Shown: piece by piece, positions 1 through 64,000 of the stretch
Layout of the letters: the number at the start of each line of letters is the position of its first letter
Numbering within the stretch: the first letter of the stretch is position 1
IMG/VR virus record: IMGVR_UViG_3300024262_000018
Coordinates: 32,001-96,000 of that record
Strand: one strand, 5' to 3'
Source of the DNA: a virus
Length of the DNA stretch: 64,000 bases
Notes under the pieces: model-generated
What the model was told of the DNA's origin: nothing
The model's input: only the letters and a program-made list of their open reading frames with translations
Database searches by the model: none
Made by a program: the position numbers and the translations under genes

Positions 1-146
1 AGCCATGCATGGGACTGCTCTGGGTCGTTTAATAATTTAATATTATCAGGAACTTGAATGCCTTGAGCGGCCAAATCAAGAATCTCTGCTTGAATCGCCT
101 CCAACTGGTCTAGCGTTCCTTGATTTTGATTTTGTGCTTTTTTCAT
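1..146 (-). CDS. hypothetical protein, N-terminal part (continues beyond left edge)
   Basis: ATG at 146 abutting stop of upstream ORF; reads MKKAQNQNQGTLDQLEAIQAEIL, open to window edge. Confidence 0.7.
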   Translation of the reverse strand, partial: MKKAQNQNQGTLDQLEAIQAEILDLAAQGIQVPDNIKLLNDPEQSHAW

Positions 147-809
147 TTATTTACTATCTTTCATTAAATCATTAAATAGTCTGTTTACAACGTCTTTACT
201 CTTAAATGTTCCTTTGTTATTTCTCCAACTGGTATCCGCTTCTTTTTCTGCTCTGACATTATCTGCCATTATTTCGCCTGCCGTTTTTTCTGGCATATTA
301 TCAAAGACATTACTATCGAAAATACTTAAATTATTACTGACAGGTTTTCTATAATTTACAGATTCCCTCTCGCTAAGACTGCTTACATCTGAAGCCTTTC
401 TTGTATCTGTCTGCGATAAAGCTTCCGTCATATTGTCTAACGATTCTTGACGAACACTTTTTCTCATAGCCTGTCTATTTTCTTTCTCCGCATCTGTTTT
501 TTCTTTATTACTTAGTGTCCCTGACAATTTCTCTACGACATCTGTATCCCAAATGCTATTTTGAGTTTCTGATCCAATATATTTTCTAGGTCCACCTTCG
601 TCTCTAATAGACCCACCACCTGCATTTAATACAGAATTTGCCGACCTAACAGAATTAATAACTTCTGAATTATCCAATTTTTTAGATTTTTGGTCTTCAA
701 AAGTGTTTGTGTTTTTTGGTAAATTACCTTTAGCGGCTTCAACAGGAGCTACATCAGTTTCTTTTTTTGTAAACTGTATTTTTCCTTGATCTGACATTTT
801 TTGTATCAT
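147..809 (-). CDS. hypothetical protein (virion module)
   Basis: 220 aa ORF, tightly packed in minus-strand operon. Confidence 0.6.
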   Translation of the reverse strand: MIQKMSDQGKIQFTKKETDVAPVEAAKGNLPKNTNTFEDQKSKKLDNSEVINSVRSANSVLNAGGGSIRDEGGPRKYIGSETQNSIWDTDVVEKLSGTLSNKEKTDAEKENRQAMRKSVRQESLDNMTEALSQTDTRKASDVSSLSERESVNYRKPVSNNLSIFDSNVFDNMPEKTAGEIMADNVRAEKEADTSWRNNKGTFKSKDVVNRLFNDLMKDSK

Positions 810-814
810 TATTA

Positions 815-1465
815 TTATTTTCCCTTCAAAATAGAAAGCATTGTCTGAAAAAGATCTTCTTTATTATGCTTTAGAAGTTCATTTATCGTTGAGGCTTTCT
901 TATTCTTTTTTTGTTTGGATGGACCTTCTCCACCACCATATACATCGTCTAAAACATCTCCTGCCATAACCTCTTCTTCGTTCTCATCTTTTTGAGTTTG
1001 AGAAGTAAAATTCATTTTCAAATTTTTATCTTTTCTCTCGGCATCAACAAAATTTAGCTGGAACTGGTCTTGCATCTCTTTTACTATAGAAGCTACATCT
1101 TTATCTGCTAGTCTTTTTCTTTTTGCATAGTACCTATCAGGTAAAGTTATAGAAAGTTCGCGAATACCACCTGGATAAAGTTTTTCATCCACAAACTTAT
1201 TCTCAAACTGTTCTAGACGACGAGGTGGATACCCAAAGCTCTCTAATTTCTTAAAGATATATTCGGTGATATCTGGTGAAGAACCCCCATCGTTGTCCTC
1301 TTTATTATCAAAAAGACCTTTAGGTAGAAAAGAACCGGACGCATCATCTGTCGATGACATCGGCTTATCCATGTTCATATTCTCTAATTGGGGATTAAAT
1401 GCTGGTTGCTGACCGAAAGCCTGAGCAACCATCAATTTTCTTGTCCCGCTAGGTACAATAGCCAT
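815..1465 (-). CDS. hypothetical protein (virion module)
   Basis: 216 aa ORF, AAGGAG SD upstream. Confidence 0.65.
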   Translation of the reverse strand: MAIVPSGTRKLMVAQAFGQQPAFNPQLENMNMDKPMSSTDDASGSFLPKGLFDNKEDNDGGSSPDITEYIFKKLESFGYPPRRLEQFENKFVDEKLYPGGIRELSITLPDRYYAKRKRLADKDVASIVKEMQDQFQLNFVDAERKDKNLKMNFTSQTQKDENEEEVMAGDVLDDVYGGGEGPSKQKKNKKASTINELLKHNKEDLFQTMLSILKGK

Positions 1466-1496
1466 ATCCAGCTCCTTATTATTCTATAAAATCAGC

Positions 1497-2009
1497 TTAC
1501 TGATCAGTCAACATAGCTTCAACGAACTCTGCCGGATACAGGTTGCTCCAGTAAGACTTCAACATCGTCCTTGTTTTGGCATCTAGCTTAGCGACCTTAA
1601 CATAGACTGGGGAAGTTTTAGCCTCTGTTTTCTTGTTCTCACAAGTAACAGCAGAAGGCTTTACACTTTCACCCTTCTGATGATTAGGCTCGCCCTTAAG
1701 CTGACCGCTTGTAGCAGCTTCGCCAGCCGAACCTTTTGCTTTAGTAGCAGTTGGTTTGGCCTTCTTTTCTTCTGCCTCTTCCTCTTCCGTCTCTTCTGCT
1801 ACTTTTACAGTCTTTTTGCCTGACGCCTCTACAGTTTCGTCTTCGACTTCTTCAACGTCATCGTCAGTTTCGTCGTCAGCATCTTCGATGGCGGCGGTTT
1901 TAACGACCTCATCTTTAGCAGCGGTTTTACTCATCTTCTCGTTAACGAGATCAGCAAAACTCTTTCCTTTTCCTACTTTAACTGTGTTTGTCATAAACTT
2001 AATAGCCAT
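1497..2009 (-). CDS. acidic low-complexity protein, possibly head/scaffold-associated
   Basis: 170 aa, D/E tracts, AAGGAG SD; C-terminal YWSNLYPAEFVEAML resembles YWTVLEPKSYVELMV in ORF 6413..6985. Confidence 0.6.
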   Translation of the reverse strand: MAIKFMTNTVKVGKGKSFADLVNEKMSKTAAKDEVVKTAAIEDADDETDDDVEEVEDETVEASGKKTVKVAEETEEEEAEEKKAKPTATKAKGSAGEAATSGQLKGEPNHQKGESVKPSAVTCENKKTEAKTSPVYVKVAKLDAKTRTMLKSYWSNLYPAEFVEAMLTDQ

Positions 2010-2107
2010 TCTTTAACTCCTTATGTATTTTTTGAAATACAGTCCTATTCTAAGTAATAATATATTCTTATCGAAAATCCTTTTATTTTTATTTATTTAT
2101 TCCGAAA

Positions 2108-3730
2108 TTATTGTGGGGTTCCTATTATTCCGCTGCCGGGAACCGCTTCTCCTGCCGCCCCTTGTTGATCATAATATCCCATCATTGGCTTTTTGCTCTG
2201 AACTTTTGCTTGAGCGGCCTCAATCTGAGCCATAACTCCTTCTATCGATTGGACCATTTGGTGAACTTTTCTAATAGCGTTGACTTTGCTCATAAATGAT
2301 TTTTTTAAGTTGTCAGGCAAACTATTAGACATTTTTAATGCTTTATTGGCAAAAGCGTCTAATAATTGTATAGCCTGGTCCATTCCCATTTGTTCCTCTG
2401 CTTGAGGGGCAGGTTGCGCTGCCGCTGGTTGTAAGCCTAGCACTGATTCGAAAGCAGTGCTAAACCATTGATTAAATTTGGGACCAAATTTATTCGCAAC
2501 AGCAGCCATAATTTGAGGAACCATCTGCGGGCTTATCTCAGGAAGAGTTTGTTGTGGAGTTTGTTGTGGATCTTGTTGGACTGCACCTACTTGAGACATT
2601 TTATAATTTTTAAGATTATAAGATGCTGATCTGGCTGGCTGTAGTGTACTTATGAACCACTGTCTTGCGGCTGCAAGGCCGTCAGGATTGCTCATAATAT
2701 TATTAACAATCTCAGATAGCTTAGACTCGTCAGCAGATTGGATTACTTCCATGATATCCTGCTGTTGCCCTTGTTGCCCAGGCTGTTGTTCTGTTTGCTG
2801 TTGAGTCTCTTCTTCTGCTTTTTGTTCAACCAAGCCTTCTTGCTGCAATAAGGCATCTAAAGCAGCCGTTGCTTGAGTAGCAATTTGAACTGCTTGATTC
2901 GCTTCCTTAACCGTTAAGAAAGCATTACGGAATGTAAGTAAAGATTTTTCGGCCTGCGTAACGAATGGTCTGATAGCCCGCGAGCCAAGACCGCTCCATT
3001 GCTGTAATTTATTTAGATTATTTACGATACTCTGAAAGAGATTTCCAATATTTCTGGTTTGCTTTAAGGCTTCTTGAGGATTGCTAATAACTTCTTGTAG
3101 ACGTTGTTTAATTAAATTTGCATCTTCCTTAAAGATATTTAAACTTTGCTTATAAAACTCATTTTTCCCCATAAGACCGCCCCAAAAACCAGCCTCTTTA
3201 ATAAGATTATGCGAAATAATCAGCAACTCATTAGATGCTTTTTTATCCATCTTTACTAATTTGGCGGATATTTTTAGAAGATCATCTGCTTTTTCGATCA
3301 AAGCGGTCGTTAACTTATAGCGTTCATTCGCGTCTATAGTAGAAAAAGCTTCAGTAACTGTCGCTCCAGATTTAACCAAATCAACTATTTTATCTGATAA
3401 TTCTTTATTTGCGGTTTTAACTATTGGAGTATCTATATCTGCGTATTTATCCCAACTGCTATCATTATCGTTAATAGACTTATTATACTCTTCCCAGCAA
3501 GAAAGAACGATATCTTGAGCAGACGTACCAGGCTTTTTAACCCTATTTTCACGGTAACATTTTTCCCAACAACGGGAGTTACGAATAGCGTACCCAAGCC
3601 CGCCTTCAAATTGGGCTTTGACAATTTTGTTTATAGACTTAGCAGTCTTATCTATCTGATCTGCATATGATTCCAGGCCAGACTTGTCTAATCTTTCAGA
3701 TAAATTAGCTAGAGCTTTAATTGTTTCCAT
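2108..3730 (-). CDS. large Gln-rich helical protein, putative internal head protein
   Basis: 540 aa, Q-rich linkers, position in packaging module; function inferred. Confidence 0.5.
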   Translation of the reverse strand: METIKALANLSERLDKSGLESYADQIDKTAKSINKIVKAQFEGGLGYAIRNSRCWEKCYRENRVKKPGTSAQDIVLSCWEEYNKSINDNDSSWDKYADIDTPIVKTANKELSDKIVDLVKSGATVTEAFSTIDANERYKLTTALIEKADDLLKISAKLVKMDKKASNELLIISHNLIKEAGFWGGLMGKNEFYKQSLNIFKEDANLIKQRLQEVISNPQEALKQTRNIGNLFQSIVNNLNKLQQWSGLGSRAIRPFVTQAEKSLLTFRNAFLTVKEANQAVQIATQATAALDALLQQEGLVEQKAEEETQQQTEQQPGQQGQQQDIMEVIQSADESKLSEIVNNIMSNPDGLAAARQWFISTLQPARSASYNLKNYKMSQVGAVQQDPQQTPQQTLPEISPQMVPQIMAAVANKFGPKFNQWFSTAFESVLGLQPAAAQPAPQAEEQMGMDQAIQLLDAFANKALKMSNSLPDNLKKSFMSKVNAIRKVHQMVQSIEGVMAQIEAAQAKVQSKKPMMGYYDQQGAAGEAVPGSGIIGTPQ

Positions 3731-3743
3731 TGGACAGTCCTTA

Positions 3744-4337
3744 TTAAATATATTTATTTCTTAACTTTCTATTTTTTCTACGTCTTAACCTTCTTTTCAA
3801 ATTTTTTCTTCCTTTAGAAAAATTAAATTTGGGCGAAAATTTTTCACCAGTGAACTTATATCCATCCGGAAAATTAGCATCGTGTGTTATATTTTCTAAG
3901 ATATATGTTCTTATTCCTCCAATAGTTTGATCCCAAACTGCAATATTTCTTCTATGGGTAGTCTTCGCATAAAAATCTCCATGTGGCTCGACATCTCTTA
4001 TAATATTAGTTCCATGTAATGTTCTATAATTAATTCTTATTGTTTCATTATTCTGTTTTGCCCAGCGTATTGCTTGGAACAGTGTTCCGAATTCAGGATA
4101 TCCTTCAGGTTCTATGGCGGTCGGATCTTCATTAAGAGTTTCATCTTCCTCTATTTCATTTTCCTGCATCTCCTCCAGATTCTCTGGAGTAATTGTCATT
4201 AATTCTTCATTCATTGTCTCATCTAATTCGTTATTGATATCTAACATATCATCATAAGTATCATCTAAATTAAAATAATTCTCTACCTGTTGAGAGATGA
4301 TAAATTTATTCAAATTTTTACTTATAATTTTTTTCAT
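3744..4337 (-). CDS. WYL-domain protein
   Basis: IRINYRTLHGTNIIRDVEPH...AVWDQTIGGIRTYILENI fits the WYL pattern; acidic N-terminus, basic tail. Confidence 0.75.
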   Translation of the reverse strand: MKKIISKNLNKFIISQQVENYFNLDDTYDDMLDINNELDETMNEELMTITPENLEEMQENEIEEDETLNEDPTAIEPEGYPEFGTLFQAIRWAKQNNETIRINYRTLHGTNIIRDVEPHGDFYAKTTHRRNIAVWDQTIGGIRTYILENITHDANFPDGYKFTGEKFSPKFNFSKGRKNLKRRLRRRKNRKLRNKYI

Positions 4338-4692
4338 TTTTTATAAACTTAACTGAAAAATTACCATCATCTTCCTTTAATTCTATGACATCTCCAACTT
4401 TTATTTCATTATCTCTGAAAAAACCATCATTAGCTTCAATTGCGATAACGGACTTATCATCGCTAGAAACTCCGGAGAAAGACATCTTTTTTATTCTATC
4501 AATTTTTATTATTCTATTATTTTCATTAACAAATGCTATATCTAAAGGAATATAAGTATTCATCCCCCAAAACTTTAAAACTTGAGGGTTATCAAATTTA
4601 AAAAGCATACCAGCATTCTTGGGCAAATGTTCTCTAAACATTAGCCCTTGTCGCCACAAATCAGGAGTATCCGCTATCTCTACATATAACAT
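4318..4692 (-). CDS. DUF192 family protein
   Basis: VEIADTP...QGLMFREHLPKNAGMLFKF...FWGMNTYIPLDIAFV signature. Confidence 0.9.
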   Translation of the reverse strand: MLYVEIADTPDLWRQGLMFREHLPKNAGMLFKFDNPQVLKFWGMNTYIPLDIAFVNENNRIIKIDRIKKMSFSGVSSDDKSVIAIEANDGFFRDNEIKVGDVIELKEDDGNFSVKFIKNEKNYK

Positions 4693-5198
4693 TATATTAT
4701 CTCATAAACCAAACGGTCATCATTTAACGAATCACAAAAACTCTGTATATCATTTCTTTTACCTTCAAAAATTATATTATCTTCAAAATCTTCTCTAATC
4801 TCTACTGATGAGTTATTATAATTTTTATAAGTGTCAAACCACTTATTAAGATTAATAATTGTCGGGTTATCGAACTTACCTCTCACCACTTCTGGATACA
4901 ATCTATATTTTGTTAAAACATTGCAATTATCATTTATTATTTTTTTAGATTGATAGTCAGAAATCCATTTTCTGTTTTTTGCGTTATGTTCTCGAACAAT
5001 TTTAACAGCATCATCTATAGATAGCGGGCCATCATCTGTCTCTATATACTCTTCTTTTCTAACAATAAATTTTAAGCCTATTCCCTCAAAAGTTAATAAA
5101 GATTTATAAAATGGATCATACCAAGTTATATCATCTTTATTCTTTTTGGGTTTTATAGGCTTTTGTTTATGTACTAAAATAAGAACCTTATTTTCCAT
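4692..5198 (-). CDS. hypothetical protein
   Basis: 168 aa ORF coupled to neighbours. Confidence 0.55.
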   Translation of the reverse strand: MENKVLILVHKQKPIKPKKNKDDITWYDPFYKSLLTFEGIGLKFIVRKEEYIETDDGPLSIDDAVKIVREHNAKNRKWISDYQSKKIINDNCNVLTKYRLYPEVVRGKFDNPTIINLNKWFDTYKNYNNSSVEIREDFEDNIIFEGKRNDIQSFCDSLNDDRLVYEII

Positions 5199-5613
5199 CT
5201 ATATTTTTCCACCACAGGTTGTCTGTTTTTTTATTTTTCTTTTTTAACCGTTTTGTATTCTTAGAAGCAGTTGTATAATCCAGATCTCTGCCGTCTTCAT
5301 ACGAAGACCGATCATCTCCCAATATCATAGTTTTTATGATATTAGAGCCCTTATTTGTTATTTTGAAGCCATTAGCAGCACGCTGCATGAGCCCATATGA
5401 AATGAGACTATCGAGGTCACCTTGAGAGATATTTTTTGGTTGTTTATAAACTTTATTACCAATTTTATTATTCGGATTTTTCCAAATATTATATAGAACC
5501 TGAACGGATTTCGGGTCTAGAATGTCGTTTCTGGGTTTAAAATCTTGAGGCAAGATTTTAGTTAAAAAATCTACTAATGAAAATTGTGTAAACTTGCGCA
5601 TGATTATCTCCAA
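5188..5613 (-). CDS. hypothetical protein, possible winged helix
   Basis: LDSLISYGLMQRAANGFKITNKG resembles a wHTH wing. Confidence 0.45.
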   Translation of the reverse strand: MEIIMRKFTQFSLVDFLTKILPQDFKPRNDILDPKSVQVLYNIWKNPNNKIGNKVYKQPKNISQGDLDSLISYGLMQRAANGFKITNKGSNIIKTMILGDDRSSYEDGRDLDYTTASKNTKRLKKKNKKTDNLWWKNIDGK

Positions 5614-6416
5614 GTCCCAGGATTTAATTGAGGATACGGACTATCCTCATACCTATCCTTCCAAGAAAAAGGTTCATTTCTTAATTCTCTCCAATAAAAG
5701 CCTTCTCCGACTTTACCGGATTTGTTATAAGTATCATACCCCATCAAATATCTCTGTTGCATCCTCTTATCTCTGTCTCTTCCATAAGTTTCTCCAGAAA
5801 CCTCATCCCAATTAAAAACGCGTTCTTCCATAGGGAGGTCTAAGTTCCCCCACGGCCCCTGAATTCCCTTTGCAACTTTAATTACAACATTATCAATCTT
5901 ATCTTTTCCATCTAATAGTAGAGAGAGAAGAGACGCAATATATTCTATTTTTTTATTTGATCTATAAATCCAATCTAGAGCTATTCTATAATTCGATATA
6001 CAATTCATTATCTCATACGAAAAATGTAATATATCTTTGTCAAAAACTTTTCTAAAGATAGAGCAGATATCGTGTTTCTTTATAAATTCCTTATAATCTT
6101 GACAATAATCCAATAATTTTATAAGATCCCAAATGCCGTATAATGCATCTATGGCGATGTTCAAGTTTTTATCGTTGATAACTACGCTATTCCCCATCGA
6201 CACGGGTTTATTAAAGTTTAATAAGTTTGCTACTTCTAGGAGTAGATGTCTAATTATTTTAGTATTAGAGATATGATCTTTTTTTAATAGATATATCTTG
6301 CTGGTTATCTTAGACTTGAATTTCCGATTGCCAATAGAAAAAGAGCACTCGGTGTCGCCCATAACAGCAATACCATACTTATCAAGTTCTTTTATTAGCA
6401 ATTCCCTATTATTCAT
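5604..6416 (-). CDS. hypothetical protein
   Basis: 270 aa ORF overlapping neighbours. Confidence 0.6.
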   Translation of the reverse strand: MNNRELLIKELDKYGIAVMGDTECSFSIGNRKFKSKITSKIYLLKKDHISNTKIIRHLLLEVANLLNFNKPVSMGNSVVINDKNLNIAIDALYGIWDLIKLLDYCQDYKEFIKKHDICSIFRKVFDKDILHFSYEIMNCISNYRIALDWIYRSNKKIEYIASLLSLLLDGKDKIDNVVIKVAKGIQGPWGNLDLPMEERVFNWDEVSGETYGRDRDKRMQQRYLMGYDTYNKSGKVGEGFYWRELRNEPFSWKDRYEDSPYPQLNPGTWR

Positions 6417-6985
6417 TTGCTCTCTCTCACAGCCACAGTAATATGAAACTCATGCCCCTTATCCTCATATGTTTCGGGTAATCCGTAATTTTTTCTAATT
6501 TTGACTAATTCGGGAATATCTACTGCAACGAACCAGACCCGGCTCATTTCGTCCCATCCTTGAGGATTGGTAGAGTATACCTCTTTAAAAGTAAAAGGTA
6601 TTTCTCTGCCAATTTCTTTTATTTTTTTTATCTTGTTATCCTCTATTTCGTCTTTCGTTATTGCGCTTATATGAGCCCCTATTCCATCTTTATCAAAATA
6701 GGGAGGCTTTTTTATATTAGCATCATCTAGCAAAGGAAATATTCCATCGATAAAATCATCATCGATTTTAACATAGACAAATCCATCGTCTTGTTGTTTT
6801 AAAACTCCAAACAGCTTGACCTCTTTATTCTGTTTACTAGCTTTTTTGATCTGCTCTTTTATTGACTGGGCCACCATCAGCTCAACGTAGCTTTTTGGTT
6901 CCAAGACCGTCCAATATCTTTTAAGAAACTTTTTATTTTTTGTTTCTTTTTTCTTTTTTTTATTTTTAGAAAATATTATTTTCAT
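6413..6985 (-). CDS. 2H phosphoesterase family protein
   Basis: two Hx(S/T) motifs: GAHISAI and FHITVAV. Confidence 0.8.
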   Translation of the reverse strand: MKIIFSKNKKKKKETKNKKFLKRYWTVLEPKSYVELMVAQSIKEQIKKASKQNKEVKLFGVLKQQDDGFVYVKIDDDFIDGIFPLLDDANIKKPPYFDKDGIGAHISAITKDEIEDNKIKKIKEIGREIPFTFKEVYSTNPQGWDEMSRVWFVAVDIPELVKIRKNYGLPETYEDKGHEFHITVAVRESK

Positions 6986-7783
6986 TTACTGTGTTTCTTT
7001 TAAGGGTAAACGTGACGATGCTCTTTCTCTATCTTGTTCCACATCTACAAATGAAAGATCTCCTTCATCAACTAGGCTTCCCTCATTAGATAAAAATTCA
7101 TCTCCGATCATATTAGATAAATCTCTCTTTTTCCCAATAGGTTTAAGCCTTTTAGACTTGCTGAATTTCTTTGTTGTAGGGCTATTTATCGTAGGTATTT
7201 TCTTTTTAAAACTCTTTTTTAAAGCATCAGTAGTTTTGTCAATTTCCTTTTCAAAATCCACGGCCTCATCTTTTGACGATGATTGGACGGTCATATCTAC
7301 ACCGTTTAGATCTGACAAAACCTTTTTCATACTATCTTCTTTATTAATCATCTCTCCGCTTTCGGGATTCCATGCAGACATATTAGTCTTTGGTTCATTT
7401 AGACGATTTTCTTCCAAATCTATAGCTATTTCCGCCTCGTCTACTTCTTCAGCCTCTGGCTCAACTTCTGTTATTTTTTCTACAACATCTTCTTCTTTTG
7501 CTATCTTTTTCTTTCTTCCGCGCTTTTTTTTAACAGTTTCTTTTACTTCTACTACTTTTTCCGCCATCTCTTCTTTTTCCATTTCTACTACTTCCTCTAC
7601 GACTTCCTCTACCGGGCTATCGATTATTAGCGTTCCAGACCGAATAGCCATTCTGATATGCGGATTTTTTAACTGGTCATCACTTAAATGAATTACACTG
7701 TTGCTTGTTAACATTTTATGCTCAAGCGTTGGTAGAGTAAGTTCGCCTCTTAAATCCCTGTTAACTTTAAATTTCGTAGACAT
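6986..7783 (-). CDS. hypothetical charged protein
   Basis: 265 aa, E/K-rich, KKKRGRKKK, GGAG SD. Confidence 0.6.
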   Translation of the reverse strand: MSTKFKVNRDLRGELTLPTLEHKMLTSNSVIHLSDDQLKNPHIRMAIRSGTLIIDSPVEEVVEEVVEMEKEEMAEKVVEVKETVKKKRGRKKKIAKEEDVVEKITEVEPEAEEVDEAEIAIDLEENRLNEPKTNMSAWNPESGEMINKEDSMKKVLSDLNGVDMTVQSSSKDEAVDFEKEIDKTTDALKKSFKKKIPTINSPTTKKFSKSKRLKPIGKKRDLSNMIGDEFLSNEGSLVDEGDLSFVDVEQDRERASSRLPLKETQ

Positions 7784-7792
7784 ATTTTCTCC

Positions 7793-8251
7793 TTAATTTC
7801 TAAGCCTTCTTCTTATCTTATCGAAAAAATCAACAGTTTTGTTTACAGTAGATTGATTAAAAGGACCGATTGCCGTATTATCTCTATCATCTTGAATTTG
7901 TCTTTGAGTCTCTTGTGGCCTACCGATTGGGCTATCCGTGTCATACAGTCCGTCTCCAGACTGCATAGCAGGCTTCTCGTCATTTTGATCTGGATCTTCG
8001 CCATCAAAATCACCATTCCATTTATTACGAGTCGCATATTCTGGTTTAATAGATGATGTGGGAGGTTGACTAGTAGTATAATAGTCTACACCATAACCGC
8101 TTGTAGAATTATCTCCGGGCTTATTTAACTCCAAATCTATTCCACCGTCATGCAAACGATATGGATCTTTAAGAGCCTCATCTAAATCGTTCATCATGGG
8201 AATATTTCCGCGAAAAGATAATTTTATTTTTTTATAAAAATTAGCCATCAC
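7793..8251 (-). CDS. hypothetical protein
   Basis: 152 aa ORF in operon. Confidence 0.55.
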   Translation of the reverse strand: MMANFYKKIKLSFRGNIPMMNDLDEALKDPYRLHDGGIDLELNKPGDNSTSGYGVDYYTTSQPPTSSIKPEYATRNKWNGDFDGEDPDQNDEKPAMQSGDGLYDTDSPIGRPQETQRQIQDDRDNTAIGPFNQSTVNKTVDFFDKIRRRLRN

Positions 8252-8263
8252 TAGCCTTTATGA

Positions 8264-9067
8264 TTAGAATTTGTCGCCCAGAGCCTTATCTATAGCCCGA
8301 AGCTCCTCTAATTCTTCCTCTTTATCTTCCGCTGATAATTCATCCTGTTCAGATTTTAAATCCTGGTCTAGTCTCTGTGGATCGAAATCTTTAGTAGGAT
8401 CAAATTGTCCTAATATTCTTATTTTTCCAGAGTTGATGTCTAAAACTATCTGCTCCTCTTTCTTCGTTAATTCGCGGCGTTGATCAGAAGCCTTTCTAAA
8501 AATCGAATATAATAAGGCGTCAGCATCTTTTAATTGAGACAGAGTAGATGCTGCCATTTTATTAACTTTCTCAAACTCTTCTCTAGTCTTATAATTAGAT
8601 ACAAGTTGACTTTTACTATCATTGCTGACGATAACTGTCTTTTCTCCCAGCATTTGAGAACCAACTCCCTTATCCCAAAAACTAGTATCTCTTTCTTCCT
8701 TGTTATTCTCTGATTTAATTTTTTCTGCTAATTTATTATCATTTTCTATACTATAGTCCATTAGTGGGGTTTTATTCATCTTATCACTTCTAACATCCAT
8801 GCCATTAATAGGTTTAATGTCGCTTTTATTCATTTCTGCTTCAGTTATTCCCACATCATCCTTAGAAGTGCGAACATCTGCTAGTATAGACTCATAAAGA
8901 GCATCTCCGGCAGGATCTTTGTGACCGGCCTTAAGACGATAAGCATAACTACCAGAATCATCAATTGACTCTGTTCCAAATTCTTTATTTTTGTTAATAA
9001 TCTGTTTTTCTAAAGCGACAAGATCTTTCGAACTAGACATTTTTTTTAGATTAAATTTTTGAACCAT
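8264..9067 (-). CDS. hypothetical virion-module protein
   Basis: 267 aa, AGGAG SD, directly downstream of terminase. Confidence 0.6.
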   Translation of the reverse strand: MVQKFNLKKMSSSKDLVALEKQIINKNKEFGTESIDDSGSYAYRLKAGHKDPAGDALYESILADVRTSKDDVGITEAEMNKSDIKPINGMDVRSDKMNKTPLMDYSIENDNKLAEKIKSENNKEERDTSFWDKGVGSQMLGEKTVIVSNDSKSQLVSNYKTREEFEKVNKMAASTLSQLKDADALLYSIFRKASDQRRELTKKEEQIVLDINSGKIRILGQFDPTKDFDPQRLDQDLKSEQDELSAEDKEEELEELRAIDKALGDKF

Positions 9068-9142
9068 TACAATTCTCCTGCATTTAGTTAATTTAACTTA
9101 TACCATTCTCGCCAATTACCTTTTATTTTTTCATTTTAAAAT

Positions 9143-11050
9143 CTATCTTCTTCTACTATTGGGCCAGGAATTGAGTCTTTCTAGATTTTGGGATACTTGT
9201 TGTCCTGTGCCATAGCCTATAGGCCCGCTCATAGAGTTCCACATTCTACTATTAACGCTACCCGCTGTTCCCATATCTATAACTTGACCATTCGGTAGTC
9301 TTTTAACAGCAAAAGAAATCGAGTTATAACAGGCACCGGCGAGACTGTCAACTACATCGTCCGTCGAGACTTCTCCTTCCCTTTTCGGGAAAACAGAATA
9401 ACCAGAAGGAGGCATAAACTTTCTTTGAAGATTAAACATCTCATCTCTCAATAACGCATAAGGAGGGATTTTTAATCTCCCAGAAATGACCAAATTATAT
9501 AATTCATCATATATAGTCATTTTATATTTTTTGCTATAATGAGTGCATTTTGCGGGAATACCAAATTTTCTCAGTTTATTAATGCTGGCTGTACTATTCC
9601 AGATATCATAAGTAATAACCCCAAAATAGAATTTCTTGCGTAACCCAATAACATAATCATCAATAACCTCAGTGTTAATGGGCTGATCCGGCGTAGGATG
9701 CCAATGTTTAATATGGTCAACTACAATGTTAAAATCATTTTTAGATGTTTTTTTATTAAAAAACACTTCTCTATGAACTACAACCAAGGAGTAGTTGTGG
9801 CTGGAAGTCGCGGGGTCTAAATGGGCAAAATAAACGACTCCCGCTTTCCCCATTTTCTCTATCTTGTGGCCAGGCTTAAAACAGTCTTCCACACAATGCC
9901 TTGGGAAGAAGTTCTCTCCACCCATTCCAGAGAATTCAGCCCCGAATTCCATCATAAACTGAACCTCTGTCATATGGCTATTAGTCTCTCTTAAAGATTC
10001 CTCTGTTAGTTCTGGAACAACAGCCCATGTCGGCAATCTACAGGCTAAACGAGATTCTACTTTTGGGGCTTCTTTATAAATTTCATAAAAAATACCGTCC
10101 TCACCTCTGGGAGAAGAGATACTAATAATCTTACTATCATATACTATTCTAGTTTTAGGCTCACCATCATCACCCAAGACTTCAACGCCATTTGCGTCTA
10201 AAACCTTTACAACTCTTTTATATGTGTTAAGAGAGGGAGACATGCTCGTATAAATACGCTCGCCAGATGAAGATCCGCCAGTTTTTTTATAAGATGCAAC
10301 TTCGTCAAGAATCAAAACAAATACACCCTTACCCAAAAGTGAGTCAGAGTTGCTATGCCCAACCTCTATCAATATAGATCCCTTTTTAGGCATTAATTTT
10401 CGTTCGAGTAAATCTTTATTTTCTATTCTATCACTTTGAGTCAAAAGATATATTTTAGATGTTTCCAAACCTTCTGGCATCATCTTATCTTTAAAATATC
10501 TGCTTCCTAATATTCTATCTTTAATTTCTTTAAATGCTGTATCCGCCTGGTCTTTTGCTGTTGCGACTGTTAGAATATTAATTGTAGCGGCAGAAGAAAT
10601 ACCATAAACGGCATATGGATCACCACCGGGACATTCTAACAACTTCATTGCTTCATATGTCGCAATTAGAGACCCGACGAAGTCTTTTCCAGCTCGTCTT
10701 CCCCAAACCAGAACAAGTTCTCTAAAAATATTGTTATCATAATATTTATTTAATGCATCCCCTCGATCACCATCAAATAAACCGTGATCCTTACACAGTT
10801 TAATCTCTTCTTTTGTTAATGATATATGTTCATTGCCAACAGACCCTCTATAGAATATCTTTAAAATTATTTCTTGAAATGGTCGTAATATTATACCTCG
10901 CTCTAATAAATTAAGATAATCAGGGCTATTGCAAAAAGTTATTATATCTGGAATATATTTTTTTTTACCTATATCGGTAGTCTCATTTTCCATGTCACTT
11001 TTCATCTGAGAGATGATATCAGAGATATTTGTATATTTTTTTCTCGGCAT
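9143..11050 (-). CDS. terL: terminase large subunit
   Basis: LRPFQ Q-motif, Walker A WGRRAGKD, Walker B VLILDEVA, coupling motif SISSP, RNase H-like FAHLDPA...TDDVVDSLAGA. Confidence 0.92.
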   Translation of the reverse strand: MPRKKYTNISDIISQMKSDMENETTDIGKKKYIPDIITFCNSPDYLNLLERGIILRPFQEIILKIFYRGSVGNEHISLTKEEIKLCKDHGLFDGDRGDALNKYYDNNIFRELVLVWGRRAGKDFVGSLIATYEAMKLLECPGGDPYAVYGISSAATINILTVATAKDQADTAFKEIKDRILGSRYFKDKMMPEGLETSKIYLLTQSDRIENKDLLERKLMPKKGSILIEVGHSNSDSLLGKGVFVLILDEVASYKKTGGSSSGERIYTSMSPSLNTYKRVVKVLDANGVEVLGDDGEPKTRIVYDSKIISISSPRGEDGIFYEIYKEAPKVESRLACRLPTWAVVPELTEESLRETNSHMTEVQFMMEFGAEFSGMGGENFFPRHCVEDCFKPGHKIEKMGKAGVVYFAHLDPATSSHNYSLVVVHREVFFNKKTSKNDFNIVVDHIKHWHPTPDQPINTEVIDDYVIGLRKKFYFGVITYDIWNSTASINKLRKFGIPAKCTHYSKKYKMTIYDELYNLVISGRLKIPPYALLRDEMFNLQRKFMPPSGYSVFPKREGEVSTDDVVDSLAGACYNSISFAVKRLPNGQVIDMGTAGSVNSRMWNSMSGPIGYGTGQQVSQNLERLNSWPNSRRR

Positions 11051-11080
11051 TGTTGTCCTTTCGTTAGACCCCGAAACAAA

Positions 11081-13333
11081 TTATGCCTCTTCTTTTCTTA
11101 CGGCATTTAAATAGGCAACCAGTTGTGTATAATCTTTTGGGAGAAATGTCGAATACATCGCCCCATCATAGTTATAAGGTTGTGCGTAAGCCACCCATTC
11201 CTCCTCAAAATCAGTATCAAGCGAGTCATAAAAACCTGCTAATATTTGCCTGTGACCAATACCTCGGAAAAACTGAATAGCACGCTCCCATCGAGGTAAA
11301 CCTCCAGCGTCTAGATTATCATCCTCATCCACAACTTGTTTTTGTCTGTTCCAGTTTATTATTTTCATAGATGCATCAAGACCGAGCCAAGAACCATAAA
11401 ACGAACCAGGATTCATGTACCACGCACCAACCGCTCTCGCGTTATGGTACGGATCGAAAGAGTCGCTCCATGTGGAAACAGTTTTAGATGGATCAGACAA
11501 TTGTATAATATTAAAAATACTAGCAATAAAATCAGCCAATTGCTGTCCCTGTGTCCCAAGGCTCGTACAGGCTGGATCCCAGCCGGACAAACGGATCTCA
11601 TCTGCCATGATAGAGTACTCATCCGGATCCCATTGATTACGCAGCTCTGTCATAATGGTTGACAGCCTAGCTCTATAAACTGTATCACTATAGCAGGGTC
11701 GCCAAGCCCCCCTGTAAAAACCGATATGATAGTAGGAACAAAGAACGACATCATCTGTGCTTAAAGCTGAGCCAACCTTGTTCATTTCAGGGACAGGAGT
11801 ATGCCATATCGAGCCATAGGGCATTGCGGTTCGAATGTTAATATCTTCTGCATTCTCAAAATCAACACCTTCCGTATACGTCGTGAGCCCATCTTCTGAG
11901 GTCATTATAAAAGGTGTATTATCTCGCCGGAGAACGTTCATTATGCCGGCGGGGGCAAATACTAATGTATCGAAGTCAATCGAACCAACCGTGGCGGAGG
12001 TTGATGGAGAAATATAAAAATAAATCTTCTCCGATTCCTGAGTATTAAATGTGAGGTTAATTTCTGTCCAATCCGCGTTAACGCTCTGTTGATAGTTTTG
12101 GAAGGTATATGTGGGGTATTCAACGCCGTCTACCGTACGCCACCCAATAGTAGTAACGCGAATAGTAGAATCATCATAATCTACACTGGCTTTTACGCGA
12201 AATGATACATGAACATAAGTGTGTTCTGTAGGGTCTAACACGCCAACATACCAGGGTGAATCGCCTACAGCGATATTCGTGTTTCCGGCTGGAACGACTG
12301 CATTAAAACGAATATCCAAATCATTCGGATCTGGTACGATAGAACCATCACCTTGCACGATAAACCGCATCTCAGTCGCAGGCATCCCCTCCGCTATAAC
12401 CTCCGCAGACTCGCCATCGGTGTAATAGTTGTCAGTGTAATTACTTGGATTCATACATCCTAACACGAACGTCATGCCAATTTCCCGTGCGTGTTCGCGT
12501 ATCGCAGTCATGCGAGCCAAACTAGCCTCCGACCACTGCTCAATAAACGCCCACCAACTAAATGCGAAAAACACACCTGTGTAACCAGCAGCCAACGCTG
12601 CATCCATAATAGCTATCTGCTCAGTATCATCCCCTTCGTCCTGGCACGAACTACCAGCGAACACCCAATGATTATAATTCCTTAAAATAGGAGAAAGATA
12701 TATATTAAATATAAAAGAAGAAAAACCCATCCATGTTATATAAAAAGTATATGCTCCCACAGTTCTTGTTATAGAATCTCCAATATTTAAAAATGTATAT
12801 TCTCCCGATCCACCAAAATCCCAAACAAACTGATCGTCAGATATCGCTACAGTAAAAGAATTACCATAAACTATAACAGTAGCCGTTGTAAGACCACCGA
12901 TTAAATTAAATTTAATACTTACGTCACTCTCAACAGTATAAGTAGATCCAGCATCTAATATAACATATTCTATATTTTCATCATCTATGGTAAAACCCAA
13001 TCTGTCAGAGAATAAAGCGAAATAATATCCAACCCGGATATCGTTATCTTTGAGATAGGCGTTTAAGTCCCCGTAGCTATTAATAATCCTCTGCTGCAAT
13101 GCTGTGATTACTCTATCTACGGTAGCATATCTATTGATAAAAACAGCGTCATTATTATTGATAGACCTCGAAATCTCATTTTTTAGACTTATAACGGTTG
13201 GGTCATTAACGGGGGCTGCTAAATAAGAAGACGTATTATACATTAACGACTCTATATCATTAATTATATATTCGGACTCTATAATAGAGGATAAGTAGTC
13301 GCTATAATCTTGGTATATCTCTGGAGTAATCAT
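11081..13333 (-). CDS. putative glycoside hydrolase (GH20-like TIM barrel with carbohydrate-binding insert) fused to phage N-terminal domain
   Basis: IMADEIR (DE pair), WSDSFDPYHNA, IINWN; galactose-binding-like segment; GC visibly higher than flanks. Confidence 0.55.
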   Translation of the reverse strand: MITPEIYQDYSDYLSSIIESEYIINDIESLMYNTSSYLAAPVNDPTVISLKNEISRSINNNDAVFINRYATVDRVITALQQRIINSYGDLNAYLKDNDIRVGYYFALFSDRLGFTIDDENIEYVILDAGSTYTVESDVSIKFNLIGGLTTATVIVYGNSFTVAISDDQFVWDFGGSGEYTFLNIGDSITRTVGAYTFYITWMGFSSFIFNIYLSPILRNYNHWVFAGSSCQDEGDDTEQIAIMDAALAAGYTGVFFAFSWWAFIEQWSEASLARMTAIREHAREIGMTFVLGCMNPSNYTDNYYTDGESAEVIAEGMPATEMRFIVQGDGSIVPDPNDLDIRFNAVVPAGNTNIAVGDSPWYVGVLDPTEHTYVHVSFRVKASVDYDDSTIRVTTIGWRTVDGVEYPTYTFQNYQQSVNADWTEINLTFNTQESEKIYFYISPSTSATVGSIDFDTLVFAPAGIMNVLRRDNTPFIMTSEDGLTTYTEGVDFENAEDINIRTAMPYGSIWHTPVPEMNKVGSALSTDDVVLCSYYHIGFYRGAWRPCYSDTVYRARLSTIMTELRNQWDPDEYSIMADEIRLSGWDPACTSLGTQGQQLADFIASIFNIIQLSDPSKTVSTWSDSFDPYHNARAVGAWYMNPGSFYGSWLGLDASMKIINWNRQKQVVDEDDNLDAGGLPRWERAIQFFRGIGHRQILAGFYDSLDTDFEEEWVAYAQPYNYDGAMYSTFLPKDYTQLVAYLNAVRKEEA

Positions 13334-14118
13334 GTATATATTATATCCGAAAAACGGCTGTAGTTATAATCTATCAAATCAGCCTTTTGCCTAATTCTAA
13401 AATAATATTCTTCTCCGCGAGTTAAATATTGCAGAGCGGAACTTTCATATTTTATCCTATATCCCGCAAAGACTGAACTAACACCGGCGGCCGGGACAGA
13501 CACAAATATGTTATCGGCATTTAGGTACTCCCATCCAGTCTGACTAGATTCTGAATCTAAAGAATATAGAATATTAGTAAAATTAACATCAGTAGCGACA
13601 TCTAATTCAAAATGATAAGAAACAGGTGACGAAATTTCATCAAGTATGTCCGTCTCAAAAGTCCAAAACCCTTCTGTATATAGATTATCCGAACTAACAT
13701 CAGTTAATAACTCCGACATGCCAACAAAAAAACTGCTAACCTTAAAGCCCGTATAATCTAGAAAATCTTCTAAATCAACAAGCCTCTCTTCATCATCCTG
13801 ATTTATTCTGGGGATTATTGTCCTAATGGCGTGTCGTAATAATAACTCAACATGTTTTGAGAATCTAGCAATTCGTCTTGCTTCTGAAGAGTCTAATGCC
13901 AAATCGTATGTTCCATATAATAAGGTTGTGGCAGAATCAATTTCGCTATCTGCGATGATTACATTTGTTACTGCGGAAGCGAAAAATTCTTTTCGCCAAT
14001 GATAAACTATATTCCTTGAGAGATAGTTATTTAAATAATTCCACAAAAGAAGTGTTTCCTGCAAAGTAGCAGGCGATGTAAAACTTTCAAAAATATCAGG
14101 TATCTCTGGAGCATTCAT
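13330..14118 (-). CDS. hypothetical structural protein with Fn3-like C-terminus
   Basis: YHFELDVATDVNF...LTRGEEYYFRIRQ. Confidence 0.45.
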   Translation of the reverse strand: MNAPEIPDIFESFTSPATLQETLLLWNYLNNYLSRNIVYHWRKEFFASAVTNVIIADSEIDSATTLLYGTYDLALDSSEARRIARFSKHVELLLRHAIRTIIPRINQDDEERLVDLEDFLDYTGFKVSSFFVGMSELLTDVSSDNLYTEGFWTFETDILDEISSPVSYHFELDVATDVNFTNILYSLDSESSQTGWEYLNADNIFVSVPAAGVSSVFAGYRIKYESSALQYLTRGEEYYFRIRQKADLIDYNYSRFSDIIYT

Positions 14119-14120
14119 AA

Positions 14121-14735
14121 CTAAATCTCTATTATATCGTTTTTAATATCTTTAATATTGTGAGTTGAGACATACCATCCTAATGGTATATTCGACAATA
14201 TCTTATTAAAATAATGATCATAAGCATTACACCATCTGTATTTCTTTTCTTCGTCTACCCGCGCTATTTTTTTTCTTAAGATGCCGGTCTCTTGTAGAGC
14301 GTATCTTTCTGCCTCTTCTTTTATCTCTTTCCACTCTTTTTCATCTTCTAGCAATGCTCCCCAATGAACTATTTCTCCTTTTTTTGCCGAAGCCCAATGA
14401 TCGATATTATAAGACGATATTTTTATAAACTCTTTAGTAAATTGGAAAGCGTCTGGATTGAACCCCTCTTCTTCTAATTGCGCTTTTTTAAGATTAAAAG
14501 GTAACGTAGATGGATCGGTTATAGATAGTAAATCTTCGTATTCGAAATCAGTTTGTGCTATTATGTCTAGATCTCGTATAGCACAATTAGGTTTATCTTT
14601 ATTTTTAGCATATGATCCCCAGATATAAAACTTATTGATTCCGCTTATATTATATAGGTCACTAGCCAAAGAAGATAAATTACTTTTAATATCTTTTACC
14701 TTTGGCATCGCTTTCTTATACCAGGAGTTGAACAT
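14121..14735 (-). CDS. Pol-beta superfamily nucleotidyltransferase
   Basis: IWGSYAK...RDLDII (hG[GS]..DxD) motif. Confidence 0.75.
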   Translation of the reverse strand: MFNSWYKKAMPKVKDIKSNLSSLASDLYNISGINKFYIWGSYAKNKDKPNCAIRDLDIIAQTDFEYEDLLSITDPSTLPFNLKKAQLEEEGFNPDAFQFTKEFIKISSYNIDHWASAKKGEIVHWGALLEDEKEWKEIKEEAERYALQETGILRKKIARVDEEKKYRWCNAYDHYFNKILSNIPLGWYVSTHNIKDIKNDIIEI

Positions 14736-14777
14736 ATTTATCCTTTTTATCTTATTTCTTCCAAATATAATTGGGTA

Positions 14778-15170
14778 TTATACCCCGGCACGCCAATTTA
14801 GATTCAAATTTCCTCCATCAAAGAATACGATTATAAAATCTGTTGTTTGAGCCAATTGAATCGTTACTCTACCCGCTGCTGGCCAATATTTAGGAGATCC
14901 GGCATTGGCGACTCCGCTAGAAGAAACTTGAACATTTGAAGCCCCAGTATCTAACCAAAATTCAAAATAATCGCATCCATCATTAAAATCGATTTGTACG
15001 GCCCCAGCCACACATGGCGTTACACCCTCATCCACCATCGTAAAGCTTCCTTGAGTTGCCGCCTGCCCAGCCAATAGCTGCCTAAGAGCATATGTCATCT
15101 GATCTTGCTTTCCAATCGTCGCGGGCGAATTTGAATATAAATCTAAATCTGTATAATTAGTATCTACCAT
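14778..15170 (-). CDS. hypothetical beta-rich protein
   Basis: likely start MVDTNY at 15170 after AGGAG SD. Confidence 0.55.
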   Translation of the reverse strand: MVDTNYTDLDLYSNSPATIGKQDQMTYALRQLLAGQAATQGSFTMVDEGVTPCVAGAVQIDFNDGCDYFEFWLDTGASNVQVSSSGVANAGSPKYWPAAGRVTIQLAQTTDFIIVFFDGGNLNLNWRAGV

Positions 15171-15284
15171 AATTTTTCTCCTGTATCTATTTATATTCGT
15201 TTTTTTTAACAAAAACCTTTTTACAAAAAAAATATTAAAATTTTCCTAAATGGCTAAACCGAAAAAAATAATTTTATTTTTTTA

Positions 15285-15313
15285 TTGCTTTTTTTAAGCA
15301 TCATGACTATAAT
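15285..15313 (+). promoter_or_regulatory. sigma70-type promoter of tRNA array 1
   Basis: TTGCTT-17 bp-TATAAT with AT-rich UP region; same hexamers as 60957..60985. Confidence 0.75.
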
Positions 15314-15318
15314 GTTAT

Positions 15319-15392
15319 AGCGGTTGGGTGAAACAGATAATCATGCGAGCCTCATAAGTTCGAGATAGCAGGTGCAACTCCTGTAGCCGCAA
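15319..15392 (+). tRNA. tRNA-Met(CAT), possibly initiator
   Basis: cloverleaf, loop CTCATAA, 1:72 mismatch; CCA not encoded. Confidence 0.85.
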
Positions 15393-15416
15393 TTTTACAA
15401 GGTTTGGAAATTTGCC

Positions 15417-15482
15417 ATGAATAATAACATTATATTCTTCGACGCCCCAGCAAATGCCCAACCTGATCCCGCGCAGATATAA
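15417..15482 (+). CDS. putative attenuator leader peptide MNNNIIFFDAPANAQPDPAQI
   Basis: 21 aa ORF; 11 of residues 9-20 are D/A/P/Q, matching downstream tRNAs; overlaps alternative hairpins. Confidence 0.7.
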   Translation: MNNNIIFFDAPANAQPDPAQI

Positions 15483-15537
15483 TCTATATCTTGCGGGATT
15501 CATTTCTTTTCTTTCCTTAAAATGTTTTCCCGCGAGA
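15465..15537 (+). promoter_or_regulatory. mutually exclusive hairpins (putative attenuator)
   Basis: 15465-15481 pairs with 15485-15500; alternatively 15489-15498 pairs with 15528-15537 (10 bp). Confidence 0.65.
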
Positions 15538-15578
15538 ATTCCCTGCGTTGTTTGAAAAGTTAATAAGAGTTTATATTA

Positions 15579-15652
15579 CGGAGTGTGGGCTAACGGCTGG
15601 CCGCCAGTTTTGGGAACTGGACATCGTGGAGGTTCGAATCCTCTCACTCCGA
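15579..15652 (+). tRNA. tRNA-Pro(TGG)
   Basis: CGGAGTG/CACTCCG acceptor, CCAGT-TTTGGGA-ACTGG, GGTTCGAATCC. Confidence 0.93.
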
Positions 15653-15758
15653 TTATAATGCAGTTCACGCCTCTTTTGGGTGAAAGTTCAAATACCCCAA
15701 AGGAATGTGTGAAAAATATACGAATATACTATAGAAACTTTTTATAAAGGAATATGGT

Positions 15759-16541
15759 ATGAAAGTGACATGTGACCAATGTAAAAAAGAATTTGAAAGA
15801 ACTGAAAGAAAAATAAGGATATATAAAACGCATTTTTGTAGTAGAAAATGCCATACTGATTATGTAAAACAGCACAGTACATATACTGAAGAAAAGTGTT
15901 CACATTGTGGAGAAAGTGTTTTCAGGAATAACGGCCAAAAAAAGAATAGTAAAACTGGCATTTATTTTTGTGGCAAGTTATGCCAAAATAGATATTTGGC
16001 AAAAAAATCAAAACTACACATAAATCCCTTTAGCCACCAAAGACGCAAAAAAAGAGTTCTTGAAAAGGCGAATTATACTTGTCAAAAATGCGGATACAAC
16101 AAAGACAAAAAAATGCTAGACATACACCATGCAGACAAAAATCATCACAACAATGCTTGGGACAATTTAAGATGTATATGTTCATGGTGTCATACCAAAC
16201 ATCATAGAAATGTTGAAGAAATAATCGGTCTTTTATCATTATTTGAAAGCACAATAGAACAAGAAAAAATTTTTACCAAAGAGAACAAAAGATATAGAAT
16301 ACCAGATGGACCCAAAAAGTCTGAACTAAATCCAAATTGGAGAAATTCTATTCGACCTAACCAAAGAAAAGTAGAACGTCCCTCTAAAGAAGAATTAGAG
16401 AAATTGGTTTGGGAAAAATCTACAGAAAAAATAGCAAAAGATTTGGGAGTTAGTGGAGTAGCAATAGCAAAATGGTGCAAAATATATGGAATAACAAAAC
16501 CGCCTAGAGGTTATTGGGCGAAAAGATACGCAGGAAAATAG
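15759..16541 (+). CDS. HNH homing endonuclease with Zn ribbons and C-terminal HTH
   Basis: CxxC repeats, LDIHHADKNHHNNAWDNLRCICSWCHTKHH, C-terminal KPPRGYWAK. Confidence 0.88.
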   Translation: MKVTCDQCKKEFERTERKIRIYKTHFCSRKCHTDYVKQHSTYTEEKCSHCGESVFRNNGQKKNSKTGIYFCGKLCQNRYLAKKSKLHINPFSHQRRKKRVLEKANYTCQKCGYNKDKKMLDIHHADKNHHNNAWDNLRCICSWCHTKHHRNVEEIIGLLSLFESTIEQEKIFTKENKRYRIPDGPKKSELNPNWRNSIRPNQRKVERPSKEELEKLVWEKSTEKIAKDLGVSGVAIAKWCKIYGITKPPRGYWAKRYAGK

Positions 16542-16546
16542 CATTC

Positions 16547-16617
16547 GGGGCCGTATTTCAACGGGAGAATATTTGTTTTGCACGCAGAAGATGTCAGTTC
16601 GATTCTGACCGGCTCCA
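16547..16617 (+). tRNA. tRNA-Ala(TGC)
   Basis: GGGGCCG/CGGCTCC with G3:U70, loop TTTGCAC. Confidence 0.92.
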
Positions 16618-16620
16618 TAA

Positions 16621-16693
16621 GGTCTTATAGTGTAATGGTTTATCACGCAAGATTGTCGATCTTGAGATCGGAGTTCAATTCTCCGTAAGACCG
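16621..16693 (+). tRNA. tRNA-Asp(GTC)
   Basis: GGTCTTA/TAAGACC, CAAGA-TTGTCGA-TCTTG, G73. Confidence 0.93.
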
Positions 16694-16777
16694 TTTAACA
16701 AAGTGCATCTATTTCGCATATCGTGTAGAGGCGAAACTTAATTGGCAAGGTTGCCTCCGTTAAAAAGGAAGAACAAA

Positions 16778-17772
16778 ATGACTAGATACAAAGAAATTGA
16801 AGAAGCAATCAAAACAACAGAGAAAATGATATCAAGCATTGAATGTGATCGTAATTTCGATGGACCTGCGACTATTAAACAAATTTTAGAAAATCAAATA
16901 ATAATTATAAAATTACTTTATTATTCTAAAAACCAATCAACAACAACTATAGAGATGGAGGCATAATATGAAACTTTATTTTTTAGATAAGTGGGGATGG
17001 CCTGTTGAAAGAATTAAAGGAAGATATGTTGTTAATTTTTTACGTCTTTTAATTTATACGCGAAAAATAGCAACAAAAAAGCAATGGGAGACGCGACTTA
17101 GTAAGCATATGAAAAGGATAAAAGCAGGCGAAGGAGGTTCATGCTCACAACAGGTAATAGAAACAGATAGTAAAAAAACGGAGGAGAAGCTCAATGGTTG
17201 ATTTAGGACCAGTAGAAGAAGGATATCTAACTGAAAATGAAGCAAAAGCCCGTGCGCAGATTGATATTAAATATTATAAATTATATTGCATAAAAGAAAA
17301 AATAGTAAAAGATCTTCTGCTTAAAGTCGCATTAGAAAAAATGTTTAACGAAATAGAAACAAGTAACGAAGGGCGGCGATGGACGGAAGCAGAAATTAAA
17401 GAAAAATTAGATCAATTCGTCGGAGTAGAACTTTTATATTATTGGGAGAACAAATACGATGAAAGAGACTACATCGCTATCCATTGAAGAAATGGAAAAT
17501 ATAAAATGAAAATTAGCGGTCCCATACAAATATTTGAAACATATGACGAAGCCATTGATTTTTTATATAAACATATTAAAACATATGACTTATCTTATAT
17601 TTCAGAAGATATAAAAAAAGATATTTTACATGATGCGTCTGGACCTGTTCACTTTAATATTCTGCTTAGGCACACAGAGTGGGCATCAAGCGATATAAAA
17701 AATGAATGTGATAGACAAGTAGGCTGGAACCTCTTAAGATATTTAGAATGGAAAGCAAAAAATGAAAAATGA
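16778..17772 (+). CDS. run of four small hypothetical proteins (16778-16966, 16968-17201, 17194-17487, 17506-17772)
   Basis: contiguous short ORFs with SD-like sequences. Confidence 0.5.
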
Positions 17773-18112
17773 CGAATCAATGACGCTTAAAAAACTAAAA
17801 GAAATTATAAAATGGGAAACTGATCGACTTACTAAGGCTCGTCCTGGCTCAAAACGAGATCATATTTTTTGGGCAACATTAAAAATTTCAGAAGAAGTTG
17901 GAGAAGTTGTCGAGCAGGTTTTAGCCTCAGAAGGTTTTCAAAGACAACCCAAATTAGATGCTTACAAAAAGGAACATCTTAAACACGAAATTGCTGATGT
18001 TCTTTTAGTCACAATGATTTTAGCAGAACGCTTGGGAATCGATATAGAAGAAGCATTAAAAGAGAAGATAGAGATAGTAGAAAAAAGGACATACGAAGAA
18101 TATAATACATAG
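17762..18112 (+). CDS. mazG: MazG-like nucleotide pyrophosphohydrolase
   Basis: KISEEVGEV...HEIADVL motif. Confidence 0.85.
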   Translation: MKNDESMTLKKLKEIIKWETDRLTKARPGSKRDHIFWATLKISEEVGEVVEQVLASEGFQRQPKLDAYKKEHLKHEIADVLLVTMILAERLGIDIEEALKEKIEIVEKRTYEEYNT

Positions 18113-18143
18113 GATCAACACTATTTTTACAGAATATTAAATT

Positions 18144-18201
18144 ATGAATATATACATAAAACACATTCTCCCCTTCCTTTGAGTTAGTTCAACTTAAAGG
18201 A
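18144..18201 (+). promoter_or_regulatory. uORF MNIYIKHILPFL with SD-sequestering hairpin
   Basis: uORF 18144-18182; 11-bp stem 18175-18185/18191-18201 covers the AAGGA SD of the gene at 18210. Confidence 0.55.
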
Positions 18202-18209
18202 GACACAAT

Positions 18210-18650
18210 ATGGGAAGTTTTAGGCACCCAAGGACTCAACAAGAAAAAAGGCAGAATCAGAATTGCGAATATTGTCGTCCTGCACGAAGACCTCATAATC
18301 TGATAGACGCTTGGGATGATGATCGTAAACATACTGACAAATGTTGGAAGAACTACAGAAAAACTCAATATAAAGTAAAAGCCCTTCCTAAAAAGAAAAA
18401 GAATAGTTCTTCTTTCGCAAAATCTATGGAGAATAAAGATCATTGGCATTTAAATCACAGATGCCAATATTGGTGTCATCGTCGTTTTTACGAAAATAAA
18501 TGCAAAGGCTGTGAAGATAGAGAATTGAATAGAAAAGAATATGAGCAAAGAGAGTTTAAAAAATTGCAGGCTCAATATGCGTTAGAACAAAAAGAGCGTC
18601 AACGAGAATGGAATAAAGAGTGTTACGAGTATTATTGGCATGGAAACTAA
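18210..18650 (+). CDS. basic Cys/His-rich hypothetical protein
   Basis: 146 aa, AAGGAG SD. Confidence 0.65.
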   Translation: MGSFRHPRTQQEKRQNQNCEYCRPARRPHNLIDAWDDDRKHTDKCWKNYRKTQYKVKALPKKKKNSSSFAKSMENKDHWHLNHRCQYWCHRRFYENKCKGCEDRELNRKEYEQREFKKLQAQYALEQKERQREWNKECYEYYWHGN

Positions 18651-18978
18651 AAAACAAAAACTGAAAGAATTAAGAAGATTATTTAGAGAACAAGTTCTTA
18701 AAAGGGACAATAACCAATGCGCATTTTGCGATTGCAAAGAAGATCTTGATGCTCATCATATAACAAATAGAAATTATATGCCCATGTATGGATATGTAAT
18801 CTCAAATGGGATAACATTGTGTAATGCTCATCATGCGTTAGCAGAACATTATTCTAGAGCAATTCTTAAAGAAAGTATGGAAGAGTTTTCGCCAGAGAAC
18901 TTATATAAAATAATTGATTCCTCGTATGACAAAGCATTATCAGATTGCGTAAAATTAGAAGAAGGAATTATAGGGTAA
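18640..18978 (+). CDS. small HNH endonuclease
   Basis: RDNNQCAFC...LDAHHI...NGITLCNAHH. Confidence 0.85.
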   Translation: METKKQKLKELRRLFREQVLKRDNNQCAFCDCKEDLDAHHITNRNYMPMYGYVISNGITLCNAHHALAEHYSRAILKESMEEFSPENLYKIIDSSYDKALSDCVKLEEGIIG

Positions 18979-18984
18979 TAAATT

Positions 18985-19055
18985 GGGCTCATAGTGTAGC
19001 AGTAGCACGAAACACTTTGAATGTTTTAGCTCCGGTGCAAATCCGGGTGAGCCTG
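18985..19055 (+). tRNA. tRNA-Gln(TTG)
   Basis: GGGCTCA/TGAGCCT, AAACA-CTTTGAA-TGTTT, G73. Confidence 0.88.
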
Positions 19056-19066
19056 TTAATGTGACT

Positions 19067-19105
19067 AGGGCAGTAGCTTAGTTGGTGGTAGAACACGGCT
19101 TTGAA
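19067..19105 (+). pseudogene. 5' half of a disrupted tRNA (Gln-like)
   Basis: AGGGCAG + D-arm + CGGCTTTGAA; complementary acceptor strand CTGCCCT at 20533-20539. Confidence 0.65.
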
Positions 19106-19114
19106 TATATAAAA

Positions 19115-19486
19115 ATGAAAATACATCCAACTAAAATAACTGAATATCCATATTGGCAGGAAGACTCACCAGAAAAAACGATGAGTGCTTCATACTCAGG
19201 ATACTATAGCATTTGGCCCGACAATGAATATAACGACTGTTCGTTTATTTCTAGTGGATTCAATTTCTCTGGTAATATTGTTATAGCCCTTCGACCAGGT
19301 GGGAATCAAACAGACGGTGATGTTTTTGTAATTTGTAATGGTGACAAATGGGAATCCCCCTCTGGCTATCATCTATCTCATTTTAAGATTTCTGGGGAAA
19401 GATTAAATGCAGACATGTTAGCTCAAAATAGCGGATGTACATATGAATATATACGAAAGACAATAGAAAAAATAATCTGCAAATAA
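19115..19486 (+). CDS. hypothetical protein
   Basis: likely start MKIHPTK; the track's GTG start lies inside the tRNA fragment. Confidence 0.5.
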   Translation: MKIHPTKITEYPYWQEDSPEKTMSASYSGYYSIWPDNEYNDCSFISSGFNFSGNIVIALRPGGNQTDGDVFVICNGDKWESPSGYHLSHFKISGERLNADMLAQNSGCTYEYIRKTIEKIICK

Positions 19487-19490
19487 ATAT

Positions 19491-19573
19491 AGAGTGGTAG
19501 AATAATTGGTAATTCACTGGACTTTGAATCCAGGTCCGAAAGGATAATGAAGGTTCAAATCCTTCCCACTCTA
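19491..19573 (+). tRNA. tRNA-Gln(TTG) with long variable arm
   Basis: AGAGTGG/CCACTCT, CTGGA-CTTTGAA-TCCAG, V-arm GTCCGAAAGGAT. Confidence 0.85.
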
Positions 19574-19586
19574 TTATAATATTTAT

Positions 19587-19669
19587 AGAGCGATAGAGTA
19601 ATTGGCAACTCACCGGACTCTGACTCCGGACTCGTAAGGGTATTGAAGGTTCAAATCCTTCTCGCTCTG
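19587..19669 (+). tRNA. tRNA-Gln(CTG) with long variable arm
   Basis: AGAGCGA/TCGCTCT, CCGGA-CTCTGAC-TCCGG, V-arm ACTCGTAAGGGT. Confidence 0.85.
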
Positions 19670-19756
19670 TTAAACAAATATTTAGTTTCTTGAAGGAAAT
19701 AGCGTAAAGAGTTAGTATGTATTATCACGCTACGTTATTTGCTAAGGAATTATAAA

Positions 19757-20551
19757 ATGAGAAAAAGAACAAATCCCATCTGGAAAGTAGATATAAAAAA
19801 TTTTGTTAAAATAATTGACGAATCTAATACTATATCAGAAGTTGTAGACAAGATAGGAATAAAAGGTAGATATAGACAAACCTGTTGCAAAACGGTTGTC
19901 CGAAGAGCAGAAGTTGAAAAAATATCTTTAGACGGTTTACGAAAACGTTTTAAAAAATATAATAAGAACTTTTTAGCAAACATTAATAAAGAAAAAACGA
20001 TACCGCTTAAAAAAATACTTATTAATAATTCACACTACAACCGTGGGCATCTAAAAGACAGGCTAATAAAAAATAAAATACTTAAAAACGAATGTGCTAT
20101 TTGTAAACAAAAACCGAAATGGAACAATCAAATCCTCGTAATGGTTCTAGATCACATTAATGGCGTAAAAAATGACAATAGGTTAAACAACCTTAGACTA
20201 TTATGTCCCAATTGCAATAGTCAACAATCTACATTTGCAGGACGAAATATTAAAAAACAACGAAAATTAAAAAAGTCAGAAATAAACCCAGAATGGAGAA
20301 ACGCATGCCGCCCAAAAACCCGAAAAGTTAAAAGACCAGATAAAGAAGAATTACTTAAATTACTATGGGAAATACCAACCGCTCAACTCGCTAAAAGATA
20401 TGGAGTAACAGACAAGGCTATAGAAAAGTGGTCAAAAGCCTATGGTATAACAAAACCAGCAAGAGGTTATTGGGCGAAAAAAAGTAAAAGTGACAAAAAA
20501 TACAATAAGCTTACAATAGGTTCAAATCCTTCCTGCCCTGTTACAAAGTGA
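19757..20551 (+). CDS. HNH homing endonuclease with C-terminal HTH
   Basis: LDHINGVKNDNRLNNLRLLCPNCNSQ; C-terminal module homologous to 15759..16541; likely start MRKRTNP. Confidence 0.88.
   Translation: MRKRTNPIWKVDIKNFVKIIDESNTISEVVDKIGIKGRYRQTCCKTVVRRAEVEKISLDGLRKRFKKYNKNFLANINKEKTIPLKKILINNSHYNRGHLKDRLIKNKILKNECAICKQKPKWNNQILVMVLDHINGVKNDNRLNNLRLLCPNCNSQQSTFAGRNIKKQRKLKKSEINPEWRNACRPKTRKVKRPDKEELLKLLWEIPTAQLAKRYGVTDKAIEKWSKAYGITKPARGYWAKKSKSDKKYNKLTIGSNPSCPVTK
20518..20540 (+). pseudogene. 3' half of disrupted tRNA (T-arm + acceptor strand)
   Basis: AGGTTCAAATCCTTC-CTGCCCT-G; T-arm core as in the neighbouring Gln tRNAs. Confidence 0.65.
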
Positions 20552-20602
20552 AGCATTTTGATCTATAATATGATAACTAGCGTATCGAAGAAGGGAAAAA
20601 CT

Positions 20603-20986
20603 ATGAATAAAGATTACGTTGCTAAAGCTAAACACCTTGCTCAGAAGATCCAGGACGACAAACAAAAAATGCGTGAGGATAGTATTAAAGACACCAAAAA
20701 GTTTGTCGCAGCTACGACTAAAATGAGGGACAAAGTGAAAGCAGCCCTGATGCCATTTGACAATCTCCCATTAAATAGCGGAAAATTGCATATCGTATCG
20801 GATGAGATATTGAATATTCAACTTATCCAACGTAAACCGAATGAGAAAGACATAGAACTGCTCAGTCTTGGTATATATCCTAATGAAATCGTATTTGCCT
20901 ATCCGGCACATTGGAATTATAACACGTACAGGTCTATAAATGAGTTGTTAGACTTTATAGCGAAGTTCGTTTCCAAACGCTTATAA
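20603..20986 (+). CDS. hypothetical protein
   Basis: likely start MNKDYV after AAGGG SD. Confidence 0.55.
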   Translation: MNKDYVAKAKHLAQKIQDDKQKMREDSIKDTKKFVAATTKMRDKVKAALMPFDNLPLNSGKLHIVSDEILNIQLIQRKPNEKDIELLSLGIYPNEIVFAYPAHWNYNTYRSINELLDFIAKFVSKRL

Positions 20987-21016
20987 AACCCTATACCACC
21001 ATATTAGGAGAAATGA

Positions 21017-21553
21017 ATGTTGAAGATCAACGCTTGTAGTACAACTGATGAATTTGTTTTCTTTTGGGACAGTCTTTTCAGCCAGTGGTATTCTTGTGAA
21101 TTTACAGATTATACCGACAAGACAGAATATGTCTCGGCAGAACAATATATGATGCGACAAAAAGCCCTTTTATTCGGAGATGAAGAAATAGCAGAAAAAA
21201 TCATGTCTGCTAAGTCTCCCTATATATGCAAGTCTTTAGGCAAACAAGTCAAAAACTTTTCTAATGAAAAATGGATTGCAAATAGGATGTCAATCGTAAC
21301 ACAAGGTAATTATCTAAAATTTTCTCAGGATTTAGATCTTAAGAATACTTTAACGTCTACCGGAGATAGAATTCTTGTTGAGGCTAGCCCTAAAGATAAA
21401 ATATGGGGAATAGGACTAGATCGAAACGATTCTGCCGATACCATAGAAGATGTCTCAAGTTGGCAAGGATTAAATCTTTTAGGAATATGCCTCATGAACG
21501 TAAGAAGTCATTTCAAACTTATAGATAACGTTTTTGATGCCTGGAGAAATTAA
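21017..21553 (+). CDS. NADAR family protein (YbiA-like)
   Basis: FSQWY...SAEQYMM..KALLFGD...LVEASPKDKIWGIG...GLNLLGICLM. Confidence 0.93.
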   Translation: MLKINACSTTDEFVFFWDSLFSQWYSCEFTDYTDKTEYVSAEQYMMRQKALLFGDEEIAEKIMSAKSPYICKSLGKQVKNFSNEKWIANRMSIVTQGNYLKFSQDLDLKNTLTSTGDRILVEASPKDKIWGIGLDRNDSADTIEDVSSWQGLNLLGICLMNVRSHFKLIDNVFDAWRN

Positions 21554-21556
21554 TAA

Positions 21557-22093
21557 ATGAGAGATAGTTGTCTTAATTGCGTAAGAAAACATTTATCAGT
21601 GGCTCATGTTTTGACGTTTGAAAAAACATTTCAAGGAATAGATCTATTAACCCATATCGGTCAAGCAGAAGTTCTGTTTGACGAATTTCTGACAGGCGAT
21701 TATGATGTCCATTTTTGGCTATCCGTTGGTCATCTTGCGCGAATTGAAAATTATTTATATAGTAATCATAAAATTAAAAACTTTATACAATTAGCAGACA
21801 CTATTCGTAAAGAAAGGGTTATGGCTATTGAGAATGCAGATTACAGACCTGATTTTTTATTATTAGGCAAGAATATCAGGAAACTCGTTAAAAATCTAAA
21901 TATCCAGGATATTGACTACGAATGCGGAATTAAAGGTAATATTCTTGAGGCCGTTGAGGAGACTATAAAAGAGTATCCTAAATTATCAAAGAAAATATTC
22001 GCGGAGTATTCAAAAGCGATGGAACAGAAGCAAGGTTGGGAACAAATAGATTTTCTAGAACTGATAGAAATAGCTACAGTGTTAGAAGAATAA
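21557..22093 (+). CDS. hypothetical protein
   Basis: 178 aa ORF. Confidence 0.55.
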   Translation: MRDSCLNCVRKHLSVAHVLTFEKTFQGIDLLTHIGQAEVLFDEFLTGDYDVHFWLSVGHLARIENYLYSNHKIKNFIQLADTIRKERVMAIENADYRPDFLLLGKNIRKLVKNLNIQDIDYECGIKGNILEAVEETIKEYPKLSKKIFAEYSKAMEQKQGWEQIDFLELIEIATVLEE

Positions 22094-22211
22094 GTATTTA
22101 ATCCGCATAATCTGGTATTCTCTTCAAACTCACCATTTTGCCCTTTTTAATTTATAAAGGTTAAAGAGAGGGATTGTATAATTAATAGTGAGTTTATACT
22201 GGAGTTATAAA

Positions 22212-22664
22212 ATGGATAAAAGCGTTTGGAAAATAACAGTTCAGAAATGCGATCTATTATTAGAGAACACTGAAGGGAACCAGATAGTTTCTATTGGTAT
22301 TATTAACCGCCTAGAATCATCGATGGTGAATAAGGGGTTTGTTCGTTTAGATAGATTGCCGGAAGAATGGTGCGAGATTTATGGAATGACAAGATTTGAA
22401 GGACAGATCACGACGCTCAGAAATGTTAAGGACTTTTGGGGAAAAGTATTTCCAATATTATTTTCACTAGCAGATGGACACCCTTTACTATGGCAGTGTT
22501 CAGCCAAACACGCTAGATTTTATAAACTTTCCTTTAGCAGGCAAAATGTATATAAATTCTCTTTTGTGGCCGGAAGTCTAGCCGGTCAAGATCCGATTGA
22601 CGATTATAATAGCCTTACAGGCGGCAGCATTGACGAACAAATAGTTATGCTGGAATTAGCATAA
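22212..22664 (+). CDS. hypothetical protein
   Basis: likely start MDKSVW after GGAG. Confidence 0.55.
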   Translation: MDKSVWKITVQKCDLLLENTEGNQIVSIGIINRLESSMVNKGFVRLDRLPEEWCEIYGMTRFEGQITTLRNVKDFWGKVFPILFSLADGHPLLWQCSAKHARFYKLSFSRQNVYKFSFVAGSLAGQDPIDDYNSLTGGSIDEQIVMLELA

Positions 22665-22726
22665 TCTAAATAAAATCTATAACTTTGTGGCATCATTTCT
22701 CGATAATCTGTATATAACTCTTATAT

Positions 22727-23485
22727 ATGGAGATTAACATGCAGAATAATAGCTCTTTAGTGAGTACTTTAACCCTTGAAAATGCAAAACTTGCCACAAA
22801 AGAAATTATAGATACCTTTATTAATGAAGGTACTGAAGAGAATATAGAAATAGATTATAAGATAACCTTTGGTGTAGCTTCGAGTTGCGAAACGAATACT
22901 GCATTTAAATTCAATTTTAAAGAGAATAGTTTTTTATTCCAACTTGCTTCTTTAGCCTCGACAATCGAGGAATTATCTAGCGAAGAGCATGACGCCCTTT
23001 TAGCATTTGAGAAAATGGTAATTAAAGAAATTGAAGATCATCATTTTAATACAATAAAAGCCAAACTGAGGGAATTCACTCCCTTGGATCATGAGAAGAT
23101 GTCAAAAATAAACCCTTTTACTAGGCAAAAAATATTAGAAACGATTTTTCCAATGACGAATTCTAAAGTCATCTCTTGTCTTTTTAATTTACTATTTGTT
23201 CCTGATGGTGACGATGGTTACATTTTAATGGTAAATAAAAATTCTCCCAAGCCAGGACTCTCTACGACTTCCGTATCTAATGATTTAATTAAAAGGCACT
23301 CTGAAACTGGAAAGAATTTCGATGAAATCATTAAAGACAGAAAAGCGGCTGAGGACGATCAATATAAATATGTAGTAAGTGTAACAAAAAAATATTATGA
23401 ATACCAATGTCAATTATCGCTGCATGTGGACTATTCTCCAGCTCCAAAAGAAGAAGTAGACGCAAAAATGAAAGACATTATTTGA
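22727..23485 (+). CDS. hypothetical protein
   Basis: 252 aa ORF. Confidence 0.55.
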   Translation: MEINMQNNSSLVSTLTLENAKLATKEIIDTFINEGTEENIEIDYKITFGVASSCETNTAFKFNFKENSFLFQLASLASTIEELSSEEHDALLAFEKMVIKEIEDHHFNTIKAKLREFTPLDHEKMSKINPFTRQKILETIFPMTNSKVISCLFNLLFVPDGDDGYILMVNKNSPKPGLSTTSVSNDLIKRHSETGKNFDEIIKDRKAAEDDQYKYVVSVTKKYYEYQCQLSLHVDYSPAPKEEVDAKMKDII

Positions 23486-23500
23486 GGATGAAAGAAAAAA

Positions 23501-24121
23501 ATGGTTGAACCAACAATATGCACCGATTACCGTCGAACGACTGCCGAATTAGAAGAGTTTTTATTATTTAGTATCTCTGTAGCTGGAAAAACCGCGAGCC
23601 AGATATCTACAGCACTAGAGCGTTTTTTTAATTTTGCAGATCAAATTATAATGCAACAGGTAAAAACTTATGATGTAAAAATCCTCATGACAGAAAAAAA
23701 CAAATATAATACACCTTTTAAGGCTATAAAAAGATTGATAGAAATTGAGGAATTAGAAAATACAATTAAAATAAGTAGTCTTGGGCAGCACAATAAATTA
23801 AAAAAATCTTTTACTGAGTTGGTTAAAAGTAACTTGGACTTGAAGAATTGCACAGTAGATGAATTAGAAAAGATCCACGGCATTGGTCCTAAAACATCTA
23901 GATTTTTCATATTACACACAAGACCTAAGCAAAAATTAGCGGTTCTAGATACTCATATTCTAAAATATATTAAACAATACATTGCAGATACCCCAAAAAC
24001 AACACCTTCGAAAAAAAGATATAATGAATTAGAACAATGGTTTATTAAACACTGTGAAACTTTAAAAGTGGATATTGCAGAATATGACTTACAAATATGG
24101 AATAGTTATGCCAGAAAATAA
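23501..24121 (+). CDS. HhH-GPD superfamily DNA glycosylase
   Basis: LEKIHGIGPKTSRFF hairpin motif followed by AVLDTHIL. Confidence 0.8.
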   Translation: MVEPTICTDYRRTTAELEEFLLFSISVAGKTASQISTALERFFNFADQIIMQQVKTYDVKILMTEKNKYNTPFKAIKRLIEIEELENTIKISSLGQHNKLKKSFTELVKSNLDLKNCTVDELEKIHGIGPKTSRFFILHTRPKQKLAVLDTHILKYIKQYIADTPKTTPSKKRYNELEQWFIKHCETLKVDIAEYDLQIWNSYARK

Positions 24122-25466
24122 CACAAAATTGAACAGATCTAGGGGAGCTTTTCTCGGTCCAAAAGTTTTAGACACGGCAGGAATAATGAAAAAACAAAAA
24201 AAATCACCAGAAAAAGAAACAGAAATTAAAAAAGTCGAGCCAAAACCGATAGCGGAATTAGCTTCTAAAGAGGCTACTGAGCCAATACCTAAGAAAATAG
24301 GTAGACAGACGCCTTCCATAGACAAACTACCCAACGATACCTATCCAGAGGCTCCTGGTGGCGGTGTAAGAGATGGAGCGGATCAAAGTGCTTTTAGACA
24401 TAACAGAATGCGTGATGTCGGATTTAAAATCGGGAAATACATACAAACGCCACCATTATTATTTACTAGAGACGGCCACTCTCTTTATCTAGGAGATATA
24501 TTCCGTGGGGCGTCTGCCTTCCTAATTGCAGGAGGGCCATCTTTTAAAAATATAGATGTTGAGAAATTATCTTCTGCAGGATTTCTTACTTTCGGTCTAA
24601 ATAATTCTGCAAAAAGTTTTAGACCTAACTTGTGGACATGTGTTGACGATCCAACCCACTTTATCAAATCTGTTTGGTTAGACCCTAAGATTATGAAATT
24701 TGCTCCAATGGCCCACGCTGATAAAAAAATATTTGATAATGAAGCATGGAAAGAAATGGATATGACTGTTGGAGATTGTCCTAATGTGCTTTATTACAGA
24801 CGTAATGAAGACTTTAAGGCCGACCAATATCTCTTCGAAGATACTGTTAATTGGGGAAACCATACCAAACTTGGTGGAGGAAGGTCTGTGATGCTTGCGG
24901 CATTACGCTTATCTTTCTATCTTGGCATTAGAAAAGTTTTCTTGTTGGGAGTAGATTTCGACATGAACGAGAATAATAAATATCATTTTGAACAGGAAAG
25001 AACAGATAAATCTATAAAAAATAATAACGATACATATGATCTGCTAAAATCGAGATTTAAACAACTAAAACCGATATTCGAAGAAAATGATTTTCAGGTG
25101 TTTAATTGCAATCCGGAATCAGGATTAAAAGTTTTTGATTTTATATCTTTTGAAGACGCAATTAAATCGGCCACAAAGATGATGCCAAAAAATTTGGAAA
25201 CAGAAAGAACAGCCGGGTTATATGATCGAGGAGCCTCTAGTAAAAAAGAAAAAGAAAAAAACAAAATCAAAAAAGAGCTAGACATCGCTAGAGAAATATT
25301 AAATAAAGCAAAAGAAAAACTACAAAATACAGACGTGGATAAAATATCCGCCGAAGAACATAAAAAATTAGAACAAGAGATTGTAGATAAAAGACGCGTT
25401 TTTAGAACAATAGAAAGAAAAAAGAATAAAATTTGGTATGGATCTCCAGAAAGGCCAACAGATTAA
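24108..25466 (+). CDS. Maf/DUF115 (MptE-like) glycosyltransferase-like protein
   Basis: FLIAGGPSF...TFGLNN...VFLLGVDF...VFNCN. Confidence 0.75.
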   Translation: MPENNTKLNRSRGAFLGPKVLDTAGIMKKQKKSPEKETEIKKVEPKPIAELASKEATEPIPKKIGRQTPSIDKLPNDTYPEAPGGGVRDGADQSAFRHNRMRDVGFKIGKYIQTPPLLFTRDGHSLYLGDIFRGASAFLIAGGPSFKNIDVEKLSSAGFLTFGLNNSAKSFRPNLWTCVDDPTHFIKSVWLDPKIMKFAPMAHADKKIFDNEAWKEMDMTVGDCPNVLYYRRNEDFKADQYLFEDTVNWGNHTKLGGGRSVMLAALRLSFYLGIRKVFLLGVDFDMNENNKYHFEQERTDKSIKNNNDTYDLLKSRFKQLKPIFEENDFQVFNCNPESGLKVFDFISFEDAIKSATKMMPKNLETERTAGLYDRGASSKKEKEKNKIKKELDIAREILNKAKEKLQNTDVDKISAEEHKKLEQEIVDKRRVFRTIERKKNKIWYGSPERPTD

Positions 25467-25469
25467 AAC

Positions 25470-26396
25470 ATGAATAAACAAATAAATTTGAATAAAAAAA
25501 ACACAGGAGTACTTTTCTTTAATTTCGGATCTAGTTGCGCTATGCGTTTAACTATATGCATGTATACTTTAAGAAAATACTATAATGGAAATGCTGTACT
25601 TCTATTACAGCAAAATGAAGAGCATACAGACAGAATTAAAGAAAAGGCAGAACAAATAGGTATAGATGTTGAACTTGTAAATCTGGACAGGATTTGTGAT
25701 AGAAACTTTAAAAGTGTTCTAGCTCCAAAGGTTCTAAAAATCAGCCCCTACGAAGCGTCTGTTCAAATAGATGCCGATGCTTCATTCCGAGCGAGTCCAC
25801 GACCTATATTAGATAGATGTTATGACTATGGCGTTCTAGTCTCACATTTCTGTGATTGGATGTCGAATGGAAGTATAATGAAGAATAGAATATCGAGTTT
25901 TGCAGACGTTATCTCTCAAGAAGATCTATTTGGGTCGTTAAATCGTCGTCCTGCTATAAATTGTGGCGTTGTGGGTTATAGACATGGAATTGGAGATGAT
26001 TTCCAAAAAGAATGGGACGACTTAACTAATAAAACAGCAGGAAGATTTATTGCAGAAGAAATAGCATGTCAATGTGTTTTTTGGAAACATCCCCACTACC
26101 TAGCTCCATCAGAGTGGAATGCTTCAGTTGTGTGGGGGGATTTAGATTCTGCTAAAATTATTCATTATCATGGTCACAAACACACATCCCTTAAAAGACG
26201 GAATAGCCGATATTGGTGGGCCGAAGTAGGTTGGGCAATAGAAGATGGAATTTTAGATTTTGAAGAAGTTAAGTTCTGGTCACAATTTGATAAAAATGCA
26301 AAAAAAGTTATAGCAGAACAGGATTTTGCTCATATAGAGAAAGCAAAAATAGAATTCGGTCATCTCAGAAAACAAAAGGAACTAACATATGGATAA
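25470..26396 (+). CDS. GT-A glycosyltransferase (GT8-like)
   Basis: SPYEASVQIDAD, INCGVV, WNAS...IIHYHG. Confidence 0.75.
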   Translation: MNKQINLNKKNTGVLFFNFGSSCAMRLTICMYTLRKYYNGNAVLLLQQNEEHTDRIKEKAEQIGIDVELVNLDRICDRNFKSVLAPKVLKISPYEASVQIDADASFRASPRPILDRCYDYGVLVSHFCDWMSNGSIMKNRISSFADVISQEDLFGSLNRRPAINCGVVGYRHGIGDDFQKEWDDLTNKTAGRFIAEEIACQCVFWKHPHYLAPSEWNASVVWGDLDSAKIIHYHGHKHTSLKRRNSRYWWAEVGWAIEDGILDFEEVKFWSQFDKNAKKVIAEQDFAHIEKAKIEFGHLRKQKELTYG

Positions 26397-27141
26397 AATA
26401 ACTGTTGTAACCGCCGTAGATGACCAACATTTAAATGAGCTATGTTGCTCCTTTAAAACTTGGCTTAAATTTTTTCCAGATTTTTTCAAGAATAATCCTT
26501 ATGTTATAATGTATGATACTTCACAGGTTAAAGATACCGATCCTAGATTTAATATACTTTCTAGCTTAGATGTCACACTTATTCCCTGGGAAGATTCTAA
26601 AAATATATACGCAAATCAAAGAGAAAAGATGCTAACCTCTTTAGTTGTCTGTCCAGGACAACATGTAAAAACTAAGTGGTATCTTAAATTGGATACAGAC
26701 ACCCTAGCTGTAGAGACAAAAGACTGGATTAAACAGGAATGGTTTACCGATGATATAAAAATAATAGGAAGCCCCTGGGGTTACACAAAACCCCCCGATG
26801 CAATAGATATACTAGACGAATGGGGAGATAGCATTCCTGAGATTAGTGAGCATCCTAGGCTAAACTTGCATCCGAATCCAGGATCTAGTTTAGTTAGTCA
26901 TTCAAGACTAGTAACGTGGGTGTCTTTTTGTCAAACCGAATGGACAAAGTACATATCATCTTTTGTAGAAAGAGAAGATGGAGAATATAAGTTACCAGTA
27001 GCATCGCAAGATACCTATTTGATTTATATTGCCCAAAGAATGAAGTATGAATATTTAAAAATTAAATTTAAACGTCTAGGATGGAGTCATATTTCTAGAT
27101 ATCGTAAACTAAAAAGGACATGCGAAGAACTATGTCGATAA
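26389..27141 (+). CDS. GT-A fold glycosyltransferase
   Basis: VVTAVD, WYLKLDTD DxD motif, SQDT. Confidence 0.65.
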   Translation: MDKITVVTAVDDQHLNELCCSFKTWLKFFPDFFKNNPYVIMYDTSQVKDTDPRFNILSSLDVTLIPWEDSKNIYANQREKMLTSLVVCPGQHVKTKWYLKLDTDTLAVETKDWIKQEWFTDDIKIIGSPWGYTKPPDAIDILDEWGDSIPEISEHPRLNLHPNPGSSLVSHSRLVTWVSFCQTEWTKYISSFVEREDGEYKLPVASQDTYLIYIAQRMKYEYLKIKFKRLGWSHISRYRKLKRTCEELCR

Positions 27142-27938
27142 ATCCTACAATCGAAATTTCTGTTCAAATGTTTGAATTCCAAAAGCGTTTTTGGTGGATG
27201 CTGTCATCTTTAATACAGCAAAAATCTTGGTTAGGTTTTTCAGTGCCAAAAATAAATGTCAAGATTTCGGCAATGTCTTTAAAAGATAGATTCGCCCCAT
27301 TAACACAAAAAATGATAAAAACTTTTGAGGGACTAATTGATATTTCTGTTAAAGAATATACAGATCCAGAGATTTTCGGAAATCGAGGACTGACCAGAAG
27401 TTATGATATTCAAGAGACAAAATCAGATTGGTTATTCTTTACAGACGCAGACATGATCTTTCATCCAGAATTCTTTTCTGAAATCGCTGCCGATTATTTG
27501 GAGCAGTGGCAAGGAACAGGCAAGATAATTACATCACCGAGGATAAATGTTCCAGCAGAAACGGCTTATAGGTTGGCGAATGATTTTAATTATGACTGCT
27601 CGGCTCCAGTTCCAGGGGCGTTTAAAACCTGTTGGGATTTAAAAGGAGATTATTCATGCAAGGGTAGAGCTCCAGGAGCGGGCTATTTTCAACTAATAGA
27701 AGTAAAATATTTGAAAGATAACAAAATAACTTATTGTGATAGAAAAAGAGACAGGAACTTGTTCCATCAGAACGGTAATAAGTTTATCTCTGATAAAGTG
27801 TTCAGGAGAAAATTAAACGGAACGATTGTCATGAAAAAGCCTAAAGATGAACTAGGTAGTCGAGATATACTAAAACCACTGTTGCATTTAAACCATTGGA
27901 GAAAATGCGATTTGGAATGGACTGATGAGGGACGGTAA
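27132..27938 (+). CDS. GT2-like glycosyltransferase
   Basis: DWLFFTDADMIF, GAGYFQL, LLHLNH. Confidence 0.7.
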   Translation: MSINPTIEISVQMFEFQKRFWWMLSSLIQQKSWLGFSVPKINVKISAMSLKDRFAPLTQKMIKTFEGLIDISVKEYTDPEIFGNRGLTRSYDIQETKSDWLFFTDADMIFHPEFFSEIAADYLEQWQGTGKIITSPRINVPAETAYRLANDFNYDCSAPVPGAFKTCWDLKGDYSCKGRAPGAGYFQLIEVKYLKDNKITYCDRKRDRNLFHQNGNKFISDKVFRRKLNGTIVMKKPKDELGSRDILKPLLHLNHWRKCDLEWTDEGR

Positions 27939-28329
27939 TATTATGATATTCACCGTAGGATATCACAATATAAGCCGTAAAGATTTAAAAGATAAGGTAA
28001 ACGAAAAAGATGCCGCTATTATCGATATTCGATATATCCCATTCTCTAGAAATCTTTTCTGGACACAAGATCAATTGCAGGAAGTCTTTGGGTCGAGGTA
28101 TTATCATATTAAGCAGCTAGGAAATGTTAATTATAAGATTAAAAATTCATTCAAAATATCAGACATAAATGCCGGTCTAGAATCCTTATCTCCAATATTA
28201 GAAAAATATAAAAATATCTTTCTATTGTGTGCCTGTAAGGATTTAAAAACTTGTCATCGCCTCATAATCGCTGAAGAAATAAAAAATAAATTAAACATCG
28301 AATACGAAGAATTTGATATGGACTCATGA
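27925..28329 (+). CDS. DUF488 family protein
   Basis: IFTVGY...IDIRYIPFSR...LLCAC...CHRLIIA. Confidence 0.85.
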   Translation: MRDGNIMIFTVGYHNISRKDLKDKVNEKDAAIIDIRYIPFSRNLFWTQDQLQEVFGSRYYHIKQLGNVNYKIKNSFKISDINAGLESLSPILEKYKNIFLLCACKDLKTCHRLIIAEEIKNKLNIEYEEFDMDS

Positions 28330-29297
28330 TCCTAAAAAATAACAAATCTATAAGTCAAAAGATAGACAAGAAACACAGGCGAGATAGGAGTACTCAAAAC
28401 TCTCTTGTTTTGCCCTCGACTTATCGAAAAAATCCTAATTTTGAATTCATTAAGAATAATTTAGTAAATAGCAAATTGTTCTCAGAAATAAGTTACCAAA
28501 AGCTACTAACGGCAAAGCATAGACAGACAATTAAAGTTAATGATGTGACTTGCGTTATAGACGGCATAGATAGCCCGAGTATAGAACTAGAAGATCTGCG
28601 AACAGATAAGATTTTTGAAAACGTAAATTTCATTTTTGTTTTGCAGTTCTGTGCAGCTAAGGCTGAACATTACGCATATCTAAGTAAGAAATCTGGCATC
28701 AATATACTCCCATTAATATATGGTACAAGTGGTCGTTTTTCTATAAGACAATTCAATTGGAGAAAAACTAATCATAAGTATTTGGCCCATTTCGGATTTG
28801 GAGTTTCGGTCCAAAAACATAGAAAAAAATGGATAGCAAAAGCTAAACAAAACGGTAATTTTCTAGTTAGTTACACTAGCGGAAAGATTTTCGCAGAAGC
28901 TCTTAAGGATTGCAAATGGGGAGTTTCTTTAAAGGGCTCTGGAGTCCGACATGATGGCAAATGTTATAGAGAAGCCGAATTTTTATCATGCGGAATGCCC
29001 TTAGCCCTAGACTATCAGCCTAGCTATTCTTTTCCGTTTCTTCCTAATGTTCACTATTTATACTTAGATAGCCCGTCAATGCTAGATGACCTAGACAAAA
29101 TAGATCCAGAACCTTTTGCGAAGCGGTCAAAAGCGCTTTGGAGGAACTATTACTGTCCGTCAACATTTACTAATTTATTTTTATCTATTCTTTATGATGA
29201 AGATTATAGGGCTTCAATACCGAATTTCTGGCCTGGTAGCAAAAAAACAAGATCTACGATCAAATTAGAAAAAATAAGGTTTAAGAAAAATGGATAA
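28326..29297 (+). CDS. GT-B-like glycosyltransferase
   Basis: WGVSLKGSG...CYREAEFLSCG...PFLPNVHY resembles the GT-B C-terminal motif. Confidence 0.55.
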   Translation: MILKNNKSISQKIDKKHRRDRSTQNSLVLPSTYRKNPNFEFIKNNLVNSKLFSEISYQKLLTAKHRQTIKVNDVTCVIDGIDSPSIELEDLRTDKIFENVNFIFVLQFCAAKAEHYAYLSKKSGINILPLIYGTSGRFSIRQFNWRKTNHKYLAHFGFGVSVQKHRKKWIAKAKQNGNFLVSYTSGKIFAEALKDCKWGVSLKGSGVRHDGKCYREAEFLSCGMPLALDYQPSYSFPFLPNVHYLYLDSPSMLDDLDKIDPEPFAKRSKALWRNYYCPSTFTNLFLSILYDEDYRASIPNFWPGSKKTRSTIKLEKIRFKKNG

Positions 29298-30354
29298 AAA
29301 AAACAGTGATATCGGACAAAAACTTATCGCTCTCAACTTTAGACCACCAGAAGATGGAAATATAGAATATAATATAAGTAGGACATTCACTAAAGATAAA
29401 TTTGTTATTATCCAGGTTGCAGATACTGGTAATAAATTTTCAGAGATCTTACTATATAAAAATATATCTTTAGCGGATATAGCTTCTAAAAATACTTTAT
29501 CATCATTATATGGAAAAAATTTGATAGCTAGGTTTGTGAATAGCGAAGAAGGATGGTTATTGGCTATTCATTGTTGTAATAAACTACCAGAAGACGATAA
29601 AGCGAATAATATTTATACAAACGGCATTATGCTGGCTCCAAACGGTGATGTGATGTGTAGATGCGGAAAAGATCGTATTAAATGGTATCTAAAAAAGGGA
29701 TTAGCTAAATTAGAAAGTGATGATCCCCCAACTATAAGATTAAACTTTGAGCCAGAAGCTCATGGAAAGAAAGATGATCCGTACTATTTACAAGAAATAA
29801 AAAATCAGTGCGTTATTTGTGGTGCTGTTCAAGACTTATCTAAACATCATGTAATTCCCTACTGTTTTCGCAAATTCTTTCCAAAAGAAGTAAAAGAAAA
29901 TAGCTCGCACGATGTCCTCTTACTTTGCAGAGATCATCATAATAAATATGAAAAAGAAGCTGATAAATTAAAAAAAGAATTAGCAAAAAAGTATAAATGT
30001 AATTTCTCCGGCACAATAAAAATTGATTTAAATTTAAAAAAAATAAAAGACGCCGCAATCGCGTTACTAAAAAGAGACAACGAGATGTCGGCATCTACAA
30101 TAAGGAAACTCAAACAAAAAATTAAAAAGCACTATAAAAGACAAAAATTTTCCGCGAAAGATCTAGAGAGTGCCGCCAAAATAAAGTATAGAATTAAAAG
30201 CGAAGATCGTCTTGCCTACGGAGAGCATGTAATTCGTTCTATTGGCTCTCTAGACGATTTTATGATTATGTGGAGAAAACACTTCGTAGAGTTAATGAGC
30301 CCAAAATTCTTACCAGAATATTGGGATATCAATAAAAAAATAACCAGAAACTGA
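29290..30354 (+). CDS. HNH-like Zn protein resembling EXD2 C-terminal domain
   Basis: APNG..MCRC..KWYLKKGLA, NQCVICG..LSKHHVIPYCFRK..SHDVLLLCRDHH, WRKHF..PKFLP..W. Confidence 0.7.
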   Translation: MDKKNSDIGQKLIALNFRPPEDGNIEYNISRTFTKDKFVIIQVADTGNKFSEILLYKNISLADIASKNTLSSLYGKNLIARFVNSEEGWLLAIHCCNKLPEDDKANNIYTNGIMLAPNGDVMCRCGKDRIKWYLKKGLAKLESDDPPTIRLNFEPEAHGKKDDPYYLQEIKNQCVICGAVQDLSKHHVIPYCFRKFFPKEVKENSSHDVLLLCRDHHNKYEKEADKLKKELAKKYKCNFSGTIKIDLNLKKIKDAAIALLKRDNEMSASTIRKLKQKIKKHYKRQKFSAKDLESAAKIKYRIKSEDRLAYGEHVIRSIGSLDDFMIMWRKHFVELMSPKFLPEYWDINKKITRN

Positions 30355-30372
30355 ATAAAAAAGGAGAAAACA

Positions 30373-30780
30373 ATGGTTCCATTACGCCGCAAAGAAATTT
30401 ATCAATCAGATGACGGACGCTATGTCGAGGTCTTTACGAAAATTAATGAAATCGGCGAAACAAAAGAGCCAGGAGAAGTCGGTGATAACGAGCAACCCGA
30501 GTATTCTCCTGCTGAACAAGTTTTTGTTGGTGTTGCCCACATTCCTGTCGGTCCAACCGTAAAAGAAATTAAATTTGAGATCCCCGAGGCCACGACAATA
30601 GAAGATGCTTTTGATAAGTATCACGATATAGCATACGGTGCTGCTCAAGAATTTATGAAGATGTTGCAAGAGAATATGTCAAAGCAACAATCAAAAATTG
30701 TAACCGCAGACGCCACCGCGTTAGCGGGGATAGATCAACTTTCTAAACAAAATAACGGAAAGCCAACCATAATCGTTTAA
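30373..30780 (+). CDS. hypothetical protein
   Basis: 135 aa, AAGGAG SD. Confidence 0.6.
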   Translation: MVPLRRKEIYQSDDGRYVEVFTKINEIGETKEPGEVGDNEQPEYSPAEQVFVGVAHIPVGPTVKEIKFEIPEATTIEDAFDKYHDIAYGAAQEFMKMLQENMSKQQSKIVTADATALAGIDQLSKQNNGKPTIIV

Positions 30781-30794
30781 AAGGAATCCCCAAA

Positions 30795-31142
30795 ATGAAA
30801 ATAAGAAACGGATTTGTCTCAAATAGTAGTAGCGCAAGCTTTTGTATTGTAAAAAGCGACCTAACACCTCTACAGCTTGATATGATCCGTAATGGGGAGA
30901 AATACTTAAATATTATGACAGATGCTCGATATCTTGATTTTTATAATAAAGATGATTATTGGGATATCTGTGAAGATCTTGAAGAAATCAAGGGGCATAC
31001 CACAATAGATAATTTTGATATGCGTAGCTATTTAACCTATATCGGCGTTGAAAGTTCTTATATCAAATGGTTTGATGTTATAGGCACAAATAGATATGGA
31101 GAAGATGCTCTATATAAAAAGGATAATGAAAATGAAGATTAG
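30795..31142 (+). CDS. MKIRNGFVSNSSS-motif protein 1
   Basis: N-terminus MKIRNGFVSNSSSASF. Confidence 0.75.
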   Translation: MKIRNGFVSNSSSASFCIVKSDLTPLQLDMIRNGEKYLNIMTDARYLDFYNKDDYWDICEDLEEIKGHTTIDNFDMRSYLTYIGVESSYIKWFDVIGTNRYGEDALYKKDNENED

Positions 31143-31668
31143 GAACGGTTTCGTAAGTAATTCCAGTAGTTCTAGTTTTATTATATCTAGGGATGCGTAT
31201 GATGACATTTTTGAAGTCGCCATAGAAATGATAGGCCAAAGAGAGTGGGCGGGTGACGAAGAATTGATAAAAAAAATAAAAATGGCTAAAGAATCCGGAG
31301 AATATGCTCTTAATGCTCCTTTAGCTTTTGACTCGTGTAATTATAATACTTTTATAATTCAAGAACATGACATAGAGAGCGGAAAAGAAGTTTATCATAT
31401 TACCACTTGTCACAACCATCCATTCGAACTTAGGGGCGAAGTTGGCGGTGGAGGCGGTGAAGATGATGGAGATAATATCTGTGAAAAATATTATTTCTGG
31501 TGGCCAGAATATGATATACTAGCCAAGACCGCTACTCCTAAAGAAATAGAGAATGCTAAAATTTCTAAAGAAAACTACCATTTTTGCGAAAAACATTATT
31601 ATGATTATCTAATGTTAAGAAATAAAAAAATTATTTGCCCCAAATGCGAGCAGGAGAAGAAAAAATGA
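31132..31668 (+). CDS. MKIRNGFVSNSSS-motif protein 2
   Basis: start reassigned to MKIRNGFVSNSSSSSF; C-terminal Zn ribbon. Confidence 0.75.
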   Translation: MKIRNGFVSNSSSSSFIISRDAYDDIFEVAIEMIGQREWAGDEELIKKIKMAKESGEYALNAPLAFDSCNYNTFIIQEHDIESGKEVYHITTCHNHPFELRGEVGGGGGEDDGDNICEKYYFWWPEYDILAKTATPKEIENAKISKENYHFCEKHYYDYLMLRNKKIICPKCEQEKKK

Positions 31669-32060
31669 AAATTAGAAATGGTTTCGTGTCGAACTCAAGC
31701 AGTTCAAGCTTTTGCCTCTATGGAGCTTGCCTCGATAAAGGAGAAATGCTTGAAATTAAATTTAAAGATACAAAAAATAAAGAAGATTACGACGAGTATG
31801 ATGACGACGAAGAGTTCGGTGACAATTGGGAAAGGCTAGAAAAAGCCCTCCATGAATTTAATTTGTCTGGGGAGGGGGACTATGACTGGACGGATATATA
31901 CATAGGAAGAAGTTGGACTAAAATAAAAGATGAAGAAACTGCCAGACAATTTAAAGATAATATAGAAAAAGATATAAAAGCCTTCTTTCACACATATCTA
32001 CCAAACTCTGAACAAATAATAGAATATGGAACATATGAAGAAGCATGGTATCCTAGTTAA
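31665..32060 (+). CDS. MKIRNGFVSNSSS-motif protein 3
   Basis: start reassigned; ATGA overlap with previous gene. Confidence 0.75.
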   Translation: MKIRNGFVSNSSSSSFCLYGACLDKGEMLEIKFKDTKNKEDYDEYDDDEEFGDNWERLEKALHEFNLSGEGDYDWTDIYIGRSWTKIKDEETARQFKDNIEKDIKAFFHTYLPNSEQIIEYGTYEEAWYPS

Positions 32061-32081
32061 AAAATATAGGAGAATTTAAAA

Positions 32082-32882
32082 ATGAGTAAAATTGACCTTT
32101 TGCTGATTGACCCTCAGGTTTCTTTCTGCGATCCCCAAAAAGGGGAACTTTATGTTAAAGGAGCAGATAAGGATATGGAACGCTTGGCAACGATGATCAA
32201 GCGAGTTAAATCCAAGATTGATGATATCCACGTAACGGTAGACTCTCACCACTATGTAGATGTCGCCCATCCTGTCTTTTGGAAAAATAGTGCTGGACAG
32301 AATCCAAGCCCATTCACCATCATAACATCGGATGATGTCAGAAATGGGGTTTGGAATCCAACTAATTTAAGTTGGAGAGCCAGAATGATCAGCTATGTCG
32401 AATCTCTAGAGAAGGGCGGAAAGTATCCGCTATGTATCTGGCCTCCTCACTGTATGATAGGCAGCGAAGGACACAATATATATCCAGTACTGTTCGATGC
32501 ACTGCTTGAATGGGAAAAAGATTTTGCTATGGTAGATTATGTTACCAAGGGAAGTAATGTTTTTACAGAGCATTATTCAATTTTTAGAGCAGAAGTTGTA
32601 GATCCTTCTGACGCAACAACCCAAATAAATACAAGACTGGTTAACACTCTTATGGAGTCAGATATCATAGTTATTGCCGGGGAAGCCAGTTCCCACTGTT
32701 TAAGAAATTCTGGTCTAGATCTTGTTGATCTATTTAATGATGATTCTTATGTTAGCAAAATTATTTTACTAACTGATGCCTGTAGTCCAGTCCCCGGATT
32801 TGAACAACAAGAAAAAGATTTTATCAAAGTTATGACAGATAGGGGAATGAAAACATCGACAACCACTGAGTTCTTATCTTAA
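32082..32882 (+). CDS. pncA: nicotinamidase / isochorismatase-family cysteine hydrolase
   Basis: LLLIDPQVSFC, DSH, WPPHC, KG, GEASSHC. Confidence 0.85.
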   Translation: MSKIDLLLIDPQVSFCDPQKGELYVKGADKDMERLATMIKRVKSKIDDIHVTVDSHHYVDVAHPVFWKNSAGQNPSPFTIITSDDVRNGVWNPTNLSWRARMISYVESLEKGGKYPLCIWPPHCMIGSEGHNIYPVLFDALLEWEKDFAMVDYVTKGSNVFTEHYSIFRAEVVDPSDATTQINTRLVNTLMESDIIVIAGEASSHCLRNSGLDLVDLFNDDSYVSKIILLTDACSPVPGFEQQEKDFIKVMTDRGMKTSTTTEFLS

Positions 32883-33613
32883 TTAGGCAATTTAATAGCA
32901 GCCCACCCCTGGCAACTTTTTCTATATCCCTTTGCCACACGGCACAAGTTGCTATAGTGTATGGAGTTATCTCTACAAAATTGTTTTAAATTGTGCACTA
33001 TAAAAATTTTTCCGACAACAGAAGTAAGTTTCCATAATTGAGATTTGGTATTCGCCATTTTTGTTATAGTTTCTTTTTTATGTTTTTTACCCTTCCAAGA
33101 TGGAGGAACTCTTCCAGATCTTTTCATTAACTCAGACATGTTCTTTTTCCATTCTTGTGTGCGAGGGGGCTTTTTAACTCCAGTGCGTATTCTACTCAAT
33201 TTATTTTTTGTTTCTTCTGTGTGGCGTTTTCCGGTAAAATTATTTGGATGCGTTTCTAGCCATTTTCTTCTGCCAATTGAAACCTTTTTCTTTGATTCTT
33301 CACTCATTTTTCCACCAAGACCGCCCAAACGGCAATTATACCCATTTTTTATGCTATTTATTTTTTTTATATAATAAATTTCTTTTTTATCTAATTCTTC
33401 TTGATTTTTACAAATGCAAATAATCTTATATAAAAAATTATTTGATCCGTATTTATTAAAAGCTCTTTCTAACTTTGGTTGATGCTTAACCCAATTATTT
33501 TTATAGCAATTCCATCGATGCTTGTAATTCCAACTTTGTCCGATATAACACTTTCCGCTCGGGCTTACCAATTTATATATAACTCCGATATCCTTCGACT
33601 TATATGACATCAT
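32879..33613 (-). CDS. GIY-YIG homing endonuclease with NUMOD3-like repeats
   Basis: GVIYKL..SGKCYIGQS..R, NGYN, GKRHTEETKNKLS / GKKHKKETITKMA. Confidence 0.9.
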   Translation of the reverse strand: MMSYKSKDIGVIYKLVSPSGKCYIGQSWNYKHRWNCYKNNWVKHQPKLERAFNKYGSNNFLYKIICICKNQEELDKKEIYYIKKINSIKNGYNCRLGGLGGKMSEESKKKVSIGRRKWLETHPNNFTGKRHTEETKNKLSRIRTGVKKPPRTQEWKKNMSELMKRSGRVPPSWKGKKHKKETITKMANTKSQLWKLTSVVGKIFIVHNLKQFCRDNSIHYSNLCRVAKGYRKSCQGWAAIKLPN

Positions 33614-33791
33614 TTTCTCCTCTAAGCATTTTTTCTAATTCTGTTTCGCTGAAAATAAACTTATGTGAACTGATCTTATTTCCCTTTAATTTTCCTTCTT
33701 GTCTCCATCTGGCTACAGTCCCGATTGCGACATCAAATTTTAATGCAATTTCTTTTGGCGAATAATATTTTTCATTTCTAATTTCTATCAT
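33600..33791 (-). CDS. MerR/excisionase-like HTH protein
   Basis: YYSPKEIALKFDVAIGTVARWRQEGKL. Confidence 0.8.
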   Translation of the reverse strand: MIEIRNEKYYSPKEIALKFDVAIGTVARWRQEGKLKGNKISSHKFIFSETELEKMLRGENDVI

Positions 33792-33914
33792 TTTCTATCT
33801 CCCCGTACATCTCTCTATATTCATCTACCGTGTACCAGCACGTTTTCCTCTTTAAAAAAAATAAAAAACAAAAAGTGGTAAAAAAATATACTATAAAAGC
33901 ATATTCAATAATCC

Positions 33915-33944
33915 ATTTCAACGACAACTACGTTTATGAATTAA
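33915..33944 (+). pseudogene. displaced 3' end of nicotinamidase gene
   Basis: encodes ISTTTTFMN* vs TSTTTEFLS* at the end of 32082..32882. Confidence 0.5.
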
Positions 33945-33955
33945 AGGAGAAATAA

Positions 33956-34708
33956 ATGCCGAAACTAAATGACCCGTCTTTAGATGCTAAAAACCTTACT
34001 GGTTCTCATTATGGATATTCCGCTACTACATTAGAAAATCTAGGAGCGACAGAATATACTCTAGCGACGATCCTTGTTGATGTTAGTGGGAGCGTAGGCG
34101 GTTTTAAGGGTGAACTAGAGAAGTGTATACAGAGTATTATAGAAGCTTGCAAATCAAGTCCAAGAGCTAATAATTTACTTGTTAGACTAATCTCTTTTGA
34201 TGATATCATCGAAGAGATACACGGCTTTAAGATGCTGGACAATTGCAAACCAAATGATTATACTGGGATTCTGACTATTCGCGGATCAACTGCATTATTT
34301 GATGCGAGTAAAAATGCTATTTTAGCATCGAATGACTATGCCAAAACCTTATACGATAATGACTTTTCTGTCAATGGCATTATGTTCATTATTACAGATG
34401 GCGGCGATAACGCCTCCACGGCATCGGCTAAAGATGTTGGAAACGCTATTAAACAATGTGAGTTAGACGAGAAATTAGAGTCATTTATCACGGTTCTGGT
34501 TGGCGTTGGAATTAACAAATATTCTACGACATCGGCTTATCTGTCTAATTTTCAAAAAGACGCTGGCTTAAGTCAATATGAGCAAATCGACAAGACAGAC
34601 CCAGATACGTTCGCCAAATTAGCTGGATTCGTATCCAAGAGTATTAGCCTACAATCCAAATCTCTTGGAGGATTAAGTTCATCACAACCATGTTTGTTGG
34701 ATATTTAA
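33956..34708 (+). CDS. vWA domain protein (TerY-like)
   Basis: MIDAS DVSGSV...GSTALFDA...ITDGGDN. Confidence 0.88.
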   Translation: MPKLNDPSLDAKNLTGSHYGYSATTLENLGATEYTLATILVDVSGSVGGFKGELEKCIQSIIEACKSSPRANNLLVRLISFDDIIEEIHGFKMLDNCKPNDYTGILTIRGSTALFDASKNAILASNDYAKTLYDNDFSVNGIMFIITDGGDNASTASAKDVGNAIKQCELDEKLESFITVLVGVGINKYSTTSAYLSNFQKDAGLSQYEQIDKTDPDTFAKLAGFVSKSISLQSKSLGGLSSSQPCLLDI

Positions 34709-34709
34709 T

Positions 34710-35507
34710 ATGGTAATTGATTTTTATCGAACGACTGGCGATGCCCACCAGTTCTGTGAAGATTACGTCTGCTCCTCAGATAATGGGATCTTTCTAAGTG
34801 ACGGGTGCTCATCTGCTAAAAATAGCGAGATAGGCTCAAAGATCTTGGCTCTAACAGCTAGAAAGTATTTCTATGGATATGATGTTAAGTCTATATATTC
34901 CATTGATGATATGTTAAATAGAATAATTATAAATTCTGAAAAAATAATACATGATTTAGATGTTGATATAGAAGCTTTATTCGCCACTTTAATAACATTA
35001 ATAAAGAGAGGCAATACTTTAACACTCAATATAACAGGAGATGGAGGAGCGGCGGTTATTAAAAATGACGATACCATCGAGATCTTTGATATAGAATTCT
35101 CTGAAAATGCACCAAGATATTTAGCATATCGTTTATCTAGCGAATTTAGAGACAGATATAGCGATATAAAATATAATTCTCGCATTTGCAGAAAGATAAT
35201 CGTACAAGAAGGTAGAGATCCTGTTGTGGAAGTTCTACCGTCATATAACGATGGCGACAGTAAAACTTTTTGTATAGATACAAAAGACGTTAAAACTTGT
35301 GTTATTTTCTCCGATGGCGTAAAGTCTTTTCTTTCCCCATCTGGTAATAATATACCAATGCTTGATATAGTTTTAGAATTAGTCAAGTTCAAAAACACAA
35401 CTCAAGGTTTTGTTCAGCGACGAGTTTCCAGATTCCTACAAGAAAAAACGCAAGACGGAATAAGCCACTACGATGATTTATCAGTAGCTGCAATTCATTT
35501 AGGATAA
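34710..35507 (+). CDS. PP2C-like phosphatase
   Basis: HQFCED, LSDGCSSA, FSDGV, DDLS. Confidence 0.88.
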   Translation: MVIDFYRTTGDAHQFCEDYVCSSDNGIFLSDGCSSAKNSEIGSKILALTARKYFYGYDVKSIYSIDDMLNRIIINSEKIIHDLDVDIEALFATLITLIKRGNTLTLNITGDGGAAVIKNDDTIEIFDIEFSENAPRYLAYRLSSEFRDRYSDIKYNSRICRKIIVQEGRDPVVEVLPSYNDGDSKTFCIDTKDVKTCVIFSDGVKSFLSPSGNNIPMLDIVLELVKFKNTTQGFVQRRVSRFLQEKTQDGISHYDDLSVAAIHLG

Positions 35508-35511
35508 TATC

Positions 35512-37221
35512 ATGAATGTCTTTGAAGTAAATGTCGGCAAAGTGACTCTAACTAAAAACGACTTCGTAAGAAGTGGTGGACAAGCCGATGTCTATGCCAA
35601 AAAAGATAAGGCTTATAAAATATATAGTGACAAAAATTATGTTATCCAGCAAGCTAAAATACAAGAACTATCTCTGATATCGAATAGTGACATTATTAAA
35701 CCATTAAATCTCTTATTAGATAAGCAAGATAATCCTGTTGGATACTCTATGAGATTCATTGACAAAAATGTGGTTTTGTGTCAACTTTTTACAAAGATAT
35801 TTAAAAACCAAAACGGAATTACAGCTCAAAATATTTGCAATTTAATAACAGATATTAAAAATAAAATACAAGAAGTTCATAATAATAAAATACTCATTGT
35901 CGATCTAAATGAAATGAATATCTTAGTACAGCAGTGCAATTTCGAAAAATCTTTTTTAATTGATGTAGATAGCTATCAAACTCCTAGTTTTTCAGCAACA
36001 GCCCTTATGGAGAATATACGAGATAGACACAATAAAAACTTTAGCGAAAATACCGATTGGTTTTCCTTCGCCATTTTAAGCTGCTATCTATTAGTCGGCA
36101 TACACCCGTACAAGGGCAAGCACCCAGATTTTGTTGGAAATTCGTCTAACATTCTTGATAAACGAATGAAATTGAACGTGTCTATTTTTAATAAAGATAC
36201 GACTATACCTATAACATGTGCTCCAATTAAAGATATACCCGGCAGTTATAAATCCTGGTACATCGATGTTTTTGAAAATGGAAGAAGGTGCCCGCCACCA
36301 GAGATAACGCCTGCCACTATTATCGCCATACCGCAATATGCAGGTATAGATATTAATACTAATCTCGTTATAACCAAATTGTTTGAATATAATAGCGAGA
36401 TATTGAAGTATAAGACTATTAACGGGTATAGGTTCTGCGTAAATAAATCTGGCGGCTTTATAAATGATAAAAAAGAAAATAATCTAAAATTACTATCTGA
36501 AATCGCCATAACCCCGAAATTCAACAGGACTATAATCGCAATTCTTGAAAACGATAAGTTGAAATTATATGATGCTTTTTTTGGAAAAGAAATTGAAACG
36601 GATATCACTGGCCAAACGATATTGTCATATGACGGAAGACTATATATAAAAAATAATGAAAGTTTATACGAACTAGAGTTTATGGAATTGCCGACAAAAA
36701 CACTAGCCGCGATGACATTGGTTGGTAATATTTTAGAAAATGCCACGCAGATTTTTGATGGGGTTCTTTTTCAAAACCTATTAGAATCCACTTTCTGTTC
36801 CATATTCCCGCAAAAACAAAAACATGTACAACTACAGATAAAAGAGCTAAATGGATACTCCATTATTAATGCTAAATTCGAAAATGATATTTTAATGATA
36901 GTCGGGAGAAAAACAAGTTCTCAAAACTCCCAAACAGATAAGTTTATTATACACATAAAAGATGAGGAGTATACATATAGAAAAATAGAAAATACGCAAG
37001 ATTCCGATATAAATTTCGCGGTTCTTGATAATGGTATTTGCTCTAATTACGTTGAAGAAGGCGAAATAGAATTATTCCACAAAAGTGATATAAATGGAGC
37101 AATAAGACGAATTAAAGATAATGCGATTAAAGATGTGAGACTGCACAAAAATGGGACAAAAGTTCTATTTGTGCAGGATAAAAGGGTATATTTGGTAGAA
37201 ACTCAGAAAAAAGGAAAATAG
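35512..37221 (+). CDS. Ser/Thr protein kinase-like protein
   Basis: SGGQADVY, AYKIY, IVDLNEMNILV, IDVDSY, TDWFSF, GIHPYKG. Confidence 0.88.
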   Translation: MNVFEVNVGKVTLTKNDFVRSGGQADVYAKKDKAYKIYSDKNYVIQQAKIQELSLISNSDIIKPLNLLLDKQDNPVGYSMRFIDKNVVLCQLFTKIFKNQNGITAQNICNLITDIKNKIQEVHNNKILIVDLNEMNILVQQCNFEKSFLIDVDSYQTPSFSATALMENIRDRHNKNFSENTDWFSFAILSCYLLVGIHPYKGKHPDFVGNSSNILDKRMKLNVSIFNKDTTIPITCAPIKDIPGSYKSWYIDVFENGRRCPPPEITPATIIAIPQYAGIDINTNLVITKLFEYNSEILKYKTINGYRFCVNKSGGFINDKKENNLKLLSEIAITPKFNRTIIAILENDKLKLYDAFFGKEIETDITGQTILSYDGRLYIKNNESLYELEFMELPTKTLAAMTLVGNILENATQIFDGVLFQNLLESTFCSIFPQKQKHVQLQIKELNGYSIINAKFENDILMIVGRKTSSQNSQTDKFIIHIKDEEYTYRKIENTQDSDINFAVLDNGICSNYVEEGEIELFHKSDINGAIRRIKDNAIKDVRLHKNGTKVLFVQDKRVYLVETQKKGK

Positions 37222-37224
37222 ATA

Positions 37225-37409
37225 TCAAATACCCCAGGCTAAAGCGTCGAATTTTTATGAAGTTCGACACCATTTGAGATTTTATTAGAAAACCCGTATG
37301 AAAGTGGCAGAGAAATAGCGTATTTATATTCTTGAAGGGTATCAAGGAGTATAGATTTTTGTTCTTGAGTGGGAACGAGTTTTAGTTTTCTACTTATTAT
37401 CGTGTTCAT
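37225..37409 (-). mobile_element. tnpB: internally deleted IS200/IS605-family (tnpB) remnant
   Basis: 56-aa ORF 37409-37239 MNTIISRKLKLVPTQEQKSILLDTLQEY (TnpB N-terminus) running into a right-end-like motif GCTTTAGCCTGGGGTATTTGA. Confidence 0.65.
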
Positions 37410-37483
37410 ATATTAAATGTTATAGAAGAAATTCCTTTATTTATTTTAGAAAAATTTTACAAAAGAAAGGAGCATTGATTCTT

Positions 37484-37750
37484 ATGAAATTCAAAGCAGA
37501 AAAACTAATTGGGTCAGTAGCGATATGTAATCTGGGAAGGATCGGTATTATTCAAAAAGTCAGATGTCTTAATGACGGATACCTTTGGGAAGGTGTGGGA
37601 ATATATGATAAAAAGAGATGGAGAAGTAAATGCCCTCTCCCTATTGCCTGGTCTATGGAAGATTACACTAAACATCAAAAAAGTTGGAAAGAACTACGAA
37701 CTGATATAAAAAGAGAGGCAATTGAAAATGGCAAAAATAACAAAAGATAA
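37484..37750 (+). CDS. hypothetical protein
   Basis: short ORF with GGAG SD. Confidence 0.5.
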   Translation: MKFKAEKLIGSVAICNLGRIGIIQKVRCLNDGYLWEGVGIYDKKRWRSKCPLPIAWSMEDYTKHQKSWKELRTDIKREAIENGKNNKR

Positions 37751-38471
37751 TAAAGCTGAATTAATAGATTTGGAAGACGATAAAACCGTAAGTCCAAAGG
37801 CTAAAATTACAACCCATTATCTATTAATCCTTGATAAGAGTTCATCTATGATGGTGGCTCAAGAAAACACGATTAAAGGGTTCAATGAAAATATCAAAAC
37901 AATAAAAGAATTAGCAACAAAGCATCCTAATCAAGAATTTTATATTTCTTTGGTTATGTTTAATCATGAAGTCGAAACTGTTCTTTGGGAACGTCCGCTA
38001 ACAGATATAAATTATATTGACAACACAGTATATTCTCCTTCCGGCCTGACCGCTCTACACGATGCTCTTGGTTCTAGTATGGACAGACTTGAAAAAGAAT
38101 TAAAAGATGAGTTGGATAAAAATAAAGATTCAAAAATTGTCGTAACCATATTCACTGATGGAGCAGAGAACGCTTCTAAGGACTATGCTCATGCCCAGAT
38201 AGCCGATAAGTCTGAAGTCCTACAAAAAACAGAACAATGGCTTTTTAGCTATATCGGAGCGAATCATGATGTTGCCTATGTCGCTAAATCATTAAATATC
38301 CCATTAAGTAATACAATGAAGTATTCAAGTTCTATGGTCGGGACCGCACAAGCGTTTGACAATCAGACAAAAGGACTACACAAATATGTATCTGATCGCT
38401 CGCTAGGCATCACGGATAATCATTTGTACACTGAAAAAGAAGATCTATTAGATATCAGTGATGATGAATAG
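37728..38471 (+). CDS. vWA domain protein
   Basis: ILDKSSSM, GLTALHDA, IFTDGAENAS, FSYIGAN. Confidence 0.88.
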   Translation: MAKITKDNKAELIDLEDDKTVSPKAKITTHYLLILDKSSSMMVAQENTIKGFNENIKTIKELATKHPNQEFYISLVMFNHEVETVLWERPLTDINYIDNTVYSPSGLTALHDALGSSMDRLEKELKDELDKNKDSKIVVTIFTDGAENASKDYAHAQIADKSEVLQKTEQWLFSYIGANHDVAYVAKSLNIPLSNTMKYSSSMVGTAQAFDNQTKGLHKYVSDRSLGITDNHLYTEKEDLLDISDDE

Positions 38472-38480
38472 CGGCTAAAA

Positions 38481-38552
38481 GCTCATATCCGCTAACTGGT
38501 AAGCGAAAAGACTCTAAATTTTTTAATCGAGGTTCGAGTCCTCGTATGGGCG
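38481..38552 (+). tRNA. amber suppressor tRNA (anticodon CTA)
   Basis: GCTCATA/TATGGGC, D-stem CGCT/AGCG, AAAGA-CTCTAAA-TTTTT, CGAGG-TTCGAGT-CCTCG, G73. Confidence 0.85.
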
Positions 38553-38607
38553 ATTTCAATAAAGGAATTATAAAAATTTTCGATAATAGAATAACAAGGA
38601 GACAATT

Positions 38608-38937
38608 ATGACTTAGCTTAACAATAACACGCCGTATATTTATATTATCACTCGAAAAGACTTAACATTCCCACAGAAGGCTGTACAATCTTCTCATGCC
38701 GCAATTGAAGCCGCAAAAGCTTTTTATGACCCATCGGTTATAGATCATCCACATCTGGTTCTATCTGAACTCCCCTCTGAATTACATTTGCTCAAATTTA
38801 TTAATAAATTATCTGCGGAGAGCTTGCGCTTTATTATCTGGAGAGAACCAGATCTAAATGAGGTCACAGCGATTGCAACAGAACCGATTTTTGGAGCAAA
38901 AAGAAAACTTTTTAAGAAACTTCAACTTTTAAAATAA
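38608..38937 (+). CDS. pth2: peptidyl-tRNA hydrolase type 2 with in-frame TAG at codon 3
   Basis: AAGGAG SD, ATG ACT TAG then open frame YIYIITRKDLTFPQKAVQSSHAAIEA...WREPDLNEVTAIATEP; not in ORF track. Confidence 0.8.
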
Positions 38938-38948
38938 GGAGATTTAAA

Positions 38949-39422
38949 ATGGAAATAACACAACAGTATTATAAAACAAGATTTAACTATTTCGCCCCTT
39001 TTGATTTCGAAACTTATAAAAAAATAAAAAAAATTAAAGCTGTGCTTAATATCTCCGGAATACAAGCTATTCGCTATGGAAAATGGGCAAGAAAACTGCC
39101 CAAGAATAGGAGAACAAAAAAACCGATCTTCTGTGAATTATTCTATATTGCGACATCTTATATGGACTATTATATTAATTGGGATGATGAAAAAGGCAAA
39201 TACGTTGAGACAAATGTTGAAATTGAATTTGCGAAAAAAACCGAATTAAATGCGTTAATTGTAGATCTTTGGCAATATGCTACAGCGAAACCACTAGAAA
39301 CAGATATAGGACCAGAACCAGAATTTATTAAAACAATAGATATAGATCAGATATATGTAGAATGCAAAGAGTTCTATAGGAGCTTCATAGATCATAACAT
39401 GCGAGATAATATTGGCTTATGA
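38949..39422 (+). CDS. hypothetical protein
   Basis: 157 aa, AAGGAG SD overlapping pth2 stop. Confidence 0.6.
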   Translation: MEITQQYYKTRFNYFAPFDFETYKKIKKIKAVLNISGIQAIRYGKWARKLPKNRRTKKPIFCELFYIATSYMDYYINWDDEKGKYVETNVEIEFAKKTELNALIVDLWQYATAKPLETDIGPEPEFIKTIDIDQIYVECKEFYRSFIDHNMRDNIGL

Positions 39423-39511
39423 GTATTTTTAACAAACATTAAAGGAAAATGCTCTATTACGCGACATTATAGTATAGAAGTTTTTGTCATTTTTACTTAT
39501 TGGAGTATTCT

Positions 39512-39769
39512 ATGAAACGAGTCGGCAAGAAATGGATAGGACACCCTGTAAAGGTTGAAATTCTTGATCACGCCGAAAATGTTGGGAATGTCGTGCCAAT
39601 AAATGTATATGGAATATTACAAAAAGTCTCCAAAACTCAAATACTAGTTCGTTCTTGGGATGCTGGAGAAGAATTGTCTAAAGAGATATCCAATTGCAAT
39701 ACTGACTTTTCTATAGTCCGATCAGCAATAATTCGATTTACCCCGTTAAAACCTTTTTATAATAAATAG
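39512..39769 (+). CDS. hypothetical protein
   Basis: likely start MKRVGK after GGAG. Confidence 0.5.
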   Translation: MKRVGKKWIGHPVKVEILDHAENVGNVVPINVYGILQKVSKTQILVRSWDAGEELSKEISNCNTDFSIVRSAIIRFTPLKPFYNK

Positions 39770-39854
39770 GGATAATATGTCTCTATTCTTTATTTTTAAA
39801 AGGACAATATATTTATATTTAGAAAATAAATAATAACTTTTTTGGATTAAAATA

Positions 39855-42800
39855 ATGAGATACAAAATATCACAAGCAAATATGAGTATACAAGGACCAG
39901 CAGTTGTATCACTAATACAGATAGTACAACAAATGTATGGATTAGGGGCTCCAACGACTTTTGACGATCAAGGATTCAACAAAACAGACTATGTAAACTC
40001 TAATTTTCAGTATATTGCTCGGCTCCCAGTAAGTGATAGAACTCAACTGCCTATACAACAAGCTGTTGCGGCTGTTCAGTCTTTAGGGAAATATAAAAAA
40101 ACACAACTGGCGGGAACGTGGGAACAACTATATGCAGATATACAAAAAGCGATCAATGAAGCTCAAGGGCAATCGGAAGTTCCAAATACTACTCCTGTAG
40201 AGCAGAACAAAGTTTTATATAAAGGAAGAAACCGATGGGGGAATGATAGTTATTACATCTTCAGTTTAACACCGCAGAAATATAATAGTATGTTGCGTCT
40301 TGTCGGGGCAAAGCTAGGAGAGATGGGACAAAACGCATCGAACGCTTGGAAGGCTTTTTATAAAGACAAAAAAGGAGGATTAGACCTCTACCAGATAGAC
40401 CCACGATTTACTGTTTTCCTTAAAGATTTACTTGCAGGCTATGGCTACGATACGTCTGAAATGTTCATCCGCGATGAAAAAGCTGACGAAATAAAAAAAC
40501 CTACAGAAGAAGATAGTGAATATAGTAAAGATGACATACAGAAATTTCAAATTAAAAAGGTAGAATTAGCGAACGGGAAATTAACAGTAATTCTAGGAAG
40601 ATGGTCAACTCTCTGGAATGAGACTATACGAAATCTAAAAGAAAATTATACTATAGGCTATAGTAAGCATGATCATGCCAGGATATTTACAAATCCAGAT
40701 AAGGTTTTGATAACAACATTAATAAACGCATTAAAAAATGAATTTGACGTAGCCCCGTTAGAAGCATTATTAGAACAGGTCCCTGATAAAATTGATCAGC
40801 CAAAACCGGCTAGCCAAGTTATTATTACAGATAAGGGGATACAGTTAAATGTCGTAAATGTTTTGGAGAACACTAAAGGAAAGTGGCATATTGCTATTTC
40901 ATACTTAAAAAAAGGCACTAAAGAGGGCAAGACTTTATTAGATATTATAAAATTTATTTGTCCCGCTTTTGGAAAAGACGAAAGTAGATTTTCAGGGGTT
41001 ATTCCAGACATCTCTAATCCATACGATCCAGCGGATAAAAAAGATCCTGATTATCCCGGCGATGGTGGCGGATATAACTATGCATATTTGATTAAAGGTG
41101 ATTATAACCAATATAGACAGTTGAGTATGATATTCAAAAAATATGGATTTGACACCAGGAATCTTAATAAAATTATAGCAGGCTTAGTTTCCGAAGGTGT
41201 AGTAGAAACTACAAGAGTAGAAGGGGATCTGGATGGCTATCAAAAAGAAGTCGGCTTTACTGACGCCGCCGGAAACAGAAGGACAACTAAAGTTAATGAT
41301 CATGATAAGTTTATAAAAGAATTAGATACTTATAATAAAAAAATAGTTAAAGACGGCAAAGAATTTGATTTTGCTCTTTATCCTCTTCAACGCGAAGGCG
41401 TGGCCTTCCTTTACGGTAGAAACTCTGCCCTTTTAGGCGATGCAACCGGCGTGGGAAAATGCAAAATTGGAACATCACATGTCCAAACAAATTTAGGAGA
41501 CTTTGAAATCCAAGACATATGGAATAAATTTGCAAAAAAAATATCTTCCGTAAAAGAAAATGAAGAATGGGGAGATCTAAATGTAGATTTATGCGTCCAT
41601 AGTATTAATAACGACGGGAAGGTTGTTAGAGGAAAAGTAAATAAGTTGTATAGGGAAAGATTTAAAGGAAAACTGATTAAATACAAAACAGATAATGGCA
41701 AAGAAACAGTTGTAACAAGAGCACACAAATTCTTAACTGAAAACGGATGGAAAAATGACCTGTCTGTCGGAGATCGGATTTGTTCATCTTCAAATCAATT
41801 TTCTATACATGAGCCAAATAATACAAAAAAAGATCTTGCCTATTTAATTGCCTGGCAAATAGCAGAAGGGTGTGAACTTGATAATAAAATACATTCTCAA
41901 ACGAGCTTAAGTATAAACCAAAAAGATAAAAATATTTTAGAAAATTTATCAAAAATTATCAAAAGCCTTAATATAACAAAATACAGATCAATAAAAAAGA
42001 TAGAACCTAGAATTAAAAAAATAATAAGACATGGAAATCAGATTAATCGTATGGAACTAACATCTGTTAATTATAAAAAATATCTTGAAAGTCTAGGATA
42101 TGCATGGGGGCTAAAATCTAAAGACAGAGTTGTTCCAGAGTTTATTATGAATTCTTCGGATGAGGTTGTGAAATATTTCTTACAAGCATTCTTTGACGCT
42201 GAAGGATACACTAGTAATCAAGCTAGAGGAATTGCCGTAACCTCAGCTAGTCAAAAACTCATTTATCAAATTTCATTATTATTACAAAGATTTAACATCT
42301 TTTGCACCTATAGAAAAATGATGAAGTGTTCCACAAACGGGACAAAAATAAAACGTCCATATTATGAATTAAAAATTGTAGGAAGTGGCATGGATATTTT
42401 TATGCGAGAAATAAAATTTTCATATGTTTATAAAACTAAAAAATATAATAAATTTACTGACGTAAAATATAACTATAATAAAGAAGGAAAACCCATCTAT
42501 TTGGCGTTAGAACCGTTTTTTAAAAAATACAAATTGCCACCCAAAATAATAGGGCTTAATGACGACGCCTATATTTCCGGAGACAAATGGATGAACGATG
42601 ATAGTATAGAAAATGTTATTAATAAATTGAAAAAGTTTAGAAATTCTAAAATAATAAATGAATATGCCCAATTAAAAAGATCAAAATGGACAAATTCGAC
42701 AACTGCCGTTTTAGAGCATATAGAAATAAAAGATGTAGAAAACTGTATCCAATCACTAGAAAAATTAAAAAATAATGATCTTCAATATGAGAAAATAATT

Positions 42801-44408
42801 TCCGTAGAAGAGATCTCCCACGATGGATATATTTATGATTTAAGTATCGAAGAAAACCACAACTATATTTCTGATAATTTAATTTGCCATAACACAATAG
42901 AGACTATCATAGCTGCCGATATGAGAATGAAAAATTCTGGCGGAAGCTGTTTAATAATTACGCTTACCGTTGCTCAAGAACAATGGGCTAGTGAGATAGA
43001 AAAGTTTGCGAAGCATAACCCCGAAGACATATCTCTCAGTCCAGACGAATTAAAAACATGGAATGTTTTAACATATCCTATGTTCCAAACCAAAAGTACT
43101 AGAGAAGCAACTGTTAAAAAATTACAAGATTATGTTAGAAGCGGAAAAATTACTTGCCTAATACTGGACGAATGCCATAGTGTTAAAAACAGTGGAGCAT
43201 CTAGAACGGAAAATATACAAAATATATCTGACGTTATTGACGTAGATAAAGACAAGGTTAAATTAGCAGAATATCAAATTCCTTTTGTTTGGGGAGCGAG
43301 TGCAACTGTTGTTGCGAATAGGCCCGTTGACGTATATAACCAACTGAAGGCTATAAACCATCCATTAGGTAAATTGAGCTTTGCTAATTTTGCCAAAGAG
43401 TTCGGAGGAATGAAACCTGGGCGTTATGGCTGGGAAGACACTAGTATAGAGGAACAGATAAAAGCCGCGAATAAACTAAAAGAATGGTTGATAAATTTTG
43501 GGGTATATATAGCTAGAACCAAAAAAGATATTAGAGAAGATATGCCAGAACTTTATGTCGATGACGAATTTGCTCAAGTTGACCAGGCCAATTTATACAA
43601 GTGTGTAAGTTCAAAAGTCTCTGGATATAAAAAACCAGAATTGCCAATTTCTGTTATGATGGCTACAAGAGACTGTTTAGCTCTTGCCAAAACTCCACAT
43701 TCATTATCACTCGCAGAACCGATATTAAAAAGTGGAAAGAAAATAATGATTTTCACTGCTTTCAAAGCTGCTGCTAAGTATTTGGAATATGGACTGCAAA
43801 GAATACTAGATTCTATAGGAGAAGGGGGCCAAGTAGGAATTATAATAGGAGGGATGCATAAAAAGACCAGGTCTGAAAATATAACTAATTTTAAAGATCC
43901 AAATAGCGACATAAAAGCTATGGTATTAATGATACAGGCGGGCGGAACGGGCTTAGATTTTCCAAATGTTGTTGAAGATGTTATAGAAAATGACTTTGAT
44001 TGGACTCCGGCCTCTAACGAACAGATGAAAGGTAGAGGTTACAGAATAACAAGCAAATTGCCAGTTAGAATTAAATCTGTTATTGCGGAAGGAACAGAAG
44101 ATGAAGACTTTAAACAAAGAGTTGATTCGAAAATAGAAGTTGCCGAAATCGTTATGAAATTAACAAAAGAGCAATTAGAACTTTTTTCTTTATCAGAATC
44201 AGAAAAAACACAAAGTGTAAAAAATAGATTGCAAGATATAGAACAACAACTGATAGAAGCGGTTAAGCGACAGATTGAGCAAGAAGAAACGGAAGCGGAA
44301 TTTGAAGAGCATATGGCTACTCAAATTAGAAATAAAATGGGAATGTCGGACAGAAGCACTTTTGCTAAAACTAATTGGTATAGGAAAACTTGTTTTGGGA
44401 GAAAATAA
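39855..44408 (+). CDS. SNF2-family helicase containing an intein
   Basis: LYPLQREG, GDATGVGK|T, LILDECH, SATVVAN, AGGTGLDF, QMKGRGYRI. Confidence 0.9.
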   Translation: MRYKISQANMSIQGPAVVSLIQIVQQMYGLGAPTTFDDQGFNKTDYVNSNFQYIARLPVSDRTQLPIQQAVAAVQSLGKYKKTQLAGTWEQLYADIQKAINEAQGQSEVPNTTPVEQNKVLYKGRNRWGNDSYYIFSLTPQKYNSMLRLVGAKLGEMGQNASNAWKAFYKDKKGGLDLYQIDPRFTVFLKDLLAGYGYDTSEMFIRDEKADEIKKPTEEDSEYSKDDIQKFQIKKVELANGKLTVILGRWSTLWNETIRNLKENYTIGYSKHDHARIFTNPDKVLITTLINALKNEFDVAPLEALLEQVPDKIDQPKPASQVIITDKGIQLNVVNVLENTKGKWHIAISYLKKGTKEGKTLLDIIKFICPAFGKDESRFSGVIPDISNPYDPADKKDPDYPGDGGGYNYAYLIKGDYNQYRQLSMIFKKYGFDTRNLNKIIAGLVSEGVVETTRVEGDLDGYQKEVGFTDAAGNRRTTKVNDHDKFIKELDTYNKKIVKDGKEFDFALYPLQREGVAFLYGRNSALLGDATGVGKCKIGTSHVQTNLGDFEIQDIWNKFAKKISSVKENEEWGDLNVDLCVHSINNDGKVVRGKVNKLYRERFKGKLIKYKTDNGKETVVTRAHKFLTENGWKNDLSVGDRICSSSNQFSIHEPNNTKKDLAYLIAWQIAEGCELDNKIHSQTSLSINQKDKNILENLSKIIKSLNITKYRSIKKIEPRIKKIIRHGNQINRMELTSVNYKKYLESLGYAWGLKSKDRVVPEFIMNSSDEVVKYFLQAFFDAEGYTSNQARGIAVTSASQKLIYQISLLLQRFNIFCTYRKMMKCSTNGTKIKRPYYELKIVGSGMDIFMREIKFSYVYKTKKYNKFTDVKYNYNKEGKPIYLALEPFFKKYKLPPKIIGLNDDAYISGDKWMNDDSIENVINKLKKFRNSKIINEYAQLKRSKWTNSTTAVLEHIEIKDVENCIQSLEKLKNNDLQYEKIISVEEISHDGYIYDLSIEENHNYISDNLICHNTIETIIAADMRMKNSGGSCLIITLTVAQEQWASEIEKFAKHNPEDISLSPDELKTWNVLTYPMFQTKSTREATVKKLQDYVRSGKITCLILDECHSVKNSGASRTENIQNISDVIDVDKDKVKLAEYQIPFVWGASATVVANRPVDVYNQLKAINHPLGKLSFANFAKEFGGMKPGRYGWEDTSIEEQIKAANKLKEWLINFGVYIARTKKDIREDMPELYVDDEFAQVDQANLYKCVSSKVSGYKKPELPISVMMATRDCLALAKTPHSLSLAEPILKSGKKIMIFTAFKAAAKYLEYGLQRILDSIGEGGQVGIIIGGMHKKTRSENITNFKDPNSDIKAMVLMIQAGGTGLDFPNVVEDVIENDFDWTPASNEQMKGRGYRITSKLPVRIKSVIAEGTEDEDFKQRVDSKIEVAEIVMKLTKEQLELFSLSESEKTQSVKNRLQDIEQQLIEAVKRQIEQEETEAEFEEHMATQIRNKMGMSDRSTFAKTNWYRKTCFGRK
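41460..42893 (+). mobile_element. intein with LAGLIDADG endonuclease in helicase Walker A
   Basis: CKIGTSHV start, TRAHKF block B, AWQIAEG / AFFDAEG, ICHN|T end; 478 aa. Confidence 0.9.
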
Positions 44409-44729
44409 ATGAGCGAAAATGAGAAATACAAATTGGACCAAGAGATAAAAGACTTAGCTATAGATTGGGCAGAAAAAATCTATAATAATATATACAGAGC
44501 CCTAACCGATCCGGTTCAGGGAATGACTCCTGATACAGTAAAATTATACAATGATCTCTGTGCTTGGGGCTGGTTTGATATTATAAACATTGATGACGAC
44601 AATGCTCACCATCTTTTAATCAAACTTCTAGCTATGCCAAGGTATAAACAGCTATTAGATCAAAAAAAGAATCCCCCATTATCTAAATGGCAAAAAGTGG
44701 CTGGACGTGGCTTAACTTCCAAACGCTAA
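44409..44729 (+). CDS. hypothetical protein
   Basis: 106 aa coupled to helicase. Confidence 0.55.
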   Translation: MSENEKYKLDQEIKDLAIDWAEKIYNNIYRALTDPVQGMTPDTVKLYNDLCAWGWFDIINIDDDNAHHLLIKLLAMPRYKQLLDQKKNPPLSKWQKVAGRGLTSKR

Positions 44730-44800
44730 ACTCTCGAATTAAAAACAATATTTATCATCTTAAGGGCATATAATGTACATATTACATTATGGAGGAGTGA

Positions 44801-45607
44801 ATGACTAAAACCGAATTATCTATCTTGTGGAAAGTATTTAAAAAAACAAATAAACAAGAAAAAAGAAACGAACTCGTAAAACATTATTATAGCTTAGTAG
44901 AAAAAATAGCCAGAAACGTATCTAAAAAAATAAATTATAAAGTCTCTAGCGACGAATTAGCTTCGCATGGAGTCGATGGGCTATTTAAAGCTATCGAAAG
45001 TTTCGACCTCAATCGCGACATTAAATTCGAAACATATGCTTATTCGAGAATTAGAGGTTCTATGATCGATGGCTTACGCTCTAATGATTGGGTTCCTAGA
45101 AGCGTTAGAATCAGACAATCTAAAATAGAAAAAGCTATAGAAGAGTTAGAAGTAGAGACAGGAGAAAAGGCTGAATTTTTATCTGCCGTTAATAAAGCTG
45201 GAATAGATACTTTCGAGTATATAAAAAATCCTAAAAAATTTAAAGCAACTATGTGTTCTAGCTTAGACACATCATCCTGTTTGGGTGAAGATGAAGATGT
45301 AAAAAAAGATTTTAATCTTTACCTAAAATCCGATGTTCCTTCGCCAGATATTAAAATTATACGACGAGAGTTTCTGAGTAAATTTTTAGGAAAAGGATTA
45401 CGCTCTACCGAGCGTGTAATTGTTTATTTATATTATTATGAAAAACTAACAATGAGAGAAATAGCCATCCGACAGAATACAACCGAATCCCATATCAGTC
45501 AAATGCACAAAGCGATCTTAAAAAAAATAAAAACCAAGATATCGAAAAACCAACAGTATCTAAAAGAATTTACAGAGATTTTTTCTTGCAGGGATAAGAT
45601 AGTATGA
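44801..45607 (+). CDS. FliA/WhiG-family RNA polymerase sigma factor
   Basis: GLFKAIESFD..KFETYAYSRIRGSMIDGLRSNDWVPRSVR; YYYEKLTMREIA..TESHISQMH. Confidence 0.9.
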   Translation: MTKTELSILWKVFKKTNKQEKRNELVKHYYSLVEKIARNVSKKINYKVSSDELASHGVDGLFKAIESFDLNRDIKFETYAYSRIRGSMIDGLRSNDWVPRSVRIRQSKIEKAIEELEVETGEKAEFLSAVNKAGIDTFEYIKNPKKFKATMCSSLDTSSCLGEDEDVKKDFNLYLKSDVPSPDIKIIRREFLSKFLGKGLRSTERVIVYLYYYEKLTMREIAIRQNTTESHISQMHKAILKKIKTKISKNQQYLKEFTEIFSCRDKIV

Positions 45608-46113
45608 TAATCGTATCTCAAGCAAACATAATAAAGACAGATTCAGAAGCTATCGTTAGCCCGACTAATGGGCTATTTATAAATAACAAAGGAGCATCTG
45701 GCTCTATTCTATCTGCCGCAGGAAATATTACCAAAAATGAAATAGAAATATATAAAAAAAAACAATTGTCTATAAAAGAAGGTGATTTTTATAAAACTTC
45801 GGGAGGAAAACTAATCAAGAATGGCGTAAAAATCATTTATCATGCTGTTATAAACATGACTCCCAATAGCAATACGAGTATATATTCTATAAATATAGTT
45901 ATGAATAGAATTTTAGATTCTGCAATTAAAAATAAAATAAAATCTATTGCCTTTACTGGCTTAGGAACAGGATGTTGTTGCCTAAATAAAAAAATAGTTG
46001 CAACTAACATGGTTAGTATCGCCCAAAAATACTGTGGCTTATTGACGATAAATATGATAGATCTAGATAAACAGATGGTAAAAGATTTTAACGAATGTCT
46101 ATTTAAGGATTAA
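45604..46113 (+). CDS. macrodomain protein (divergent)
   Basis: EAIVSPTN...SAAG...IIYHAV...SIAFTGLGTG. Confidence 0.8.
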   Translation: MIIVSQANIIKTDSEAIVSPTNGLFINNKGASGSILSAAGNITKNEIEIYKKKQLSIKEGDFYKTSGGKLIKNGVKIIYHAVINMTPNSNTSIYSINIVMNRILDSAIKNKIKSIAFTGLGTGCCCLNKKIVATNMVSIAQKYCGLLTINMIDLDKQMVKDFNECLFKD

Positions 46114-46116
46114 AAA

Positions 46117-46752
46117 ATGGAAAACGACGTATTAAATAGCCCGGTCTTGGTTTTAAACAAAAACTGGACAGCAGTTCGTGTCCAGACATTAAAGAAGGCG
46201 ATCACCAAAGTTACAAATGGTAGAGCAAAATTCTTAGATACTGAATCTTATTTACTATATACTTGGAGTGAATGGGTGGATGTCTTTGTTACCCCCCATG
46301 ACGAGATAGTCGATTACCCCGTTATCCGCTCCCAACATATAGCATTAAAAAGGCCAGAAATAATAGTATGCACAGATTATAGTAGAGTTCCACATTCTAG
46401 TTTAAAACTGTCACGACGCAATATCTTAATTCGAGATATGTTCCAGTGTCAATATACAGGAAAAAGAGTAACCTATAAAACTGCAACACTAGACCACATA
46501 TTACCTCGCTCAAAAGGAGGAAAAACCTCATGGAACAATCTTGTAACTTGTTCTCTTGAGGCAAATGCAAAGAAAGCAAATAGAACTCCAGCAGAAGCAG
46601 GAATGAGATTACTACATCCTCCAAAGAAACCCAAATGGAGCCCTATTTACGCAATTAGTTTAAAAAGAAGACCAAAATCTTGGGCCAAATTTATTAAACA
46701 AGAAAATTTAGAAGCGATAGAGGATTACGAGGCTGAAATTCTAAATGATTAA
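46117..46752 (+). CDS. HNH endonuclease
   Basis: VLVLN, SRRNILIRD..CQY, TLDHILPRSKGGKTSWNNLVTC..NAKKANRTP. Confidence 0.9.
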   Translation: MENDVLNSPVLVLNKNWTAVRVQTLKKAITKVTNGRAKFLDTESYLLYTWSEWVDVFVTPHDEIVDYPVIRSQHIALKRPEIIVCTDYSRVPHSSLKLSRRNILIRDMFQCQYTGKRVTYKTATLDHILPRSKGGKTSWNNLVTCSLEANAKKANRTPAEAGMRLLHPPKKPKWSPIYAISLKRRPKSWAKFIKQENLEAIEDYEAEILND

Positions 46753-47440
46753 ACGTAAATTGCAGATAAAATATTCTTTATGGAATAAACATAAACAAGT
46801 AGCGGCATGGAAAAATAAACTGATAGGTGTTCCGTGTTTTATTATAGGGAATTCTCCCAGCTTAAACGACTATCCAACCCATTTGCTAAATGGACTTTTT
46901 ACAATCGGTATTAACAGGGCTTTTAAAAAATTAGAAACAACTATACTTCTATGGCAAGATATCGAACTGTACTTAAGCTGTCAAAAAGAACTTAAAAATA
47001 TTAAATCTATTCTCTATTCACGAGACGCCGCAGACCCTAAAGGCATAGCTTATCATTTTAAATTATTACATACTCCATATAATTTGACAAATAGTCCTTT
47101 AAGACTCTCTGGGCGCGGAAGTTCTGGTCCGTTAGCCTTTCAACTGGCCCACTCTCTAGGCTGCGATCCAATTGTTTTTTTAGGTTATAATTGCAAGTAT
47201 AGAGGAGAGCAAACAGATTTTTGGGGAATAAATAAAGACCATAAACCTCATACGCTGGTCGCTTGCTCTCGCGGATTGAATTGGATTAAAAAATGTGATC
47301 ACAAAAGAAAACTTGTTTTTTGTGATGACAGTGATAGCAAAAACAATAAAATATCATTAGAAAAAGCGTTAGAAATTTGCAAAATAACAAAAGATAGTTA
47401 TAAAAATAAGGATTATTTCGAAAATAGACTTTTTGAATAG
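46745..47440 (+). CDS. Maf/DUF115 (MptE-like) protein
   Basis: CFIIGNSPSL..TIGINR..LGCDPIVFLG. Confidence 0.7.
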   Translation: MIKRKLQIKYSLWNKHKQVAAWKNKLIGVPCFIIGNSPSLNDYPTHLLNGLFTIGINRAFKKLETTILLWQDIELYLSCQKELKNIKSILYSRDAADPKGIAYHFKLLHTPYNLTNSPLRLSGRGSSGPLAFQLAHSLGCDPIVFLGYNCKYRGEQTDFWGINKDHKPHTLVACSRGLNWIKKCDHKRKLVFCDDSDSKNNKISLEKALEICKITKDSYKNKDYFENRLFE

Positions 47441-47448
47441 GAGTACAC

Positions 47449-48819
47449 ATGCAAAAAAATATGTTTTATAATAAAGATCATAATACCGGATTATCTGAAA
47501 CTGAAAAAAATATATTACTTAAAAATTGTAATTTAGAAGAATATAGAAAAGCAAATGGTCGAAGCTATTTAGAGACAAACGTATTAAAATCTTTTTTTAA
47601 AGACAAGAGTATATTCATTATAGCCTCAGATTGCCCCGCATACTCCCATAATCTACTGCAATTTAATATGAATGGTTTCTTCACATCCGAAGGTTTTTCT
47701 AAAGAGTGCGATTTTTCCATAAGAGATGAAGAGTTTATAACCCAATCAAGAAAATCTCAAGTTCAATATGATAATGAAAAATTCTTTGATGCATATTTCG
47801 AGGCATATCTATTCTATAAAAATAAAAAAGACAAGAAGATATGCGTAAAAATAGACAAAAGATATTCTTCAAATACATTCTATTATGAATTTTTCTCGAC
47901 AGAAGAAAATTGCGATCTTTTTCTTAAGTGGAAAGACTATAGCAAAGAAAATAATTTTTATAAGGGCAAAAAGCTCAATGCCGATTGTTCTTTCTTGCAA
48001 TTAAACAATGATATTGAGTGGGATGATATAATATTAGAACCAGCTATAAAAACAGTTATCCAAAATAATATCGAAAAACTATTCAGCGTATCCGATATTC
48101 TTAAAAAGAATGCTATCCAATTAAAAAGAGGTATAATATTATCTGGATGTCCAGGGACTGGAAAAACGCTTGTATGCAAAGTTTTATCTAAAGAACTTAA
48201 AACAACGGTTCTCTATGTGCTACCAACCCATATTCAAAGCAGAAATGATATAGCGACTATATGCGATATGGCTAAAGATCTAGCCCCAACACTTTTGATA
48301 TTAGAAGACATAGACTACATCGCCGAAGATAGAGAATCCCAGAATGGCTGGGCTGTTATTGATTTAATGAATAAAATGGATGGGTTGGAAGGTTTTGACA
48401 ATGTTATAACACTGGCAACAACGAACTTAATAACTAAAGTCGAAAATGCTATCAAAAACAGACCTGGCCGATTTGATAGGGTAATAACTCTAGATGTTCC
48501 TTCCCACGAATTAAAACTTAAAATGTTTAAAAAATTCACAGAAAATCTTATTCTGGACAAGACTGTAGACTTTAGCAAGATAGTCAAGAAAACCGAGAAA
48601 CTAAGCGGAGCCTATATAAAAGATCTTTGCATTACAGCAGCTCTAATCGCCCTTTATGATAATAGTATGTCAAAAGCTCAGATTATAATTGTGAAACAAA
48701 AACATTTTATAGAAGCATTAACAGAGATTAATAATAAAGATTTCTCCCAAGCAGTATCAAATAGGCCCAGTAGAGTTATGGGTTTTGGAGTAGAACCGGG
48801 AGATGATTGCTCGGGATAA
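47449..48819 (+). CDS. AAA+ ATPase
   Basis: GCPGTGKT, LILEDID, ATTN, RPGRFDR. Confidence 0.92.
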   Translation: MQKNMFYNKDHNTGLSETEKNILLKNCNLEEYRKANGRSYLETNVLKSFFKDKSIFIIASDCPAYSHNLLQFNMNGFFTSEGFSKECDFSIRDEEFITQSRKSQVQYDNEKFFDAYFEAYLFYKNKKDKKICVKIDKRYSSNTFYYEFFSTEENCDLFLKWKDYSKENNFYKGKKLNADCSFLQLNNDIEWDDIILEPAIKTVIQNNIEKLFSVSDILKKNAIQLKRGIILSGCPGTGKTLVCKVLSKELKTTVLYVLPTHIQSRNDIATICDMAKDLAPTLLILEDIDYIAEDRESQNGWAVIDLMNKMDGLEGFDNVITLATTNLITKVENAIKNRPGRFDRVITLDVPSHELKLKMFKKFTENLILDKTVDFSKIVKKTEKLSGAYIKDLCITAALIALYDNSMSKAQIIIVKQKHFIEALTEINNKDFSQAVSNRPSRVMGFGVEPGDDCSG

Positions 48820-48973
48820 TAAACAAAAATCTTTTTTTTAAAATCTTCAATTCTTCGTCCTACAAGTGCTTATAATAACTCCTATTTTTTCTAAGAGATT
48901 GAAAGAAAGGAATGATTTTACACTGTTTGTAAGTTCAAAATAACATATATTTTTAATAAACTTTGGAGAAAAA

Positions 48974-51900
48974 ATGACAGAAACGATCAGCGATAATAAA
49001 ACAAATCAATTTATAAACATGCCCGAGGTAGAAATAACTACAAGATTTGAAGATGTAAAAACCCAAACGACTGAAGATTATTTCCAAAATAATCAATTTT
49101 CTATTGACGCTTTTAATAAAAAATATACGCTATTCGATGGCGAGACATACGTTATGGCAATAAAAAGAGTATGTGATTTTATCGCTTCAGCAGAAAAGAC
49201 TAATAAACTAAAAACATATTGGTCAAACCGATGGTTTGATGAAATATATAATGACTGGTGGCACCCGGCAGGAAGCATAATGCAGGGAGCCGGATCAGAA
49301 AAAAAAATAAGCTTATCAAATTGTACGTGCATCTCCTTGGGTAATGAAAGACCAGATGAAGAGTGGGATAATCTAGAGTCTATTATTAAAAATTCGTCTT
49401 ATGCTATAGCTAAAACCGCTGCTTATCGGCAAGGTTTAGGCATAGACTTCTCTCGCCTCAGGCCCAACAAAGCAAAAATAATGAACTCAGCAAACGAAGG
49501 GCAGGGCTGCACTCATTGGATGAAGTTTGCCGATTCTATTGGATATTATGTGGGACAAAAAGGAAGAATTCCTGCATTTTTATTTTCACTAAAATGCTCC
49601 CACCCAGATGTAGAAGAGTTTATAAAAATAAAATCCGATTATACAAAAATTCAAAATGCTAATATATCAGTACAATGCACAGATGATTTCTATAAGGCTA
49701 TAGAAACTAATTCAGACTGGGATCTATCTTTTGAAATCCCAGAAGTTAAAATAGGACAAAAAGTTTATATTGACATTCATAGTACAGACATGGATAGTCA
49801 GTATGATAAAAAGAAAAAGAGATGGTATTATATCGCAAAAAAACATCGTCCTTTCGAAAAAATTTCCAAGAAGGTTAATGCTAAAGAACTTATGGAGCTT
49901 ATCGCAAAATGCATGCATGCTAATGCTGAGCCAGGAATACAAAATATAGATATAGCAAGAAAATATTCAAACTCAGATTATGTTTATAATCCGGAAGATA
50001 TATATGATAGTAGAATAGTAGGAACAAATGCCCCTCTTATCGGCTCTACAAAAATTCCTACTAAAAACAAAATCACTACCATTAAAGAATTGTATGAAAA
50101 GTATGAGCAAGGAAATAATATTGAGTTAATATCTGACACTATTTCGTCTTTGCCCAAAGGGCATATTGATTGGCTGCAAAACAAAAATCAGAGAGGAATA
50201 AATTATTTCCCAACACAAACATTCCCCGTCCCAGCAAAAATTAAAAAATTCCCAAACCAAAAAGTTTGGAAAATTGTTTTGTCTAATCAAAAAGAGTTGT
50301 TCTGCAACGGAGAGCATTCATGGTTGGTTAATGGGGAAATGACACCAACTAAGAATATCAAAGCTGGAGATAAGATGTTCTCTCCCAACGGCGGGGTAGT
50401 TGATGCTTATGGTATTGAACCCAATTTTGAGTCTCAACCTTTTAAAGATGGCGAATTAATTGGGTATATTGTTGGTGACGGCTGGATAGGAAAGAAAAGC
50501 AATATACATAATGAATCTATTGGTATTGTTTATGACGAAGATTGTGAATATTACAGTAAATTATTCAGAAAGAAATTTTTTGAAATAACCGGAACATCTT
50601 TAAATTACGAAAGAGATAGAGGGAAGATTAAAGAAGTTAGAACAGAAAGCACTAAGTTTGTACAATGGGTAAAGTCATTTGGTTTTGATAAAAACAAAAA
50701 CCATACTCCTGCACGATGCTTTGAAGATATTGATTTTTGCAGAGGTTTTCTTAGAGGCTTGTTCCAAGCAGATTCTCATGTAGAGCTTAGTAAACGTCAA
50801 AGTCGCGTAACCTTAACATCTGTTTCTAAATCATTAATTTTAGATGTAGAATCGTTGTTGTCTAATTGGTTTGGTATTTATCCTACGATTAAGGAATCAG
50901 AGTGTAGAGGAGTCCCATACGGAGATGGGAAAATCAGTAATGCAAAAAATAGATTCGATTTACGTTTCGGAAGATATGATTTTATTGATAAATTTACAAA
51001 AAATGTAGGATTGATAGGTAAAAAGGGCGAGAAGTTATTTGCTGCATTAAAAAATAATAATCAAAGAAATATTCGTAATTTCAAATTAGTCACTTCAGTA
51101 GAAGAAACAGATGATGTCCAAGATATGTACTGTGCTGTTGTTGATGGCATTCATTCCTTTGTTGCAAATGGATGTTTGTCCTCAAATTGTTCCGAGCAGT
51201 ATCTTTCGCGCGATGGGCTTTGCGTTCTATCTTCTGAAAATATGGGGAGATTCGATACGGATCCGGAGATCTATGAAAAGCAACAGGAACGAATTTCCTA
51301 TTCAATGAATAGATTTCTTGATGATGTTAATACAATGGAAATAAAGAGCGGGACTTATGCAACGCCATTTCAAAAAATAGGTATAGAAAAACTTAGAAGA
51401 ACAGGAGCGGGGGTTACTAACATAGATGGGTGGCTGTTTAAAAAGGGATTACAATATGGAACACCTGAAGCTAATGAGGCCGTGGCTAAATTAATAGAAA
51501 CGTTTAACTATTACCTTTATAAGTCTTCGATAGAAATTGGAAAAGAAAAAGGTAGTTTCGGGTTATTTGATAGGTCTAAATTCGAAAAATCTCCATTTAT
51601 AAAAAGAATGATTGAAAAAGGTTTAATTTTTGAAACTATAAGAAATTGCACGTGCTCAAGCATCGCTCCAACAGGTACGATCTCTCTTATGTTTCGAGGG
51701 CTTGTTTACTCGTATGGAATAGAGCCGTCTTTTGGTGTCTATTTCTGGAAACGAACGAGGATGTCTGGCAACTATGAATATTATTTTTATGTTCCATATG
51801 TTGTAAGAGAACTATTAAAGAAATCAGGAATAAACCTCCCGATGGAAGGAGACTGCATAAAGGACACTATCGACGGGAAATACGGAAAACCAATTGCTAA

Positions 51901-52816
51901 AATAATAGACGAGGAGCTAAAAAATATAAATTTTAACTTTAAAGAATCTACCGAAATAAAAGCAATGGACAAATTAGATCTCATGGCAAAGGTTATGAAA
52001 TGGATAGATTCATCTATCTCTGTCACTTATATGTTGCCAGAAAATTCAAAATGGCAAGATGTATATGATTTTATTATAGAAGCCCATAAAAAAGAAGTTA
52101 AAAGTATTGCGTGTTTTCCTGATAAAAAAATGTATGGTATAGTCTCACTAATTCCATTTTTAGATTTAGCAGTAAATCTTACGAACGAAGGTGTAGAAAT
52201 ATCAGATCAAAATTTCTCCGAAGATGAGATAGATTTGTTAAAAAAACTGACAAATAGATATCAAGAGGAAAATGTCGAAAATAAAATAATAAAAACAACC
52301 GCTCCGAAACGCCCAAAATTACTTCCCTGCGATATGCATCACATTAAAGTTACAAAGAAATTAGACAAAATAAGAACTTTTGATTATATTGTGTTCGTAG
52401 GTCTATTACACAACAATCCATACGAAGTTTTTGTTATGGAAAATGGACATATTAATAAAAAACACAAACAAGGAACAATAACTAAAAAGAAAAGAGGAGT
52501 TTATGGTGCGAATTTTGATGAGGAATCGATTGAAGATATAACATCTAATTCTTCCGAAACAGAAGATATTTTAACCCGCCTTGTCTCTACAAGTCTTAGG
52601 CATGGGGCAGATATAGCCTTTATTGTAGAACAACTTGAAAAATCAGAAGGAGATCTATTCTGTTTTTCAAAAGCGATAAGTAGAGTACTAAAAAAATATA
52701 TAAAAGACGGATCTGTTGTAAACGGAATAAGTTGTCAAAAGTGTGGGGGTAAAAATATGATTAGACAATGTGGGTGTGCTGTCTGTGGAGATTGTGGATA
52801 TAGCAAATGCGAATAA
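48974..52816 (+). CDS. nrdJ: class II (adenosylcobalamin-dependent) ribonucleotide reductase with intein and C-terminal Zn ribbon
   Basis: SLSNCT, GIDFSRLRP, ANISV, AEPG, TNA|CSE, IAPTGTIS, DSSISVT, terminal CxxC..CxxCGYSKC. Confidence 0.9.
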   Translation: MTETISDNKTNQFINMPEVEITTRFEDVKTQTTEDYFQNNQFSIDAFNKKYTLFDGETYVMAIKRVCDFIASAEKTNKLKTYWSNRWFDEIYNDWWHPAGSIMQGAGSEKKISLSNCTCISLGNERPDEEWDNLESIIKNSSYAIAKTAAYRQGLGIDFSRLRPNKAKIMNSANEGQGCTHWMKFADSIGYYVGQKGRIPAFLFSLKCSHPDVEEFIKIKSDYTKIQNANISVQCTDDFYKAIETNSDWDLSFEIPEVKIGQKVYIDIHSTDMDSQYDKKKKRWYYIAKKHRPFEKISKKVNAKELMELIAKCMHANAEPGIQNIDIARKYSNSDYVYNPEDIYDSRIVGTNAPLIGSTKIPTKNKITTIKELYEKYEQGNNIELISDTISSLPKGHIDWLQNKNQRGINYFPTQTFPVPAKIKKFPNQKVWKIVLSNQKELFCNGEHSWLVNGEMTPTKNIKAGDKMFSPNGGVVDAYGIEPNFESQPFKDGELIGYIVGDGWIGKKSNIHNESIGIVYDEDCEYYSKLFRKKFFEITGTSLNYERDRGKIKEVRTESTKFVQWVKSFGFDKNKNHTPARCFEDIDFCRGFLRGLFQADSHVELSKRQSRVTLTSVSKSLILDVESLLSNWFGIYPTIKESECRGVPYGDGKISNAKNRFDLRFGRYDFIDKFTKNVGLIGKKGEKLFAALKNNNQRNIRNFKLVTSVEETDDVQDMYCAVVDGIHSFVANGCLSSNCSEQYLSRDGLCVLSSENMGRFDTDPEIYEKQQERISYSMNRFLDDVNTMEIKSGTYATPFQKIGIEKLRRTGAGVTNIDGWLFKKGLQYGTPEANEAVAKLIETFNYYLYKSSIEIGKEKGSFGLFDRSKFEKSPFIKRMIEKGLIFETIRNCTCSSIAPTGTISLMFRGLVYSYGIEPSFGVYFWKRTRMSGNYEYYFYVPYVVRELLKKSGINLPMEGDCIKDTIDGKYGKPIAKIIDEELKNINFNFKESTEIKAMDKLDLMAKVMKWIDSSISVTYMLPENSKWQDVYDFIIEAHKKEVKSIACFPDKKMYGIVSLIPFLDLAVNLTNEGVEISDQNFSEDEIDLLKKLTNRYQEENVENKIIKTTAPKRPKLLPCDMHHIKVTKKLDKIRTFDYIVFVGLLHNNPYEVFVMENGHINKKHKQGTITKKKRGVYGANFDEESIEDITSNSSETEDILTRLVSTSLRHGADIAFIVEQLEKSEGDLFCFSKAISRVLKKYIKDGSVVNGISCQKCGGKNMIRQCGCAVCGDCGYSKCE
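50033..51187 (+). mobile_element. class 3-type intein with LAGLIDADG endonuclease
   Basis: starts PLIGST, block B CNGEHSW, block F MYCAV, ends LSSN|C; removal restores TNACSE; 385 aa. Confidence 0.8.
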
Positions 52817-52829
52817 AAGGAGATTGGTA

Positions 52830-53339
52830 GTGAAAAACTTAGATAAACAAACAAATATTATTAAATTTAAAAAGTTAGATAAAAAGGCAATTATTCCAAA
52901 GTATCAAACTGCGGGATCGGCGGGATTCGATTTTCATGCCGTTATAGATAAGATAAGATATCACGGAGAATTACCCGAAGAGGGCAAAAATGACATTGAA
53001 ATCAAACCGGGACAGCAAGCTATTATAAAAACAGGGTTATCGGTAGAAATACCTCAAGGTTGGCAGATGGAGATAAGACCACGATCTGGCCTAGCCTTCA
53101 AGCATAGTATCACTATTACAAATGCCCCCGGCACAATCGATTCAGACTATGTTGATAGCGAAATAAAAATTATCCTTTATAACCTTGGAACTGAAGATTT
53201 TATTGTTAAACAAGGAGATAGAATTGCTCAAGGAGTAGTTATGCCAGCCCCGCAATTCAAAATAGAAGAAATTCAAGACTTTTCAGAAGAAGCATTAAAA
53301 AGAAATCGTAATGGTGGTTTTGGCTCAACCGGAAAATAG
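52830..53339 (+). CDS. dut: trimeric dUTPase
   Basis: GSAGFD, RPRSGLA, GTIDSDY, GDRIAQ, RNGGFGSTG; GTG start after AAGGAG. Confidence 0.95.
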   Translation: MKNLDKQTNIIKFKKLDKKAIIPKYQTAGSAGFDFHAVIDKIRYHGELPEEGKNDIEIKPGQQAIIKTGLSVEIPQGWQMEIRPRSGLAFKHSITITNAPGTIDSDYVDSEIKIILYNLGTEDFIVKQGDRIAQGVVMPAPQFKIEEIQDFSEEALKRNRNGGFGSTGK

Positions 53340-53412
53340 TTAAATTTCCCAAAGGAAATCTATTGTCTCTAGAGTATCAGATATAATGGTCTAATATTTT
53401 GGAGATAAATTT

Positions 53413-54339
53413 ATGAATAATGTAAATTGCACAACTTGTAATAAAGAGTTTAATGTATATCCATCCCGTTTCGCTTCTAGAAAAAATTTCTTTTGTTGTA
53501 AAAAATGTGAAGCTATATATACCAGCGAAACACGATCTCAAAAAATAAAATGTAATTGTATTATATGTAAAAAAGAGATAAAAATAAAACTTTCTCAATT
53601 CAACCGCAGGAACAGAAACCAAGAAATAACATGTTCTACAAAATGTATGGGTATACATCGACAAAATAAATATACAGGAAGAAATAATCCTAATTGCAGA
53701 TATAATTTAGACGATAATTTTTTCAACAAAATAGATTGCCAGAAAAAAGCCTATATTTTGGGATTTATTGCAAGTGACGGAACTGTTGCTAAAAATAATG
53801 CTATAACAATTTCAATAAAAAAAATAGATATAGATATCCTTGAAAAAATGCGAGATTTTATTTTAAAAGACCTACCTATAGCCTATGGCAGTGCTTCAAA
53901 AAAAGATTTTGTTACTTTAAGACTCTGCTCAAAACAGATGTCAAAAGACATATGTAAATGGCTAAAAATACATCCTGGTAAAAAAGACTTTATAGTACAA
54001 CTGCCAAACTTAGATAAGGAAATGCAATGGCATTTTTTAAGAGGGTATTTTGATGGAGATGGGAGTGTCGGTATAAAAAAACGACGATACAAAGATAAAA
54101 TGCATTTATATTTAACTTCTAACATCGCATCAACCTCAATAGAAATTAAACAACAAATTAAAGAACTAGTAGGATTCGGGGGAGTTTATGCTATGGCAAT
54201 ATACTGGTCGCATAGTCAATCTATGAACTTTTTAAGTAGATTATATAAAAACTCTTCTATTCAAATGAACAGAAAATATAACAGATATCAAGAATGTCTA
54301 AAAATTACAGATAAAAGGTTAAAAGAAAGCATAATATAA
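53413..54339 (+). CDS. free-standing LAGLIDADG homing endonuclease with N-terminal Zn ribbons
   Basis: AYILGFIASDG and HFLRGYFDGDG motifs. Confidence 0.88.
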   Translation: MNNVNCTTCNKEFNVYPSRFASRKNFFCCKKCEAIYTSETRSQKIKCNCIICKKEIKIKLSQFNRRNRNQEITCSTKCMGIHRQNKYTGRNNPNCRYNLDDNFFNKIDCQKKAYILGFIASDGTVAKNNAITISIKKIDIDILEKMRDFILKDLPIAYGSASKKDFVTLRLCSKQMSKDICKWLKIHPGKKDFIVQLPNLDKEMQWHFLRGYFDGDGSVGIKKRRYKDKMHLYLTSNIASTSIEIKQQIKELVGFGGVYAMAIYWSHSQSMNFLSRLYKNSSIQMNRKYNRYQECLKITDKRLKESII

Positions 54340-54428
54340 TGCCAGCTCCTATTTTCTCTATAATAGAAGTTGATGAATTAACAGAAACCGAAAGAGGAAC
54401 AGTAGGCTTTGGATCTACTAGAAAATAA
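54339..54428 (+). pseudogene. displaced duplicate 3' end of dut
   Basis: MPAPIFSIIEVDELTETERGTVGFGSTRK* vs MPAPQFKIEEIQDFSEEALKRNRNGGFGSTGK*. Confidence 0.85.
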
Positions 54429-54453
54429 TAACTAAATAATAATGATTTATACT

Positions 54454-54480
54454 AAAAAGCCCCTTTTGGGGCTTTTTATT
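54454..54480 (+). terminator. intrinsic terminator
   Basis: AAAAAGCCCC-TTTT-GGGGCTTTTT. Confidence 0.85.
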
Positions 54481-54664
54481 TATCAGCAATTTTTAATTCC
54501 ATTTATAGAGGATTTTCTTATTTTTTAACGAACTATTATAGCAATAGTATACTGTCCTCTAATCAAAAGTCTAACATAGAGCGTACGTAGTATAAGTCTC
54601 TTAGCGGTCAGAAACACTATATTTATATTTTTAATAAACCCGAACCGATTACGGAACCATAACG

Positions 54665-56857
54665 ATGGCAGATAACTCTTCAAGTTCAAGCTCTTTAGGA
54701 GTTTCTAGTTCTTCTAGTTCTTCTAGTTCTTCTAGTTCTTTAGGAATTTCAAGTTCTTCAAGTTCTTCGAGTTCTTTGGGCGTTTCTAGTTCAAGTTCAT
54801 TTGGAGTTTCAAGCTCTTCAAGTTCTTCTTCAAATTCTTCAAGCTCAGGATTGGTAGATTTAAGGATTCATGCGACTCGTTCTATTGATTCTAAATTATC
54901 TTTATCTAAAGAGAAGCCTATATTTTTACAAGAGCCCATAGCAACTATAAGATCCCTTTTTTATGGCGATATGAAATCTTTCAGAAATGCAAATTGCGAA
55001 GACAATACTCCAGTTAAATTTATTGCTGTGTATGGAGCATCTTTACCAGCCCCGCTCGTGGAAAGCACAATATACTATACAACTGAGCTCGTGGACACCT
55101 CCTCTATATATGTAAGATATATTCCGGACGGACCAACAGTTGCATTTTCAGCAGATCCACCGTCGCAAACACTAGCTCCCCCGGGGGCTATAGAAATGTA
55201 TCCTGCTAGCGGGGAATATGCTTATAATACAGATTGCTGGTTAAATGGATTAGATATTTCGAGTATTAGCCCCTGGAATAGTAATGAAACATATTCTTAT
55301 CGCGGGGCAGGAACACTAATAAGCCCAAGACATGTTCTTTTTTCTCAACACGTCTTAAATCCTATTGTCGGTGATTATATGCATTTTGTATCTCAAGACG
55401 GAACTGTAACTAGACGGCAATTGACTGGTTTTCTGTCGCACCCAGATTATGTAGCTTATTATCCTGATATTAAAATTGGATTACTTGAATCAGACGTGCC
55501 TTCAACAATTTCTTTTGCGAAAATATTACCGGATAACTGGCAAAATTATTTTATCCCTGATGTCAGAGGAGATAAATATTTACTATCTGATCTTCCGATC
55601 CTATTGACCGATCAAACCAACAAAGCACTAGTTTGGGATATAGACTATATGGGTTCGTGGTACGGAATGTATCAAAACGAGCTAAAAACGAAAGTCCCAA
55701 CAGATCCTTTGCGATATTTTTTCTGCGAAGATAGCATTCCTGGCGACTCTGGCGAGCCATTGAGTCTAATAATAAATAGCGAGGTAGTGATTTTAAGCAC
55801 AATAACATTTGGAACGACTGGAATTCTCGGAGACACGCCAGCAGATGAGCAAATTTATGGAACAGATATCACTCATTTTAAAGATGATATAAATACAATG
55901 ATGGATACTCTTGGTGGAGGATATCAACTTACTGAAATAGATTTAAGTGATTTTTTTGATTATACTACAATGTCTTCCAGTTCAAGCTCTTTAGGAGTTT
56001 CTAGTTCTTCAAGTTCATTAGGAGTTTCCAGCTCAAGTTCATTAGGAGTTTCTAGTTCAAGTTCATTAGGAGTTTCCAGTTCAAGTTCATTAGGAGTTTC
56101 TAGTTCTTCAAGTTCATTAGGAGTTTCTAGTTCTTCAAGTTCATTAGGAGTTTCAAGTTCAAGTTCATTAGGAGTTTCAAGTTCTTCAAGCTCTTTGGGC
56201 ATTTCAAGTTCTAGTTCATTAGGGGTTTCCAGTTCAAGCTCTTTAGGAGTTTCTAGTTCTTCGAGTTCTGTAGAGGTCTCCAGTTCTAGCTCATTAGGAG
56301 TTTCCAGCTCAAGTTCATTGGGAGTTTCCAGTTCTTCCAGCTCATCAAGTTCATCTGGAGATGACGATATACTGGTTTTTCCACTAGAATTGTATACAAC
56401 TATAAACACAGATATTATGAGGCTAATTGGAGAAGACAACGATGAATTTTTGATTCGTTTAAATTCCAGAACTACCATAATAATAATTGACGGAGATACG
56501 CTAGAATGGTATAATCCGGTAACAGGTTATACTATTATATTGTCTTTAGAAAACGATACAGATTTTATGCATATTATAGATAGAAATTGTTATATGCAAC
56601 TTTTATCAATTAACCCATTTAGAATAATATTTTATTTACAGGGAATAAATTGCAATAATGAGCATCTAACGCAAGATTTAACAGCAGATTTGACGGATGA
56701 CTTAAATGGAATAAATGAAGAAAGCCCACCCAAATTGTGGAGTTCTTATAATGAAGACTATAAAAATTGGTTACATTTTAAGATTCTTGCTAAACAAGGG
56801 GTTATTTGTACTAGCGAGATTCCAAACGAACCAAAAATAGAAGAATATACCGGATAA
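54665..56857 (+). CDS. Ser-rich repeat protein with trypsin-like protease domain
   Basis: SSSS(S)LGV repeats flanking GTLISPRHVLFSQH / PDIKIG / GDSGEP triad motifs. Confidence 0.75.
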   Translation: MADNSSSSSSLGVSSSSSSSSSSSSLGISSSSSSSSSLGVSSSSSFGVSSSSSSSSNSSSSGLVDLRIHATRSIDSKLSLSKEKPIFLQEPIATIRSLFYGDMKSFRNANCEDNTPVKFIAVYGASLPAPLVESTIYYTTELVDTSSIYVRYIPDGPTVAFSADPPSQTLAPPGAIEMYPASGEYAYNTDCWLNGLDISSISPWNSNETYSYRGAGTLISPRHVLFSQHVLNPIVGDYMHFVSQDGTVTRRQLTGFLSHPDYVAYYPDIKIGLLESDVPSTISFAKILPDNWQNYFIPDVRGDKYLLSDLPILLTDQTNKALVWDIDYMGSWYGMYQNELKTKVPTDPLRYFFCEDSIPGDSGEPLSLIINSEVVILSTITFGTTGILGDTPADEQIYGTDITHFKDDINTMMDTLGGGYQLTEIDLSDFFDYTTMSSSSSSLGVSSSSSSLGVSSSSSLGVSSSSSLGVSSSSSLGVSSSSSSLGVSSSSSSLGVSSSSSLGVSSSSSSLGISSSSSLGVSSSSSLGVSSSSSSVEVSSSSSLGVSSSSSLGVSSSSSSSSSSGDDDILVFPLELYTTINTDIMRLIGEDNDEFLIRLNSRTTIIIIDGDTLEWYNPVTGYTIILSLENDTDFMHIIDRNCYMQLLSINPFRIIFYLQGINCNNEHLTQDLTADLTDDLNGINEESPPKLWSSYNEDYKNWLHFKILAKQGVICTSEIPNEPKIEEYTG
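55970..56355 (+). repeat. coding tandem repeat (SSSS/SSSSSS-LGV); shorter copy at about 54677-54848
   Basis: imperfect 24/27-nt units such as TTAGGAGTTTCTAGTTCTTCAAGTTCA. Confidence 0.85.
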
Positions 56858-57233
56858 GAAAATATTTATTTTTCTTTAAGCTTTGAATTGTTTATGCCGA
56901 AGTACATATTAACAAAGCAGATTGTTCTTACTTATTCGGGTTTTACTTGTACTGTAAGGCATAGCCGAAAGTGAAAATCCAGTTGCCGTTAATGTTATAA
57001 TACAAAGACGACTATAAAAGTATTATAATGAAGATTTCTGATAAATTGGGCGAGTTTCCAACAGGAATCCTACTTTGAACGGTGTCGTCAAGACCTAATA
57101 AGTATGCATTCGATTATATTCTTATTTTTCCACTTCCTATAAGGGGATTTTCTACCTATTTTTTTCTCCGGTGTACACTGAGTACATAGAGTACATAAAA
57201 AAATATTTAAAAAATAATAAAAAAGAAACTACT

Positions 57234-57259
57234 AACCGTTCTTGAAAAGAACGGTTTTT
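57234..57259. terminator. hairpin terminator between convergent genes
   Basis: AACCGTTCTT-GAA-AAGAACGGTT followed by TTT. Confidence 0.65.
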
Positions 57260-57276
57260 GCGAGCGAAGCGAGCTT

Positions 57277-57642
57277 TTAAACGATAGGAAGTTCTACATT
57301 TCCAGATAAAACTTTATTTAATTGATATAATGAATAAATTTCAGCATCAAAACACCCGAAAACAATTAAAGTTTTATTTGATGTTTCAAAGAAATCTTTA
57401 ATAATATCTTTTTGTGTTTTATTTGCTGGTTTTGTTAGTTGTATATTTAATTCTGAATCTTTTGTTTTAATGATGCGAATATAATTATTTTCAAAAGCAA
57501 TTCTATAATACAGGATGGTTTTATCTTCTACAAACGGTATGTTAAATATTTTTGCAATACTGTGAGCATGATCCTGCGCTGGAGATGTTATAAGCTGTCC
57601 ATCAGGAGATAACCAATAACCAATATCTACATTATCTTTCAT
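57277..57642 (-). CDS. hypothetical protein
   Basis: GYWLSPDG..H motif, 121 aa. Confidence 0.55.
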   Translation of the reverse strand: MKDNVDIGYWLSPDGQLITSPAQDHAHSIAKIFNIPFVEDKTILYYRIAFENNYIRIIKTKDSELNIQLTKPANKTQKDIIKDFFETSNKTLIVFGCFDAEIYSLYQLNKVLSGNVELPIV

Positions 57643-57715
57643 ATTTTCTATTTCCTATTATCTTAGTGTTCTATTTGCTTCAATAAATACCTTTTGATTT
57701 TTTTAAAAATAAATA

Positions 57716-58015
57716 TTATAATCCGAGATTCTCATATTCCCATATAACTGAAGAAAGTTTATTATATGCTTTATGAGGACTTAATACTTCTGATAACAAT
57801 AGACTTTTAGCTCGCTGTACGAAATTATTTATTTTTTCAGAAACAGACAGGCTTTCATCATATTTTGATAAATAATTTTTAAGAACAGGAAGTAGTGAAT
57901 CAATAGTCCCCATATCTCCTTTGTCAGAAGCTTTTGTTATACTCTCCATTACACTGCAAATCCAGCGTTCTTGCGATGAAAGTGTTTCTTTGTTTTTTGT
58001 ATACCAATTTGTCAT
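57716..58015 (-). CDS. hypothetical protein
   Basis: 99 aa, starts MTNWYTK. Confidence 0.55.
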   Translation of the reverse strand: MTNWYTKNKETLSSQERWICSVMESITKASDKGDMGTIDSLLPVLKNYLSKYDESLSVSEKINNFVQRAKSLLLSEVLSPHKAYNKLSSVIWEYENLGL

Positions 58016-58058
58016 TATATACCTATACTAAAACGGTCTAATATATCCTATAATAAAA

Positions 58059-59087
58059 TTAGATATCTAAACAAAAACAAGAGACATCGAATTTATTTTC
58101 TAATATCTCTATAATTTCAAGTTGAGAATTTTTATTCCTTGTTAAAATTTGAGCAGAACCATCTCCTTGACTGCCTACTCCTTTTGCTCCATACATTAAA
58201 TCTTGTATTGAAGACTCATATAAAATAGAATGCAATTTAGGGGCTATAAGTTCTTTTGGACAATAAGAAGTTAAATATTGATCAAAATTATATTGAGATT
58301 GTTTCATTAAACTTCCTAATGTTTTAAAATCTCCGATTTTCAGGCATTTTACCGCAGACATTACGATTTTTTTATTTTCTATTCCTAAAACGCTTTGTTT
58401 TTTATAATCTTCATTTTCGATAGCAAATGGATATCCTTTATTGAGAGCAGACAGGATTCTGGGAGTGTTCTTTGACGCGTGCAAATCTACGATTATTATA
58501 AATAAATTATTTTTAATTTGTAGCGGTACGCTTTTTAATTCGTCCCCATCAAAAATCAGCAAAGTTGGTTTATTATAGGCGCACGACTGATCCATTTTTC
58601 CGCATCTAGAAGGCGTTGTGATTTCTCCTAAATAAGCCATTTCCATTTCTTGAGGAATCGTCCATCCTAAATTAAATAATGCGTTGTACGCCCTTGTGAC
58701 AAGCACACAAATAGAAGCAGAGCTAGAGAGTCCCTTTTTAATAGGAAGTGTAGAATTATAATTATCAATTTCTATTCCTGGCATATCTTTTTGGGTAAGA
58801 GATATTTGATATAGAGTTCCAGCAATATAATTATAAAAATCAGTAGATTTGGCTAGTTCTAGCAACTTATGAGGATCTAAGTCTATTTCTTTTATTAAAT
58901 TATCTTTTAAAATGAATCTACAGACTTTTTTGCGGATTTTTTTTACTCTTGCATAATTGCCTTGATTTGTAGGGCAGACAATTGCATAGCCTTTTTCTAA
59001 TTTTGAATTTTGACGACGATAACCGCCAGCCCAATCGCTATGTTCACCTAATAGACATAATCTTCCGGGAACGAATAATTCAATCAT
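58059..59087 (-). CDS. GHMP-family sugar kinase
   Basis: PGRLCLLGEHSD, PIKKGLSSSAS, CGKMDQ, GAKGVGSQGDG. Confidence 0.9.
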   Translation of the reverse strand: MIELFVPGRLCLLGEHSDWAGGYRRQNSKLEKGYAIVCPTNQGNYARVKKIRKKVCRFILKDNLIKEIDLDPHKLLELAKSTDFYNYIAGTLYQISLTQKDMPGIEIDNYNSTLPIKKGLSSSASICVLVTRAYNALFNLGWTIPQEMEMAYLGEITTPSRCGKMDQSCAYNKPTLLIFDGDELKSVPLQIKNNLFIIIVDLHASKNTPRILSALNKGYPFAIENEDYKKQSVLGIENKKIVMSAVKCLKIGDFKTLGSLMKQSQYNFDQYLTSYCPKELIAPKLHSILYESSIQDLMYGAKGVGSQGDGSAQILTRNKNSQLEIIEILENKFDVSCFCLDI

Positions 59088-59163
59088 ATAATGCCTCTTT
59101 TATAAAGGATATCGCCAGACAAATAATAAACTATTAAATGTACACTTATTTATGGATTAAAAA

Positions 59164-59445
59164 ATGAACTGGTTTAATAAATTCTCACAACAACAATTCT
59201 CTCTTTTTGACGAGAAATCCTCTAAAGAAAAGCCAAAACCACAAGTTTCTATTTGGGGGCTAAGTCCGTCTGGAACTCTAACAGTAATAATAAACGGTAA
59301 GCAATACGAATATTATAATGTAACACCTCACGAAGAAAGTCAACTTAATAGTCTATTAAAACATAAAAATTATTCTAAGTTTTTTGCGATAATAAAACAA
59401 CTAAGTGGAAGAGACATGAAAGAACCTTTTAAAAGAACATTATAG
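59164..59445 (+). CDS. KTSC-like domain protein
   Basis: GTLTVIINGKQYEYYNVTP...SKFF..IK. Confidence 0.5.
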   Translation: MNWFNKFSQQQFSLFDEKSSKEKPKPQVSIWGLSPSGTLTVIINGKQYEYYNVTPHEESQLNSLLKHKNYSKFFAIIKQLSGRDMKEPFKRTL

Positions 59446-59461
59446 GACAAAAGAAAAAACT

Positions 59462-60181
59462 ATGATAAAGAATCTATTTCCATTATTAATTATTTTATTA
59501 ATGACTTGTTCACTTACGGTCCAAAAAGCGGGCGGTGCCTGAGCGGGTAGCGGCTGTGGACCCACGGGTGGTTCAACTCCAGTAAAACCGACTCCAGCTA
59601 GTTGTGCGGCCACATTCACAGGATGGAATATCGGTACTAATAATTCTGCTCCTACTGTTCTTCTAAATGCGGTTCCAAATAAAATGTCATCTATCGCAAG
59701 CTTTATAGCAAGCAATATTGACGATGAAAAAGCGAAGAAGGGAATACTTAATCCTATTCCGACTATTAATGAATTAGTCCCGATTTTAAAAATTGGCGAT
59801 AAAATTAAAATAGATTTTGTATATGTTGGAAAACGATACTGGATAAATAGAGTAACGCTTCTGAATAAAAAGTCTTCTATCTATGATGATGCAAATAGCA
59901 GCAGCATATCATTTAAAACAGATAGTATTAGATTAGTTAAAAATAATACAAGACATGCTTTAAGAGTTACAAGAGGCACGCTATCATGGATGTTTTTGGT
60001 TCCATCTATAACGAAAACCGATACTAAAACAGGAAAGACTACTGAGATAAGCGACCCTAATATCTTGGCTAAAATTAAACAATTTAAAACAGGAGAGAAT
60101 GTTTTTATCGATTACGAGACGGTAAAATATACTTTTATTTTAAAAGATATTCGTCCGGTAAAAACAAAATCAAAAAAATGA
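59462..60181 (+). CDS. secreted protein with in-frame TGA at codon 27 (candidate selenoprotein)
   Basis: signal peptide MIKNLFPLLIILLMTCSLTVQKAGGA, TGA 59540-59542, then open and in frame with track ORF 59684..60181. Confidence 0.6.
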
Positions 60182-60948
60182 AAATATTATTACTTATATT
60201 CGTTCTCTTGTTAGGTTGTGACAAAACAAATAATATGTTTTATTATTACAATGGAGAATCTCCATCATTACCAATAGTGAGGAAAATAAGTAATTCTACA
60301 GTAGACATATATGATTATAAGAACGCAGGAACAGGTACAATACTAAAAAAAACAAAAGAACATGCCTATATCCTTACTTGTGCTCATGTAATAGCAAACA
60401 GAAAGAGAAAACACACTCCTATATTCGATTTTAAGGCGTTAGGCCAATATAATATAACCCCGAAAACAACTTTTCTTGAATCCATTATTAAACCTCTTTT
60501 AGTAAAACAAACTAAATGGGTAGATGGACTGCCAATAACTTACTCACATAGTGCTGATATATTTTTTCTAGATAGGTCGGTCGATATCTGTATCCTCAGA
60601 ATAAATGGAAAAATTTATGGAGAAGAGATATCTCCATATAATAATAGTACAGTCGTTCCAACAGGAACAGAAGTTTATCATGTCGGTAATCTTTTTGGAA
60701 GTTTAAATTATTCTGTGACATCAGGGATTATTTCTCATAATTCTCGCGGATTATTTGGAGAAAGAATACAAGTAGATATAGATGTTACATTTGGTTCTAG
60801 TGGCGGCGGCATTTTTACAAAAGATAAAGGCGAATATGTCGGGATGGTGACCGAAAAAGCCACAAGGGATAGTAGTATTGCTATTATTATTCCTATTAAA
60901 AAGATAATAAAATGGCTCGAAGTTTACAGCGTCGAAAGAAATTTTTAA
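60178..60948 (+). CDS. trypsin-like serine protease, probable lipoprotein
   Basis: LLGC lipobox, ILTCAHV, DICIL, GSSGGG. Confidence 0.85.
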   Translation: MKILLLIFVLLLGCDKTNNMFYYYNGESPSLPIVRKISNSTVDIYDYKNAGTGTILKKTKEHAYILTCAHVIANRKRKHTPIFDFKALGQYNITPKTTFLESIIKPLLVKQTKWVDGLPITYSHSADIFFLDRSVDICILRINGKIYGEEISPYNNSTVVPTGTEVYHVGNLFGSLNYSVTSGIISHNSRGLFGERIQVDIDVTFGSSGGGIFTKDKGEYVGMVTEKATRDSSIAIIIPIKKIIKWLEVYSVERNF

Positions 60949-60956
60949 TTTTGTTG

Positions 60957-60985
60957 TTGCTTTTTTACGTTCTCCTGCCTATAAT
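60957..60985 (+). promoter_or_regulatory. sigma70-type promoter of tRNA array 2
   Basis: TTGCTT-17 bp-TATAAT. Confidence 0.75.
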
Positions 60986-61014
60986 CTTGTGAACAGCGAT
61001 AAAGGCTAAGTTTT

Positions 61015-61122
61015 ATGAATAACATTCAAAACAACTCAACTCAGAACAACGGGACTCTCGTCCTGTCGTCCCTTTATTGTTTATCTGGGCACTCTTTGTC
61101 CCTCGGCTATTATAGTCTATAA
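61015..61122 (+). CDS. putative attenuator leader peptide MNNIQNNSTQNNGTLVLSSLYCLSGHSLSLGYYSL
   Basis: 16 of last 21 residues are L/S/Y; all six Leu codons used; downstream tRNAs are Tyr, Leu x3, Ser x3. Confidence 0.75.
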   Translation: MNNIQNNSTQNNGTLVLSSLYCLSGHSLSLGYYSL

Positions 61123-61179
61123 GACTAGCTTGAGCCGGACACAAAACTCTCTTTTTATTCCCGGCTCGGGTCATTTTTT
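61102..61179 (+). terminator. attenuator: antiterminator/terminator pair
   Basis: 61102-61109 pairs with 61126-61134; alternatively 61128-61138 pairs with 61161-61171 (11 bp) followed by CATTTTTT. Confidence 0.7.
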
Positions 61180-61201
61180 GAAAAATTAATATGAGTTCTA
61201 T

Positions 61202-61285
61202 GGGTTGGTTGAGCAACTGGACGCTCTGGCGACTGTAACTCGTCCGTCCGAAAGGACATTGCAGGTTCGAGTCCTGTCCAACCCG
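61202..61285 (+). tRNA. tRNA-Tyr(GTA)
   Basis: GGGTTGG/CCAACCC, loop CTGTAAC, V-arm. Confidence 0.9.
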
Positions 61286-61292
61286 GTGATAT

Positions 61293-61382
61293 ACCCTTGT
61301 AGCAGAATTGGCTTATGCGATTGACTTAAAATCAATTGAGGAGTATAAACTCCTCGTGTGGGTTCGACCCCCGCCAAGGGTA
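61293..61382 (+). tRNA. tRNA-Leu(TAA)
   Basis: ACCCTTG/CAAGGGT, ATTGA-CTTAAAA-TCAAT, long V-arm, A73. Confidence 0.9.
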
Positions 61383-61388
61383 TTACTT

Positions 61389-61476
61389 GCTCCTGTGGCG
61401 TAATTAGCAGCCGCGCTAGGTTTAGACCCTAGTGGGAATATCAAATCCCGTGCTGGTGCAACTCCAGTCAGGAGTA
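61389..61476 (+). tRNA. tRNA-Leu(TAG)
   Basis: GCTCCTG/CAGGAGT, CTAGG-TTTAGAC-CCTAG. Confidence 0.9.
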
Positions 61477-61483
61477 CTTATCT

Positions 61484-61569
61484 GCCCCTTTGGTGTAATT
61501 GGAAGCCACGATAGTTTCAAGAACTATTGCACTTTAACGTGCGTCTCGGTTCGAGTCCGGGAAGGGGCA
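61484..61569 (+). tRNA. tRNA-Leu(CAA)
   Basis: GCCCCTT/AAGGGGC, ATAGT-TTCAAGA-ACTAT. Confidence 0.9.
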
Positions 61570-61613
61570 TTTATATATTTTTCGCGCAAAATTATTTTCA
61601 AAGTGTAAAACAG

Positions 61614-61698
61614 GGAAAGTAAAGTTCATAGGTTGAGCCACCGTCTGCTAAATGGTTGGAGTGAGAAATCGCTTGTGTTTCGATTACACTGCTTTCCG
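61614..61698 (+). tRNA. tRNA-Ser(GCT)
   Basis: GGAAAGT/GCTTTCC, loop CTGCTAA, V-arm, G73. Confidence 0.85.
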
Positions 61699-61714
61699 TT
61701 AATTAGGAAATAAA

Positions 61715-62296
61715 ATGAAAAAAGAACATTTTGATTATGGTTCCTATAAGAAATATATAAACCGCCAAACTAAGCTAGCCTCTCAAACAGTTTTCAAAAC
61801 TCTTAGAGATAAGAAGTTTATCGAAGAAAGAGTTAAAGATCTCCTATCTCTTTATCCTAATTATAAAAATGTTTTATGCTTAGGATCTAGACATCCAGTA
61901 GAAGTGGAAGCGTTTTTAACTGCTGGTTGTTCTGCTATAGGTATTGATCTTTTTGAAACGCTACCACATATTATAAAATGCGATATGGCGAAGATGTATG
62001 AAAACTCAATACTTCGAAAAAGAAAACCATTTGATATCATATATATGAGCCATTCTTTAGAACATTGTTTAAATATCGAAGGGCTATTACAAGGAATTCA
62101 ATGGAGTAATGCGACAGTCTTATATATAAGAGTTCCTATAAAGAATAAACCTGAAAAATGGGATTGCACATTATTAGAATTTATGCTTCCAGATGGTAAT
62201 CCCAATACGATAGAAGAATTATTTACCGGATGGACTCTTAAGGAGTTTACTCCGCTAAGTAATGAAAAGATTTTTATTTTAGAAAAGAGGAAATAA
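61715..62296 (+). CDS. class I SAM-dependent methyltransferase
   Basis: VLCLGSR..GIDL..CD..FDIIYMSHSLEH. Confidence 0.8.
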   Translation: MKKEHFDYGSYKKYINRQTKLASQTVFKTLRDKKFIEERVKDLLSLYPNYKNVLCLGSRHPVEVEAFLTAGCSAIGIDLFETLPHIIKCDMAKMYENSILRKRKPFDIIYMSHSLEHCLNIEGLLQGIQWSNATVLYIRVPIKNKPEKWDCTLLEFMLPDGNPNTIEELFTGWTLKEFTPLSNEKIFILEKRK

Positions 62297-62297
62297 A

Positions 62298-62609
62298 ATG
62301 TCAGCATATTTTGTAGATTTAGATGGAACATTGTTTGAGTTTGGCACAGATATCTTCTTGCCAGGGACTAAAGAGTTTTTAGAGTTTATTAAAGAAAACA
62401 ATCATCAACTTATACTAACAACTAGAAGGGGCGATTGGAGTGGGGTTTTTTCAAAAGAAAGCACTTTAAAAGCCCTTAAAGATCATGGTATAGAATATCA
62501 TAGTATTATTTTTGGAGTTGATAGTCCTAGAATTGTTGTGAATGACGACGGATGCTCAGCTATTAATGTTATAACTAATATTGGTATGGAGAAAAAAGAT
62601 TATGAATGA
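62298..62609 (+). CDS. small HAD-superfamily phosphatase
   Basis: FVDLDGTL, LTTRR, VNDD. Confidence 0.8.
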   Translation: MSAYFVDLDGTLFEFGTDIFLPGTKEFLEFIKENNHQLILTTRRGDWSGVFSKESTLKALKDHGIEYHSIIFGVDSPRIVVNDDGCSAINVITNIGMEKKDYE

Positions 62610-62817
62610 GATTAAAATTGAATTTAAATCAAAGAGATATGGAGATACATTAGATGTCGGATATGGATATTCCAATAGCGAGGTTTTTGAAGGAGAGTTA
62701 AAAGAAGTTATTCGCAGGCTAGTTGACATAGACAAAAAATGTTATAAATATAATAAAGTAAATGTTTCTGTTGACCTTGTGGACGGGTATATAGAATTTA
62801 TTGGAATTAAAAATTAA
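62602..62817 (+). CDS. hypothetical protein
   Basis: likely start MNEIK. Confidence 0.5.
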   Translation: MNEIKIEFKSKRYGDTLDVGYGYSNSEVFEGELKEVIRRLVDIDKKCYKYNKVNVSVDLVDGYIEFIGIKN

Positions 62818-62825
62818 TAATAACT

Positions 62826-62911
62826 GGATGAACTGGACATCGGTGAGTCCACTTGTTTTGAAAACAAGCAGGCCCGAAAAGGTCTTGGGGGTTCGAATCC
62901 CTCTTCATCCG
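62826..62911 (+). tRNA. tRNA-Ser(TGA)
   Basis: GGATGAA/TTCATCC, CTTGT-TTTGAAA-ACAAG, V-arm, G73. Confidence 0.9.
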
Positions 62912-62915
62912 GTAT

Positions 62916-63002
62916 GGAAGAACTGGGTATTTAGCGAACCCACTCGTCTCGAAAACGAGCAAGCCTGAAAGGGTTTTGAAAGTGCGAATCTTTCTTCTTC
63001 CG
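62916..63002 (+). tRNA. tRNA-Ser(CGA)
   Basis: GGAAGAA/TTCTTCC, CTCGT-CTCGAAA-ACGAG, V-arm, G73. Confidence 0.9.
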
Positions 63003-63087
63003 TTTAATTAATAAAATATAAAAATATTGAGTTGTGGCGTTTAAAAAGTTATAAAGAGGTATAAAACTTTGATGTAGGAGAAAAACT

Positions 63088-64000
63088 ATGACACCGCTTT
63101 TTGATCAATTAGAACCACGATTACTGTTGGATGGCACTTTTCCCGGCGACCTCAACCTTGATGGTTATGTCAATATGGAAGATCGTACTGAGGTTCATTC
63201 TGCTGCGGACTACATCGCGTGGAAGCGTAATATCGGCAAGACCGAGACAATCTCTCTGCTGGAAACGGTTCCCGGTGAGATACTTGTACAGGGGACGAAT
63301 CATGCCGATACGATTTTTATAACGAACATTGGTGGTCGTGTTCAGGTTAATGGACAAAACGCGGCAGGGGACGGAACCGTTGTTATCCTCGGCGGGAGTG
63401 GTGACGATATCATCTCGGTAGTCGGTCGTGATGCGATTGTAGATGCGGGTTCGGGTCGGGACATCGTTTGGTGTACTGACCCAGATACGGTTACAGATGC
63501 CGAAATCGTGCATGTATGCCCGAATTGGCTTCTTGACGGCACACCACTTCCTGAGATTGCTGGAGTAGAGTCAGGACAGAGTACTGATCTTTCGCATATA
63601 CCGCTGTTTCCGCATGCTCCAGTGTACACTGATGTACAGCAAGGCATGTTGAATACTGGTTGGTTATTAGCGGCCTGTTCCTCTATTACGAAACAGCATC
63701 CCACGTGGTTAAGAGACAACCTTGTCGCATTCGGCGACAGTACCTACGGTGTAGCTTTTGCAGACGAGATTGTCCGGGTTGATGCCTCGTTCTGGATTTA
63801 CCAGTCTGCTGTGGTTGAGGATAAAGGTCCACTGTGGCCCGTTGTTGTTGAAAAAGCCTATGCGAGTAGTTTGGTTGGGGGGTATGATGCTTTAGAAAAT
63901 TGTAAACCAGAAGATGCTATCGAGAAATTACTCGGCTGTAATTCCAGTCTTGTTGCGGGCGATTTCTTTGATTCAGCAGTAACTGCTTTGAAAGCAAAAA
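63088..64000 (+). CDS. LEPRxLL / dockerin-like / calpain(C2)-like protein, truncated by window edge
   Basis: AGGAG SD; FDQLEPRLLL, GDLNLDGYVNMED, GGSGDDII, DVQQGMLNTGWLLAA, LWPVVVEKAYA; open to end; not in ORF track. Confidence 0.8.
   Translation, partial: MTPLFDQLEPRLLLDGTFPGDLNLDGYVNMEDRTEVHSAADYIAWKRNIGKTETISLLETVPGEILVQGTNHADTIFITNIGGRVQVNGQNAAGDGTVVILGGSGDDIISVVGRDAIVDAGSGRDIVWCTDPDTVTDAEIVHVCPNWLLDGTPLPEIAGVESGQSTDLSHIPLFPHAPVYTDVQQGMLNTGWLLAACSSITKQHPTWLRDNLVAFGDSTYGVAFADEIVRVDASFWIYQSAVVEDKGPLWPVVVEKAYASSLVGGYDALENCKPEDAIEKLLGCNSSLVAGDFFDSAVTALKAK

Follow-up and report, generated by a model that had tools for sequence, protein, structure and literature searches.

A likely ribosome-mediated transcription attenuator in front of a tRNA block in a phage genome

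The DNA analysed here, referred to as the window, is a stretch of 64,000 nucleotides covering positions 32,001 to 96,000 of the IMG/VR virus record IMGVR_UViG_3300024262_000018, and coordinates are those of the window unless stated otherwise. Near its right end, a promoter, a short leader ORF, a region with alternative RNA folds and a block of tRNA genes follow one another on the plus strand. An original prediction, made from the sequence, had read this arrangement, named here the P2 unit, as a leader-peptide attenuator whose codons match the tRNAs behind it. The unit contains the following features.

60957..60985, + strand: sigma-70-type promoter TTGCTT-17-TATAAT (P2), from an exact-pattern search
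61001..61005, + strand: weak Shine-Dalgarno-like AAAGG, 9-10 nt 5' of the ATG, read from the sequence
61015..61122, + strand: leader ORF of 35 codons plus a TAA stop, from the ORF list with translation
61057..61119, + strand: regulatory codon run, with Leu, Ser or Tyr at 16 of 21 codons and {Y,L,S,C,G} at 19 of 21
61097..61108, + strand: region 2, antiterminator 5' strand inside the ORF (codons 28-32), pairing with 61133-61141 in local and nascent folds
61113..61127, + strand: small hairpin with the stop codon at its top, from folding
61128..61141, + strand: region 3, shared strand, either terminator 5' arm (61128-61138) or antiterminator partner (61133-61141)
61161..61171, + strand: region 4, terminator 3' arm, 11 pairs with 61128-61138
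61174..61179, + strand: U tract (T6), read from the sequence, 2 nt 3' of the stem
61178..61191, + strand: 14-nt motif TTGAAAAATTAATA at the head of the tRNA block, 10 nt 5' of tRNA-Tyr
61202..61285, + strand: tRNA-Tyr(GTA), class II (ARAGORN; Rfam, 38.4 bits)
61292..61383, + strand: tRNA-Leu(TAA) (ARAGORN)
61389..61477, + strand: tRNA-Leu(TAG) (ARAGORN)
61483..61570, + strand: tRNA-Leu(CAA) (ARAGORN)
61614..61698, + strand: atypical tRNA-like element with a GCT anticodon, candidate tRNA-Ser (hand-drawn cloverleaf; BLAST similarity)
61715..62817, + strand: three ORFs inside the block, methyltransferase-like (61715-62296), HAD-like (62298-62609) and a small ORF (to 62817)
62825..62912, + strand: tRNA-Ser(TGA) (ARAGORN)
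62915..63003, + strand: tRNA-Ser(CGA) (ARAGORN)

The promoter lies where it had been predicted, downstream of an A/T-rich stretch. The pattern TTGCTT-17-TATAAT has two exact copies in the window, and likewise two in the whole 113,959-bp record; the second copy, at 15285, also heads a tRNA block and can be aligned with the P2 promoter region over ~45 nt. A generic promoter scan did not list P2, because its -35 hexamer is identical to TTGACA at only 3 of 6 positions. In 32 related records the exact pattern did not recur, its single match being unrelated.

The predicted ORF of 35 residues is also present and starts 29 nt 3' of the -10 hexamer. Its Shine-Dalgarno site is weak; neighbouring genes have clearer AGGA or GAGG sites 5-8 nt 5' of the start codon, and stronger sites are found before two other leaders introduced below (AGGTGA for the P3 leader, GGAGAA for the L084 leader). 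The ORF matched no Pfam family, and an Rfam search of 60950-61200 returned, chance-level matches aside, no family at E<=10, T-box included. Codon counts bear out the claimed composition of the last 21 residues and the use of all six Leu and five Ser codons: the leader has seven Leu (CTC twice), seven Ser (AGC absent) and three Tyr, all TAT, together with one Cys and three Gly. The N-terminal half is rich in Asn, a trait for which the attenuator reading gives no explanation.

The downstream tRNAs had been described as exactly Tyr, Leu(TAA/TAG/CAA) and Ser(GCT/TGA/CGA). Tyr(GTA), the three Leu and Ser(TGA/CGA) hold, whereas the Ser(GCT) candidate was detected neither by ARAGORN nor by Rfam. By hand, 61614-61698 can be drawn as a class II cloverleaf whose anticodon is GCT, and this segment is 77-80% identical to an unannotated element in the tRNA clusters of Acinetobacter T4-like phages. 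The word 'exactly' does not hold either: the set appears restricted to Tyr, Leu and Ser because the window ends; Ser(AGA), Cys(GCA) and Gly(TCC) follow past its edge, in the same block and ahead of the next promoter.

Up to that promoter, the tRNAs of the block thus carry {Y,L,S,C,G}. These amino acids account for 21 of 34 residues of the P2 leader (P = 1.4e-4) and for 18 of 19 in its best composition window (P = 6e-9). Windows with at least 16 of 21 Leu, Ser or Tyr occur at only six loci in the six frames of the genome, and the variety of synonymous Leu and Ser codons in the leader exceeds what genome usage predicts (P = 0.007). One might suppose that the frame is open by chance and that the spacer, rich in pyrimidines, simply separates a promoter and a hairpin of the ordinary kind: with 71% pyrimidine, the 63-nt regulatory run favours Leu and Ser whichever frame is read, and the weak Shine-Dalgarno site points the same way. 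However, the other two frames of the run are not rich in Leu, Ser and Tyr, and one of them contains a stop codon.

The comparison with other tRNA blocks of the same genome weighs further against a chance frame. The 113,959-bp record contains three units made of a promoter and a short ORF, each heading a tRNA block, one of them (P3) outside the window. The sister unit around the second promoter copy is organized as follows.

15285..15578, + strand: sister unit P1, with the same promoter hexamers as P2
15319-15392, + strand: tRNA(CAT) within this unit
15417-15482, + strand: leader of 21 codons, rich in Asp, Ala, Pro and Gln, followed by alternative hairpins
15552-15565, + strand: head motif, followed by tRNA-Pro, Ala, Asp and Gln x3

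In the P1 leader, 11 of 20 residues belong to {P,A,D,Q} (P = 3e-5) and 0 of 20 to the set of the P2 block; its codon variety also exceeds the genome-usage prediction (P = 0.04), and windows with at least 11 of 12 Asp, Ala, Pro or Gln occur at two loci in the six frames of the genome. The P3 leader (G000:C1:99007-99081) has 18 of 23 residues in the set of its own block and contains all ten amino acids of that block (P = 0.004). The 3x3 table of leaders against tRNA blocks is therefore diagonal, each leader being enriched solely in the amino acids of its own block.

We then consider the 221 regions upstream of tRNAs in the phage and its relatives, in which complete ATG-initiated ORFs of 10-60 codons were scored against a permutation-type null of mismatched, disjoint amino-acid sets. 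At a score of at least 8, three cases were observed against 0.11 expected (Poisson P = 2e-4), the tail of the null coming from one poly-Lys ORF; the expected concordance of leader and array thus held against a control. When each tRNA was treated as having its own leader, 12 of the 221 regions reached p<=0.05 against 11 expected, which is no general excess and the third point in favour of a chance frame. The leaders are located only at the heads of blocks.

Searches for close kin of the phage gave little: INPHARED contained no DNA similar to it except single tRNAs, single-protein scans of IMG/VR with two flanking proteins and the terminase returned no close relative, and a metagenome scan with the flanking protease found only an unrelated, HtrA-like bacterial locus without tRNAs. 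The relatives that carry analogous leaders have terminases 50-60% identical to that of the phage. Their putative leaders, with the tRNAs that follow them, are listed below.

L084: 15 of 15 residues in {L,S,C}, before Leu x3, Ser, Cys, Ser, Ser
L115: 13 of 13 in {Q,S}, before Gln x3, Ser x2
L121: 9 of 10 in {I,V,H,W}, before Trp x2, Val, His, Ile x2, Val, Met
L121, further leader: Leu-rich, before Leu x7
L103: 11 of 12 in the block set, before Ile, Cys, Thr, Asn, Pro, His, Met
L101: 13 of 13 in {C,L,S,Y}, before Cys, Leu, Tyr, Leu x3, Ser x2

The L101 leader was located through an unrelated DNA motif and not through its composition, and it is thus an out-of-sample case. L081 is a weak case (7 of 12, P = 0.014), and its ATG overlaps a TATAAT. 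A Lys/Phe-rich window match in L109 is an alternative frame of the 3' end of an HNH-like gene and was dismissed as chance. Taken as putative leaders, ORFs of this kind recur independently in at least six relatives, one of them out of sample. Judged by the diagonal table, the survey and this recurrence, the match between leader and tRNA amino acids is not due to chance, and a chance frame at P2 is very improbable.

A second way to account for the ORF would be a small functional peptide, for instance a membrane peptide, unrelated to tRNA control; its last 21 residues are hydrophobic to neutral and about as long as a membrane span. Yet the leaders of the other blocks are chemically unrelated, being rich in D/A/P/Q, Q/S or I/V/H/W, and share only the match to their own tRNAs, and the P2 ORF has no family match. 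We consider this explanation extremely improbable.

Downstream of the P2 ORF, the 11-bp stem announced by the original prediction (61128-61138/61161-61171) and the U tract behind it were both found. The stem has a folding energy of -18.1 kcal/mol, and UCA stands between it and U6. A consensus terminator scan did not flag this hairpin because its loop exceeds 8 nt. It can be classed as an intrinsic terminator, though an atypical one, with an unusually long loop of 22 nt, three G-U pairs among the 11 and a 2-nt spacer; canonical terminators are seen in L121, L103 and P3, whereas the sister hairpin of P1 lacks a clean U tract.

The anticipated pairing of 61102-61109 with 61126-61134 is present in the minimum-energy fold of the nascent RNA. 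A stronger register joins 61097-61108 to 61133-61141 and, with the stop-codon hairpin at 61113-61127, reaches -17.4 kcal/mol, as against -23.3 kcal/mol for the terminator state of the same 85 nt. In these folds the antiterminator uses the 3' end of the ORF and is mutually exclusive with the terminator. The stop-codon hairpin is also present in the P1 leader and in leaders of relatives. In several leaders, the end of the ORF is a near-copy of the terminator 3' arm, which is what a competing antiterminator needs and therefore counts for classical attenuation.

Folding with a ribosome footprint gave a divided answer at P2: nascent-RNA folds vary with the position of the ribosome, while the equilibrium fold shows no switch. 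In the nascent-RNA folds of five leaders, the terminator 5' arm is paired to the 3' end of the ORF when no ribosome is present or when it stands in the early regulatory codons, and this pairing is gone once the ribosome nears the end of the ORF. In the masked model of P2, the antiterminator pairing exists for a ribosome at codons 1-26 and is lost when the ribosome stands at codons 27-30, the last codon or the stop. The equilibrium ribosome-mask model shows no switch for the P2 copy, nor for L121; with the full terminator of P2 transcribed, the terminator probability is ~0.86 at whatever stall position, and the P2 switch therefore rests on a kinetic argument. L115 switches cleanly even at equilibrium, its terminator probability falling from ~1.0 to <0.1 with the ribosome on Gln/Ser codons. 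The 1:2 'superattenuation' pairing is not evident in the P2 copy, and an untranslated P2 leader is therefore predicted to read through. Codons 27-35, nine of the 21 codons in the regulatory run, coincide with region 2 or with the stop hairpin, and stalls on them should favour termination or occlude the terminator only in part; the last 8 or so regulatory codons fall within the antiterminator strand, where a stalled ribosome should not promote read-through.

These data also bear on a coupling of another kind, in which the leader is translated and matched to the tRNAs, yet acts as a feed-forward gate, with a ribosome at the ORF end occluding the terminator 5' arm so that tRNAs are made only while decoding works, or acts through Rho-dependent polarity, RNA processing or RNA stability. 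In the equilibrium model, a ribosome standing at the stop codon occludes the terminator directly and so brings its probability down, to 0.54 in P2 and 0.04 in L084. The atypical P2 terminator, the P1 hairpin and the overlap of late regulatory codons with region 2 would fit such a coupling as well. Against it stand the repeated ORF-end copies of the terminator 3' arm, which fit a competing antiterminator, the nascent-RNA folds, which behave as in classical attenuation, and the clean equilibrium switch of L115. On balance, we regard a different coupling as unlikely.

The U tract of P2 overlaps the conserved 14-nt motif that heads the tRNA block. This motif has 17 matches in 382 kb of the phage and its relatives, and ten of them lie 4-19 nt 5' of a tRNA; in the genome of the phage itself it occurs only twice, at 61178-61191 and 15552-15565. 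Copies are also present within arrays that no leader precedes. Standing just 5' of the first tRNA, the motif could be a second promoter that bypasses the attenuator. The stronger form of this idea is that promoter, ORF and hairpin make up a separate small transcription unit, that the motif drives the tRNA block as a phage-specific promoter, and that the ORF owes its composition to another purpose, such as a tRNA probe or sink. The position of the motif before the first tRNA in ten places, and its presence in arrays without a leader, agree with this proposal, which gives no reason, however, why each leader lists the amino acids of its own block and leaves the mimicry of the terminator arm by ORF ends unexplained. 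Moreover, an rrn boxA-like site is an equally good reading of the motif: in relatives it takes the form (T)CTTTGACAA, which may resemble the E. coli rrn boxA. An rrn-type boxA is the sequence bound by NusB/NusE downstream of a promoter. A separate transcription unit is, in our judgement, distinctly improbable.

The leader-attenuator geometry is thus supported by the diagonal table, the excess in the survey, the relatives, the codon variety and the nascent folds, and the P2 element is likely to be a ribosome-mediated transcription attenuator in front of a phage tRNA block. From sequence evidence, the phage probably makes this block when ribosomes read the cognate codons slowly. We infer that the leader is translated and that transcripts end at the U tract, and we infer the direction and the trigger of the response, as follows. 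Transcription would start at the promoter 60957-60985, and a ribosome would translate the 35-codon leader while RNA polymerase proceeds. A stall in the early run of Leu, Ser and Tyr (and possibly Cys) codons, at about codons 15-24, would leave the ORF end 61097-61108 free to pair with 61133-61141 and hold the terminator 5' arm; with the terminator blocked, polymerase would read through into tRNA-Tyr, the three tRNA-Leu and the Ser tRNAs, and then Ser(AGA), Cys and Gly. Were the ribosome to get as far as the stop codon, it would instead cover or melt the antiterminator pairing, the hairpin 61128-61138/61161-61171 would form, and transcription would stop at the U tract. Because almost all synonymous Leu and Ser codons are represented in the leader, it could report a shortage of any one isoacceptor, which would make the tRNA supply self-correcting.

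More tentatively, large phages may possess such a decoding-quality sensor for each block. A 'roster' ORF would include at least one codon for almost all of the isoacceptors whose genes follow it, and losing any one of these isoacceptors, to host anticodon nucleases, tRNA degradation in infection or starvation, would stall the ribosome and cause the whole replacement block to be transcribed. The role and timing of phage tRNA genes have been argued for decades; if the attenuator reading is true, phages would adjust their tRNA supply to demand, one block at a time, by means of a self-correcting circuit without a protein regulator. The combination of roster ORF, switchable terminator and head motif would then be a sequence-only marker for tRNA transcription units in uncultured giant phages and would predict which of their tRNAs matter, and the leader could serve as a compact synthetic sensor of tRNA availability.

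The original prediction knew of no leader-peptide attenuation controlling phage tRNA arrays, and our literature searches, which covered leader peptides and attenuation in connection with tRNA genes or arrays of phages and bacteria, likewise found no description of such control; if the sensor reading is true, it would be the first example of tRNA genes placed under leader-peptide attenuation. In the portions of two studies on which we draw (PMC10264068, PMC11555353), phage tRNAs are described as countering tRNA-targeting host defences, a rationale for replacing particular isoacceptors during infection that would apply here too; the topic of those portions is what phage tRNAs do, unlike the control considered here. 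The trn operon of Anabaena sp. PCC 7120 is also a long array of extra tRNAs, supernumerary and horizontally spread, that is inducible and stays silent until translation is impaired (PMC8421152). In contrast to P2, it is controlled at the level of the promoter, through direct repeats that span the -10 box and the start site, together with the repressor TrcR (PMC8421152, PMC10272220), and neither of these papers mentions a leader peptide or attenuation for this operon.

In T-box riboswitches, as proposed for P2, the charging or supply of a specific tRNA sets the choice between terminator and antiterminator in a 5' leader. T-box RNAs recognize the tRNA by direct binding and need no translation, and their targets are synthetase and amino-acid genes; at 60950-61200, the Rfam search gave no match to the T-box architecture of specifier loop, T-box sequence and stem I. 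Close parallels are the multivalent leader-peptide attenuators in amino-acid operons of enterobacteria, namely thr (Thr and Ile), ilvGMEDA (Ile, Leu and Val), trpL, hisL, leuL, pheL and the pheM leader of pheST. They share with the phage units a short, promoter-proximal ORF rich in cognate codons, an ORF 3' end that enters an antiterminator competing with an intrinsic terminator, the choice between the two by the position of the ribosome, and the sensing of several amino acids by one leader, these last two being predictions for the phage. Unlike theirs, the phage targets are tRNA genes and not biosynthetic or synthetase genes, and the product would therefore feed back directly on the decoding of the leader; if this holds, classical attenuation reaches a new class of targets and closes a direct feedback loop. 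The phage leaders also list up to ten amino acids, with many synonymous codons, as against the single-codon runs of the enterobacterial leaders.

The unit ahead of the tRNA-Tyr/Leu/Ser genes comprises a promoter, a short leader ORF and a terminator hairpin, placed as in the original prediction.

Leader unit and first tRNA gene (window positions)
60957-60985, promoter TTGCTT-17-TATAAT
61015-61122, leader ORF of 35 codons
61097-61108 with 61133-61141, best antiterminator, stacked on the stop-codon hairpin 61113-61127
61128-61138 / 61161-61171, terminator hairpin of 11 pairs, followed by UCA and U6
61202-61285, tRNA-Tyr, confirmed by Rfam

The promoter pattern has two exact matches in the genome, ahead of this ORF and of a sister ORF at 15417-15482 (the 15k leader). 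The predicted codon content is all in the sequence: the leader carries seven Leu codons covering all six kinds, seven Ser codons drawn from five kinds, and TAT three times, and 16 of its final 21 residues are Leu, Ser or Tyr. It also has one Cys and three Gly, and 19 of these 21 residues belong to the amino-acid set of the tRNA block behind it (block 2). The 11-bp stem and the U tract are present as well, with UCA between stem and U6; the loop measures 22 nt, and the Shine-Dalgarno site of the leader is weak. Met-Asn-Asn opens three leaders, two in this genome (window 61015 and window 15417) and one in a relative's record (L121:3048), all with Asn-rich N-terminal halves that might favor efficient initiation or form a ribosome-loading spacer.

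In block 2, tRNA-Tyr is followed by three tRNA-Leu and later by Ser(TGA) and Ser(CGA). These tRNAs were all predicted, but the claim that the array holds exactly Tyr, Leu and Ser reflects the window edge: on the full record the block extends to Ser(AGA), Cys(GCA) and Gly(TCC) ahead of the next promoter. The proposed Ser(GCT) gene at 61614-61698 is recognized by neither ARAGORN nor Rfam, although the stretch can be drawn as a class II cloverleaf that has GCT as anticodon and a long variable arm, and it shares 77-80% identity with unannotated stretches within the tRNA clusters of ~30 Acinetobacter T4-like phages. The class II tRNAs (long variable arm) are collected in block 2 (window 61201-63003 and, in full-record coordinates, G000:C1:96252-96343), namely Tyr, three Leu and the three Ser called by ARAGORN, or four Ser if the GCT candidate is counted; the same sorting is observed in the relatives L084, L101 and L086, where Leu, Ser, Tyr and Cys are grouped. 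A calpain-type cysteine protease domain is encoded by an ORF (window 63088-64000) within the tRNA block, in surroundings of ~40-50% G+C, above the rest.

Two sister units are found in the same genome.

Sister units (window positions unless marked G000:C1)
15319-15392, tRNA(CAT), Rfam 38.1 bits, missed by ARAGORN
15417-15482, 15k leader ORF, ahead of tRNA-Pro, Ala, Asp and three Gln (block 1)
G000:C1:98941-98969, third promoter TTGCAT-17-TATAAT, outside the window
G000:C1:99007-99081, third leader, 24 codons, with a strong terminator; unit G000:C1:98941-99140 (would be window 66941-67140)

Block 3, behind the third leader, encodes His, Trp, two Asn, Lys, Arg, Val, two Glu, Ile, two Arg, Thr and Met; 18 of the 23 leader residues fall in this set (P 0.004), with all ten block amino acids represented. 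The table of three leaders by three blocks is diagonal: its diagonal cells read 11/20, 21/34 and 18/23, and off the diagonal, five of the six cells involving blocks 1 and 2 read 0-2. The tRNA(CAT) begins ~6 nt past the -10 hexamer and has an initiator-like A1/A72 mismatch; its position upstream of the 15k leader means that it would escape attenuation.

A chance origin of the leader-tRNA match has to be weighed, since the leader stretch is 71% pyrimidine, a bias toward Leu and Ser. The remaining two frames of the stretch are not rich in Leu, Ser and Tyr. Across six frames of the whole genome, 16/21 Leu/Ser/Tyr is reached at only six loci, three of them Ser-dominated low-complexity (poly-Ser) runs, and 11/12 Asp/Ala/Pro/Gln at only two, one being the 15k leader. 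Codon variety for Leu and Ser exceeds the prediction from genome codon usage (P 0.007; 15k leader, P 0.04). In this phage and about twenty related records, 221 regions upstream of tRNAs were also scored for the top enrichment, in complete ATG ORFs of 10-60 codons, for the amino acids of tRNAs at most 4 kb downstream. Three regions score at least 8, where mismatched, disjoint sets predict 0.11 (P 2e-4), and the high-score tail of the null is entirely due to one poly-Lys ORF. The rarity of such loci, the three units with their diagonal table, this control and the codon variety together argue against chance.

Analogous leaders were found in relatives, together with a conserved 14-nt motif, TTG[AG][AC]AANT[AGT]AATA.

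Leaders in relatives' records, and the 14-nt motif in this genome
L084:1895-2005, 15/15 window in {L,S,C}, ahead of Leu x3, Ser, Cys, Ser, Ser
L115:1199-1276, minus strand, 13/13 in {Q,S} with all six Ser codons, ahead of Gln x3, with Ser x2 2.7 kb further
L121:3048-3113, 9/10 in {I,V,H,W}, ahead of Trp x2, Val, His, Ile x2, Val, Met
L121:465-512, Leu-rich, ahead of Leu x7
L103, within 6080-6211, minus strand, 11/12, ahead of Ile, Cys, Thr, Asn, Pro, His, Met
L086:4001-4087, minus strand, Leu/Cys-rich, ahead of Cys and Leu
L101:2670-2747, minus strand, 13/13 window in {C,L,S,Y}, with tRNAs Cys, Leu, Tyr, Leu x3, Ser x2
Window 15552-15565 and 61178-61191, the only copies of the 14-nt motif in this genome

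The L121:3048-3113 unit has a promoter, TTGACT-17-TAGAGT, and a textbook terminator. The motif has 17 matches in 382 kb, 10 of which sit 4-19 nt ahead of a tRNA, the first one of its block; it is also present in L084, L097, L101, L103, L106, L115 and L121, often after TCT/TTT, and some copies lie within arrays. Candidate roles are a boxA-like antitermination site, on an apparent resemblance to rrn boxA, a phage promoter and a processing signal. As an out-of-sample test, previously unexamined matches were followed up, and one led to L101:2670-2747, of the same design as the leader at 61015-61122.

Full-length folds place the terminator within the minimum-energy structure. Nascent folds ended at the terminator loop, the state before the 3' arm exists, and were run with and without a 28-nt ribosome mask. 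In all five leaders tested, the terminator 5' arm then pairs with the ORF 3' end when the ribosome is absent or the mask covers early regulatory codons; with the mask on the final codons or the stop codon, this pairing is gone. The end of the ORF nearly duplicates the terminator 3' arm in the 15k leader, L084, L121, L103 and L101, a hallmark of two strands that compete for a shared partner. The modeled geometry is that of classical attenuation, as predicted, with an ORF-end antiterminator excluding the terminator. For the leader under study, the antiterminator state lies at -17.4 versus -23.3 kcal/mol for the terminator state over the same 85 nt, and its modeled switch is confined to nascent RNA: at equilibrium the terminator keeps a probability of ~0.86 at any stall position, and a clean equilibrium switch is observed only in L115. 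The final ~8 regulatory codons of this leader overlap the antiterminator strand. As the leader has no evident pairing between regions 1 and 2 (the 1:2 pairing of 'superattenuation'), an untranslated leader should read through. Leader-peptide attenuation of the tRNA block is supported in its core; we infer the sign of its response and its trigger.

Among known systems, those most like this unit are the multivalent leader-peptide attenuators that control amino-acid operons and pheST. In contrast to these, the phage target is a set of tRNA genes and the leader is roster-like, with many synonymous codons; the lack of evident 1:2 pairing is a further difference from classical attenuation. In Anabaena, a repressor acting at the promoter, and not a leader, controls the inducible tRNA array (PMC8421152, PMC10272220). 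Neither a T-box nor any other Rfam family fits the leader region. The original prediction knew of no description of leader-peptide attenuation of phage tRNA arrays, and our literature search likewise turned up no report of tRNA genes controlled by a leader peptide.

The virus record (113,959 bp, ~34% G+C, bases 32001-96000 forming the window) carries at least 30 tRNA genes and has no close relative in INPHARED or IMG/VR. Its large terminase subunit (9143-11050, minus strand) has many metagenomic relatives at 50-65% identity; since several of these sit on 330-550 kb contigs, of which four are rated 98-100% complete, the record probably represents part of a very large phage. A suppressor-type tRNA (CTA) is located at window 38481-38552, and the relative G001 (L088, L089) has CTA and TTA suppressor tRNAs; stop-codon reassignment or read-through is possible in the clade and worth checking. 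Two 85-nt tRNAs with Gln anticodons (window 19490-19670) and a 95-nt putative tRNA-Asn (G000:C1:101319-101413) exceed the usual length of their isotypes.
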